DNA of 64,000 bases from Isurus oxyrinchus (taxonomy: Eukaryota). Positions 1-64,000 of the stretch are shown here, one piece after another. The translations under genes were made by a program, and so were the position numbers. Where the stretch lies: contig JANJGN010000034.1 of NCBI GenBank assembly GCA_026770705.1, positions 17,484,001 through 17,548,000 on the forward strand, given 5' to 3'. Below the pieces are notes generated by a model. The model had not been told where the DNA came from, did no database searches, and saw nothing but the letters and a program-made list of their open reading frames with translations. The stretch's first letter is position 1, and the number at the start of each line of letters is the position of its first letter.

Positions 1-277
1 AGAGACAACTTCAGCTACTTTCAAAACAAATACTTGCATTTCTCTGGCGCCTTCACTTTCCCGGGATGTCTAAAGCTTTTTACGGCCAATTAAATACCTT
101 TCCAAAAGTATGTTCGCTGATGTAATGTAGGAAACGTGGCGGCCAATTTGTGCACAGCAAGCTCCCACAAACATCAATGTGATAATGACCCAGGTCATAT
201 GTTTATAGTGATGTTGGTTGAGGGATAAATATTAGCCCCAGAACACCGGAGAGACCTTCCTCCTGCTCTACTTCAAA

Positions 278-1229
278 CCACCTTCACCCAAACCCATCAA
301 AGACGCAAGTTTGTGCATTCCACCTCAGAAACCGTGAAGTCAAACGCCAGCTTAAAGTAACCTGGTGTGGAGCACCACTGATGCATTGTGAGCACCCTAT
401 CTACTTAGGAGTCACCCTTGACAGATGCCTCACCTGCAAGAACCACATCGAAAAGACAAACGCAAAAGTGAGCGCACGAAACAACATCCTCAATAAGCTC
501 ACTAACACAAAATGGGGAGCAAGCTCGAAAACATTGCGAACCAGTGCACTTGCTGTTTGCTATTCCACTGCCGAATACACCTGCCCTGCATGGGAAAGAT
601 CTACTCACGCTAAGAAGATGGATGCCGTTCTGAATACAAGCTGCTGACTTATCACAGGTTGTTTAAAACCAACAAACACCAACAGCCTATATATCCTGGC
701 GGGTATCACCCCCTGATATAAGAAGAATGGTAGCCAGCAAGAAGGAGCGACTCCATCGAACATCAGATGAGAGGCACCCTCTATGTGGTCATACATGTAC
801 ACCCAGCTGCCTAAAGTCAAGGAAGAGCTTCCTGAACAGTGTTGTTCCATTACAAACTACCCCATCTGAAGCCCGCATCGCCTTGTGGAAAGACCGGCTC
901 GCCAGTCTCGAACAAACCCCAGCGATGGAAATTCTACCAGATGAAATCATTCCCCCAGGAGCTAATTGCAACTGGGCAACCTGGAAGTCCCTTAACAGAC
1001 TTAGGACGGGTGTAGGTCATTCAAAGGTGTCACTAAGCAAATGGGGATATACAACCAGCCCGACAACGTGTGAATATGGAACTGAGTCATAGACTTGCAA
1101 CATCTTCTGCAATGCCTATCGCTAGAGGAACCCTGCACTGTTGCAGCTGTTGCTAAATTCAACAACAAGGCACAAAAATGTGTCCAGTTCTGGCTGGGCC
1201 ACGTATAGACTGCCCGTGGACACGATAAG
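278..1229 (+). mobile_element. 5'-truncated Vingi/Ingi-like LINE (RT C-terminus and 3' end)
   Basis: YLGVTLDR..KVSARNNIL.KL..TKWGA...LRTSALA.CYSTAEY.CP.W and W..LNRLRTGVG...KWG...C.(C/Y)G; short AAG tail; TSD acttc(c/a)aa. Confidence 0.8.
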
Positions 1230-1317
1230 ACTTCCAAATAGTGGCCGTGGGATATTTTACATCGACCAAGGGGGCAGATGTGGACCTTGGTTTAAAATTT
1301 CACCTGAAGGCCGGCAT

Positions 1318-2357
1318 CGACCCTCCGACAGTGCAGCACCCCCTCAGTGTCGACCCACCAACAGCGCGGCAGCCCCTCAGTACTGACCCTCCAACAGCGT
1401 AGTGCCCCCTCAGTACTGACCCTCCGACAGCACGGAGACCCCCTCAGTACTGACCCTCCGACAGTGCGGCGCCCCCTCAGTACTGACCCTTCGACAGTGC
1501 GGCGCCCCCTCAGTGTCGACCCTCTGACAGCGCGGAGCCCCCTCAGTACTGACCCTCTGACAGCGCGGAGCCCCTGCAGTACTGACCCTCCGACAATGCG
1601 GACCCCCCCTTAGTATTGACCCTCCGACAGCGCGAAGACCCCTCAGTACTGACCCTCTGACAGCGCGGAGCCCTTCAGTACTGACCGTCCGACAATGCGG
1701 ACCCCCCTTAGTATTGACCATCCGACAGCGCGGAGCCCCCTCAGTACTGACCCTCCAACAGTGCGGAGACCCCTCAGTACTGACCCTCCAACAGTGCGGA
1801 GACCCCTCAGTACTGACCGTCCGACAGTGCGGCGCCCCCTGAGTACTGATCATCCGACAGCGCGGAGACCCCTCAGTACTGACCGTCCGACAGCGCGGAG
1901 CCCCCTCAGTACTGACCGTCCGACAGCGCGGAGCCCCCTCAGTACTGACCCTCCAACAGTGCGGAGACCCCTCAGTACTGACCCCTCCAACAGTGCGGAG
2001 ACCCCTCAGTACTGACCCTCCGACAGTGCGGCGCCCCCTGAGTACTGTCCATCCGACAGTGCGGCGCCCCTGAGTACAGACCCTCCGACCGCGCGGAGCC
2101 CCCTCAGTACTGACCCTCCGACCGCGCGGAGCCCCCTCAGTACTGACCCTCCGATAGCGCGGCACCCTCTCAGTGTCCACCCTCCGACCGCGCGGAGCCC
2201 CCTCAGTGCTGACCCTCCAACAGTGCGGCGCCCCCTCAGTACTGACCCTCCTCTCCGCGCGGAGCCCCCTCAGTACTGACCCTCCGACCGCGCGGAGCCC
2301 CCTCAGTACTGACCCTCCTCTCCGCGCGGAGCCCCCTCAGTACTGACCCTCCGACAA
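1318..2357. repeat. 33-bp GC-rich minisatellite (cagtactgaccctccgacagcgcggagccccct), ~31 copies
   Basis: Direct tandem repeat; translates as STDPPTARRPL-type repeats. Confidence 0.95.
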
Positions 2358-2364
2358 CAGAATG

Positions 2365-2650
2365 TGTTAATAGCAGAACGAGGTTCCACACTCGGTGAAT
2401 GAACAACATGGAAGAAGTGACAGATGGTCCTTTGGGGTGGGGAGAGGGGACATTGGAAGTGAGAATAGCAAGTGGGATAAAAAAGGGGATAAATCAATGA
2501 ATAAATGAATGGCGAAATATTTAGGTAAAACAATAAAAACATTTTAAAAATGGGATTAAAGATGTGGGAGAGGATGGAGGAGAAATTTCATGATCTGCAG
2601 TTGAACTTCATGTTAAATCTGCAAGGCTGTAACGTTTGAGTTGAGCTCCG
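2365..2650 (-). mobile_element. Old Penelope 3' remnant carried in the units (also about 7185-7470, 21595-21875, 56705-56990)
   Basis: Minus strand reads TLQPCRFNMKFN(F/C)RS*, resembling the Penelope ORF end TLQPSGLNIEFNNFRS*. Confidence 0.55.
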
Positions 2651-2819
2651 CCCCGGACATGCTGCTGGAAAGTGGGTCCCGGACCAAATAGACCGCATCT
2701 GAATTGAGAAATGATGTTTATCTGCACATTGATGCATATCTGCGCTCACATTCTGCACAGGGGACGGGGTGTGAGTATTGTTTCTTGGAATCAGAGACCA
2801 AAGGAAATGCAGAACCCGC

Positions 2820-3000
2820 CTCTGACGCAAATATTCTAATGAGAGGATGTGGGAGGCGGGAAAGTCCCTGCTCTGTGTCCAATGAGAGGATGTGGGAGGC
2901 GGGAAAGTCCCTGCTCTGTGTCCAATGAGAGGATGTGGGAGGCGGGAAAGTCCCTGCTCTGTGTCCAATCAGAGGATGAGGGAGGAGGACGAGTGCGGTT
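2820..3000 (+). promoter_or_regulatory. Promoter with 43-bp tandem CCAAT / GC-box / NF-kB modules (kB sites 2858-2868, 2901-2911, 2944-2954)
   Basis: Unit gtCCAATgagaggatgtGGGAGGCGGGAAAGTCCCtgctctgt. GGGAAAGTCCC reverse-complements to GGGACTTTCCC, containing the canonical kB site. TGACGCAA lies at 2823-2830. Confidence 0.7.
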
Positions 3001-3150
3001 TGTGTTTTTCTCAGTCTGGCGGGTCCGTTATCTGCATCGGAGCGGAGTCGGTGAGAGCGAGGAGTCGCCGAGTTAATTTCTATATCACACCCAGAAAATC
3101 AACCGGGATCTCCCCCCACTGGACTCTCCCTGATCCCGGTGTGGACCCGA

Positions 3151-3171
3151 ATGGATGGAAAGGAGCTGCAG
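3151..3171 (+). other. Orphan first coding exon (MDGKELQ|gtaccg)
   Basis: Same sequence as exon 1 of copy B, behind a CCAAT/kB promoter. No exons 2-6 in this unit. Confidence 0.7.
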
Positions 3172-5241
3172 GTACCGGCAGAGCCTCAGAGCCGGGAGTG
3201 GTGGGGGTGGCGGGACCGTGCGTCCGGGTGTCGGGGGGACCGGGAATGGGGGCGGGGGGGGGGGGGGTTTGGATGCGGGTGAAATGTGGGGAAAAAGGAA
3301 ACTGAACTGATCCGCGATCCGGGGAAAACATTAAAAACATGACGGTCAATAAATACTGAGTTTTATAGAAGTTTCTCCCATTCACCAGTTGGGCAGCAGT
3401 AACACTGTGTTGGTCCGCTGTGATATTTCTCTAATATCTGTAAAGACTTGGAGAGACATGAACTGTGTGAGGGCCTGGGTAAGGGGATTCCACTCGCCCC
3501 ACAGGGGAGCTTGTGTCCCTGGGTTACTGGGGTGGAAACACCAGTCAGTGTTTGAGGGTGGGCATGGGCAATGGCAGCAGGAGAGCAGACCAGGGGATCA
3601 CTGTGTTAACACACTGTGGCCTTTGGTATGAATGAACACAGCAAGCTGATTCAGGAGGCCATTCAGAGATGCGGACTCTTCCCCAGCCTGTGAGAAAGAT
3701 ACAGGAACATGGGAATTTATTCCCTCATCAAGGAAGAACAGCAGCTAAAAAGTCCCAGAGATCCAGACTTGTTCCTCAACACCTCAACCTTAGGAAACAA
3801 TTCCCCAAATCCCTTTTAAACAATTTTTGGATTTATATAATTTAAATTGCCCAATATACATTGCACAGAAAACACACTCTTTGAGTGCTAAAGTTTGTCC
3901 TAATGTCTTCAGCAACTCATCTGCCCGGCACCTTCTGGAGCCTCACTCAGTGGATGTAGATGGGCTATTTGGCTATGACAGGCATCACAGTTAAGTTTCT
4001 TACCCAGGAGAGGCTCTGAGATTTCAAAAGGAGCGAATGGAGAGTGATCAGGAGCAGGAAATAAAAGAAATGTACAAAAACATTAAATATTCCACAAGCC
4101 AAATAGATGATAATTTAACAAATACATATCAACAGGGACTATAGGATTTTTCAGTTTAATGTTTCACACTTTCCCCTTGTAAACATGATAACTAACAATT
4201 ACCTGTCAGGCAATGTGGACACACCTTGTATTTTCGAAGATACCTGAGTTTTTAGATTCATAATAGAGACTGCTTCAATTATATATAAAGTATACACAGA
4301 CCCACAGGAGCAGCTGTACAAACCCTACAAACACACACGAGCAGTGTGAGCCTTACACACACACACATAAACGTGAGTAGTGAATGTAATATACAGCAAT
4401 ATTTCTAACTCATTCACACTCACACACCTCACTTGCACATGCACACACACATCGCACTCACACATACACACAGCTTGCTCACACAAACACAGCTCAGCCA
4501 CTTGCAGACTTTCCCTTGGGTGTTAGAACGGAGCATGTAAGCACAGGTTTGGCACAGCTCAGTGCCAGCGAGGTATCCGATCCTTCTGCTAGTCAGGACC
4601 TTTACCATTTGTGCCTTTTGCTAATCTTTGAGTGGTGAGGCTGCTCCTGAGGGAAGCGGGGGCTGGTCAAGAGGCCAGAATCGGAGGAGCATCGATTAGT
4701 TTACATAGATGAGGTTACAGAGAAAGAAGGTTGTAGGGGCTGGAGGAGGTTACAGAGATAGGGAGAGTTGCAGAGGCTGGAGGAGGTTTCTTCCAGCTCC
4801 TACAATCCCCTTATGTCAGTAACTTCCACAAGTCCCTACAACCCTCCCTCTCTCTGTAATCTCCTCCAGCCCGTACAACCTTCTTTCTCTGTAACCTCAT
4901 CTAGCCCCTACAACCCTCCAAAATCTCTGCGCTCCTTTCAGCCCCTTGAGCATCCCCCGTTTCCATTTCTCCACCATTGACGGACGTGGCTTCAGCTGCC
5001 TGGGGCCCTAAGCTCAGGAATTCCCTCCCTAATCCTCAATCACCCTTCCTTTAAGATGCCCCTTAAAAACTTCATTGTTTAACATTTTGGTCCCTACCGT
5101 CTGCTTTGGTGGGGCTGGATCAACTTTTGACTCATTTACAATACCCTGATGTGCATAGGGGCTTTTTTTTTGCAGTATTAATGGCGCTGAAAAATGCCAG
5201 TTGGTTTTTTTTGTTCTTTTTCCTGTATTAAAGGGGTGTAG

Positions 5242-5301
5242 CCATTAGATGGCGCTGCGCATCCAAATTTAAAACCGAGCTACGGTGCCACCAGGTGGGC
5301 A
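5242..5301. promoter_or_regulatory. Pair of CTCF-like motifs, repeated at about 10619-10679, 19540-19600, 25668-25727 and 43202-43261
   Basis: CCATTAGATGGCGC on + and CCACCTGGTGGCA on - (tgccaccaggtgg), both close to the CTCF core consensus and conserved across the unit copies. Not tested for binding. Confidence 0.5.
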
Positions 5302-5592
5302 AACGCCGGTATTGCAGAGACAACCTAAGCAACTTTCAAAACAAATACTTGTATTTCTCTGGCGCCTTCACTTTCCCAGGATGTCTAAAGCTTTTCACGG
5401 CCAATTAAATACCTTTCCAAAAGTATGTTTGCTGTTGTAAGGTAGGAAACGTGGCGGCCAATTTGTGTACAGCAAGCTCCCACAACCATCAATGTGATAA
5501 TGACCCAAGTCATCTGTTTATAGTGATGTTGGTTGAGGGATAAATATTGGCCCCAGAACACTGAAGAGGCCTTCCCCCTGCTCTACTTCCAA

Positions 5593-6536
5593 CCACCTTC
5601 GTGCAAACCCATCAAAGACGCAAGTTTGTGCATTCCACCTCAGAAACCGTGAAGTCAAATGCCAGCTGGTAACATGATGTGGAGCAACACTGATGCATTG
5701 TGAGCACCCTATCTGCTTAGGAGTCACCCTTGACCGTTGCCTCACCTGCAAGAACCACATCGAAAAGACAAAGGCAAAGATGAGTGCACGAAACAACATC
5801 CTCAATACGCTCACTAACACAAAATGGGGAGCAAGCCCGAAAACGTTGCGAACGAGTGCACTTGCTCTTTGCTATTCCACTGCCGAATATGCCTGCCCTG
5901 CATGGGAAAGATCTACTCACACTAAGAAGATGGATACTGTTCTGAATGCAAGCTGCCGACTTATCACAGGTTGTTTAAAACCAACAAACACCAACAACAT
6001 ATATATCCTGGCGGTAATCGCTTCCCCTGATATAAGAAGAACGGTAGCCAGCAAGAAGGAACAACTCCATCAAACATCAAATGAGAGGCACCCGCTACAT
6101 GGTCATACACGTACACCCAGCTGCCTAAAGTCAAGGAAGAGCTTCATGAACCTTACAAACAACCCCATCTGAAGCCTGCTTCACCTTGTGGAAAGACCGG
6201 CTCGTCAGTCTCGAACAATCCCCAGGGATGGAAATTCTACCAGAAGAAATCATTCCCCCAGCAGCTAATTGCAACTGGGCAACCTGGAAGTCCCTTAACA
6301 GACTTAGGACTGGTGTAGATCATTCAAAGGTGTCACTAAGCAAATGGGGATATGCAACCAGCCCGACAACTTGTGAATGTGGAACTGAGGCACAGAATAT
6401 GCAACATCTCCTGCAATGCCTATCGCTAGAGGAACCCTGCCCTGTTGCAGATATTGCCGAATTCAACAACAAGGCACAAAAACATGTCCAGTTCTGGCTG
6501 GGCCATGTATAGACTGTCTGTGGACACGATAAGAAG
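5593..6536 (+). mobile_element. Vingi-like LINE fragment (duplicated copy)
   Basis: 8-bp TSD acttccaa at 5585-5592 and 6537-6544. Confidence 0.8.
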
Positions 6537-6634
6537 ACTTCCAAATAGTGGCCGTGGGATCTTTTACACTTACCAAGGAGGCAGATGTGGACCTTGGTTT
6601 AAAATTTCACCTGAAGGCTGGCATCTCCTTTTCA

Positions 6635-7176
6635 CCGACCCTCCGACAGCGCGGTGCCCACTCAATGTCGAACCTCCGACAGCGCGGCGCTCCCTCAGTG
6701 TCGACCCTCTGACAGCGTGGAGCCCCCTCAGTACTGACCCTCCGACAGCACGGATCCCCCTCAATACTGACCCTCTCACAGTGCGGAGCCCCCTCAATAC
6801 TGACCCTCTGACAGCACGGAGCCCCCTCATACTGACCTTCTCACAGTGCAGAGACCACTCAATACTGACCCTCTGACAGCGCGGAGCCCCCTCAATACTG
6901 ACCCTCTGACAGTGCGGAGCCCCCTCAGTACTGACCCTCCGACAGCGCGGAGCCCCCTCAGTACTGACCCTCCGACAGTGCGGAGACCCCTCAGTACTGA
7001 CCCTCCGACAGCACGGCGCCCCCTCAGTACTGACCCTCCGACCGTGCAGAGACCCCTCAGTCCTGACCCTCCGACAGTGCGCCGCCCTCTCAGTGTCGAC
7101 CCTCCGATAGCGCGGCACCCTCTCAGTGTCCACCCTCCGACAGCGCAGTGCCCCATCAGTACTGACCCTCCGACAA
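6635..7176. repeat. 33-bp minisatellite, ~16 copies
   Basis: Direct tandem repeat. Confidence 0.95.
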
Positions 7177-7639
7177 CAGAATGTGTTAATAGCAGAACGA
7201 GGTTCCACACTCGGTGAAAGAACAACATGGAAGAAGTGACAGATGGTCCTTTGGGGTGGGGAGAGGGGACATTGGAAGTGAGAATAGCAAGTGGGATAAA
7301 AAAAGGGGATAAATCAATGAATAAATGAATGGCGAAATATTTAGGTAAAACAATAAAAACATTTTAAAAATGGGATTAAAGATGTGGGAGAGGCTGGAGG
7401 AGAAATTTCATGATCTGAAGTTGAACTTCATGTTAAATCTGCAAGGCTGTAAAGTTTGAGTTGAGCTCCACCCCGGACATGCAGCTGGATAGTGGGTCCC
7501 GGACCAAATAGACCGCATCTGAATTGAGAAATGATGCTTTTCTGCACATTGATGCTATCTGCGCTCACATTCTGCACAGGGGACGGGTGTGAGTTTTGTT
7601 TCTTGGAATCAGACACCAAAGGAAATGCAGAATGTGCCT

Positions 7640-7730
7640 CTGACGCAAATATTCTAATGAGCGGATATGGCAGGCTGTAGGTCCCGCTCTGTGTCCATTG
7701 AGAGGATGTGGGAGGCGGGACGAGTGCGGT
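7640..7730 (+). promoter_or_regulatory. Degenerate paralogous promoter (no intact kB site, CCAAT mutated to CCATT)
   Basis: Aligns with 2820-3000 but has fewer, mutated modules. Confidence 0.5.
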
Positions 7731-7879
7731 TTGTGTTTCTCTGTCTGGCGGGTCCGTTATCTGCATCGGAGCGGAGTCGGTGAGAGCGAGGAGTCGCCGG
7801 GTGAATTTCTATATCACACCCAGAAAATCAACTGGGATCTCCCCCCACTGGACTCTGCCTGATCCCGGTGTGGACCTGA

Positions 7880-7900
7880 ATGGATGGAAAGCAGCTGCAG
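7880..7900 (+). other. Orphan first coding exon (MDGKQLQ|gtaccg); nearest first exon upstream of copy A
   Basis: Paralog of 31936-31956. Confidence 0.7.
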
Positions 7901-9399
7901 GTACCGGCAGGGCCTCAGAGCCGGGAGTGTGGTGGGGGGGGGGGTGGGGCGGGGGGGACAGTGGGTCCTGGTGTCGCGGGGACCGTGCGTCCTGGTGTCG
8001 GGGGGACCGGGAATGGGGGGGTTTGGATGCGGGTGAAATGTGGGGAAAAAGGAAACTGAACTGATCCGCGATCCGGGGAAAACATTAAAAAATGACGGTC
8101 AATAAATACTGAGTTTTATAAAAGTTTCTCCCATTCACCAGTTGGGGAGCAGTAACACTGTGTTGGTCCGCTGTGATATTTCTCTAATACCTGTAAAGAC
8201 TTGGAGAGACATGAACTGGGTGAGGGCCTGGGTAAGGGGCTTCCACTCGCCCCACTGGGGAGCTCGTGTCCCTGGGTTACTGGGGTGGAAACACCAGTCA
8301 GTGTTTGAGGGTGGGAATGGGCAATGGCAGCAGGAGAGCAGACCAGGGGATCACTGTGTTAACACACTGTGGCCTTTGGTATGAATGAACACAGCAAGCT
8401 GATTCAGGAGGCCATTCAGAGATGGAGACTCTTCCCCAGCCTGGGAGAAAGATACAGGAACATGGGAATATATTCCCATATCAAGGAAGAACAGCAGCTA
8501 AAAAGTCCCGGAGATCCAGACTTGTTCCTCAACACCTCATCCTCAGGAAACAATTCCCCAAATCCCTTTTAAACAATTTTTCTATTTATATAATTTAAAA
8601 TGCGCAATATACATTGCATAGTAAACACACTCTTTGAGTGCTAGAGTTTGTCCTAATGTCTTCAGCAACTCATTTGGCAGGCACCTCATGGAGTCTCACT
8701 CAGTGGATGTAATTCGGCTATTTGGCTATGACAGGCATCACAGTTAAGTTTCTGACCAAAGAGAGGCTCTGAGATTTCAACAGGAGCGAATGGAGAGTGA
8801 TCAGGAGCAGGAAATAAAAGAAATGTACAAAAACGTTAAATATTCCACAAGCCAAATAGATGATAATTTAACAAATACATATGAACAGAGATTCAGGGGT
8901 ATTTCAGTTTAATCTCACACACAATCCCCCTGTAAACATGATAAATAACAATCACATGTCAGTTAATGTGGACATACCTCATATTTTCGACGATACCTGA
9001 GTTTTTAGATTTATAATGGAGACTGCTTCAATTATATATAAAGTATACACAGATCCACAGGAGCAGCAGTGCAACCCCTACAAACACACATGAGCAGTGT
9101 GAGCCTTACACACACTCACACACCTCGCTCACACATGCACACACACACCGCGCTCACACACACACACACCTTGCTCACACAAACACAGGTCAGCCGCTTG
9201 CAGACTTTCCCATGGGTGTTAGAATGGAGCAGTTAAGCACAGGGTTGTCACAGCTCAGTGCCAGTGTGGTAACTGATCCCTCTGCTGGCCAGGACCTTCA
9301 TTATTTGTGCCTTTTGCTGATCTTTGGGCGGTGGGCCTGCCCCTGAGGGAAGCGGGGGATGGTCAAGAGGCCAGAATTGGAGGAGCGTAGAGATCTTGG

Positions 9400-10297
9400 A
9401 GCGTTGTAGAGACTGGAGGAGTTTACAGAGATGGGGAGAGTTGCAGGGGCTGGAGAAGGTTTCTTCCAGACCCTCCAATCCCCTTATGTCTGTAACCTCA
9501 TCCAGCCCGTGAAACCCTCCCTTTGTCAGTAACCTCCTCCAACCCCTACACCACTCCCTATCTCTGTATCCTCCTCCAGCCCCTACACCCCTCCCTATCT
9601 CTGTAACTTCCACCATCCCCTACAACCCTCCCTTTCTCAGTAACCTCCTCCAGCCCCTACATCACTCCCAATCTCAGTAACCTCCTCCAGCCCCTACATC
9701 ACTCCCAATCTCTGTATCCTCCTCCAGCCCCTACACCCCTCCCTTTCTCTGTAACCTCCTCCAGACCCTACAATGCTCCCTATCTCTGCAACCTCCTCCA
9801 GCCCCTACAACCCTCCCTATCTCTGCAACCTCCTCCAGCCCCTACAACCCTCCCTATCTCTGCAACCTCCTCCAGCCCCTACAACCCTCCCTATCTCTGC
9901 AAGCTCCTCCAGCCCCTACAACTCTCCGTATCTCTGCAACCTCCACCAGCCCCTGCAACCCTGCCTATCTCTGCAACCTCCTCTGGCCCCTACAACGCTC
10001 CCTATCTCTGCAACCTCCTCCAGCCCCTACAACACTCCCTATCTCTGCAACCTCCTCCAGCCCCTACAACCCTCTCTATCGCTGCAACCTCCTCTGGCCC
10101 CTACAACGCTCCCTTCTCTGCAACCTCCTCCAGCCCCTACAACCCTCCCTATCACTGTAACCTCCTGCAGCCCCTACAACCCTCCCTGTCTCTGTAACCT
10201 CCTCCAGCCCCTACAACCCTCCCTATCTCTGTAACCACCTCCAGCCCCTACAACTCTCCTTATCTCTCTAAACTCCTCCAGCCCCTACAACACTCCA
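9400..10297. repeat. 37-bp minisatellite, C-rich arm expanded (~21 copies)
   Basis: Unit ctctgtaacctcctccagcccctacaaccctccctat. Confidence 0.95.
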
Positions 10298-10963
10298 AAA
10301 TCTCGGCGCTCCTTTCAGCCCCTTGAGCATCCCCCAATTCCCATCGCTCCAACATTGGCGGCCGTGCCTTCAGCTGCCTGGAGCCCGAAGCTCTGGAATT
10401 CCCTCCCTAATCCTCTATCTCCCTTCGTTTAAGATACCCCTTAAAAACTTCATTGTCTAAGCTTTTGGTCCCTAGCATTTTCTTAGGTGGCGCTGGATCA
10501 AATTTTGACTCATTTACAATACACTGATGTGCATTGGGGCATTTTTTTGCAGTATTAATGGCGCTAATAAATGCAATTTGTTTTTTTTTGTTGTTTTTCC
10601 TGTATTAAAGGGGTTCAGCCATTAGATGGCGCTGCGCATCCAAATTTAAAACCGAGCAGCGGTGCCACCAGGTGGGCAAAGGCCGGTATTGCAGAGACAA
10701 CCTCAGCAACTTTCAAAACAAATACTTGCATTTCTCTGGCGCCTTCACTTTCCCAGGATGTCTAAAGCTTTTCACGGCCAATTAAGTACCTTTCCAAAAG
10801 TATGTTTGCTGTTGTAATGTAGGAAACGTGGCGGCCAATTTGTGCACAGCAAGCTCCCACAAACATCAATGTGATAATGATCATCTGTTTATAGTGATGT
10901 TGGTTGAGGGATAAATATTGGCCCCAGGACACTGAAGAGGCCTTCCCCCTGCTCTACTTCCAA

Positions 10964-11554
10964 CCACCTTCGTGCAAACCCATCAAAGACGCAAGTTTGT
11001 GCATTCCACCTCAGAAACCGTGAAGTCAAATGCCAGCTTAAAGTAACCTGGTGTGGAGCAACACTGATGCATTGTGAGCACCCTATCTACTTAGGAGTCA
11101 CCCTTGACCGATGCCTCACCTGCAAGAACCACATCGAAAAGACAAACGCAAAAGTGAGCACACGAAACAACATCCTGAATAAGCTCACTAACACAAAATG
11201 GGGAGCAAGCCCGAAAACATTGCGAACCAGTGCACTTGCTCTTTGCTATTCCACTGCCGAATACATCTGCCCTGCATGGGAAAGATCTACTCACACTTAG
11301 AAGATGGATGCTGTTCTGAATACAAGCTGCCGACTTATCACAGGTTGTTTAAAACCAACAAACACCAACAGCGTATATATCCTGGCGGTAATCGCTTCCC
11401 CTGATATAAGAAGAACGGTAGCCAGCAAGAAAGAACAACTCCATCAAACATCAAATGAGAGTCAACGCTACATGGTCATACACATAAACCCAGCTGCCTA
11501 AAGTCAAGGAAGAGCTTCATGAACCTTACAAACAACCCCATCTGAAGCCCGCAC
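10964..11554 (+). mobile_element. Vingi-like LINE fragment, 3' half removed by a deletion
   Basis: Homology ends at gaagcccgca, which is joined to Penelope sequence. Confidence 0.8.
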
Positions 11555-11555
11555 C

Positions 11556-12630
11556 AGAAGAGCGGTGAAATATAAGCTGGTTTGTGGGGGAGGGAGGGTG
11601 GAGGCGAGAGCAGTGTGGGGGAGGGGGGTGGTGGTGTTGGTTGTAGGGACAAGCAGGCAGTGATCGGATCAGATAATCAAAAGATGTCACAGGCAAAAGA
11701 AAAAAGAGGTGTTAAAGGTGGTGATATTACCTAAACGAATGTGCTAATTAATAATGGATGGCAGGACACACAAGGTACAGCTCTAGTGGGGTTGGGGTGG
11801 AATAAGACCAACAGGGCATTAAAGGTATAGATTTAAAAATAATGGAAATAGGTGGGAAAAGGAAAATCTATATAAATTATTGGAAAAAACAGAAAGGGGG
11901 TGGGGATGGAGAAGGAGATCAAGATCTAAAGTTGTTGAATTCAATATTCAGTCCGGAAGGCTGTAAAGTGCCTAGTCGGAAGATGAGGTGTTTTTCCTCC
12001 AGACTGCATTGAGTTTCACTGGAACAATGCAGCAGGTCAAGGACAGACATGTGGGCAAGAGAGCAGGGTGGAGTGTTAAAAAGGCAAGCGACAGGGAGGT
12101 TTGGGTCATTCTTGTGGACAGACTGCAGGTGTTCTGCAAAGCAGTCACCCAGTTTGCGTCTGTCTCTCCGATGTAGAGGAGACCGCATTGGGAGCAACGA
12201 ATGCAGTAGACTAAGTTGGGGGAAATGCAAGTAAAAGGCTGTTTCATGTGAAAGGAGTATTTGGGTCCTTGGACGGTGAGGAGAGAGGAAGTGAAGGGGC
12301 AGGTGGTGCATCTTTTGCGTGGGCATGGGGAGGTGCCATAGGTTGGGGTTGAGGAGCAGGGAGTGATGGAGGAGTGGACCAGGGTGTCCCGGAGGGAACG
12401 ATCCCTACGGAATGCCGCCAGTGGGGTGAAGGGAAGATGTGTTTGGTGATGGCATCATGCTGGAGTTGGCGGAAATGGCGGAGGATGATCCTTTGAAAGC
12501 GGAGACTGGTGGGGTGATAAGTGAGGACAAGGGGGACCCTATCATGTTTCTGGGAGGGAGGAGAAGGCGTGAAGGCGGATGCGCAGGAGATGGGCTGGAC
12601 ACAGCTGAGGGCCCTGTCAACGACCGTGAG
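11556..12630 (-). mobile_element. Duplicated copy of the intron-1 Penelope fragment (copy A)
   Basis: Aligns with about 32205-33290; frameshifted GIY-YIG. Confidence 0.88.
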
Positions 12631-12846
12631 TGACCTGTTGAACTTGGATTCAGCCTCAGTGCGCATGCTCCTCTCCGGGGCCCGGCCCCTTTCTCCAGCT
12701 CCCGGGCGCATGCGTGGCATCAGTCAATCTTCACCCGTGGGCAGGCCATAAACCCGCGCATGCGCCTACCCCGGCCCAGTCCCATCATCAACCTGATCAG
12801 GAAGTGAACCTGTTGTAAAGGGGGTAACTGTGTTTTCTTGTTGCAG

Positions 12847-15800
12847 GGACACAACTTGCAGAAGCTACTCCTGCTGCTTCTCAATGTTGTTGCTGCTGTT
12901 TCAGATAAGTGCTCTAACTGCTGGAACATTTCAGCACTGATCAAAGGGAGGGGGGAATCAGGAATTCATCTTGCTTTAAGGAGCTGTGTGTACTGCAAGT
13001 GGAGCCATTGAGGGAGTGGACACAGTAGGTTCACATCACACATCATGATCCTGAGAACTGAAAGGAAGGCATTTAATGTCTTTAGATTAACCCCTGTAAT
13101 GTAAACTGTGGGACACTGAACAACACTCGGTGACACTGGGATGGGTGACTGGTATCAAGTGGGCTTGGGATGGGGTCCTGAGCACTGGGATCGGAGTCTG
13201 GGACATTCCTGGGATCAAATAGAACTGGGAATTGTTTTGGAACTGGGACTTCAGGACTGGGGAATTGGGCTTTGATTCCTGGGAGTCCACCGATATTTGG
13301 GGGGAGGACCAAGGTCTGACATGTTAGTGATGGAGGGAGGTAAGGATCCATATTGCCTCAGCCCCTTTCAGACAATCAGGTTCTGCCTCCCCCTACATGG
13401 TGCACTCGTCCGTCACTGTTCCCCAATCTGTCCAAAACCACTTCCACATGCTCAGGTACCCCCTCCCCACCCATTCCTGTCTTTACGTTTCAGGGTCAGT
13501 TTTATGTTCCTGTGCTCCACCTCACATTGTGCTCCTCCAGCCTGTGATTTTTCTCCCAAGGGGAGGTGAGCAATATCCTGATGTGTTCTCCCAGCATGTG
13601 TACAAATGAAAAACATGTGATTCAAAGTGCTGTCCAGATGCTCTGTGCTTACAAATCTCTAGCACAAGCTGGTTTTAGTTGAAGAACCTTAATTCCTGAG
13701 CTTTGACCTTCCCACAGAAATGAAATCAGTGAGTTATTGATCAGTGTTTCTTGTAAATTGAGCATCACATTGTAACCATGTGAAACTTGGGGTGTATTGT
13801 ACCAGCAGGGAGGTTATATCTGTTGATAAATACTTTCAATCCTTTCCAGGTAACTTGCCTGTCCCAGTTTCTGGGTTCCTTGGGGAGCAGGTTGTGCTGC
13901 CCTGTACCCAGAAAGTGAATGTCCCAGTCTCTGGTAGTCTGGGAGACAGCCAAGGGTGAAAATTTACACAAGTTCATCGCTGGGAACGACGATTTGACAC
14001 AACAAGATCCACGATTCAGAAACAGAACAAAGCTGTTCAAAGATCAGCTGGGACGAGGCAACTGATCAGTTCTGATCTCTGACCTCAGGGAGTCAGACCA
14101 GAACCAGTATATATGTGACATTTACAAGAGGATAGCTGTGGGTTATGACTCGGAGCAAACTGATATCATCCATCTTTCTGTGACAGGTGAGAGATGTCTG
14201 CTTCAGGTATTCTGTATTTAATCTCTGTATGGGTTCGGTAATTCAGTGGTTATGTTACTAGACTAGTAATACAGAGGCCTGGACTAATAATCCAGAGGAT
14301 GAGAGTTCAAATCCCAGCATGGCACTTCCAGAATTTAAAATCAGTTTATTAAATAAAAATCTGGAAATATAAAGTTATTTGCAATAAAAGTGACCCTGAA
14401 GCTGTTGGATTGTTGTAAAACCCCAACTGGTTCATGAATGTCCCTTGTGGGAAGGAAACCTGCTGTCCTTACCCAGTCCCACCGTAACCTGGTTGGTTAA
14501 GCTGGCCTAGGAGGTCAGAGGGCAGTTAAAAATGAATTGATATCAAACCATTGGAAAGAAAGAATAGAATAAAACTGAATCATCACTGGCTTCACCCCGG
14601 GCATCGAATCAGGAAACAACACAGACAAACCCAGGCCAGTTGACATTGCAAAGTCCCCTCACTAACATCTGGGGACTGGTGTCCAAGTTGGGAGAGCTGT
14701 CTGGCAGAGTCATACTGACAAAATTGACCCTGAATCCCAGTCTCCTCTATCACCATCCCTGGGTATGTTCTGTCCAACTGGCAGGACAGTCCCACCAGAG
14801 ATGCAGTATACAGTCCGGAGGGAGTAGTCCTGGGGATCCTCAACATTGACTCTGAACCCCATGAAGTCTCACATCTCCAGGTCAAACCTCCTGCTGATTA
14901 TCACCTACTGCCTCCCTCAGCTGATGAATCAGTACTCCTCCATGTTGATCACCCCTTGGAGGAAGCAGTGAGGGTGGCAATGTACTCAGAATGTACTGAG
15001 TGGGGACAACACTGTCCATCACCAAGGGTGGGTCAGTAATACCATCACTGACCAAGCTGATGGGGCCCTGAAGGACAGAGCTGTCAAACTGGGTGATGGA
15101 AGGAGTTAATGGAGCTATCAAGCTGCACTCACTCTCCAGCAAAGAGCTCTGTCTGTCTCCAGATGTTGGGGTGCAGGAAGTGGGCCCCATCACACCTCTC
15201 AGGTTGCCTTTCCAAGACCCAGTGTACTTATTTTGATAGTGTATCCCAGTAGACCCAGGATCCTGTGGGGATTCTCTCCACAGGGGGATGTAGGCTGCTG
15301 GGACTGATCCTGCTCAGGGTAACTATGGAAATCTTCCATTCTACCCACCACAGTTAATGCAATCCTGTTGGATTTTTCACTCTGCCGATCCTGTTCCTGA
15401 TCCTTCCCGATCAGTTTGATCCGTGTCTCGTTCCTTTCTGGATGTGTTTCCCTAAAGCCCAATAGAGTCACTGAACATTTCTGCAGTTTGTTTCACACAC
15501 AGTGCTAAACACATGTTGTTTTCTTTAGAGCGACCTCAAACACCTGTACCGACCACGCCTGTACCAGGTAAATCTGTTTCTAAACTACTACATGTATTTT
15601 CAGCTCTTACATTTGAACATGCTGCAGAGACATTGGAAGGTTTGAAATGCTGTGTGATATTTCACCATAGAATGATTCTGTGAGCGTGAGTGGTGTGGGT
15701 GACTGTTACCTGTAACTGCCCCTGAAACTACCTGGAATTGTTATTTCTGTTTGAGTCTCACCTTCCTGTCTCTCAGATGCAAAACTCTGAGGATTCCTGC

Positions 15801-17980
15801 TTCCCACTAGCAGTCTGGAATTCTGTGTGGAAAGTCTTGGTACAACTATAACCGAACCCTCCTGTTGGGAAAATGACGGGATTGGGTGTAACACTGATTG
15901 AAGTCAGTGGAGAGTAATATTGAGCTAGGTGTAAATCTGTACTATGCCCAGGCCCGTGGTTTTCCTGATCCGCAAATTAGTTTAAAATTCCTGCTCTATT
16001 TCAGCGGACTGTTGGGTTTAATTGGAGGGAGTTTGCTGCTGGTCAGTGTCTAGTTATCTCGATTGGAAAGCATGTATCCATCACATTGTGGGACAGTGTG
16101 TGTGTGCAAAGAGCTGTGGGGTGGCCTGGTGTGTATGTGATTATTGGTATCTAACCTTCCTCCAGGACTAGAATTAATCAGAGATCTGTTTGTACTGGGG
16201 TTGGTTGTGAAACACTAGGTGCCGAAGGTCTCTGCTGTTAGTTTTGTTAGTGTGTCCCAGTCTGTTAATGTCTTCAATCTGTCCATAGATTCTGGGCTCT
16301 CGACTGGAGCAAGAGTGGGATTGGGAATTGGAATTCTCGTTTTTCTTGCTGCAGTTATTGGTTTTGTCATCCGAAAGTGGCAAAGACGGTGAGTTCTAGA
16401 ATGTTCCACGGCTCCCATTGTTAATTCCAATTTAGTTTTATTACATTTAGTGTTGCGGAAATGTTGTGTACAGTGATACACTTTGAGCTGTGTGGGATGT
16501 TTCAATGCTGCATTATCCAGTCACTTCCAGCTTGTAATCATCCTCTAGCTGCTGAACTGACGATGAGCAGGAATGTGCGGCTCCCTCTATCACACAGTTA
16601 ATAGACACTCGCCGAAACTCTGTACCAAAGAACTCACCAGCCGACATCCAAAATCCCTTTGTTGCCTCTTCTCTGATTTTTCTCCACCCTCTGATCCTTG
16701 CTCTGTTCCCCAGTCACTGACTCCATCCCCCTCTATCAGCTTCAGCTCATCGAAAACTCTGCTGCCCCACATCCTAACTTACTCCCAAGTCCTGTTCACC
16801 CTCACACCCTCTGCTCACTCACCTACATTCATACTCCCCGATGGCCTCAGCCCCTCCCTACCCCTTTTAACTCCTCCTGTGCCGACAGCCTTTGAGATGC
16901 CTGTGCTCATCTATCTGGCATCTTGACCATCCCCTGATTTCCATCATTCCATCATTGGCGGCCGTGACGTCAGCTGCCTGGGCCCTAAGCTCTGGAATTC
17001 CCTCCCTAAACCTCTCTTTTTCAGGCACTCTTTAAAATCTACCACCTTTTGATCAAGACTTTGGTCACCTGTCCTAATATCTCCTTATGTGGCTTACACA
17101 TTCCCCTGTTAGGCAGCTTTGGACAATAAGGATGCTATATAAATGCAAGTTGTTGCTCAATCTCAACACCCTGTGTCCCGGCCATCTGTGGTTTCCATCA
17201 CTGGGACAGCCATCTTGGATTTCCTTGTCTCCTTCAACATCCCCATCTCCCTGCCCACCTCTCGCCCACCCACTGGTGGGGAGGGGAAATTATTACAGAC
17301 ACTCTAACCCTGTCCGCTGACTCTCCATCACGATATTTCTGTGTTTGTTGACCTGTTTGGTCACTGCTGGATTGGGCTTGAGCACATCAAGGAATATCCT
17401 GTCCATCTGTGACTCCTCTCAATCCTTCAGGATCAGTCTGGAGAGTCCGGAAACTCCCAAACTCCTCGTGTCTGATCTGATCCCCATTATCTTCAGCTCA
17501 GTGTTAACTGAGATCCTCATCAATTCTTCTTCATCTCCAATATTGAGGCGAGCTGGCATTTTTCTATTTGTCTGGTTCCTCAGTCAGCACAGCTCCTGTG
17601 GAGTGTCCAGCTCTTGCCCATTGCCTCCCCTATGAGCCTCCTCTCCTCTACGCTCTGTGCTCCATCACCGTTCAGCTCCTGTGACCCATTTTCCAGCTGC
17701 TATTGGTACCCAGGATGTTGAGTGTAATTTTATTGATCTGTGCTCCTGAACGGCTCCTTTACACACGTGTCCAAAGTGTTGGATTCTTGTAATGTCACCT
17801 GAACTCTGCTGGTTTTTCTCTCCTAGCAATCGACACTTGAATAATCGAAATGAAGCATCTAATGATGTCCCTTTGACAGGGGTGAGCTGTCCAGGTGAAG
17901 CACGGGGCCTTGTGACAACAGCACCTGAGCATCAGGATGGAGAAGAAAACCTTGTGGGGAACAGGACTGTCCAGCACTGA
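12847..17980 (+). pseudogene. Pseudogene copy A of the IgV membrane-protein gene (exons 12847-12904, 13850-14186, 15529-15567, 16289-16388, 17827-17980)
   Basis: Near-identical to copy B, but the leader-exon donor is AT instead of GT (12905). The V exon has an 8-nt deletion (337 vs 345 nt) and TGG>TGA at 14063-14065. Its own promoter/exon 1 is deleted and its 3'UTR is truncated at about 18147. Confidence 0.9.
14235..14500 (+). mobile_element. tRNA-derived shark SINE in the intron after the V exon (also about 34932-35200 and 62760-63050)
   Basis: A-box-like tggttatgttactagactag and B-box gagttcaaatccc; present at the same position in all three gene copies. Confidence 0.65.
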
Positions 17981-18729
17981 CTGAGTTTCCCCAGCACTGA
18001 GCCTGTGTCAGGGAGGGGAAAATCAGCCCAGAATGGATGATTGTTACATATGAACGTATAACCCTCTGCGCTGTGGAGGTTCCCCCCCATCATCGCCACC
18101 GCTGCCCTGCGGGGCCCAGCCCTCTCCCCACCCCCGACGTCATGCAGAGACTATGGGATATTTCAGTTTAATGTCTCACACATTCCCCTTGTAAACACGA
18201 TAAATAACAATCACCTGTCAGGCAATGTGGACACACCTCATATTTTCGAAGATACCTAAGGTTTTAGATTCATAATAAAGACAGCTTCAATTATATATCA
18301 AGTATACACAGACCCACAGGAGCAGCAGTGCAAACCCTACAAACACACATTAGCAGTGTGAGCATTACAAACACACTCACACAAACGTGAGTAGTGAATG
18401 TTATAGACAGCAATATTTCTCTCTAACTCATTCACACACACACACCGCACTCGCACATGCACACACACATCGCACTCACACATTCACACACACACCTTGC
18501 TCACACAAACACAGCTCAGCCGCTTGCAGACTTGCCCACGGGTGTTAGAACAGAGCAGTTAAGCACAGGGTTGGCACAGCTCAGTGCCAGCGAGGTATCT
18601 GATCCCTCTGCTGGCCAGGACCTTCATCATTTGAGCCTTTTGCTAATCTTTGAGCGGTGGGCCAACCCCTGAGGGAAGCGGGTGATGGTCAAGAGGCCAG
18701 AATTGGAGGAGCATAGAGATCTTGCAGTG

Positions 18730-19217
18730 TTGTAGAGACTGGAGGAGGTTACAGAGATAAGGAGGGTTGTAGGGGCTGGAGGAGCTTACAGAGATAAGGA
18801 GGGTTGTAGGGGCTGGAGGAGGTTAGAGAGATAAGGAGGTTTGTAGGGGCTGGAGGAGGTTACAGAGATAAGGAGGGTTGTAGGGGCTGGAGGAGGTTAC
18901 AGAGATAGGGAGGGTTGTAGGGGCTGGAGGAGGTTACAGAGATAGGAAGGGTTGTAGGGGCTAGAGGAGGTTACAGAGATAAGGAGGGTTGTAGGGGCTA
19001 GAAGAGGTTACAGAGATAAGGATGGTTGTAGGGGCTGGAGGAGGATACAGAGATAGGGAGAGTTGCAGGGGCTGGAGGAGGTTTCTTCCAGCCCCTACAA
19101 TCCCCTTATGTCAGTTACTTCCTCCAGCTCCTACAACCCTCGCTCTCGCTGTAATCTCCTCCAGCCCCTACAACCCTCCTTATCTCTGTAACCTCCTCCG
19201 GCCCCTACAACCCTCCA
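18730..19217. repeat. 37-bp minisatellite fold-back, G-rich arm ~9 copies
   Basis: Direct tandem repeat plus an inverted arm. Confidence 0.92.
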
Positions 19218-19890
19218 AAATCTCCGCGCTCCTTTCAGCCCCTTGAGCATCCCCCAATTTCCATCGCTCCACCATTGGTGGCCGTGCCTTCAGCTGCCTG
19301 GGACCAAGACTCTGAAATTCCCTCCCTAATCCTCTATCTCCCTTCCTTTAAGATGCCCCTTAAAAACTTCATTGTCCAACATTTTGGTCCCTACCGTCTG
19401 CTCTGGTGGTGCTGGATCAACTTTTGACTCATTTACAATACCTTGATGGGCATAGGGGCATTTTTTCGCAGTATTAATAGCGCGAAATAAAGGCAAGTTG
19501 GTTTTTTTTTGTTGTTTTTCCTGTATTAAAGCGTTGTAGCCATTAGATGGCGCTGCGCATCCAAATTTAAAACCGAGCAGCGGTGCCACCAGGTGGGCAA
19601 AGGCCGGTATTGCAGAGACAACCTCAGCAACTTTCAAAACAAATACTTGCATTTCTCTGGCGCCTTCACTTTCCCGGGATGTCTAAAGCTTTTCACGGCC
19701 AATTAAATACCTTTCCAAAAGTATTTTCGGTGATGTAATGTAGGAAACCTGGCGGCCAATTTGTGCACAGCAAGCTCCCACAAACATCAATGTGATAATG
19801 ACCCAAGTCATATGTTTATAGTGATGTTGGTTGAGGGATAAATATTGGCCCCAGAACACCGGAGAGACCCTCCTTCTGCTCTACATCAAA

Positions 19891-20844
19891 CCACCATCGC
19901 CCACACCCATCAAAGACGCAAGTTTGTGCATTCCACCTCAGAAACCGTGAAGTCAAATGCCAGCTTAAAGTAACCTGGTGTGGAGCAACACTGATGCATT
20001 GTGAGCACCCTATCTACTTAGGAGTCACCCTTGACAAATGCCTCACCTGCAAGAACCACATCGAAAAGACAAAGGCAAAAGTGAGCGCACGAAACAACAT
20101 CCTCAATAAGCTCACTAACACAAAATGGGGAGCAAGCTCGAAAACATTGCGAACCAGTGCACTTGCTGTTTGCTATTCCACTGCCGAATACACCTGCCCT
20201 GCATGGGAAAGATCTACTCACGCTAAGAAGATGGATGCCGTTCTGAATACAAGCTGCCGACTTATCACAGGTTGTTTAAAACCAACAAACACCAACAGCC
20301 TATATATCCTGGCGGGTATCACTCCCCCTGATATAAGACGAACGGTAGCCAGCAAGAAGGAGCGACTCCATCAAACATCAGATGAGAGGCACCCTCTATA
20401 TGGTCATACACCTACACCCAGCTGCCTAAAGTCAAGGAAGAGCTTCCTGAACAGTGTTGTTCCATTACAAACTACCCCATCTGAAGACCGCATCGCCTTG
20501 TGGAAAGACCGGCTCGTCAGTCTCGAACAATCCCCAGCGATGGAAATTCTACCAGATGAAATCATTCCCCCAGGAGCTAATTGCAACTGGGCAACCTGGA
20601 AGTCCCTTAACAGACTTAGGACAGGTGTAGGTCATTCAAAGGTGTCACTAAGCAAATGGGGATATACAACCAGCCCGACAACGTGTGAATATGGAACTGA
20701 GTCATAGACTTGCAACATCTTCTGCAATGCCTATCGCTAGAGGAACCCTGCACTGTTGCAGATGTTGCTAAATTCAACAACAAGGCACAAAAAGGTGTCC
20801 AGTTCTGGCTGGGACACGTATAGACTGCCCGTGGACACGATAAG
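19891..20844 (+). mobile_element. Vingi-like LINE fragment (longest open frame, 19994-20707)
   Basis: 237-aa ORF with the same motifs as 278-1229. Confidence 0.8.
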
Positions 20845-20943
20845 ACTTCCAAATAGTGGCCGTGGGATATTTTACACCGACCAAGGGGGAAGATGTGGAC
20901 CTTGGTTTAAAATTTCACCTGAAGGCCGGCATCTCCTCTGGCA

Positions 20944-21584
20944 TCGACCCTCCGACAGTGCAGCGCCCCCTCAGTGTCGACCCACCAACAGCGCGGCGGC
21001 CCCTCAGTACTGACCCTCCAACAGCGTAGTGCCCCCTCAGTACTGACCATCCGACAGCACGGAGACCCCTCAGTACTGACCCTCCGACAGTGCGGCGCCC
21101 CCTCAGTACTGACCCTCCGACAGTGCGGCGCCCCCTCAGTGTCGACCCTCTGACAGCGCGGAGCCCCCTCAGTACTGACCCTCTGACAGCGCGGAGTCCC
21201 TTCAGTACTGACCCTCCGACAGTGCGGAGCCCCCTCAGTACTGACCCTCCGACAGCGCGGAGCCCCCTCAGTACTGACCCTCCAACAGTGCGGAGACCCC
21301 TCAGTACTGACCCTCTGACAGTGCGGCGCCCCCTGAGTACTGACTCTCCGACAGCGCGGAGACCCCTCAGTACTGACCCTCCAACAGTGCGGAGACCCCT
21401 CAGTACTGACCCTCCAACAGTGCGGAGACCCCTCAGTACTGACCCTCTGACAGTGCGGCGCCCCCTGAGTACTGCCCCTCTGACAGTGTGGCGCCCCTGA
21501 GTACTGACCCTCCAACAGCGCGGAGCCCCCTCAGTACTGACCCTCCGACCGCGCGGAGCCCCCTCAGTACTGACCCTCCGACAA
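20944..21584. repeat. 33-bp minisatellite, ~19 copies
   Basis: Direct tandem repeat. Confidence 0.95.
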
Positions 21585-22046
21585 CAGAATGTGTTAATAG
21601 CAGAACGAGGTTCCACACTCGGTGAAAGAACAACATGGAAGAAGTGACAGATGGTCCTTTGGGGTGGGGAGAGGGGACATTGGAAGTGAGAATAGCAAGT
21701 GGGATAAAAAAGGGGATAAATCAATGAATAAATGAATGGGGAAATGATTAGGTAAAACAATAAAAACATTTTAAAAATGCGATTAAAGATGTGGGAGAGG
21801 CTGGAGGAGAAATTTCATGATCTGAAGTTGAACTTCATGTTAAATCTGCAAGGCTGTAAAGTTTGAGTTGAGCTCCGCCCCGGACATGCAGCTGGAAAGT
21901 GGGTCCCGGACCAAATAGACCGCTTCTGAATTGAGAAATGATGTTTTTCTGCACATTGATGCATATCTGCGGTCACATTCTGCACAGGGGACGGGTGTGA
22001 GTTTTGTTTCTTGGAGTCACAGACCAAAGGAAATGCAGAATGTGCC

Positions 22047-22215
22047 TCTGACGCAAATATTCTAATGATAGGATGCGGGAGGCGGGAAAGTCCCTGCTCT
22101 GTGTCCAATGAGGATTAGGGAGGTGGGAGATCCCGCTCTGTGTCCAATGAGAGGGTGTGGGAGTCGGGAAAGTCCCTGCTCTGTGTCCAATGAGAGGATG
22201 TGGGAGGAGGACGAG
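22047..22215 (+). promoter_or_regulatory. Paralogous promoter with three CCAAT boxes, kB sites at 22084-22094 and 22166-22176, and kB-like GGGAGATCCC at 22125-22134
   Basis: Direct motif reading; aligns with 2820-3000. Confidence 0.7.
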
Positions 22216-22370
22216 TGCGGTTTGTGATTTTCTGTCTGGCGGGTCCGTTATCCGCATCGGAGCGGAGTCGGCGAGAGCGAGGAGTCGCCGGGTGAATTTC
22301 TATATCACACCCAGAAAATCAACCGGGATCTCCCCCCACTGGACTCTCCCTGATCCCGGTGTGGACCCGA

Positions 22371-22391
22371 ATGGATAGAAAGGAGCTGCAG
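22371..22391 (+). other. Orphan first coding exon (MDRKELQ|gtaccg)
   Basis: Paralog of 31936-31956. Confidence 0.7.
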
Positions 22392-22828
22392 GTACCGGCA
22401 GAGCCTCAGAGCCGGGAGTGGTGGGTGGCGGGGGGGGGGGGGGGGGGGGGGTGGCGGACCGTGGGTCCGGGTGTCGGGGGGACCGGGAATGGGGGGGGTT
22501 TGGATGCGGGTGAAATGTGGGGAAAAAGGAAACTGAACTGATCCGCGATCCGGGGAAAACATTAAAAAAATGACGGTCAATAAATACTGAGTTTTATAAA
22601 AGTTTCTCCCATTCACCAATTGGGCAGCAGTAACACTGTGTTGGTCCGCTGTGATATTTCTCTAATATCTGTAAAGACTTGGAGAGACATGAACTGGGTG
22701 AGGGCCTGGGTAAGGGGCTTCCACTCGCCCCACAGGGGAGCTCGTGTCCCTGGGTTACTGGGGTGGAAACACCAGTCAGTGTTTGAGGGTGGGAATGGGC
22801 AATGGCAGCAGGAGAGCAGACCAGGGGA

Positions 22829-23274
22829 TCACTGTGTTAACACACTGTGGCCTTTGGTATGAATGAACACAGCAAGCTGATTCAGGAGGCCATTCAGAGA
22901 TGGGGACTCTTCCCCAGCCTGGGAGAAAGATACAGGAACATGGGAATATATTCCCACATCAAGGAAGAACAGCAGCTAAAAAGTCCCAGAGATCCAGACT
23001 TGTTCCTCAACACCTCAACCTCAGGAAACAATTCCCCAAATCCCTTTTAAACAATTTTTGGATTTATATAATTTAAAATGCGCAATATACATTGCATAGT
23101 AAACACACTCTTTGAGTGCTTGAGTTTGTCCTAATGTCTTCAGCAGCTCATTTTCTGGAGTCTCACTCAGTGGATGTAGTTCGGCTATTTGGCTATGACG
23201 GGCATCACAGTTAAGTTTCTTACCCAAGAGAGGCTCTGAGATTTCAACAGGAGCGAATGGAGAGTGATCAGGAG
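22829..23274 (-). pseudogene. Possible last two coding exons of an unidentified minus-strand gene (23274-23224 and 22918-22829), repeated in the units
   Basis: LLITLHSLLLKSQSLSW|gtaaga and ctttctcccag|AGEESPSLNGLLNQLAVFIHTKGHSVLTQ* join in phase 0. The upstream acceptor reads TG. AATAAA on the minus strand at 40778-40783 follows the least truncated copy. Confidence 0.35.
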
Positions 23275-23904
23275 CAGGAAATAAAAGAAATGTACAAAAA
23301 CATTAAATATTCCACAAGCCAAATTGATGATAATTTACCAATACATATGAACAGAGACTATGGGATATTTCAGTTTAATGTTTCACACTTTCCCCTTGTA
23401 AACATGATAAATAACAATCACCTGTCAGGCAATGTTGGCACACCTCATATTTTCGAAGATACCTGAGTTTTTAGATTCATAATAGAGACTGCTTCATTTA
23501 TATATAAAGTATACACAGACCCACAGGAGCAGCAGTACAAACCCTACAAACACACATGAGCAGTGTGAGCCTTACACACACATAAACGTGAGTAGTGAAT
23601 GTTATATACAGCAATATTTCTCTCTAACTCATTTACACTCACACACACCGCACTCACACATTCACACACACAGCTTGCTCACACAAACACAGCTCAGCCG
23701 CTTGCAGACTTTCCCATGGGTGTTAGAACGGAGCAGGTAAGCACAGGTTTGGCACAGCTCAGTGCCAGCGAGGTATCCGATCCTTCTATTGTCAGGACCT
23801 TTACCATTTGTGCCTTTTGCTAATCTTTGAGTGGTGGGGCTGCTCCTGAGGGAATCGGGGGCTGGTCAAGAGGCCAGAATCGGAGGAGCATAGAGATCTT
23901 GGAG

Positions 23905-25355
23905 TGTTGTAGGTGCTGGAGGAGGTTACAGAGATTGGCAGGGTTGTAGAGACTGGAGGAGGTTACAGAGATAGGGAGGGTTGCAGGGGCTGGAGGAGGT
24001 TACAGAGATAGGGAGGGTTGTAGGGGTTGGAGGAGCTTACAGAGATAAGGAGGGTTGTAGGGCCTGGAGGAGGTTACAGAGATAGGGAGGGTTGTAGGGG
24101 CTGGAGGAGGTTACAGAGATAGGGAGAGTTGCAGGGGCTGGAGGAGGTTACAGAGATCGGGAGGGTTGTAGGGCCTGGAGGAGGTTACAGAGATAGGGAG
24201 GGTTGTAGGGGCTGGAGGAGGTTACAGAGATAGGGAGTGTTGTAGGGGCTGGAGGAGGTTACAGAGATAGGGAGGGTTGTAGGGGCTGGAGGAGGTTACA
24301 GAGATAGGGAGGGTTGTAGGGGCTGGAGGAGGTTACAGAGATAGGGAGGGTTGTAGGGGCTGGAGGAGGTTACAGAGATAGGGAGGGTTGTAGGGGCTGG
24401 AGGAGGTTACAGAGATAGGGAGAGTTGCAGGGGCTGGAGGAGGTTACAGAGATCGGGAGGGTTGTAGGGCCTGGAGGAGGTTACAGAGATAGGGAGGGTT
24501 GTAGGGGCTGGAGGAGGTTACAGAGATCGGGAGGGTTGTAGGGCCTGGAGGAGGTTACAGAGATAGGGAGTGTTGTAGGGGCTGGAGGAGGTTACAGAGA
24601 TAGGGAGGGTTGTAGGGGCTGGAGGAGGTTACAGAGATAGGGAGGGTTGTAGGGGCTGGAGGAGGTTACAGAGATAGGGAGGGTTGTAGGGGCTGGAGGA
24701 GGTTACAGAGATAGGGAGGGTTGTAGGGGCTGGAGGAGGTTACAGAGATAGGGAGAGTTGCAGGGGCTGGAGGAGGTTACAGAGATCGGGAGGGTTGTAG
24801 GGCCTGGAGGAGGTTACAGAGATAGGGAGGGTTGTAGGGGCTGGAGGAGGTTACAGAGATAGGGAGTGTTGTAGGGGCTGGAGGAGGTTACAGAGATAGG
24901 GAGGGTTGTAGGGGCTGGAGGAGGTTACAGAGATAGGGAGGGTTGTAGGGGCTGGAGGAGGTTACAGAGATAGGGAGGGTTGTAGGGGCTGGAGGAGGTT
25001 ACAGAGATAGGGAGGGTTGTAGGGGCTGGAGGAGGTTACAGAGATAGGGAGAGTTGCAGGGGCTGGAGGAGGTTACAGAGATAGGGAGGGTTGTAGGGGC
25101 TGGAGGAGGTTACAGAGATAGGGAGGGTTGCAGGGGCTGGAGGAGGTTACAGAGATAGGGAGAGTTGCAGGGGCTGGAGGAGGTTTCTTCCAGCTCCTAT
25201 AATCCCCTTATGTCAGTAACTTCCTCAAGCCCCTATAACCTTCCCTCTCGCTGTAATCTCCTCCAGCCCCTACAACCCTCGCTCTCGCTGTAACCTCATC
25301 CAGCCCCTACAACCCTCCCTATCTCTGTAACCTCATCCAGCCCCTACAACCCTCC
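23905..25355. repeat. 37-bp minisatellite, ~34 G-rich copies followed by a few inverted C-rich copies
   Basis: Unit ggaggaggttacagagatagggagggttgtaggggct; polarity flips at about 25185. Confidence 0.95.
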
Positions 25356-26195
25356 AAAATCTCTGCGCTCCTTTCAGCCCCTTGAGCATCCCCCGTTTCC
25401 ATTTCTCCACCATTGACGGACGTGGCTTCAGCTGCCTGGAGCCCTAAGCTCAGGAATTCCCTCCCTAATCCTCTATCTCCCTTCCTTTAAGATGCCCCTT
25501 AAAAACTTCATTGTTTAACATTTTGGTCCCTACCGTCTGCTTTGGTGGGGCTGGATCAACTTTTCACTCATTTACAATACCCTGATGTGCATAGGGGCTT
25601 TTTTTTTGCAGTATTAATGGCGCTGAAAAAAGCTAGTTGGTTTTTTTCCTGTATTAAAGGGGTGCAGCCATTAGATGGCGCTGCTCATCCAAATTTAAAA
25701 CCGAGCAGCGGTGCCACCAGGTGGGCAAGGCTGGTGTTGCAGAGACAACTTCAGCAACTTTCAAAACAAATACTTGCATTTCTCTGGCGCCTTCACTTTC
25801 CCAGGATGTCTAAAGCTTTTCACGGCCAATTAAATACCTTTCCAGAAGTATGTTTGCTGTTGTAATGTAGGAAACGTGGCGGCCAATTTGTGTACAGCAA
25901 GCTCCCACAAACATAAATGTGATAGTGACCCAGGTCATCTGTTTTTCGTGATGTTGGTTGAGGGATAAATATTGGCCCCAGGACACTGAAGAGGCCTTCC
26001 CCCTGCTCTACTTCCAACCACCTTCGTGCAAACCCATCAAAGACGCAAGTTTGTGCATTCCACCTCAGAAACGGTGAAGTCAAATGCCAGCTTAAAGTAT
26101 GAAACAAAAAAACTGCGGATGCTGGAAATCCAAAACAAAAACAGAATTACTTGGAAAAACTCAGCAGGTCTGGCAGCATCGGCGGAGAAGAAAAG

Positions 26196-26234
26196 AGTTG
26201 ATGTTTCGAGTCCTCATGACCCTTCGACAGAACT
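26196..26234 (-). ncRNA. Minimal hammerhead motif in the 3' pLTR (GAAAC-ATC variant)
   Basis: Same motif, with GTC>ATC breaking the ACGT palindrome. Confidence 0.6.
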
Positions 26235-29200
26235 TGAGTTCGAGTCCAAGAAAGAGTTGAAATATAAGCTTAATTAATGTGTGTTTGTGGGGGGCGGAGA
26301 GATAGAGAGATAGAGAGGTGGGGGGGGTGTGGTTGTAGGGACAAACAAGCAGTGATAGAAGCAGATCATCAAAAGATGTCAACGACAATGGTACAATAGA
26401 ACACATAGGTGTTAAAGTTGGTGATATTATCTAAATGAATGTGCTAATTAAGAATGGATGGTAGGGCACTCAAGGTATAGTTCTAGTGGGGGAGTTTTTT
26501 TATATAATGGAAATAGGTGGGAGAAGGAAAATCTTTATAATTTATTGGAAAAAAAAAAAGAAAGGGGGAAACAGAAAGGGGGTGGGGATGGGGGAGGGAG
26601 CTCACGACCTAAAGTTGTTGAATTCAATATTCAGTCCGGAAGGCTGTAAAGTGCCTAGTCGGAAGATGAGGTTTTGTTCCTCCAGTTTGCGTTGGGCTTC
26701 ACTGGAACAATGCAGCAAGCCAAGGACAGACATGTGGGCAAGAGAGCATGGTGGAGTGTTAAAATGGCAGGAGGTTTGGGTCATTCTTGCAGACAGACCG
26801 CAGGTGTTCTGCAAAGCGGTCGCCCAGTTTACGTTTGGTCTCTCCAATGTAGAGGAGACCACATTGGGAGCAACGAATGCAGTAGACTAAGTTGGGGGAA
26901 ATGCAAGTGAAATGCTGCTTCACTTGAAAGGTGTATTTGGGTCCTTGGACGGTGAGGACAGAGGAAGTGAAGGGGCAGGTGTTGCATCTTTTGCGTGGGC
27001 ATGGGGTGGTGCCATAGGAGGGGGTTGAGGAGTAGGGAGTGATGGAGGAGTGGACCAGGGTGTCCCGGAGGGAGCGATCCCTACGGAATGCCGATAAGGG
27101 GGGTGAAGGGAAGATGTGTTTGGTGGTGGCATCATGCTGGAGTTGGCGGAAATGGCGGAGGATGATCCTTTGAATGCGGAGGCTGATGGGGTGATAAGCG
27201 AGGACAAGGGGGACCCTATCATGTTTTGGGAGGGAGGAGAAGGCGTGAGGGCGGATGCGCGGGAGATGGGCCGGACACGGTTGAGGGCCCTGTCAACAAC
27301 CGTGGGTGGAAAACCTCGGTTAAGGAAGAAGGAGGACATGTCAGAGGAACTGTTTTTGAAGGTAGCCTCATCGGAACAAATACGACGGAGGCGAAGGAAC
27401 TGAGAGAATGGGATGGAGTCCTTACAGGAAGCGGGGTGTGAGGAGCTGTAATCGAGATAGCTGTGGGAGTCGGTGGGTTTGTAATGGATATTGGTGGACA
27501 GTCTATCACCAGAGATTGAGACAGAGAGGTCAAGGAAGGGAAGGGAAGTGTCAGAGATGGACCAAGTGAAAATGATGGAGGGGTGGAGATTGGAAGCAAA
27601 ATTAATGAATTTTTCCAAGTCCCGACGAGAGCATGAAGCGGCACCGAAGTAATCATCGATGTACCGGAGAAAGAGTTGTGGAAGGGGGCCTGAGTAGGAC
27701 TGCAACAAGGAATGTTCCACATACCCCATAAAGAGGCAGGCATAGCTGGGGCCCATGCGGGTACCCATAGCCACACCTTTTATTTAGAGGAAGTGAGAGG
27801 AGTTGAAGGAGAAATTGTTCAGTGTGAGAACAAGTTCAGCCAGACGGAGGAGAGTAGTGGTGGATGGGGATTGTTCGGGCCTCTGTTCGAGGAAGAAGCT
27901 AAGGGCCCTCAGACCATCCTGGTGGGGGATGGAGGTGTAGAGGGATTGGACGTCCATGGTGAAGAGGAAGCGGTTGGAGCCAGGGAACTGGAAATTGTTG
28001 ATGTGACGTAAGGTGTCAGAGGAATCACGGATGTAGGTGGGAAGGGACTGGACAAGGGGAGAGAGAAGGGAGTCAAGATAACGAGAAATGAGTTCTGTGG
28101 GGCAGGAGCAAGCTGAGACGATCGGTCTACCGGGGCAGTTCTGTTTGTGGATTTTGGGGAGGAGATAGAAGCGGGCCATCCGAGGTTGGGCGACTATCAG
28201 GTTGGAAGCTGTGGGAGGGAGATCCCCAGAGGAGATGAGGTCAGTGACAGTCCTGGAAACAATGGCTTGATGTTCAGTGGTGGGGTCATGGTCCAGGGAG
28301 AGGTAGGAGGAAGTGTCTGCGAGTTGACGCTCAGCCTCCGCGAGGTAGAGGTCAGTGCGCCAGACAACAACAGCGCCACCCTTGTCAGCGGGTTTGATGA
28401 CAATGTCAGGGTTGGACCTGAGAGAATGGAGTGCAGAAAGTTCAGAGAGAGACAGGTTAGAATGGGTGAGAGGAGCAGAGAAATTGAGACGACTAATGTC
28501 GCGCCGACAGTTCTCAATGAAAAGATCGAGAGAAGGTAAGAATCCAGAGGGAGGGGTCCAAGTGGAGGGAGAATATTGGAGATGGGTAAAAGGATCCATT
28601 GAACTGGGAGAGGACTCCTGCCCAAAGAAGTGAGCCCGGAGACGAAGACGGCGGAACAAGAGTTCAGTATCATGCCGAGCCCGAAATTCATTGAGGTGAG
28701 GGCGTAAGGGTATGAAACTAAGTCCTTTGCTGAGCACTGAACGTTCAGCATCGGAGAGGGGAAGGTCAGGGGGTATAGTGAATACACGGCTGGGGTTGGG
28801 ATTGGAAGATGGGGTGGGGACGGAGGGACAGGCAGGGGTGGAGGGTCCTAGATGGGTGCTGGTGTCGATGAGTTGTTGGAGTTAGCGTTCCTTAGCACTT
28901 GAGAGAAAGAGAAAAAGTTTCTTGTTGAGGCGTCGGATGAGCCGAAGCATAAAATGAACCTGGGGGCATGCGCAGCTTTGAAAAAGGGTACGGCGGTGCT
29001 GCTGGAGGGAGAGGTCGAGTGTGTTCATATGGCAGCGCATGGCACTGAGTGTGGATTTCAGAATGTGACGGGAACAGCAGTCCGAGAAACGTTTTATGTC
29101 CCGGAGATACCTGTAATCCTGGGTGGGTTCGAAACATGAGGAGTGGAATTTCGGTTGAAATCCTCGTGGGGTAAGTCGGAGACGGAGACAGTCACTGAGA

Positions 29201-29483
29201 AAGGAGATATGGCTGTGAAAGCGGGTTTTAGTAAACACCTTGTCAAACACCAGGAGGGAAATGGAAAGCAAAGAAGGTGAGCAAGGCAACAGAGAGATAC
29301 GGAAATCTTGTCGCAGAGAGGAACAGAACTTCTTCAAGGAGGTAGGCATTTCTTGAAGAGCAGTGGCAGTCAATTAAACACAGAGATAGAAACAAAAAAA
29401 CTGCGGATGCTGGAAATCCAAAACAAAAACAGAATTACCTGGAAAAACTCAGCAGGTCTGGCAGCATTGACGGAGAAGAAAAG

Positions 29484-29522
29484 AGTTGACGTTTCGAGTC
29501 CTCATGACCCTTCGACAGAACT
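29484..29522 (-). ncRNA. Minimal hammerhead ribozyme motif in the 5' pLTR of Penelope
   Basis: Reverse complement is identical to 30287-30325. Confidence 0.7.
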
Positions 29523-30286
29523 TGAGTTCGAGTCCATGAAAGAGTTGAAATATAAGCTGGTTTAAGGTGTGTGTGTGGGGGGCGGAGAGATAGAGAGAGA
29601 GAGAGGTGGGGGTGGGGGTGTGGTTGTAGGGACAAACAAGCAGTGATAGAAGCAGATCATCAAAAGATGTCTCCTCTACATTGGAGAGACCAAACGTAAA
29701 CTGGGCGACCGCTGTCCTGTGGTCTGTCTGCAAGAATGACCCAAACCTCCCTGTCGCTTGCCATTTTAACACTCCACCCTGCTCTCTTGCCCACATGTCT
29801 GTCCTTGGCTTGCTGCATTGTTCCAGTGAAGCCCAACGCAAACTGGAGGAACAACACCTCATCTTCCGACTAGGCACCTTACAGCCTTCCGGTCTGAATA
29901 TTGAATTCAACAACTTTAGGTCGTGAGCTCCCTCCCCCATCCCCACCCCCTTTCTGTTTTCCCCTTTCTTTTTTTTTTCCAATAAATTATAAAGATTTTC
30001 CTTCTCCCACCTATTTCCATTATATAAAAAAGCACCCCCACTAGAGCTATACCTTGAGTGCCCTACCATCCATTCTTAATTAGCACATTCGTTTAGATAA
30101 TATCACCAACTTTAACTTTAACACCTATGTGTTCTATTGTACCATTGTCGTTGACATCTTTTGATGATCTGCTTCTATCACTGCTTGTTTGTCCCTACAA
30201 CCACACCCCCCCTCTCTATCTCTCCGCCCCCCACACACACACCTTAAACCAGCTTATATTTCAACTCTTTCTTGGACTTGAACTCA

Positions 30287-30325
30287 AGTTCTGTCGAAGG
30301 GTCATGAGGACTCGAAACGTCAACT
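30287..30325 (+). ncRNA. Minimal type I hammerhead ribozyme motif in the Penelope pLTR (inverted arm)
   Basis: agtt-CTGTCGA-A-GGGTC-atgag-GACTC-GAAAC-GTC-aact: stem I agtt/aact, stem II GGGTC/GACTC, palindromic ACGT stem III; A6>U core variant. Confidence 0.7.
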
Positions 30326-31360
30326 CTTTTCTTCTCCGCCAATGCTGCCAGACCTGCTGAGTTTTTCCAGGTAATTCTGTTTTTGCCAGCTTAAAGTAAC
30401 CTGGTGTGGAGCAACACTGATGCATTGTGAGCACCCTATCTACTTAGGAGTCACCCTTGACCGATGCCTCACCTGCAAGAACCACATCGAAAAGACAAAC
30501 GCAAAAGTGAGCGCACGAAACAACATCCTCAATAAGCTCACTAACACAAAATGGGGAGCAAGCCCGAAAACATCGCGAACCAGTGCACTTGCTCTTTGCT
30601 ATTCCACTGCCGAATACACCTGCCCTGTGTGGGAAAGATCTTCTCACACTAAGAAGATGGATGCCGTTCTGAATGCAAGCTGCCGACTTATCACAGGTTG
30701 TTTAAAACCAACAAACACCAACAGCGTATATATCCTGGCGGTAATCGCTTCCCCTGATATAAGAAGAACGGTAGCCAGCAAGAAAGAACAACTCCATCAA
30801 ACATCAAATGAGAGTCACCCGCTACATGGTCATACACGTAAAGCCAGCTGCCTAAAGTCAAGGAAGAGCTTCATGAACCTTACAAACAACCCCATCTGAA
30901 GCCCGCATCGCCTTGTGGAAAGACCGGCTCGCCAGGCTCGAACAATCCCCAGGGATGGAAATTCTACCAGATGAAATCATTCCCCCAGGAGCTAATTGCA
31001 ACTGGGCAACCTGGAAGTCCCTTAACAGACTTAGGGCTGGTGTAGGTCATTCAGAGGTCACTAAGCAAATGGGGATATACAACCAGCCCGACAACTTGTG
31101 AATGTGGAACTGAGTCACAGACTATGCAACATCTCCTGCAATGCCTATCGCTAGAGGAACCCTGCACTGTTGCAGATGTTGCCGAATTCAACAACAAGGC
31201 ACAAAAACATGTCCAGTTCTGGCTGGGCCATGTATAGACTGTCCGTGGACACGATAAGAAGACTTCCAAATAGTGGCCATGGGATATTTTACACTTACCA
31301 AGGGGGCAGATGTGGACCTTGGTTTAAAATTTCACCTGAAGGCCGGCATCTCCTTTGGCA

Positions 31361-31742
31361 CCGATCCTCCGACAGCGCGGCGCCCACTCAGTCTCGACCC
31401 TCTGACAGCGCGGTGCCCCCTCAGTACGGAGCCTCCGACAGCACGGACCGCCCTATGTACTGACCCTCTGACAGAGCGGACCCCCCTCAATACTGATCCT
31501 CTGACAGTGCAGCGCCCCCTCAGTACTGACCCTCCGACAGCACGGCGCCCCCTTGGTACTGACCCTCCGACAGCGCGGAGCCCCCTCAGTACTGACCCTC
31601 CGACAGCGCGGAGCCCCCTCAGTACTGACCCTCCGACAGCACAGCGCCCCCTCAGTACTGACCCTCCGACAGCGCGGAGCCCCCTCAGTACTGACCCTCC
31701 GACAGCGCGGAGCCCCCTCAGTACTGACCCTCCGACAGCGCG
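31361..31742. repeat. 33-bp minisatellite, ~11 copies
   Basis: Direct tandem repeat. Confidence 0.95.
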
Positions 31743-31800
31743 GGTCCTGCTCTGTGTCCAATGAGGATGAGGAGGGCGGGTCCTGCTCTGTTATTCTCTG
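31741..31800 (+). promoter_or_regulatory. Proximal promoter of copy B (one CCAAT, one GC box, no kB site), fused directly to the 33-bp minisatellite
   Basis: ccgacagcg|cgggtcctgctctgtgtCCAATgaggatgaggaGGGCGGG; the upstream part seen in the other units is missing. Confidence 0.6.
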
Positions 31801-31935
31801 TCTGGCGGGTCCTTTAACTTCACCGGAGCGGAGTCGGTGAGAGCGGGGACTCGCCCGGTAAATTTCTCTATCACACCCGGAAAATCAACCGGGATCTCCC
31901 CCACTGGACTCTCCCTGATCCCGGTGTGGACCTGA

Positions 31936-34900
31936 ATGGATGGAAAGGAGCTGCAGGTACCGGCAGAGCCTCAGAGTGGGGGGACCGTGGGTCCGGGTGT
32001 CGGGGGGACCGGGAATGGGGGGGGTTTGGATGCGGGTGAAATGTTGGGAAAAAGGAAACTGAACTGATCCGCGATCTGGGGAAAACATTAAAAAATGGAA
32101 CTGGGATCGGGAGGGAGAAACTCAGCAGGTCTGACAGCGTCTGTGGAGACGAAAACAGTTAATGTTTCCAGTCCGAATAACTCTTCAACAGAGCGAAGGA
32201 GAAATAGAAGAGGTGAAATATAAGCTGGTTTGGGGGGGGGGGGGGGGGGGGAAGGGTGGTGGCGAGAGCAGTGTGGGGGAGGGGGGTGGTGGTGTTGGTT
32301 GTAGGGACAAGCAGGCAGTGATCGGATCAGATAATCAAAAGATGTCACAGGCAAAAGAAAAAAGAGGTGTTAAAGGTGGTGATATTACCTAAACGAATGT
32401 GCTAATTAAGAATGGATGGCAGGACACACAAGGTACAGCTCTAGTGGGGTTGGGGTGGAATAAGACCAACAGGGCATTAAAGGTATAGATTTAAAAATAA
32501 TGGAAATAGGTGGGAAAAGGAAAATCTATATAAATTATTGGAAAAAACAGAAAGGGGGTGGGGATGGAGGTGGGAGTTCAAGATCTAAAGTTGTTGAATT
32601 CAGTATTCAGTCCGGAAGGCTGTAAAGTGCCTAGTCGGAAGATGAGGTGTTTTTCCTCCAGATTGCATTGAGTTTCACTGGAACAATGCAGCAGATCAAG
32701 GACAATCATGTGGGCAAGAGAGCAGGGTGGAGTGTTAAAATGGCAAGCGACAGGGAGGTTTGGGTCATTCTTGTGGACAGACCGCAGGTGTTCTGCAAAG
32801 CAGTCACCCAGTTTGCGTCTGGTCTCTCCGATGTAGAGGAGACCGCATTGGGAGCAACGAATGCAGTAGACTAAGTTGGGGGAAATGCAAGTAAAAGGCT
32901 GTTTCATGTGAAAGGAGTATTTGGGTCCTTGGACGGTGAGGAGAGAGGAAGTGAAGGGGCAGGTGGTGCATCTTTTGCGTGGGCATGGGGAGGTGCCATA
33001 GGTGGGGGTTGAGGAGTAGGGAGTGATGGAGGAGTGGACCAGGGTGTCCCGGAGGGAGCGATCACTACGGAATGCCGATAAGGGGGGTGAAGGGAAGATG
33101 TGTTTGGTGTTGGCATCATGCTGGAGTTGGCGGAAATGGCGGAGGATGATCCTTTGAAAGCGGAGACTGGTGGGGTGATAAGTGAGGACAAGGGGGACCC
33201 TATCATGTTTCTGGGAGGGAGGAGAAGGCGTGAAGGCGGATGCGTAGGAGATGGGCTGGACACAGCTGAGGGCCCTGTCAACGACCGTGAGTGACCTGTT
33301 GAAATGGGATTCAGCCTCAGTGCGCATGCTCCTCTCCGGGGCCCGGCCCCTTTCTCCAGCTCCCGGGCGCATGCGCGGCACCAGTCAATCTTCACCCGTG
33401 GGCAGGCCATAAACCCGCGCATGCGCCTATCCCGGCCCAGTCCCATCATCAACCTGATCAGCAAGTGAACCTGTTGTAAAGGGGGTAACTGTGTTTTCTT
33501 GTTGCAGGGACACAACTTACAGAAGCTACTCCTGCTGCTTCTCAATGTTGTTGCTGCTGTTTCAGGTAAGTGCTCTAACTGCTGGAACATTTCAGCAGTG
33601 ATCAAAGGGAGGGGGGAAACAGGAATTCATCTTGCTTTAAGGAGCTGTGTGTACTGCAAGTGGAGCCATTGAGGGAGTGGACACAGTAGGTTCACATCAC
33701 ACATCATGATCCTGAGAACTGAAAGGAAGGCAGTTAATGTCTTTAGATTAACCCCTGTGATGTAAACTGTGGGACACTGAACAACACTCGGTGACACTGG
33801 GATGGGTGACTGGTATCAAGTGGGCTTGGGATGGGGTCCTGAGCACTGGGATCAGGAGTCTGGGACATTCCTGGGATCAAATAGAACTGGGAATTGTTTT
33901 GGAACTGGGAATTGTTTTGGAGTAGGGACTTCAGGACTGGGGAATTGGGCTTTGATTCCTGGGAGTGGGCAGAGTCCACCGATATTGGGGGGGAGGACCA
34001 AGGTCTGACATGTTAGTGATGGAGGGAGGTAAGGATCCATATTGCCTCAGCCCCTTTCAGACAATCAGGTTCTGCCTCCCCCTACACGGTGCACTCGTCC
34101 GTCACTGTTCCCCAATCTGTCCAAAACCACTTCCACATGCTCAGGTACCCCCTCCCCACCCATTCCTGTCTTTACGTTTCAGGGTCAGTTTTATGTTCCT
34201 GTGCTCCACCTCACATTGTGCTCCTCCAGCCTGTGATTTTTCTCCCAAGGGGAGGTGACCAATATCCAGATGTGTTCTCCCAGCATGTGTACAAATGAAA
34301 AACATGTGATTCAAAGTGCTGTCCAACTGCTCTGTGCTTACAAATCTCCAGCACAAGCTGGTTTTAGTTGAAGGCCCTTAATTCCTGAGCTTTATCCTTC
34401 CCACAGAAATGAAAGCAGTGAGTTATTGATCAGTGTTCCTTGTAAACTGAGCATCACATTGTAAGCAGGTGAAACATGGGTTGTATTGTACCAGCAGGGA
34501 GGTTATATCTGTTGATAAATACTTTCAATCCTTTCCAGGTAACTTGCCTGTCCCAGTTTCTGGGTTCCTTGGGGAGCAGGTTGTGCTGCCCTGTACCTAC
34601 AAAGTGAATGTCCCAGTCTCTGATTTACTGGTAGTCTGGGAGACAGCCAAGGGTGAAATTTTACAGATGTTCATCGCTGGGAATGAGGATTTGACAGAAC
34701 AAGATCCACGATTCAGAAACAGAACAAACCTGTTCAAAGATCAACTGGGACAAGGCAACTGGTCAGTTCTGATCTCTGACCTCAGGGAGTCAGACCAGAA
34801 CCAGTATATATGTGACATTTACAAGAGGATAGCTGTGGGTTATGACTCGGAGCAAACTGATATCATCCATCTTTCTGTGACAGGTGAGAGGTTTCTGCTT

Positions 34901-37900
34901 CAGGTATTCTGTATTTCATCTCTGTATGGGTTCGGTAATTCAGTGGTTATGTTACTAGACTAGTAATACAGAGGCCTGGACTAATAATCCAGAGGTTGAG
35001 AGTTCAAATCCCAGCATGGCACTTCCAGAATTTAAAATCAGTTTATTAAATAAAAATCTGGAAATATAAAGTTAGTTGCAATAAAAGTGACCCTGAAGCT
35101 GTTGGATTGTTGTAAAACCCCAACTGGTTCATGAATGTCCCTTGAGGGAAGGAAACCTGCTGTCCTTACCCAGTCCCACCGTAAACTGGTTGGTTCAGCT
35201 GGCCTAGGAGGTCAGAGGGCAGTTAAAAATGAATTGATATCAAACCATTGGAAAGAAAGAATAGAATAAAACTGAATCATCACTGGCTTCACCCCGGGCA
35301 TCGAATCAGGAAACAACACAGACAAACCCAGGCCAGTTGACATTGCAAAGTCCCCTCAGTAACATCTGGGGACTGGTGTCCAAGTTGGGAGAGCTGTCTG
35401 GCAGAGTCATACTGACAGGATTGACCCTGAATCCCAGTCTCCTCTGTCACCATCCCTGGGTATGTTCTGTCCAACTGGCAGGACAGTCCCACCAGAGATG
35501 CAGTATACAGTCCGGAGGGAGTAGTCCTGGGGATCCTCAACATTGACTCTGAACCCCATGAAGTCTCACATCTCCAGGTCAAACCTCCTGCTGATTATCA
35601 CCTACTGCCTCCCTCAGCTGATGAATCAGTACTCCTCCATGTTGATCACCCCTTGGAGGAAGCAGTGAGGGTGGCAAGGACACAGAATGTACTGAGTGGG
35701 GACAACACTGTCCATCACCAAGGTATGGGTCAGTAATACCATCACTGACCAAGCTGATGGGGCCCTGAAGGACAGAGCTGTCAAACTGGGTGATGGAAGG
35801 AGTTAATGAAGCTATCAAGCTGCACTCACTCTCCAGCAAAGAGCTCTGTCTGTCTTCAGATGTTGGGGTGCAGGAGGTGGGCCCCATCACACTTCTCAGG
35901 TTGCCTTTCCAAGACCCAGTGTACTTATCTTGATAGTGTATCCCAATATACCCAAGATCCTGTGGGGATTCTCTCCACAGGGGGATGTAGGCTGCTGGGA
36001 CTGATCCTGCTCAGGGTAACTCTGGAAAACTTCCATTCTACCCACCACAGTTAATGCAATCCTTTTGGATTTTTCACTCTGCCGACCCTGTTCCTGATCC
36101 TTCCCGATCAGTTTGATCCGAGTCTCGTTCCTCCCTGGATGTGTTTCCCTAATGCCCGATAGAGTCTTTGAACATTTCTGCAGTTTGTTTCACACACAAT
36201 ACTAAACACATGATGTTTTCTTTAGAGCGACCTCAAACACCTGTACCGACCACGCCTGTACCAGGTAAATCTGTTTCTAAACTACTCCATGTATTTTCAG
36301 CTCTTACATTTGAACATGCTGCAGAGACAGGGAGTAACATTGGAAGGTTTGAAATGCTGTGTGATATTTCACCATAGAATGATTCTGTGAGAGTGAGTGG
36401 TGTGGGTGACTGTTACCTGTAACTGCCCCTGAAACTACCTGGAATTGTTATTTGTGTTTGAATCTCACCTTCCTGTCTCTCAGATACAAAACTCTGAGGA
36501 TTCCTGCTTCCCACTAGCAGTCTGGAATTCTGTGTGGAAAGTGTTGGTACAATTATAACCGAACCCTCCTGTTGGGAAAATGACGGGATTGGGTGTAACA
36601 CTGATTGAAGTCAGTGGAGAGTAATATTGACCTAGGTGTAAATCTGTACTATGCCCAGGCCCGTGGTTTTCCTGATCCACAAATTAGTTTAAAATTCCTG
36701 CTCTATTGCAGCGGACTGTTGGGTTTAATTGGAGGGAGTTTGCTGCTGGTCAGTGTCCAGTTATCTCGATTGGAAAGCATGTATCCATCACATTGTGGGA
36801 CAGTGTGTGTGTGCAAAGAGCTGTGGGGTGGCCTGGTGTGTATGTGATTATTGGTATCTAACCTTCCTCCAGGACTAGAATTAATCAGAGATCTGTTTGT
36901 ACTGGGGTTGGTTGTGAAACACTAGGTGCTGAAGGTCTCTGCTGTTAGTTTTGTTAGTGTGTCCCAGTCTGTTAATGTCTTCAATCTGTCCATAGAATCT
37001 GGGCTCTCGACTGGAGCAAGAGTGGGATTGGGAATTGGAATTCTCGTTTTTCTTGCTGCAGTTATTGGTTTTGTCATCCGAAAGTGGCAAAGACGGTGAG
37101 TTCTAGAATGTTCCACGGCTCCCATTGTTAATTCCAATTTAGTTTTATTACATTTAGTGTTGCGGAAATGTTGTGTACAGTGATACACTTTGAGCTGTGT
37201 GGGATGTTTCAATGCTGCATTATCCAGTCACTTCCAGCTTGTAATCATCCTCTAGCTGCTGAACTGACGATGAGCAGGAATGTGCGGCTCCCTCTATCAC
37301 ACAGTTAATAGACACTCGCCGAATCTCTGTACCAAAGAACTCACCAGCCGACATCCAAAATCCCCTTGTTGCCTCTCCTCTGGTTTTTCTCCACCCTCTG
37401 ATCCTTGCTCTGTTCCCCAGTCACTGACTCCATCCCCCTCTGTCAGCTTCAGCTCATCGAAAACTCTGCTGCCCCACATCCTAACTTACCCCAAGTCCTG
37501 TTCACCCTCACACCCTCTGCTCACTCACCTACATTCATCCCCCTGTTCAAACTCCCCGATGGCCTCAGCCCCCCCCTACCCCTTTTAACTCCTCCTGGGC
37601 CGACAGCCTTTGAGATGCCTGTGCTCATCTATCTGGCCTCTTGACCATCCCCTGATTTCCATCACTCCATCATTGGCGGCCGTGACGTCAGCTGCCTGGG
37701 CCCTAAGCTCTGGAATTCCCTCCCTAAACCTCTCTTTTTCAGGCACTCTTTAAAATCTACCACCTTTTGATCAAGACTTTGGTCACCTGTCCTAATATCT
37801 CCTTATGTGGCTTACACATTCCCCTGTTAGGCAGCTTTGGACAATAAGGATGCTATATAAATGCAAGTTGTTGCTCAATCTCAGCACCCTGTGTCCCGGC

Positions 37901-38687
37901 CATCTGTGGTTTCCATCACTGGGACAGCCATCTTGGATTTCCTTGTCTCCTTCAACATCCCCATCTCCCTGCCCACCTCTCGCCCACCCACCGGTGGGGA
38001 GGGGAACTTATTACAGACACTCTAACCCTGTCCGCTGACTCTCCATCACGATATTTCTGTGTTTGTTGACCTGTTTGGTCACTGCTGGATTGGGCTTGAG
38101 CACATCAAGGAATATCCTGTCCATCTGTGGCTCCTCTCAATCCTTCAGGATCAGTCTGGAGAGTCCGGAAACTCCCAACCTCCTCGTGTCTGATCTGATC
38201 CCCATTATCTTCAGCTCAGTGTTAACTGAGATCCTCATCAATTCTTCTTTATCTCCAATATTGAGGCGAGCTGGCATTTTTCTATTTGTCTGGTTCCTCA
38301 GTCAGCACAGCTCCTGTGGAGTGTCCAGCTCTTGCCCATTGCCTCCCCTATGAGCCTCCTCTCCTCTACGCTCTGTGCTCCATCACCGTGCAGCTCCTGT
38401 GACCCATTTTCCAGCTGCTATTGGTACCCAGGATGTTGAGCATAATTTTATTGGTCTGTGCTCCTGAACACACTTGTCCAAAGTGTTGGATTCTTTTAAT
38501 GTCACCTGAACTCTGCTGGTTTTTCTCTCCCAGGAATCGACACTCGAACAATCGAAATGAAGCATCTAATGATGTCCCTTTGACAGGGGTGAGCTGTCCA
38601 GGTGAAGCACGGGGCCTTGTGACAACAGCACCTGAGCATCAGGATGGAGAAGAAAACCTTGTGGGGAACGGGACTGTCCAGCACTGA
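31936..38687 (+). CDS. Intact 6-exon gene (copy B) for a 238-aa single-IgV type I membrane protein (B7/butyrophilin/MOG-like V domain). Exons 31936-31956, 33508-33565, 34539-34883, 36226-36264, 36996-37095, 38534-38687
   Basis: All introns are GT-AG and phases join (0,1,1,1,2) into one 717-nt ORF: MDGKELQ|GHNLQKLLLLLLNVVAAVS (signal peptide)|IgV with VVLPC..W..QDPRFRNRTNLFKDQLGQGNWSVLISDLRESDQNQYIC|ERPQTPVPTTPVP stalk|TM VGLGIGILVFLAAVIGFVI + RKWQR|cytoplasmic tail ending GTVQH*. Exon 1 is the least certain exon. Confidence 0.85.
32110..33290 (-). mobile_element. 5'-truncated Penelope element (GIY-YIG domain + 3' pLTR) in intron 1 of copy B
   Basis: ORF 32578-33381 contains NLVYCIRCSQCGLLYIGETRRKLGDCFAEH...HFN...LIFRLGTLQPSGLN. 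Confidence 0.9.
33321..33426. promoter_or_regulatory. NRF1-type GCGCATGCGC motif cluster in intron 1 (paralog at about 12660-12766)
   Basis: Two perfect GCGCATGCGC palindromes (33367-33376, 33417-33426) plus TGCGCATGCT in a CpG-rich patch. Confidence 0.45.
34539..34883 (+). CDS. IgV-domain exon of copy B
   Basis: 345-nt phase 1-1 exon (ctttccag|...acag|gtgag). Has the B-strand Cys, C-strand Trp, D-x-x-x-Y-x-C motif and N-glycan sequons NRT and NWS. Confidence 0.92.
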
Positions 38688-39333
38688 CTGAGTTTCCCCA
38701 GCACTGAGCCTGTGTCAGGGAGGGGAAAATCAGCCCAGAATGGATGATTGTTACATATGAACGTATAACCCTCTGCGCTGTGGAGGTTCCCCCCCCTCAT
38801 CGCCACCACTGCCCTGCAGGGTCCAGCCCTCTCCCCACCCCCAACGACATGCAGAGGATCTCTCCCGACACGCCAGGGCAGCCCACCGAGGCAGCTGTCC
38901 CCCACCCCCACAATGAGGCACTGAGGTCTAAGTACTGAGGATGTATTAGAGTTTGGGGGCAGCCGCCACAAAGGCACAATGGGGAAAGGTCGCTGTCTAA
39001 GACCTTTCAGCTACAGTGCACCGAGGGGCTGGGAACTGTATAGACCCCTCGGGCTGTACGACTCAGATGGAAAGTATACAGTGAACACTAAATATATCAT
39101 AATTGTATTGAAGCACCTCAGAGTGTTAACATGATGTATGGCGATAACGTGAATAGCTTTGCACTGTCTGACTCTCTGTAATGACCATATTGAAATGTCT
39201 GTAATATTGATTCTATTGAAACACCTCATGACCTGTGTGGAAAACTGGAATATGATTGCATTTTGTGTGATGGCCATTTTGAAATGGCTTTTATAATGTT
39301 CTTTCAAATATTTTATGAAGTTAAATTGTTCCA

Positions 39334-39339
39334 AATAAA
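39334..39339 (+). terminator. Candidate polyadenylation signal of copy B
   Basis: AATAAA about 650 nt after the stop codon, at the end of an AT-rich 3'UTR-like stretch, followed by T-rich sequence. Confidence 0.55.
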
Positions 39340-39957
39340 AATTTTGTATTTCATATCTTCAAAATGAAGTCAAAATAGGTCTGTTGGTCTGGATTTTTAA
39401 TTTCATACGTTTCCCAGTTGGAGGGGATTCTGATCCTCCAGACAACCCTGTAATAGAAAAATTTCTCATTTCTGTCTTAAATGGGTAACCTCTTATTTTT
39501 AAACCATGAACCCCAAGTTCTAGATTCTCCCACAAGAGGAAACATTCTCTCCACTTTCGCCTTGTCAAGACTCCTCAGGATCTAATTTGTTTCAATCAAG
39601 TCACCTCTTACTCTTCGAGTCTGTCCAACCCACCCATTCCAGGTATTGGTCTGGTAAACCTTCTCTGAACTGCTTCCAACGCATTTACATCCTTCCTTAA
39701 ATAAGAAGACCGTTCAGTGCTTCCTTGTGGAGATCATAGCTCAAGATTGAAATCAGAATCACTTCCCACTGAGAGTTTCCTAGTGCAGCTGCAGTTGGTG
39801 GCTTTGGTTTGGTGGGTGCGGGGGGTGGGATTATGAGGGTCGGGACTCTCACTGGATGAACATCCTGTGTCACCAGCTGCTCTCATTTGGCGGCTCGGGT
39901 CAATTCTTCCACAGGGTGTGCACCCCTGGAATCGAGTAATTGGTGCCTTCTCTCCAC

Positions 39958-40610
39958 CCAGAAACTGAACTGGGCTAGCCATATAAACACTCTGGCTCCA
40001 AGAGCAGGCCAGAGGCTGGGAATCCTGCAGCAAGTAACTCACCTCCTGACTCCCCAAAGTCTGTCCACCATCTACAAGGCACAGGTCAGGAGTCTCTGAT
40101 GGAATAATCTCCACTTGCCCTGGATGAGTGTCACTCCCACCACACTCAAGAAGCTCGACACCGTCCAGGACAAAGCAGCTCACTTGATTGGCACCCCTTC
40201 CACAAATATTCACTCACTCCACCACTGACGCACACTTCCAGCAGTATGTACCTTCTACAAGATGCAGTGGAGAAACCCACCAAGGCTCCTTAGGCAGCAC
40301 CTTCCAAACCCACCACCACTACCATCTAGAAGGACAAGGGCAGCAGGTAGATGGGAAGACCACCACCTGGAAGTTCCCCTCCAAGCCACTCACCATTCTG
40401 ACTTGGAAATCTATCGGCCGTTCCTTCACTGTCAAATCTGGGGTCAAAATCCTGGAGCTCCCTCCCTAACAGCACTGTGGGTGTACCGACACCACATGGA
40501 CTGCAGCAGTTCAAGGAGGCAGCTCATCACCACCTTCTAAAGGGGCAATTAGGGATGGGCAATAAATGCTGGGCCAGCCAATGACACCCACATGAATGAA
40601 TTTAAAAAAT
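39958..40610 (+). mobile_element. CR1/L2-group LINE 3' end
   Basis: QKLNW.SHIN...RAGQRLGIL...LSTIYKAQVRS, then a 3' tail ending gggcaataaatgctgg...atgaatgaat. Confidence 0.7.
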
Positions 40611-42199
40611 CCCACTCCCCTCCCCCACCCTAACGAGTGACCAGTATTGTTCCATGAAAGTCCCAAAGTGCCTCAGCCGATGAACACATGGAGGTGTCCA
40701 AAAGGAGGAAATCAGTATTCCAATCTTTACAGAAACTCACAGCACCCTGTGAATGTTGTTTGAACATAGTGGTTTAATTTATTTTACACACACAACAAAA
40801 CAAAGAAGGTTAATGAGACATTCAGAATAAGCCATTTAACTCACACAACTGACGGTCAATAAATACTGAGTTTTATGAAAGTTTCTCCCATTCACCAGTT
40901 GGGCAGCAGTAACACTGTGCTGGTCCGCTGTGATATTTCTCTAATACCTGTAAAGACTTGGGAGCCATGAACTGGGTGAGAGCCTGGGTAAGGGGCTTCC
41001 ACTCGCCCCACTGGGGAGCTTGTGTCCCTGGGTTACTGGGGTGGAAACACCAGTCAGTGTTTGAGGGTGGGAATGGGCAATGGCAGCAGGAGAGCAGACC
41101 AGGGGATCACTGTGTTAACACACTGTGGCCTTTGGTATGAATGAACACAGCAAGCTGATTCAGGAGGCCATTCAGAGATGGGGCCCTTCCCCAGCCTGGG
41201 AGAAAGATACAGGAACATGGGAATATATTCCCACATCAAGGAAGAACAGCAGCTAAAAAATCCCAGAGATCCAGACTTGTTCCTCAACACCTCATCCTCA
41301 GGAAACAATTCCCCAAATCCCTTTTAAACAATTTTTGGATTTATATAATTCAAATTGCCCAATATACATTGCATAGTAAACATACTCTTTTCGTGCTAGA
41401 GTTTGTCCTAATGTGTTCAGCAACCCATGAGCTAGGCACCTTCTGGAACCTCACTCAGTGGATGTAGATGAGCTATTTTGCTATGACAGGCATCACAGTT
41501 AAGTTTCTTACCCAAGAGAGGCTCTGAGATTTCAACAGGAGTGAATGGAGAGTGATTAGGAGCAGGAAATAAAAGAAATGTACAAAAACATTAAATATTC
41601 CACTAGCCAGATAGATGATAATTTAACAAATACATTTGAACAGAGATTCTGGGGTATTTCAGTTTAATCTCACACACAATCCCCCTGTAAACATGATAAA
41701 TAACAATTACCTGTCAGGTAATGTGGACACATCTCATATTTTCCAAGATACTTGAGTTTTTAGGTTTATAATACAGAGAAGGCTTCAATTATATATAAAG
41801 TATGCACAGATCCATAGGAGCAGCAGTGGAAACCCACAAACAAACATGTGAGCCTTACACACACACACACGTGAGTAGTCAATGTTATATACAGCAATAT
41901 TTCTCTCTAACTCATTCACACTCACACACCTCGCTCACACATTCACACATACACACTGCACTCACACACACACACCGCGCTCACACACACAGACACCTTG
42001 CTCACACAAACACAGCTCAGCTGCTTGCAGGCATGCCCATGGGTGTTAGAACGGAGCAGTTAAGCACAGGGTTGGCACAGCTCAATTTGCTGGCCAGAAC
42101 CTTCATCATTTGTGCCTTTTGCTAATCTTTGAGTGGTGGGCCTACCCCTGAGGGAAGCGGGGGATGGTCCAGAGGCCGGAATTGGAGGAGTGCAGAGAT

Positions 42200-42880
42200 C
42201 TCGGAGGGTTATAGGGACTGGAGGAGGTTACAGAGATAGGGAGAGTTGCAGGGCTGGAGGAGGTATCTTCCAGCCCCTACAATCCCCTTACGTCTGTAAC
42301 CTCGTCCGGCCCCCACAACCTTCCCTATCTCTGTATCCTCCTCCAGCCCCTACAACCCTCCCTTTCTCAGTAACCTCCTTCAGCCCCTACAACCCTCCCT
42401 ATCACTGTAACCTCCTCCAGCCCCTACATCCCTCCCTAACCCTGTAACCTCCTCCAGCCCCTACAACCCTCCCTATCTCTGTAACCTCCTTCAGCCCCTA
42501 CAACTCTCCCTATCTCTGTTACCTCCTCCAGCCCCTACAACACTCCCTATCTCTATAACCTCCTCCAGCCCCTACAACCCTCCCTATCTCTGTAACCTCC
42601 TCCAGCCCTTCCAACCCTCCCTATCTCTGTAACCTACTCCAGCCCTTACAACCCTCCCTATCTCTGTAACCTCCTCCAGCCCCTACAACGCTCCCTATCT
42701 CTGTAACCTCCTCCAGCCCCTACAACCCTCGCTATCTCTGCAACCTCCTACAGCCCCTACAACCTTCCCTAACCCTGTAACTTCCTCCTGTCCCTACAAC
42801 CCTCCCTATCTCTGTAACCTCCTCCAGCCCCTACAACCCTCCCTATCTCTCTAAACTCCTCCGGCCCCTACAACCCTCCA
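42200..42880. repeat. 37-bp minisatellite, C-rich arm ~16 copies
   Basis: Direct tandem repeat. Confidence 0.92.
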
Positions 42881-43334
42881 AAATCTCTGCGCTCCTTTCA
42901 GCCCCTTGAGCATCCCCCGTTTCCATCGCTCCACCATTGGTGGCCGTGCCTTCAGCTGCCTGGAGCCCTAAGCTCTGGAATTCCCTCCCTAATCCTCTAT
43001 CTCCCTTCCTTTAAGGTACCCCTTGAAAACTTCATTGTCTAAGCTTTTGGTCCTTAGTATTTTCTTAGGTGGCGCTGGATCAACTTTTGACTCATTTACA
43101 ATACCCTGATGTGCATAGGGGCATTTTTTGCGATATTAATGGCGCTATATAAATGCAAGTTATTTTTTTTTTGTTGTTGTTCCTGTATTAAAGGGGTTCA
43201 GCCATTAGATGGCGCTGCTCATCCAAATTGAAAACTGAGCAGCGGCGCCACCGGGTGGGCAAAGGCCAGTATTGCAGAGACAACTTCAGCAACTTTCAAA
43301 ACAAAGCCTTGCATTTCTCTGGCGCCTTCACCTT

Positions 43335-43695
43335 CCCAGGATGTCTAAAGCTTTTCACAGCCAATTAATTGATTTTCCAAAATTATGTTCGCAGTTGTAT
43401 TGTAAGAAACGTGGCGGGCAATTTGTGTACAGCAAGCTCCCACAAACATCAATGTGATAATGACCCAGATCATCTGTTTTTAGTGATGTTGGTTGAGGGC
43501 CCCTGGACACTGGAGAGACCTTCCCCCTGCTCTACTTCCGAATAGTGGCCGTGGGATCTTTTACACCCACCAAGGAGGCAGATGGGGAGCTTGGTTTAAA
43601 ATTTCATCTGAAGGCCAGCATCTCCTTTGGCACCGACCCTCCGACAGCGTGGTGCCCCCTCAGTGTCGACCCTCTGACAGCGCAGCACCTCTGCA
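43335..43695 (-). mobile_element. SacSINE1/DeuSINE-like SINE, uninterrupted (pre-Vingi) copy; split copies flank each Vingi fragment
   Basis: Minus strand carries Deu-domain-like sequence (ccctcaaccaacatcac, ttgtgggagcttgctgt). The empty site ctctacttccgaatagtgg is at about 43530-43548. Confidence 0.75.
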
Positions 43696-43699
43696 GTGT

Positions 43700-44360
43700 A
43701 GATGGGGGGGGGGGGCAGTTTGGTGAGGGACCGGGAGGTAGGGGGCCAGTTGGAAAGGGACCAGGGACAGGGGTGGGGAGAGGAGGCGAGGACAGATGGG
43801 ATGGGGGGGGGAGGAAGAGCGGGAGCGGGGGGTAGAAGTGAGGGAGTGGTGGGGGGGAGAAGAGAGGGAGTGGTGGGGGGGGGAGAAGAGAGGGAGTGGT
43901 GGGGGGGAGAAGAGAGGGAGTGGTGGGGGGGAGAAGAGAGGGAGGGGGGAATGAGAGGGAGTGTGGGAGGGAAAGAGAGGGAGTGGGGAGGAAAATTGAG
44001 GTAGTGTGGGAGGGAAAGAGAGGGAGTTGGGGGGCAGAAAGAGAGGGGGGAGAAAGAGAGGGGGTGGGAGAAAGAAAGGGAGTGGGGGGGAAGCGAGGGA
44101 GTGGGGGGAAGAAAGGGAGTGGGGGGGGAAGAAAGGGAGTGGGGGGGAAGAAAGGGAGTGGGGGGAGGACGAGAGGGAGTGGGGGGCAAGAGAGAGATGG
44201 ACCAGAAGAGAGGGAGTGGGGGGGAAAGAGAGTGTGTGGTGGGGGGGAGAGAGGAATTGGGGGGAAGTGATGGAGTGGGGGGCAGAGGGGTGCAGGGGGA
44301 AGGAGAGGGATTTGGGTGAGAAGATACAGAGTGGGGGGGGAAGAGGAGAGGGAGCGGGGT
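43700..44360. repeat. Polypurine G/A low-complexity tract (gggagtggggggg-type repeats)
   Basis: Almost purely G/A on + with many G-runs. Confidence 0.9.
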
Positions 44361-44849
44361 GGGGTCCCCAACACCCTCACACAGCACCTTTCTATGCAAC
44401 TGCAGAAGGTACAACACCTGCCCCTTTACTTCCCCCCTCCTCACCGTCCAAGGGCCCAAACACTCCTGCTACTTCCCTCAATTTGGTCCAGTGCATTCAC
44501 TCAGTTTAATATCCTCAGTAAAAGACAGGACCTCTGACAATGCAGCTCTCCCTCAGCAATGCAGTAGGACCCTCACCATTTATTACAGCCTCAGGTGACT
44601 GGAGTGGGGTTTGAACCCACAACCTACTCACTCTGAGGTGAGAGTGTTACCCACTGAGTCATGGTTGACATGTGGATACCTGTCGCCCTCTGTTTTCCCC
44701 ACATAAACATCCATTCTTCAGCTGTGAGTTTTGACAGTGAGGGTTCAATCCTCAATGTGGACCCTCATTCGGGGTAAGTGAGGGTTGGAACGTTTGACCT
44801 GTTGCGTTGTCGCCCTTTGTGTGTGACCACGTTACCTGTGGGAGGGGCC

Positions 44850-45790
44850 TTTGGGCTGTGGGTGGGGCCTCCGGGCAGTGGGTGGGGCCGCCGCTCCTTG
44901 GGCGCGGCCGGTGCGCAGTGGGCGGGGCCGCCGCTCGAGTGGATCGAGTCTGTCAAATGAGTCATGAGACTGATCCGCGAATGTGGGCGTGGTTGGACTG
45001 TCCCATTGTGGCAGTGAGGTGGGGGGGGGGGAATAATGAACTAGCATCTGTCAGGAAAGTTCTGTAGAAAATTCATACGGACTCGAACCGTCAATGGTTT
45101 CTCTCTTCACAGACTGTACTAGAACTGCTGAATATTTCCAGGAATTTCTGAGAGAGATCTAACCCCCGCTAGTGGGAGGAGAGATCGGGAATGATCAATC
45201 CCCCCCCTGTCTGAATGGAGCCGGACACAGGCCCCGCCTCTTTCCTATTTCGGGTCGGTGAGAGTGTTTCTCCTGTTGACCCCCTGTCCCCGGCTCTGAG
45301 CGGATCCCTCTCTCGGGGAATGGACGGAAAGGAGCTGCAGGTCTTGTCAGTGTCTCACACCCGAGGGGTAACTTTCTTTTATCTTCACCGGGATTTAACT
45401 CTTTATCCGGGGGGGTAATGGATGGAAAATGAGCTGCGGGTCCCTCAGTGAAGACCGGGAGCGGGAGTCGGGAGCGGGGTCCGTGCGGGTCCTCCTGCTG
45501 ATACCGGATTAAACTGTCAGGATTGGAGCGGGAACAGAATCAACAAAAAAACGACATCGAGACAAACGAAATGGCCGCAGGAGAGGTGCTGGGCGGGGTG
45601 AAGACTGATTGACAGGCCGGCGCGGTAACTGATTGGATCTGGTTTGTGCTGGGCGGGGCAAGGACTGATTGACAGGAAGACCCGGCAGCTGATTGGATCT
45701 GGTTTGTAATAGGGCGGGGTGAAGGCTGATTGACAGGGCGACCCGGCCGCTTATTGGCTTTCACTCACCTGTGGGTGGGGAGTTCACGTC
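44850..45790. promoter_or_regulatory. CpG-rich promoter-like region with GC boxes, TGAGTCA, a diverged exon-1 paralog and three ~60-bp GGGCGGGG/ATTGG modules (45589-45760)
   Basis: High CpG density and repeated GC and inverted CCAAT boxes. Confidence 0.5.
45320..45340 (+). other. Diverged first-exon paralog (MDGKELQ|gtcttg); candidate exon 1 for copy C
   Basis: ATG GAC GGA AAG GAG CTG CAG|GT has a synonymous change relative to the other copies although its flanks are diverged. A degenerate duplicate (ATG GAT GGA AAA TGA) starts at 45418. Confidence 0.55.
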
Positions 45791-48700
45791 ATCGGACTGT
45801 GTGTGTGTGTGTGTGTGTGTGTTAAACTGGAAAATTCTGGAAAGTGAGCAGATCAGGAGAGAAACAGTTAATGATTCCAGTTTAATGTTGGTGCTTTTCT
45901 GCTTTCAGTTTCAACTTGCAGCATCTGCAGTATTTTTGCTTTTATTATAACAAGTTTTCTCTCTCTTCTGTTCCCAGTCCCACGTTCTTCAATAAAACCT
46001 CCCAAACCCACAACCTCCAGCCTCCCCGAGAAGGACAAGGGCAGCAGGAGCATGGGAACAGCATCACCACCGAGCTCCCCTCCCAGTCACACACACACCG
46101 CCTCGACTTGGAGATATACCGGCCGTTCCTTCGTCGTCACTGGGTCTAAATCCTGGAACTGTCTCCCTAACGGCTTCGTGGGAGCCCCTTCACCACACGG
46201 GGCTGAAACGGGTGAAGATGGCGGCTCATCACCACCTTCTCAAGGGGCGTCTCGGGATGGACAATAAATGTCGGCTTTGGCAAAGAAACTCCCATTTCAA
46301 GAATTAATATATCATTGTAAAGATTCCTTTTACATCCAGTAGATTGTGCTGCATAAGGAAGACTCTTTTTATATGGACAGGTCCTTATCCTGACTAACAA
46401 TTTGCTACCAGGAGGGTCCTGGCAGATACAATGGGTGGTGGGTTGATTTCCACTTCAATCAGACCCCAGTTCCCAGCTGGATGTCAACCCAGTATCAGAG
46501 ACTGGAATTCTCACCTATGCTCACCGGGGTAGATGGAACAAGGGATTGGAAGAGGCAAGGGATTGTAATAAAGCGGGAAAAAAGTGTGTGGTGAAAAAGC
46601 CACAGTGATGAGGATGTTCAGTGTGTCTCGGACATGAACCAAGACCAACAGCAAATAAATGGATTCATGAATGTGTCCTTGCTACAGAAGTAAACTCAAT
46701 CACAACAATGAGGAAGGCCCAGGTTATCCTGAAGTGAGGATGCCATTAAACGTCTTGTCTTGAGGCCACACAGATAGTGAAACATGTTCCGAATCATAGC
46801 GACACGAGGATTGACCCCCAACCAGCGGTTCAACAAATCTCAGACAGGTAAGTTCCAGTTTCTATTTACTCCCATCACTTCAAGATGATTCCAACATTAA
46901 AGACAGACCTGTGTTTATATTGCATCTTTCCCGGTAGCCTAGATCTCTGCTTGGGATGTTGTTTGATGGCCAAATATTGGCAAATAAACCAGGAGGAAGT
47001 CACATATTCCAATTCCAGTATTGGCTGTAGGATCACTTTCATCCATGGGAGAGGGCAAAAGGGGCCCTCAGTTGAATGTCTCGACTGAAAGACAGAACTT
47101 CTAATTGTGCAGCATCCCTCTGCCACAGTGGGAATGTCAGCATTTTTTTTTTGAGCTCAGGTCTGTGGTGTGGGTTTTGAACCTCACTGTCAGGGGCGGG
47201 GTTCAGGAATAGGGACGTGCTGTCTTTTGGACAGGACACTGAACCAAAGCTCTGTCTCCCATCTCAGATGGATGAAAAACTCCCACAGACACTGTTTGGA
47301 AGAGGAACATGGAGTTTCTCCCTTGAATTCTGATCCAACATTTATTAGGTAACCAGCATCCTGGAAAACAGAGCTGGGTTTGTTTCTGATGCTGCCAGTT
47401 TTGGGAGGTCGCTTTGCCTACGTTTGTTGTGATATTTCCTTCTTTACAGCAGTGACTAGACTTGGGTGTAAATTGCCTCGATGTGTTGAAGGCAGTATAT
47501 AAAAGTGTGTTTTTTTCACAGTTGCTCAAAGGGTCCCCTGCAATACTGACCTTATTCATAGCCATAGAGGTCTACGGCATAAAAAAAGACCCTTCGGCCC
47601 ATCTAGTCTGCTCCGGTCAAAGAAGTATCTAACTATTCTAATCCCATTTTCCAGTGCTAGGCCCATAGCCTTGTATGCCGTGGCATCACAAATGCACATC
47701 CAAATACTTCTTAAATGTTCTGAGGGTTTCTACCTCTGCCACCCTTTCAGGCAGTGAGTTCCACATTCCCACCATCCTCTGGGTGAAAAAATTCTTCCTC
47801 GTATCCCCTCTAAACCTCCTGCCCCTTACCTTAAATCTATGCCCCCTGGTTATTGGTCCCTTCACCAAGGGGAAAAGTTCCTTCCTGTCCACCCTATCTA
47901 TGCCCCTTATAATTTTATACACCTCAATCATTTCCCCCCTCGATCTCCTCTGCTGCAGGGAAAATAATCCCAGTCTATCCAATCTCTGCTCATAACTGAA
48001 ACTCTGCAGCCCAGGCAACATTTTGGTAAATCTCCTCTGCACTCTCTCTAGTGCAATCACATCCTTCCTATAATGCAGATTCCAGCACTGCACGCAATAC
48101 TCGATTTGTGGCCTAACCAGTGTTTTATACGGTTCCATCCTGCACCTCCCTGCTCTTATATTCTGTGCCTCGGATAATGAAGGCAAGTATCCCTTATGCC
48201 TTCTTAACCTCCTTAACTACTTGTCCCGCTATCTTAAGGGACCGGTGGACATGCACACCAAGGTCCCTCTGATCATTGGTACTTCCCAGGGTCCTACCAT
48301 TCATCATGTATTCCCGTGCCTTGTTTGTCCTGCCCAAGTTCATCACCTCACACTTATCCGGATTAAATTGCATTTGCCACTGATCAGCCCACCTATATCC
48401 CTCCTGTAATCTAAGGCTATCCTCCTCATTATTTCCCACCCCACCAATTTTCATGTCATCTGTGAACTTACTGATCAACCCCCTACATTCAAGTCTAAAT
48501 CAGTTATATATACCACAAACAGCAAGGACCCAATACCGATCCCTGTGGAAACCCACTGGACACAGGCATCCAGTCACAAAAACACCTCAAGCATCACCCT
48601 CTTCTTCCTGCCATTCAGCCAATTCTGGAACCAATTTGCCAAATTGCCTTGGATCCAAAGGGCTCTTACCTTCATTATCAGTCTGTAATGTGAGACCTTA

Positions 48701-49917
48701 TCCAAGTAGACTACGTCAAATGCATTGCCCTCATCTACACACCTGCTCACCTCTTTGAAAAATTCAAATTGTTCAGATGTGACCTCCCCTTAACAAAACA
48801 ATGCTGACTGTCCTTGATTAATCCCTGCCTCTCCAAGTGTAGACTAATTCTGTTCCTCAGAATTGCTTCCAATAGTTTCCCCACCACTGAGGTTAGACTG
48901 ATTGGCCTTAAGTTCCCTGGTTTATTCCTTCCTCCCTTCTTGAATGATGGTACCACAGTGGCTGCCCTCAGTCCTCTGGCACCTCTCCTGTGGCCAGACA
49001 GGTATGGAAAATTATTGCCAGCACCCCTGCTATCTCCTCCCTTGCGTCACTCAACAGCCTGGGATACATTTCATCCGGGCATGGAGATTTTTCTACTTTT
49101 AAGCCTGCCAGACCACTTAGGACCTCCTCCCTTTCTATGCTAATTTCTGCCCCCCAGCCTACACATTCTATACTCCTCTAGGGCTCCGCATTTTTGAGTC
49201 CTCGGTATCAGCCATAAGCCTCCCTTTTTGTCTTTATCCAATTCTGTTTCTCCCTTGACATCCCGGGTTCCCTGGATTTGTTGGTCCCACCCTTTGTCTT
49301 TACTGGAATTTGTTGGCCCTGTACTTTCCCTATTTCATTCTTGACTGAGTCCCACTGCTCTGATGCAGATTTACTGAAAAGTAGCTGCTCCCAGTCCTCT
49401 GTGGCCAAATCATATATGATGTTATTAAAATCGGCCTTCCCCCAATTTAGAGCTCTGATTTCTGGCCGATCCTTGTCCTTTTCCATAACAGCCTTGAATC
49501 TAACAGAGTTATGCTCCCGCACTGATACCTCTTCCATTTATCCGGCTTCATTCCCTAAAATTAAGTCCAGGACCGCCCCCCTTCTTGTAGGACCTTCTGC
49601 GTACTGGCTTAAAAGCTCTCCTGGACCCATTTTAAGAATTCCGCTCCCTCTAAACCTATCATACTATGACTAGCCCAATTAACGTTGGGGAAGTTGAAAT
49701 CCCCCACGATCACTACCTTATTATTTTTACGCTTCTGAAATTTGCCTATATATTTGCTCTTCTATTTCTCTGACTGTTTGGGGGCCTATATTACAGTCCC
49801 AGCAATGTGATTGCTCCTTTTTTTGTTTTTAAGTTCTACCCATATGGCTTCATTTGAGAAGCCTTCTAAAATGTCATCCCTCTTTACTGTTGTAATTGAT
49901 TCCTAGATCAATATTGC

Positions 49918-50623
49918 AGAACAGCTTTGGTCTGTCTGCAAGCATGACCCAGACCTCCCTGTCACTTGCCATTTCAACACACCACCCTGCTCTCATGCCC
50001 ACATGTTCATCCTTGGCCTGCTGCAATGTTCCATTGAAGCTCAACGCAAACTTGAGGAACAGCACCTCATCTTCCGACTAGGTACTTTACAGTCTTCTGG
50101 ACTTAATATTGAGTTCAACAATTTCAGATCATGAACTCTGTCCTCCATCCCCATCCCCTTTCTGATCCCACTTTATCCAATAATTTATAATTCTCTTTTT
50201 GCAATGACTTTTTTGTCTTCCCTCCTATTTTTAAATTTATTTCAATCTATTGTTTTGTCTCCACCTTTTGGCCCATTTCAATCCCTTCCCCACCCCACCC
50301 CACTAGGGCCATCTGCCACTAGTTTGTCCTGCTTGCTACCCTTAATGTCCCCATTAGCACATCCTTTAGATAATATCACCACCATCAACACCCCTTTGTC
50401 CTTTTGTCTATGACATCTTTGGCAGTCGTTTCTTGGCCTCCATTTAACACTGACCCCCTATCGAGTTCTACCTGTCCCACCCCACTCGACCAGCTTATAT
50501 TTCATCTCATTTCTATATGTCTTAGTTCTGATAAAGGGTCATACGGACTCGAAACGTGAACTGTATCCCTCTCCGCAGAGGCTATCAGACCTGCTGAGCT
50601 TTTCCAGGTATTTTTGTTTTTGT
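49918..50623 (+). mobile_element. Penelope 3' fragment inserted in a CR1 LINE
   Basis: GIY-YIG C-terminus followed by pLTR with a hammerhead-like motif; CR1 sequence resumes on both sides. Confidence 0.8.
50524..50562 (+). ncRNA. Degenerate hammerhead motif of another Penelope subfamily
   Basis: agtt-CTGATAA-AGGGTC-atacg-GACTC-GAAAC-GTG-aact; G8 and the cleavage triplet are mutated. Confidence 0.5.
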
Positions 50624-50809
50624 TGCGATACCCCTTCCTCTTTACCTCCTTCCCTGTCTCGTTTGAAGACCCAATATCCTGGAATATTAAGCTGCCAATC
50701 CTGCCCCTTTCTTAGCCATGTCCTTGTGACAGCAATGACATCATACTTCCATGCGTTAATTTGTGCCCTGAACTCATCAGCCTTATTCACCTCACCATCT
50801 CCCGGATAA

Positions 50810-51358
50810 ACTCCTTTGGCACAGGAATCGGGCTCTGGGTTTATTCTCACTGAACCCCTTTAATACAGGAACCAGACTCTGGGTTTATTCTCACTGAACC
50901 CCTTTAATACAGGAACCAGACTCTGGGATTATCTGACTGAACACCTTTAATACAGGAACCAGACTCTGGGTCTATCTGACTGAACCCCTTTAATAAGGAA
51001 CCCGACTCTGGGTTTATCTGACTGAACCCCTTTAATACAGGAACCAGACACTGGGTTTATCTGACTGAACCCCTTTAATACAGGAACCCGGCTCTGGGTC
51101 GATCTGACTGAACCCCTTTAATACAGGAACATGACTGGGTTTATCTGACTGAAATCCTTTAACACAGGAACCAGACTCTGGGTTTATTTGACTGAACACC
51201 TTTAATACAGGAACCAGACACTGGGGTTATCTGACTGAAACCCTTTAATACAGGAACCAGACATTGGGTTTATCTGACTGAGGCCCTTTAATACAGGAAC
51301 CAGACACTGGGTTTATCTGACTGAGCCCCTTTAATACAGGAAGCAGACTCTAGGTTTA
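50810..51358. repeat. ~43-bp minisatellite (aatacaggaaccagactctgggtttatctgactgaaccccttt), ~12 copies
   Basis: Direct tandem repeat between CR1 and Tx1 relics. Confidence 0.92.
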
Positions 51359-51359
51359 T

Positions 51360-54300
51360 TAGCCGCCCACCAAAGCTGCCCAAAGCATTCTCCGGTCATG
51401 GCCGGAGTGAAGGACCCCCTGGTGACAGAGCCGGCACTGGGACTCTGCGGGAAAGCCACCGCTGTCACAATTGCACCGAGAATCCAAGCTATGTCTTGGC
51501 GCTTGTTGGAAAGTTCTGGCGATGAGGCATGCTGCCAAATGACTTTTGACAGTCTGCTCGGGGAACCTGCCGACAGGATCCACCCTCTCCTTTTCCCGTA
51601 GAGCCTCTAAGATGTTATGTGCCGACCGCTGCCTGATGGACTTGTGGTCAAAGGTGTTTCTCTGCATAAATTTTTCCACGACGGACAGGTGGTACGGCAC
51701 AGTCCAACTACTTGGAGCGTTCCACAGCAGCGTGGCCAGACCCATCCTTCGCAACACCGGGACAAGTAGAACCTCAGCATGTAGTGACACTTGGTGTTTG
51801 CATACCGAGGGTCTACGCACAGCTTGATGCAGCTGCACACAAAAGTGGCCATCAGTATGAGGGCGATGTTGGGCACGTTTTTTCCCCACCTTATCTAGAG
51901 ATTTGTACATCGCATCCCTGCGGACACGATCCATTTTTGACCTCCAGATAAAGCAAAAGATGGGTCGGGTGATCACCAGCGTGCAGGAGACTGGAATGGG
52001 CCGGACCTGCGCCACATACAGCAACAGTGAAAGTGCCTCACACCTGATGACCAGGTTCTTACCCACAATGGAGAGGGAGCGTTGGTCCCACATGCCCAGT
52101 TTTCTTTGCACAATAGACACTCACTCCTTCCAGTTTCTAAGGCATGGCCTGGTCCCTCCGAACCATATCTCCAGCACATTCAGGCCGTTAGCCCTGACGG
52201 TGAAGGGGACAAAGGATCGGTCAGCCCAGTTCCCAAAGATCATCGCCTCAATCTTGCCATGATTTACCTTGGCTCCCGAGGCCTGTTCGAACTGGTCGCA
52301 GATGTTGATCAGTCTGCACACCGACAGCTGATTTGAGCAGAAGATGGCGAGATCGTCCATGTACAGCAAGGCTTTGACCTGAGTGCCTCCATTGCCTGGG
52401 ATCGTCATTCCTCTTATGCCTTGATCCTTCCTGATGGACTCAGCAAAGGATTCTATGCAACACACAAACAGGACAGGGGAGAGAGGGCAGCCCTGCCTGA
52501 CTTCAGATTTATTAGGAAAGCTATCTGATTCCCACCCATTGATTAAGATTGCGCTACTGATGTTAGTGAAGAGCATTTGGATCCAGTGGCAAATTCCCTC
52601 CTCAAACCCCATTTTGGAGACCACATCCACCATGTAGGTGTGCGATATTTTGTCAATGGTCTTCTCCTGGTCCAGGCTGATGAGGCAGGTGTCCACACCC
52701 CTGTCCTGCACATGGGCAATCGTATCCCTGAGTAGCTAGCGCAAGGCTGTCAGAGATGTTCCTGCCCGGCACATTGCAGGTCTGGTCAGGGTGGATCACC
52801 AATTCCAGAGTGGACTTGACCCGATTGGCGATGAGCTCAGACTGAATCATATAGCCCATGTTCAACAGTGAGATCCATCGCCAATTTTTACTTTCCTCCC
52901 TTTCCCACTTCTGCTTGTAGATGATGGTGATGGTGCCTTTCCTCATGGATTCTGACATGCTGCCAGACAGAAGCATACTCTCGTACACTTCTAGCAGGTC
53001 TGGGCTGATGCAGTCCTACAGAGCCAAATACAACTCAGCCGGCAAGCCGTCGCTTCCGGGAGTTTTAATCTTCTTGAAGGACTCAAAGGCCTTAGTCAGT
53101 TTGTCAGGAGTTAGCGGTTTGTGCAGCCTCTCCCGTGTACTGTTGCCTAAGATCTCCGTGATAGAGTTAGGTAGAACTGGGAGGCCATGCTGTCTGTAGG
53201 CTTCATGTCATACAATCTGGCATAAAAGGATTTGCTGATCCTCAAAATGTCGGACTGCGATGACTTTCCTGAGCTGTCTTCTTCCTTCAAGCTGCTGATC
53301 AGAGCTCTCTGTCTCTCCACCTTTTGAAAGAAGAAACATGACTACATCTCATCCTGCTCCACGGAGCAGACTCTGGATCGGAAGATGATCTTGGAGGCCT
53401 CCGAGGCAGAGAGTGAGGCTTGCTGGCTCTTCACCTCTTGGAATTCCTCCTTGACATTGACAACCATCGACTGCAGCCGGAGCAGGTTCTGCATGTTTTT
53501 CTGAAGTTGGGTCAATTCCTTCTGTTGCTTTCTAGCTTTCTGGATGCCTTTGAAGGTGAAAAACCTCTTGATGTTTTTCTTGATCGCTTCCCACCAGTGT
53601 GTCAGGAACTCAAAGAGGGGTTTCACAGTTCTCCAACCTTTGTAATCCCTCTGGAGCTCCTCAATGTTCTCTGGGGTCAGCAGTTGCACGTTCAGCTTCC
53701 ATGTCCCCCTGCCAGCCCTGTGGTCTTCCTCTAAGTGACAGTCAGCCAGTAGGAGGCAGTGGTCAGAGAAGAACTCCGGCTTGACATCGGTGGATCTGAC
53801 TTTGCACGCACGGGACACAGCAGGAACGGATAGACCTGTCTGGCTGTAACCAGGTGCATCTACACTGCGCTCCGTCTGCAGGGTTGCTGAAGACATGCAG
53901 CTTGGCATCCTTTGCTGTTTCCATCCGGGATCTAGACATAGCGTCTGATCTGCTGCTGGCCCTGCCGGATCGTCCAGCAGCATCAGTGATGCAATTGAAG
54001 TCACCGCCCAGAATGACCGGCCTGGAGGTCACCAGTAGCAGCGGGAGCTGCTGAATGATCGCCAGCTGCTCGGCCTTTTGTGCCGGGGCGTATACGTTAA
54101 TTAACCGGAGTGGAGCATTCTTGTACATTACGTCTGCTATGAGGAGGCACCCGCCCACCACCTCCTTAACCTCAGAGACAGTGAAGTTACCTCCCCGCAG
54201 CAGAATACCCAGGCAGGAGGAACAAGAGTCGTTTCCTCTCGACCACATCGATGGCCCATGGGGCCATCATGGTGAGCATTGCCTGCAGGAGCTGAGGTGC

Positions 54301-54420
54301 GGTATCGCACATTCTTGCAGACACAAGGGGTTAGCTTTGACCTTGGCAAAGTAATCCAAGGTCGCAACACTTTGCATAGTAAATTTAATGCTACGCACGT
54401 TTATGGATACAATCTTTACA
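51360..54420 (-). mobile_element. Degenerate Tx1-clade (L1 group) LINE ORF2
   Basis: RLINVYAP...GGDFNC endonuclease; FSDHC; ISLLN; LDQEK; VRQGCPLSP.LF; YMDD; IWFG. Many frameshifts. Confidence 0.85.
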
Positions 54421-54544
54421 CCGGTTTTAAAGCATTTAGTCCCTTACCAAACCTGTTGTCTTTGAGAGTTCCAGACCTTTGGTCTGCTCCTGCACACCCA
54501 TAGTGTTCACAAATTGCCTCACTTTGGATGGGCCGAGGAATTCT

Positions 54545-55779
54545 TTGAGGTGTGTAGATGAGGATAGTGCAGTTGATGTAGTTCATACGGATTTCAGCAA
54601 AGCCTTTGACAAGGTCCCACGAGAGACTTATGAAGAAGGCAAATGCACATGGGATACAGGGTAATTTGATAAGGTGGATTCAAAATTAGCTTAGTTGTAG
54701 AGGCAGAGGGTGATGACAGAAGGATGCTTTAGTGACTGGAAGCAAGTGTCCAGTGGCGTAGCACAGGGATCTGTGCTCAGTCCCCTATTATTTGTCATTT
54801 ATATAAACGACATAGATGACTATGTGGGGGGTAGGATTAGTAAGTTTGTGGATGACACAAAGATTGGCCGGGTAGTTAACAGTGTGGTTGAGTGTCTTGG
54901 GTACAGGAAGATATACATGGGATGGTCAAATGGGCCGATACGTGGCAGATGGAATTTAACCCTGGAAAGTGTAAGGTGATACGCTCTGGAAGGAGTAATT
55001 TGACAAGGAAGTATTCACTGAACGAATGCATGGCACTAGGAAGTTCTGAGGAACAAAGGGACCTTGACGTGTGTGTCCATAGATCTCTGAAGGCAGAGGG
55101 GCAGGTTAGTGAGGTGGTGAAAAAGGCATATGGGACACTTGCCTTTATCAAATGAGGCATAGATGACAGAAGTAGGGAGATCATGTTGGAGTTGTATAGA
55201 ACCTTGGTGAGGCCACAGCTGGAGTACTGTGTGCAGTTCTGGTTGCCACATTATAGGAAGGATGTGATTGCACTGGAGGGGATGCAGAGGAGATTGACCA
55301 GGATGTTGCCTGGGATGAAACATTTTAAGTTATGAAGAGAGATTGGATAGGCTTGGGTTGTTTTCGTTGGAGCAGAGAAGGCTGAGGGGGGGGGGGGGGG
55401 CGACCTGATCGAGGTGTACAAGATTTTGAGGGGCATGGACAGGGTGGATAGGGAGCAGCTGTTCCCCTTAGTTGAAGGGTCAGTCACAAGGGGGCATAAG
55501 TTCAAGGTGAGGAGCAGGAGGTTTAGGGGGGATGTGAGGAAAAACATTTTTTACCCAGACATTGGTGACGGTCTGGAATGCACTGCCTGGGAGGGTGGTG
55601 GAGGCAGGTTTCCTCACATCCTTTAAAAAGTACCTGGATGAGCACTTGGCACGTCATAACATTCAAGGCTATGGGCTAAGTGCTGGTAAATGGGATTAGT
55701 TAGGTAGGTCTGGTGTTTCTCACATGTTGGTGCAGATTCGACGGGCCGAAGGGCCTGTTCTGCACTGTGATTCTGTGAA
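54545..55779 (+). mobile_element. 5'-truncated CR1 LINE (RT to 3' tail)
   Basis: DFSKAFDKVP, GVAQGSVLSPLLF.IYIND, SKFVDDTKIG, YRTLVRPQLEYCVQFW. Confidence 0.9.
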
Positions 55780-56015
55780 ACTGTCCTGAAGCACCCCATT
55801 GGAGATGTTCTGCTCAGGTGGCATCTGGGGGTTCGTGCAAGGAACGAGATTTGAATTATTCTCTCCGATCCTCTCCCCCTCTGGGGCATTTCTGACCTTT
55901 CCCCATTGCGCCTTGGCGGTGGCTGCCCCAACCTTTAACACGTCCCTCAGCACGTATCCTGGACCGTGGATTGTGCCAGTCTGCAACACTCGGTCGTTGA
56001 CAACTCTTTGCACCG
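55780..56015 (-). mobile_element. Tx1-type LINE 3' ORF-end fragment
   Basis: CKELSTTECCRLA and YVLRDVLKVGAATAKAQWGK. Confidence 0.6.
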
Positions 56016-56017
56016 TC

Positions 56018-56700
56018 TCAGTGTCGACCCTCCGACAACGCGGTGCCCCCTCAGTACTGACCATCCAACTGTATGGCGCCCCCTCAGTACTGACTGTCCG
56101 ACAGCGCGGCGCCCCCTCAGTACTGACCGTCCGACAGCGCGGCGCCCCCTCAGTACTGACCCTCTGACAGCGCGGCGCCCCCTCAGTACTGACCCTCCGA
56201 CAGCGCGGCGCCCCCTCAGTACTGACCCTCCGACAGCGCGGCGCCCCCTCAGTACTGACCCTCCGACAGCGTGGCGCCCCCTCAGTACTGACCCTCCGAC
56301 AGCGCGGCGCCCCCTCAGTACTGACCCTCCGACAGCGCGGCGCCCCCTCAGTACTGACCCTCCGACAGCGCGGCGCCCCCTCAGTACTGACCCTCTGACA
56401 GCGCGGCGCCCCCTCAGTACTGACCCTCCGACAACGCGGCGCCCCCTCAGTACTGACCGCCCGACTGTGCGGCGCCCCCTCAGTACTGACCATCCGACAG
56501 CGCGGAGCCCCCTCAGTGTCGACCCTCCGACAGCGCGGAGGCCCCTCAGTGTCGACCCTCCGACAGCGCGGCGCCCCCTCAGTACTGACCCTCTGACAGT
56601 GCGGCGCCCTCTCAGTACTGACCCTCCGACTGTGCGACGCCCTCTCAGTACTGACCCTCCGACAGCGCCGCACCCTCTCAGTACTGACCCTCTGTCAGCA
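56018..56700. repeat. 33-bp minisatellite, ~20 copies
   Basis: Direct tandem repeat. Confidence 0.95.
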
Positions 56701-57119
56701 GTATGAGTTAATAGCAGAACGAGGGTCCGCACTCGGTGAAAGAACAACATGGAAGAAGTGACAGATGGTCCTTTGCGGTAGGGAGAGGGGACATTGGAAG
56801 TGAAACGGATATCAAGTGGTATTAAAAAGGGGATAAATCAATGAATGCATGAATGAAAATAAGTAGGTAAAACAATAAAAACATTTTTCAAATGGGATTA
56901 AAGAAGTGGGAGAGGATAGAGGAGAAATTTCATGATCTGAAGTTGAACTTCATGTTAAGTCTGCAAGGCTGTAAAGTTTGAGTTAACGTCCACCCTGGAC
57001 ATGGCAGCTGGAAAGTGGGTCCTTGATCAGAACTGAAGGGAAGAAAGAAAAGTAACTGCGGTCATATTCTGCACAGGGAGGTTGGGGGGTATGAGTTTTG
57101 TTTCTGGGCCGACCTGAGA

Positions 57120-57257
57120 CCAATGGAGATGGAGAACCCGCCTGGCGCTGCAACTCTGTCCAATGAGAGGATGTGGGAGGCGGGAGGTCCCTGCTCTGTG
57201 TCCAATGAGGATGACGAGGGCGGGTCCTGCTCTGTTATTCTCTGTCTGGCGGGTCCA
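57120..57257 (+). promoter_or_regulatory. Paralogous CCAAT/GC promoter upstream of copy C, cut off before exon 1 by Penelope sequence
   Basis: Three CCAAT boxes. Homology to the other promoters ends at tctggcgggtcc, where Penelope sequence begins. Confidence 0.55.
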
Positions 57258-57865
57258 TTGAAATGGCAGGCGACGGGGAGGTTTGGGTCATTCTTGCGGA
57301 CAGAACACAGATGTTCTGCAAAGTGGTCGCCCAGTTTACGTTTGGTCTCTCCAATGTAGAGGAGACGGCATTGGGAGCAACGAATGCAGCCATTTCAACA
57401 CTTCGCCGTGCTCTCTTGCCCACATGTCTGTCCTTGGCTTGCTGCATTGTTCCAGTAAAGCCCAACGCAAGTTGGAGGAACAGCACCTCATCTTCCGACT
57501 AGGCACTTTACAGTCTTCCGGACTGCATATTGAATTCAACAACTTTAGGTCTTGACCTCCCTCCTCCATCCCCACCCCCTTTCTGTTTCTTCCCCTTTCC
57601 TTTTGTTTTTTTCCAATAAATTATATAGATTTTTCTTTTTCCCACCTATTTCCATTATTTTTAAATATTTTTAAATCTTTTATGCTCTCCCCGCCCCCAC
57701 TAGAGCTATACCTTGAGTGCCCTACCATCCATTCTTAATTGGCACATTCGCTTAGATAATATCACCAACTTCAACACCTCTGTGTTCTGTTGTCTGTGAC
57801 ATCTTTTGATGATCTGCTTCTATCACTGCTTGTTTGTCCCTACAACCACACCACCCCCCTCCACT

Positions 57866-57897
<32 letters not shown>

Positions 57898-58092
57898 CCC
57901 CCCACCCAACACCTTAAACCAGCTTATATTTCACCCCTTCTTGGATTCACCTAGTTCTGTCGAAGGGTCACGAGGACTCGAAACGTCAACTCTTTTCTTC
58001 TCCGCCGATGCTGCCAGACCTGCTGAGTTTTTCCAGGTAATTCTGTTTTTGTTTTGGATTTCCAGCATCCGTGGTATTTTGTTTTTATCTCT
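57258..58092 (+). mobile_element. Penelope 3' fragment with short 5' inversion
   Basis: About 57258-57388 is reverse-oriented GIY-YIG, then forward HFNT...LIFRLGTLQ and pLTR. Confidence 0.85.
57953..57991 (+). ncRNA. Minimal hammerhead motif in a separate Penelope fragment
   Basis: agtt-CTGTCGA-AGGGTC-acgag-GACTC-GAAAC-GTC-aact. Confidence 0.65.
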
Positions 58093-58639
58093 GTTGTAAA
58101 CTGTGGTTTCTAGTTGCAGGGACACAACTTACGGAAACTACTCCTGTTGCTGCTGCTGTTCAATGTTGTTGTTGCTGCTTTAGGTACGTTCTGTGCCTGC
58201 TGGAACATTTCAGTAATGATGAAAGGGAGGGAGGGAGTTCAGGAATTCATCTTGTTGCTGCTATTTTATATAAATGCTGTGACTGCTAATTGTTCCATTT
58301 CTTTCAGTGCCTATTGAAGGAGCAGCAAATATAACTATGAATAGACGTGTGACCGATGATCAGAGGCCTGTGCTGAAAAGTGGATTGAAAGATATTTGCC
58401 AAGGGTCAAATTGCACTGGGAATTACAGGGCAGGTTTTGATAAGTCCAGCTGCTACTACATGTGCATCCAAGATATTTCACATCCAACCGATGCATCCAA
58501 AGAAAATCTTCATCTCTTGTTTGGGAAGGCTGAGTTCACCGAGTTGATAGCTGTTACATTCGGTTCTGATGATGGTGAGTTTAAACCTGCATGCGATCCT
58601 GCTTTACACTAAATGCATGTTTTCTATTTAACTTCTCAT

Positions 58640-60820
58640 TTTAGGGTAATAAAAGTTCCCGGAGAGGGTTTAACAGACTAATACCTGGAATGTATTGGTT
58701 GACTTATGAGGAAAAGCTAGACATGTTAGGCATGTATCTGCTGGATATTAGAGTAAGAGATGACTTGATTGAAACATGTATGATCCTGAGGGGTCTTGCC
58801 AGGGTCTGGTAAACCTCTAAATTGGTTCTAACACATTTACATCCTTCCTGAAACTGGAGCATAACCTCCCTACTTTTATATTCAACTCACCTCACAGTGA
58901 TCAATAACATTCTATTCGCTTTCCTAATTACTTGCTGTACCTGCATACTAGCCTTTTGTGATTCATGCACTAGGACACCCAGATCCCTCGATCTCTGAGC
59001 TCTGCAATCTCTCACCATTTAGATAATATGCTTTTTCATTTTTCCTGCCAAAATGGACAATTTCACATTTGGCCACATTATACTCCATTTGCCAGATCTT
59101 TGCTCAATCATTTAACCTATCTATGTCCCCTTGTGGCCTCTTTATGTCCTCTTCACAACTTACTTCATCAGCAAATTTAGCAACCATACCTTCTGTCTCT
59201 TCATCCAAGTCATTTACATAAATTGCGAAAAGTTGAGGTCTCAGCACTAATCCCTGTGGCACACCACTCGTTTCATCCCACCCATTTATTAATATGGCAA
59301 TCACCTTGTTAAAATTAATTGCTGGTTAAACAGGTGATGGCCACAGAACAACATTGACTCTGCCTGATTGCCTTGAATTTTTCTGAGTACTCCGCCATAA
59401 TATCTTTAATAACTTCCACCATTTCCCCTATGACAGATGTGAAGCTAAATGGTTTGTAATTTCCTGCTGTTTCCCTTTTTGAATAAAGGAATTCCATTTT
59501 GCTATTTTCCAATCTAATGGAATCCTTCTCTGAACGTAGGGAATTTTGGAAGACTAAAGCCAATGCACAAACTATCTCGCTAGCCACTTCTTTTAAGACC
59601 TTAGAATGAAGTCCATCAGGACCCAGCGATTTGTCAGCCCACAACTCTAACAATTTTTTCACTACCGTTTCATTGGTGATTGTAATTTTCCTGAGTTCCC
59701 CTTTCCCTTTTTCTGATTTACAGCTGCTTGTATCCCCCGTAGCGAAGATTGCTACAAAATCTGTTCAATTCATCTGCCACCTCCCTACTTCCCATTATTA
59801 ATTCCCCAGACTCGTTTTCTATAGGACCAATGCTCACTCTGTTAACTCTTTTCTTATTTAGGTATCTATAGGAACACTAGCTATCTGTATTTATATTTCT
59901 AACTAGCTTTCTCTTGGACTCTAATTTTTCCTTCCTTATTAATCTTTTTGTCATTCTTTGTTCTCTATATTCTGCCCAATCTTCTGACCTGCCACCCATC
60001 TTTGCGCAATAATGATTTTCCTTGAGGTTTGATACTGTCTTTAACGCTTTTAGTTAACCATGGATGGTGTGTCCTCCCCTTGGAATTTTTCTTTCTCATT
60101 GGAATGTGTTTATTTTGTGTGTTCTGAAATATCCCTTCAAATATCTGCCGTTGCATCTCCAATGACCTATCCCTTAGCCTTATTTTCCAATTCACTTTAA
60201 CTAGCTCTGCTTTCATTCCCACGTAATTGCCTGTATTTAAGTTCAAAATAATAGCCTTTGACCCACTCTTCTCTCCCTCAAACTGAATGTAAAATTCAAT
60301 CATATTATGATCACTGCTACTTAAGGGTGTCTTCACTGAGGATCTCAATTTATCCTATCTTGTTGCACAATACCAGGTCTAGTGTAGCCTACTCTGTGGT
60401 TGGCTCCGGAACATGCTATTCTCAGAAACTATCCCAAGAACTTTCTATGAACACATCTAGGCTACCTTTGCCCATCTGATTTTTTTTTCCAGTCTATATG
60501 TGGATTAAAATGTTCTTGTGCCTTTCTGACAAGCTCCCATTATTTCCTCCTTTAAATTCCATCCTACTGTGTGGTCACTTTTAGGGAGCCTGTACACCAC
60601 TCCCACAAATGACTTCTTGCCTTTATCATTTCTAATTTCGACCCACACCGTTTCTGCATCCTGGTTTCGTGAATTTAGCACAATAGTGAGGGATGACCTA
60701 TTACTGCAATTAATTAACAGAGCCAGCGCTCCACTTTTTCCTAGCTTCCTGTCCATCTTAAATTTCATGAGCCCTTTAATATTCAGGTCTCAATCTGTCA
60801 TGCTGCAGCTATGTCTCTAA
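58640..60820 (-). mobile_element. Old CR1 LINE remnants in intron 2 of copy C (mostly minus strand; short plus-strand piece at about 58640-58805)
   Basis: SGVPQG.VL.PQLF.IYVNDLD, KFAD, GPDGLH..VLKE, SDHNMIEF, VGVVYR.P. Confidence 0.8.
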
Positions 60821-61139
60821 TGTGGTCATGTGATCAGACCTGGAGGAGTACATCCAACCAGAGCTGGCATTCCAGGTCAGCTGCCCTCTAGTTACCCACA
60901 CTCACTATTTGAGTAAATAAATGGACAACTGCCGTTAGATCTACAGTGTGAGTGGTGACTGAAAATTGTGCAACTTAGAAATTCATTCAGCCCAATGTGC
61001 TGCCTCTGAGGAAGGGCTACTCAATTAATCCCAGTCCCCTTCTCTTTTCCCATAGTTTAGCAGATTTGTTTACCCATTCAGGTGTTTATCCAACTGTCGC
61101 AAACTTTAATTTAAAGAGCATTTTTAGCGTTGTTAAATC

Positions 61140-61760
61140 TCAACTTTGGATCTTCATAAAAGCAGATTTGACCCTGAGCCACATTAGGAACAGGTGACTA
61201 AATGCTCAGTCAGAGGTCGGTTTTAAGGCTCATCTTCAACGAGGAAGGACAGCGGCGAAGAGATTTAGAGAGGGAGTTCCAGAGCTTAGCGCCCAGGCAG
61301 CTGAAGGCATGGCCACCACTAGTGGAGCGATGGAAAATGGGGGATGCTCAAGTGGCTTGAATTGGAGGAGTGCAGAGATCTCAGAGGGTTGTAGTGAAGG
61401 TTGCAGGTTACAATGACAGGGAGGGGCTGGAAGACAGTGGAGAGATGGGGAGGATTTGAGGGGTTGGAGAAAGTTAGAGATAAGGATGGTTGGAGGGACA
61501 AGAGGTTACAGAGATAGGGAGGCAATGAAAGGATTAGTAAGCAAGGATGGGAATATTAAAATTGAGGCATTACTGGACCGGAGGCTAATGTATGTTAGTA
61601 TGCAACATGGGGGTGATGTGTGAAAGGGACTTGGTGTGGGTGTTAGGACATGAGGGCAGCAGAGTTTTGGATGGGCTGGAGATTAGAGGGTGGAATGTGG
61701 GACACTGCCTAGGAGAACATTGGAATAGTTGAGTCTGGAAGTAATAAATGCAGACATGAG
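61140..61760 (-). mobile_element. L2-type LINE 3' remnants
   Basis: Minus strand has YLCNLL, RSLHSSNS and ccttcagctgcctgggcgctaagctctggaactccctc, the same element that seeds the 37-bp repeat. Confidence 0.6.
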
Positions 61761-63658
61761 GGTTTCAGCAGTACATTAGCTGAATGGGGGGAGATGCATA
61801 AGTTAAATAGTGGATCTAATTCGCATTTGAACTGTAATGTTTTCTCTTCCAGTTTGTCCAACCCCAGACCCAAGTGTAACTCCTGCAGTTGATCATCAGA
61901 AACAACACAACACAACCGAAGGTAATACCGTGTGAAATTTTATAATGTTAGATGAGATGTCAGCTGTGGTTCAGTGGCTTCAACACTCACCTGAGTCAGA
62001 TGGTCATGGTGCCAAATCCCCCTCCAATAGACATGGGGAGAATTGAGCACAACACCACCTAGGCGGTGCCACTCCCTCTGGCTTCTCCCTGAGGGACCAT
62101 CTTTTTTTTTATGGGATGAGAATCCCAGGTTGCCATTTGCCTTCTCTGGTGGATGTACATGATCCCAAATCTCCAGCACAAGCTGGGTTTAGTTGAAGGC
62201 CCTTAATGCCTGAGCTTTAACATTCCCAAAGAAATGAAAGCAGTGAGTTACTGATCAGTGCTCCTTGTAAATCAAGCATCGGAGTGTAACCATGTGAAGC
62301 TTGGGATGTAATGTACCAGCAGGGAGGTTATATCTGTGGATAAATACTTTCATTCTTTCCCTGGTGACTTTCCTGTGCCAGTTTCTGGGTTCCTTTGGGA
62401 GCAGCTTGTGCTGCCCTGTACCTACAAAGGGAGTGTCCCAGTCTCAGATTTACTGGCAATTTGGGGGACATCTCAGCATGAATTTTTATACAAGTTCATC
62501 GCTGGGAATGACGATTTGACAGGACAAGGCCCACGGTTCAGAAACAGAACAAAACTGTTCAAAGATCAACTGGAACAGGGCAGCTGGTTGGTTCTGATCT
62601 CTGAACTCAGGAAGTCTGACCAGTACCAGCATCAGTGTCACATTTACAGGAGCACGAGTGTGGGCTATTATTGGGAGCAAACTGATCTCGTTCATCTCTC
62701 TGCAAGAGGTGAGAGGTTTCTATTTCAGGTATTCTGTATTTAATCTCTGATTGTATGGGTTCGATACTGCAGTGGTTATGTTACTAGCCTAGAAATACAG
62801 AGGCCTGGACTAATAACCAGAGGATGAGAGTTCAAATGCCTCCATGGCACTTTCAGAATTTAAATTCATTTATTAAGTAAAAATCTGCAAATATAAAGTT
62901 GGTCCCAATAAAAGTGACCCTGAAGCTGTTGGATTGTTGTAAAACCCCAACTGGTTCACGAATGTCCCTTTAGGGAAGGAAACCTACCGTCCATACCCAG
63001 TCTGGTCTCTGTGACTCCAGTCCCGCAGTAACCTGGGTGACTTTTAACTGACATCTGACTTGCTCGGCTACATCAATCAGTTTGTATCCAACCATGAGAC
63101 AGAAAATAAGAGACTAAAATTGAACAGATCACTGGTTGTGACCCAAGTATGGAATCAGGAAACAACAAGGACCCACCCAGCTCAGTGGACTCTGCAATAT
63201 CCCCTCCCTAAAATCTGGGGACTAGTGTCCATGTTGGGAGAGCTGGATGATATAGTCATACTCACTGATGGAAGGAGTTAACAGTGTTATCAAGCTTCCC
63301 CCCCCCCCCCCCCCCCCCCCCCCCTGCCCCCAGCTGATGAATCAGCACTCCTGCATATTGAATGCCCCTTGGAGGAAGCAGTGAGGGTAGTGAGGACACA
63401 GAATGTACTGAGTGGGGTCTTCAATGTCCTTCACTAAGGGTGGGTCAGTAATACCACCACTGATCAAACAGGCTGATCCCTGAAGGACAGAGCTGTCAAA
63501 CTGGGTGATGGAAGGAGTTATTGGAGCTATCAAGCTGCACTCACTCTCAGAAACGTGAATCCTGGGTGGATTCTCTCCACAGGGGGATGTAGGCTGCTGG
63601 GAATGATCCTGCTCAGGATAACTCTGGAAAACTTCCATTATACCCCACCACCCCCCAC

Positions 63659-63660
<2 letters not shown>

Positions 63661-63731
<71 letters not shown>
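63661..63731. repeat. (CA)n microsatellite, ~35 units; poly-C tract at about 63298-63323
   Basis: Direct reading. Confidence 0.97.
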
Positions 63732-63735
<4 letters not shown>

Positions 63736-64000
63736 AATGCAATCCTGTTGGATTTTTCACTCTGTTGACCCTGTTACTGATCCTTCCCGATTAGTTTGAT
63801 CCAAATCTCGTTCCTCCCTGGATGTGTTTCCCTATAGCCGGATAGAATCTTTGAACGTTTCTGCAGTTTGTTTCACACACAACACTAAACACATGTTGTT
63901 TTCTTTAGAGCGAGCTCATACACACCTGTAGCAGATAAATCTGTTTCTAAACTACTGCATGTGTTTTCAGCTCTTACTTTTGAACGTGCTGCAGAGACAG

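What the first reader, a model, noticed from the sequence alone, without database searches (positions are those of the whole stretch)
2836..2990. A VNTR whose repeat unit is a complete CCAAT + Sp1 + NF-kB module, with copy number differing between paralogous promoters
Seen: the 43-bp unit gtCCAATgagaggatgtGGGAGGCGGGAAAGTCCCtgctctgt. Perfect kB sites number 3 here, 0 at 7.7 kb, 2 plus one kB-like site at 22.1 kb, 0 at the promoter of intact copy B, and 1 degenerate (GGGAGGTCCC) at 57.2 kb. Established: GGGACTTTCC is the canonical Ig-kappa/HIV kB element, CCAAT binds NF-Y and GC boxes bind Sp factors. Inference: repeat expansion and contraction could act as a rheostat for inflammatory inducibility. 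The kB-rich promoters are the orphans and the intact gene's own promoter lacks kB sites, so the orphans may act as inducible enhancers or alternative promoters.
Basis: partly seen in the sequence, partly recalled or inferred. Interest (0 to 1): 0.7.

Follow-up and report, generated by a model that had tools for sequence, protein, structure and literature searches.

The report
Recent kB repeat in orphan promoter
In a shark, a 43-base repeat in front of a left-over first exon of an immune-type gene family carries a perfect match to the NF-kB binding site that related repeats mostly lack, and RNA shows the exon spliced onward, likely into a dead gene copy, so the site is probably a recent by-product rather than a tuned inflammation dial.

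Summary
The array is real: three 43-bp units plus a partial one, three exact GGGACTTTCC sites (minus strand). It is the amplified proximal promoter module of a shark single-IgV B7/CD276-like gene family, not a dispersed repeat: 75 of 75 exact unit-pattern hits in the 4.98-Gb genome lie at copies of the same first exon. Across 186 units from 18 arrays, CCAAT is kept in 165 and GGCGGGA in 120, but the exact kB site in only 6; the family form is GGGAGGTCCC, so the 'degenerate' site is the likely ancestor and the perfect site a recent gain. The 'Sp1' box lacks GGGCGG here and reads as an E2F-type GGCGGGAAA overlapping the kB site. The cassette is an orphan made by one ~8.75-kb gene-body deletion. 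RNA contigs matching this exon (0 differences) and the kB-less orphan at 7.8 kb both splice straight to the IgV exon, as expected for pseudogene A, whose exon-2 donor is dead; that product is out of frame. So 'alternative promoter' is supported; 'rheostat' is not: intact genes' arrays have no kB site, and the longest arrays (up to 92 units) lie in gene-free satellite. Variation between individuals and NF-kB binding are untested.

The parts
2836..2990 (+). Minisatellite array of orphan promoter P1: units 2836-2878, 2879-2921, 2922-2964 and a partial fourth; units 2 and 3 identical, unit 1 differs at one base (CTAAT)
2859..2868 (-). Exact GGGACTTTCC (repeated at 2902-2911 and 2945-2954); kB identity is by recalled consensus, binding untested
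2855..2863 (+). E2F-type GGCGGGAAA overlapping the kB site (repeated at 2898 and 2941); the 10-mer GGCGGGAAAG also stands in a published E2F1 EMSA probe
2879..2883 (+). CCAAT box (also 2922-2926, 2965-2969), spaced 43 bp; best-kept motif of the family (165 of 186 units)
2995..3171 (+). Exon 1 of P1 (5' end not mapped), CpG-rich, ATG at 3151, codes MDGKELQ, donor GT at 3172; holds a 9-bp hairpin stem with GGGATCTCCC at 3105
3172..3340 (+). Remnant of intron 1 and the deletion junction to the gene's downstream flank (copy-B coordinates about 32097 joined to 40847); same junction in P2, P3 and the orphan 17 kb beyond the window end
1319..2356 (+). Unrelated 33-bp minisatellite upstream, part of the duplicated unit
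7654..7900 (+). Orphan promoter and exon 1, P2: 2 units, no kB site; an RNA contig with its pattern (4 differences, no gap) splices to the IgV exon
12847..17981 (+). Pseudogene copy A: no exon 1 of its own, exon-2 donor reads AT at 12905, IgV exon (13850-14186) has an 8-base deletion and a TGA
22062..22391 (+). Orphan promoter and exon 1, P3: 4 units, 2 exact kB sites and 1 consensus match; would splice in frame to exon 2 of copy B (not seen in RNA)
31758..38688 (+). Intact copy B (exons ..31956, 33508-33565, 34539-34883, 36226-36264, 36996-37095, 38534-38688; signal peptide, IgV, stalk, TM, tail); the 33-bp array is joined directly to the last promoter unit, the upstream promoter part is gone
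57120..57259 (+). Promoter of copy C with the family-type unit (GGGAGGTCCC); exon 1 cut off by a retroelement-like insertion

Best explanation
The array is a tandem expansion of the CCAAT + GGCGGGA module that lies in front of exon 1 of a shark single-IgV B7-like gene family, and it likely drives basal transcription through NF-Y (with an E2F- or GC-binding partner), while the perfect kB site is likely a recent chance gain in one unit that the expansion then copied. Shown: the unit occurs only at this first exon; CCAAT is the kept motif; the exact kB site is confined to two sister orphans and one satellite unit; the orphan lost its gene body by deletion; an exon 1 identical to this one is spliced to an IgV exon. 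Inferred: the acceptor is pseudogene A, the product (29 codons to a stop) is non-productive, the factors are NF-Y/E2F, and any NF-kB response of P1 is real chemistry without a selected job.
For: Unit patterns: 36 of 36 and 39 of 39 exact hits at exon-1 cassettes on C34 and C26 (15 cassettes). Motif counts in 186 units: CCAAT 165, GGCGGGA 120, kB consensus 25, exact kB 6. The family core is one mismatch from the kB consensus and 6 of 159 single-step changes create a match; 18 of 151 units in gene-free satellite on C26 match the consensus. GGCGGGAAAGTCCCTG occurs 4 times in 4.98 Gb, all in P1 and P3. P1 units are near-identical while P1, P2 and P3 differ by 3.0-4.2%: a young expansion. In two DNA runs of a second organism (B) the contig through unit 1 stops matching at 2861, where the kB-making bases begin (weak). 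RNA contigs in X1: record 3 matches 3075-3174 with 0 differences (only P1 does so among 15 exon-1 copies compared), record 2 has P2's pattern, and both go on into the IgV exon start found only in this cluster; exon-2 skipping fits copy A's dead donor. Arrays of intact B, D, E and of the three 15.8-Mb genes: 0 consensus sites in 21 units.
Against: kB-consensus sites are concentrated in the P1-type arrays (7 of 9 units of P1, P3 and the split array at 79 kb, by two different spellings), more than in C26 units, although the units share descent. Three perfect sites within 300 bp of the start codon could well bind NF-kB. An RNA contig in X7 (another sample) with a P1-type exon 1 (3 differences, 1 gap) splices to an exon 2, so a P1-type exon feeds a whole gene in some haplotype or hidden copy; a 100-N gap lies 162 bp before the window. 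Only about 20 bases of the IgV exon are seen, shared by copies A, B, D and E. The RNA label of the runs is the tool's guess (the splice joint argues for RNA). No binding, chromatin or stimulation data.
Confidence: 0.6

Rival explanations
1. Co-opted inducible alternative promoter or enhancer: the kB-bearing orphans (above all P3, 11 kb upstream of exon 2 of intact B) make an intact B7-like gene NF-kB-inducible, making up for B's truncated promoter; unit number would set the gain.
For: P3 exon 1 joined to B's exons 2-6 gives a full open frame; orphans are used as first exons; B and D lost the upstream promoter; orphan-plus-intact-gene layout recurs at 79-92 kb; X7 contig with P1-type exon 1 spliced to exon 2; promoter VNTRs with kB sites are on record (PMC8096271, passage).
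Against: No contig with P3's signature spliced to exon 2 was listed (tables cut); the orphan in front of D has no exact site and its array is split by a 1.9-kb insertion; no sign of the exact site in organism B (weak); kB number does not follow unit number; for a hTERT VNTR with predicted kB sites reporter output showed no clear link to repeat number (PMC2915984, passage).
Confidence: 0.2
2. NF-Y/E2F proliferation-type module: the A-rich variant matters because it makes a full E2F site (TTTCCCGCC on the minus strand); the kB match is incidental or competes with E2F at the overlapping bases.
For: GGCGGGA in 120 of 186 units against 25 kB-consensus matches; GCGGGAAA only in 4 units of P1/P3; same 10-mer as a published E2F1 probe (PMC2175517, passage).
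Against: One of the five exact-kB units has lost the E2F core (22144 unit); no expression data by cell state; a surface IgV protein is not a typical cell-cycle gene (recalled).
Confidence: 0.12
3. Inert repeat: the array has no regulatory effect and the spliced RNA comes from read-through from upstream.
For: RNA?-labelled runs also cover 2360-2720 and intron-like sequence at 3336-4200 through paralogous contigs; same cassettes sit in satellite deserts; the start site is not mapped.
Against: CpG obs/exp 0.74 at P1 against 0.39 for the window and 0.14 in intron B; CCAAT kept better than neighbouring positions of the unit; no upstream exon or gene of the family in 30 kb before the window.
Confidence: 0.06
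4. The cassette is the U3-R part of an LTR, like human LTR12.
For: Same architecture as LTR12 U3: about 41-nt tandem units with CCAAT, variable in number (PMC11853044, passages); copies on two contigs.
Against: Only 15 cassettes found; it ends in the gene's own coding micro-exon MDGKELQ, which named shark proteins share and which family members with other promoters also carry; a diverged 'unit zero' with CCAAT precedes the array in several promoters, pointing to growth from a native two-CCAAT promoter.
Confidence: 0.02

Closest known systems
Human LTR12/ERV9 U3 enhancer (PMC11853044, passages read)
   Same: Variable number of about 41-nt tandem units, each with a conserved CCAAT and a G-rich motif, directly upstream of a transcription start; works as an alternative promoter, also for immune genes (GBP2/5).
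   Different: Retroviral, about 5,000 copies, GATA/MZF1 partners, NF-Y binding shown. Here: 15 cassettes, grown from a host promoter, partner motif E2F/kB-like, nothing shown to bind.
Promoter VNTRs with factor sites, HRAS1 minisatellite binding rel/NF-kB (passage and reference title in PMC8096271; the original paper was not held)
   Same: A minisatellite whose unit holds a kB-type site, with the idea that copy number tunes transcription.
   Different: Those are allelic VNTRs with binding data; here variation is shown between paralogues only and the exact site is a minority variant.
HIV-1C LTR kB-site duplications (search listing and abstract starts only: PMC7006833, 10.1101/2020.02.20.958892)
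   Same: Gain of kB sites by local duplication in a proximal promoter, 0-4 copies compared.
   Different: Viral, under direct selection; here a host orphan promoter whose seen product is out of frame.
B7 family IgV proteins CD276 (B7-H3), VTCN1 (B7-H4), PD-L1
   Same: Best solved-structure hits of the IgV exon (E 5e-13, 2e-12, 3e-11); Pfam V-set; type I membrane layout.
   Different: Single IgV without IgC; all 56 hits at E <= 1e-15 are shark proteins with mixed automatic names; orthology to any mammalian B7 gene was not tested.

Membership tests
VNTR (allelic) | Head-to-tail units of 7-100 bp | tested here: met
   Period 43, 3.4 copies, 98%
VNTR (allelic) | Copy number differs between alleles or individuals at one locus | tested here: inconclusive
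   Only fragmented contigs; none spans the array, 81 pieces not shown, 1 of 4 runs laid nothing
Promoter minisatellite of a gene family | Always directly 5' of the same first exon; number differs between paralogues | tested here: met
   75 of 75 exact hits at exon-1 cassettes; 1 to 92 units
NF-kB response element | Match to GGGRNWYYCC (consensus recalled) | tested here: met
   3 exact GGGACTTTCC in P1
NF-kB response element | Conserved across paralogues or relatives | tested here: not met
   6 of 186 units exact, 25 of 186 consensus; organism B contigs stop matching at 2861 (weak)
NF-kB response element | Rel binding and stimulus-dependent activation | not testable with these tools
   Needs EMSA/ChIP/reporters
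Sp1 GC box | GGGCGG core / KGGGCGGRRY (recalled) | tested here: not met
   0 of 4 P1 units; core in 62 of 186 family units, full 10-mer in 6
NF-Y CCAAT promoter | CCAAT with favourable flanks, tandem spacing, close to exon 1 | tested here: met
   3 boxes 43 bp apart, last one 186 bp before the ATG; 165 of 186 units; binding untested
Alternative promoter / first exon | Exon spliced to downstream exons in RNA | tested here: met
   X1 records 2 and 3, X7 record 26, assigned
Alternative promoter / first exon | Transcription starts at this cassette | not testable with these tools
   Contigs cannot show a start
LTR12-like retroviral LTR | Dispersed high copy number independent of host exons | tested here: not met
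   15 cassettes, all with the host micro-exon
LTR12-like retroviral LTR | TG..CA ends, target-site duplication, primer-binding site | not tested
   No systematic search was run
B7 family | B7-type IgV, signal peptide, TM | tested here: met
B7 family | Orthology or receptor binding | not tested
   No tree or synteny test

The most novel reading that the evidence does not exclude
Birth of inducibility in the act: after a deletion left orphan first exons upstream of intact B7-like genes, two small changes in one promoter unit made an overlapping E2F/NF-kB switch, tandem expansion multiplied it, and the orphan at 22 kb now serves as an in-frame, inflammation-inducible first exon of intact gene B, with unit number setting the gain.
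Probability: 0.15. Interest if true: 0.65.

Novelty: new member of a known kind. Interest (0 to 1): 0.35.

Why it matters
As it most likely stands, it is a tidy natural series (0, 1, 2, 3 kB sites on one promoter backbone, with the ancestral unit and unconstrained arrays alongside) that shows how a textbook site can arise and multiply in a promoter minisatellite without evident selection, and how orphan first exons get rewired in a fast-evolving shark immune-type cluster for which our searches found no paper. If the orphan at 22 kb proved to make gene B inducible, it would be a directly testable case of new immune regulation built from a promoter repeat rather than from a transposon.

Tried and rejected
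Genome-wide dispersed repeat: rejected (DNA searches give lower bounds, the exact patterns are scans). Genes driven by the five C26 cassettes: none seen; 40-70 kb around each is 93-100% tandem repeat, larger distances not read. Allele typing from public runs: failed, contigs only; X13 laid nothing, which is no evidence. No RNA holder is on record as RNA: 'no RNA holder listed'. Contig depths for P1- and P2-type exon 1 in X1 (10.6 and 7.5) were not used as expression levels. A Fisher test of kB matches, P1-type against C26 units (p = 3e-5), was set aside because units share descent. A two-exon reading of 3000-3171 (apparent donor at 3052) was dropped: it would need a 44-base intron and contigs run through it. 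ATGs inside the last repeat unit as start codon: dropped, named homologues start MDGKELQ. Pfam found nothing for 5 of 6 frames given. Literature: 0 papers for shark+promoter+minisatellite+NF-kappaB, 0 for cartilaginous fish+B7 family+butyrophilin+nurse shark, none of 20 listed (of 84) on this family; a search for an E2F/kB overlap precedent gave nothing usable in the listing. The library lacks most subscription papers; no supplements were read. Earlier findings: none near or alike.

Full report
Observation. The window lies in a 4.98-Gb genome. At 2836-2990 there are three 43-bp units and a partial fourth. GGAAAGTCCC, the reverse complement of GGGACTTTCC, occurs five times in the window, three here and two at 22.1 kb, where 0.28 are expected. 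The first unit has CTAAT, not CCAAT. The GC box has no GGGCGG core in any of the four units; it reads GGCGGGAAA and overlaps the kB site by five bases. The same ten bases, GGCGGGAAAG, stand in an E2F1 EMSA probe in PMC2175517 (passage). The consensus patterns for kB and Sp1 that I used are recalled.

The genes. The IgV exon at 34539-34883 is a Pfam V-set; its best solved relatives are CD276, VTCN1 and PD-L1; all 56 protein hits at E <= 1e-15 are from sharks, the closest at 86-90% from lamniform species. Copy B has six exons and a full open frame: MDGKELQ, signal peptide, IgV, stalk, TM, tail. Named homologues start MDGKELQG or MDGKQLQG (P0017, P0026), which fixes the ATG in exon 1 (3151 in this cassette). 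Eighteen exon matches at 63% identity or more to this IgV lie on the same contig, at 7.6, 15.7-15.9 and 17.5 Mb, and one partial match on another contig. In the 17.5-Mb cluster B, E and D are intact, A is a pseudogene, and C lacks the ATG-bearing end of exon 1.

What the array is. Two exact unit patterns hit 36 and 39 times in the genome, all at copies of this exon 1 on C34 and C26; 15 cassettes were found. Ten other places in the family with the same coding micro-exon have unrelated upstream sequence, so the array belongs to one promoter lineage. I split 18 array segments into 186 units: CCAAT in 165, GGCGGGA in 120, a kB-consensus match in 25, the exact site in 6. The majority form at the kB position is GGGAGGTCCC, one mismatch from the consensus; 6 of 159 single-step changes turn it into a match. 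On C26 the cassettes sit in 93-100% tandem-repeat DNA with no gene seen in 40-70 kb; their arrays have 4 to 92 units, 18 of 151 units match the consensus and one has the exact site. The arrays of intact B, D, E (3 units) and of the three 15.8-Mb genes (18 units) have none. The 16-mer with the full E2F/kB overlap occurs four times in the genome, all in P1 and P3. P1's units are near-identical while the orphans differ by 3.0-4.2%, so P1's array is a young expansion or homogenisation. In two DNA runs of a second organism the contig that covers unit 1 stops matching at 2861 (records 1 and 9), where the bases that make the site begin; this is a weak hint, as 83% and 65% of those runs were read and the tables were cut. 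Inference: the site is derived and recent.

The orphans. P1, P2, P3 and a fourth cassette at 81 kb hold exon 1 and about 165 bp of intron 1, joined at one shared junction to sequence that lies downstream of gene B's last exon: one deletion of about 8.75 kb, then duplication. B and D lost the upstream part of their promoter: the 33-bp array abuts the last unit. Copy A has no exon 1 of its own, its exon-2 donor reads AT, and its IgV exon has an 8-base deletion and a stop.

RNA. Only assembled contigs were on hand, and 'RNA' is the tool's guess. In X1, record 3 matches 3075-3174 with no difference and record 2 with four differences and no gap; two contigs end at 3174 and go on with the first bases of the IgV exon. 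Among 15 exon-1 copies compared, only P1 gives 0 differences and only P2 gives 4 without a gap. That IgV start is found in A, B, D and E, not in the five 15.7-15.9-Mb copies printed. Skipping exon 2 is what A's dead donor predicts, and A is the next gene body. The join is out of frame and stops after 29 codons. So both a three-site and a no-site orphan are used as first exons, most likely of a pseudogene. Against a simple picture: in X7, another sample, a contig with a P1-type exon 1 (3 differences, 1 gap over 2995-3172) goes on into an exon 2, and has a retroelement-like loose end at 2995; no such gene is in the stretches I read, but a 100-N gap lies 162 bp before the window. P3's exon 1 would join B's exon 2 in frame; no listed contig shows it, and 51 pieces were not shown.

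How it likely works. Shown: position, motif conservation, CpG enrichment (0.74 against 0.39), splicing. Inferred: tandem CCAAT boxes 43 bp apart recruit NF-Y and keep the cassette open and transcribed, with an E2F- or GC-binding partner; the array grows and shrinks by slippage or unequal exchange, as the satellite-buried arrays show; one unit gained an exact kB site and was copied. P1 may well answer to NF-kB, but its seen product is non-productive and the site is missing where selection should be strongest. I give this 0.6, a co-opted inducible alternative promoter or enhancer 0.2, an E2F-centred role 0.12, an inert repeat 0.06, an LTR origin 0.02.

Comparison. It works like the LTR12 U3 enhancer (about 41-nt units with CCAAT, 5-17 copies, alternative promoter of immune genes; PMC11853044, passages) but fails membership: few copies, host micro-exon. 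Promoter VNTRs with kB sites are known (PMC8096271, passage citing HRAS1), and repeat number need not track output (PMC2915984, passage). kB gain by duplication is known from HIV-1C (listing and abstract starts). Earlier AI notes report other promoter-near minisatellites and a 41-base CCAAT array in this genome (not checked), so such arrays may be common here. No paper on this promoter or family was found.

Verdict. A real promoter minisatellite, new member of a known kind; alternative-promoter use supported, Sp1 label not met, rheostat unsupported and untested. Interest 0.35.

Noticed in passing
window 3103-3141 and all exon-1 copies: A 9-bp inverted repeat (hairpin, -16.4 kcal/mol for 3095-3145) closes 9 bases before the ATG; its 5' arm holds a kB-consensus match that is kept in nearly all paralogues, intact genes included. 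No shuffle control was run.
   Followed up: partly
window 57259; G000:C34 about 17.550 and 17.563-17.565 Mb; G000:C26 12.637 and 10.161 Mb: Penelope-like or SINE-like insertions (label from the GIY-YIG/RT-like frames, recalled) fall inside or just behind this promoter array at five separate places, and an RNA contig shows a sixth at 2995; open chromatin may attract them.
   Followed up: partly
G000:C26:10.16, 11.16, 12.55, 12.63, 12.84 Mb: Five promoter-plus-exon-1 cassettes, all on the + strand, buried in satellite DNA on another contig, arrays up to 3.9 kb; in those read in full the 33-bp array and the upstream flank follow the exon instead of preceding it, as if copied from a circular or tandem intermediate.
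   Followed up: partly
G000:C34:15.71-15.90 Mb: About a dozen family members in an inverted arrangement share the micro-exon MDGKELQ but have at least three unrelated upstream sequences; three have two IgV exons; promoter swapping seems frequent.
   Followed up: partly
P0018: A basking-shark protein model fuses this IgV-TM protein to a KRAB/SET PRDM7-like protein; probably an annotation read-through.
   Followed up: no
window 45586-45757 and 44836-44934: A 60-bp repeat with ATTGG/GGGCGGGG motifs and a 20-bp GC-box repeat: possibly another CCAAT/GC promoter built from tandem units, of an unidentified gene.
   Followed up: no
162-261 bases before the window start: A 100-N assembly gap at the left edge of the cluster; further copies may be hidden.
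   Followed up: no
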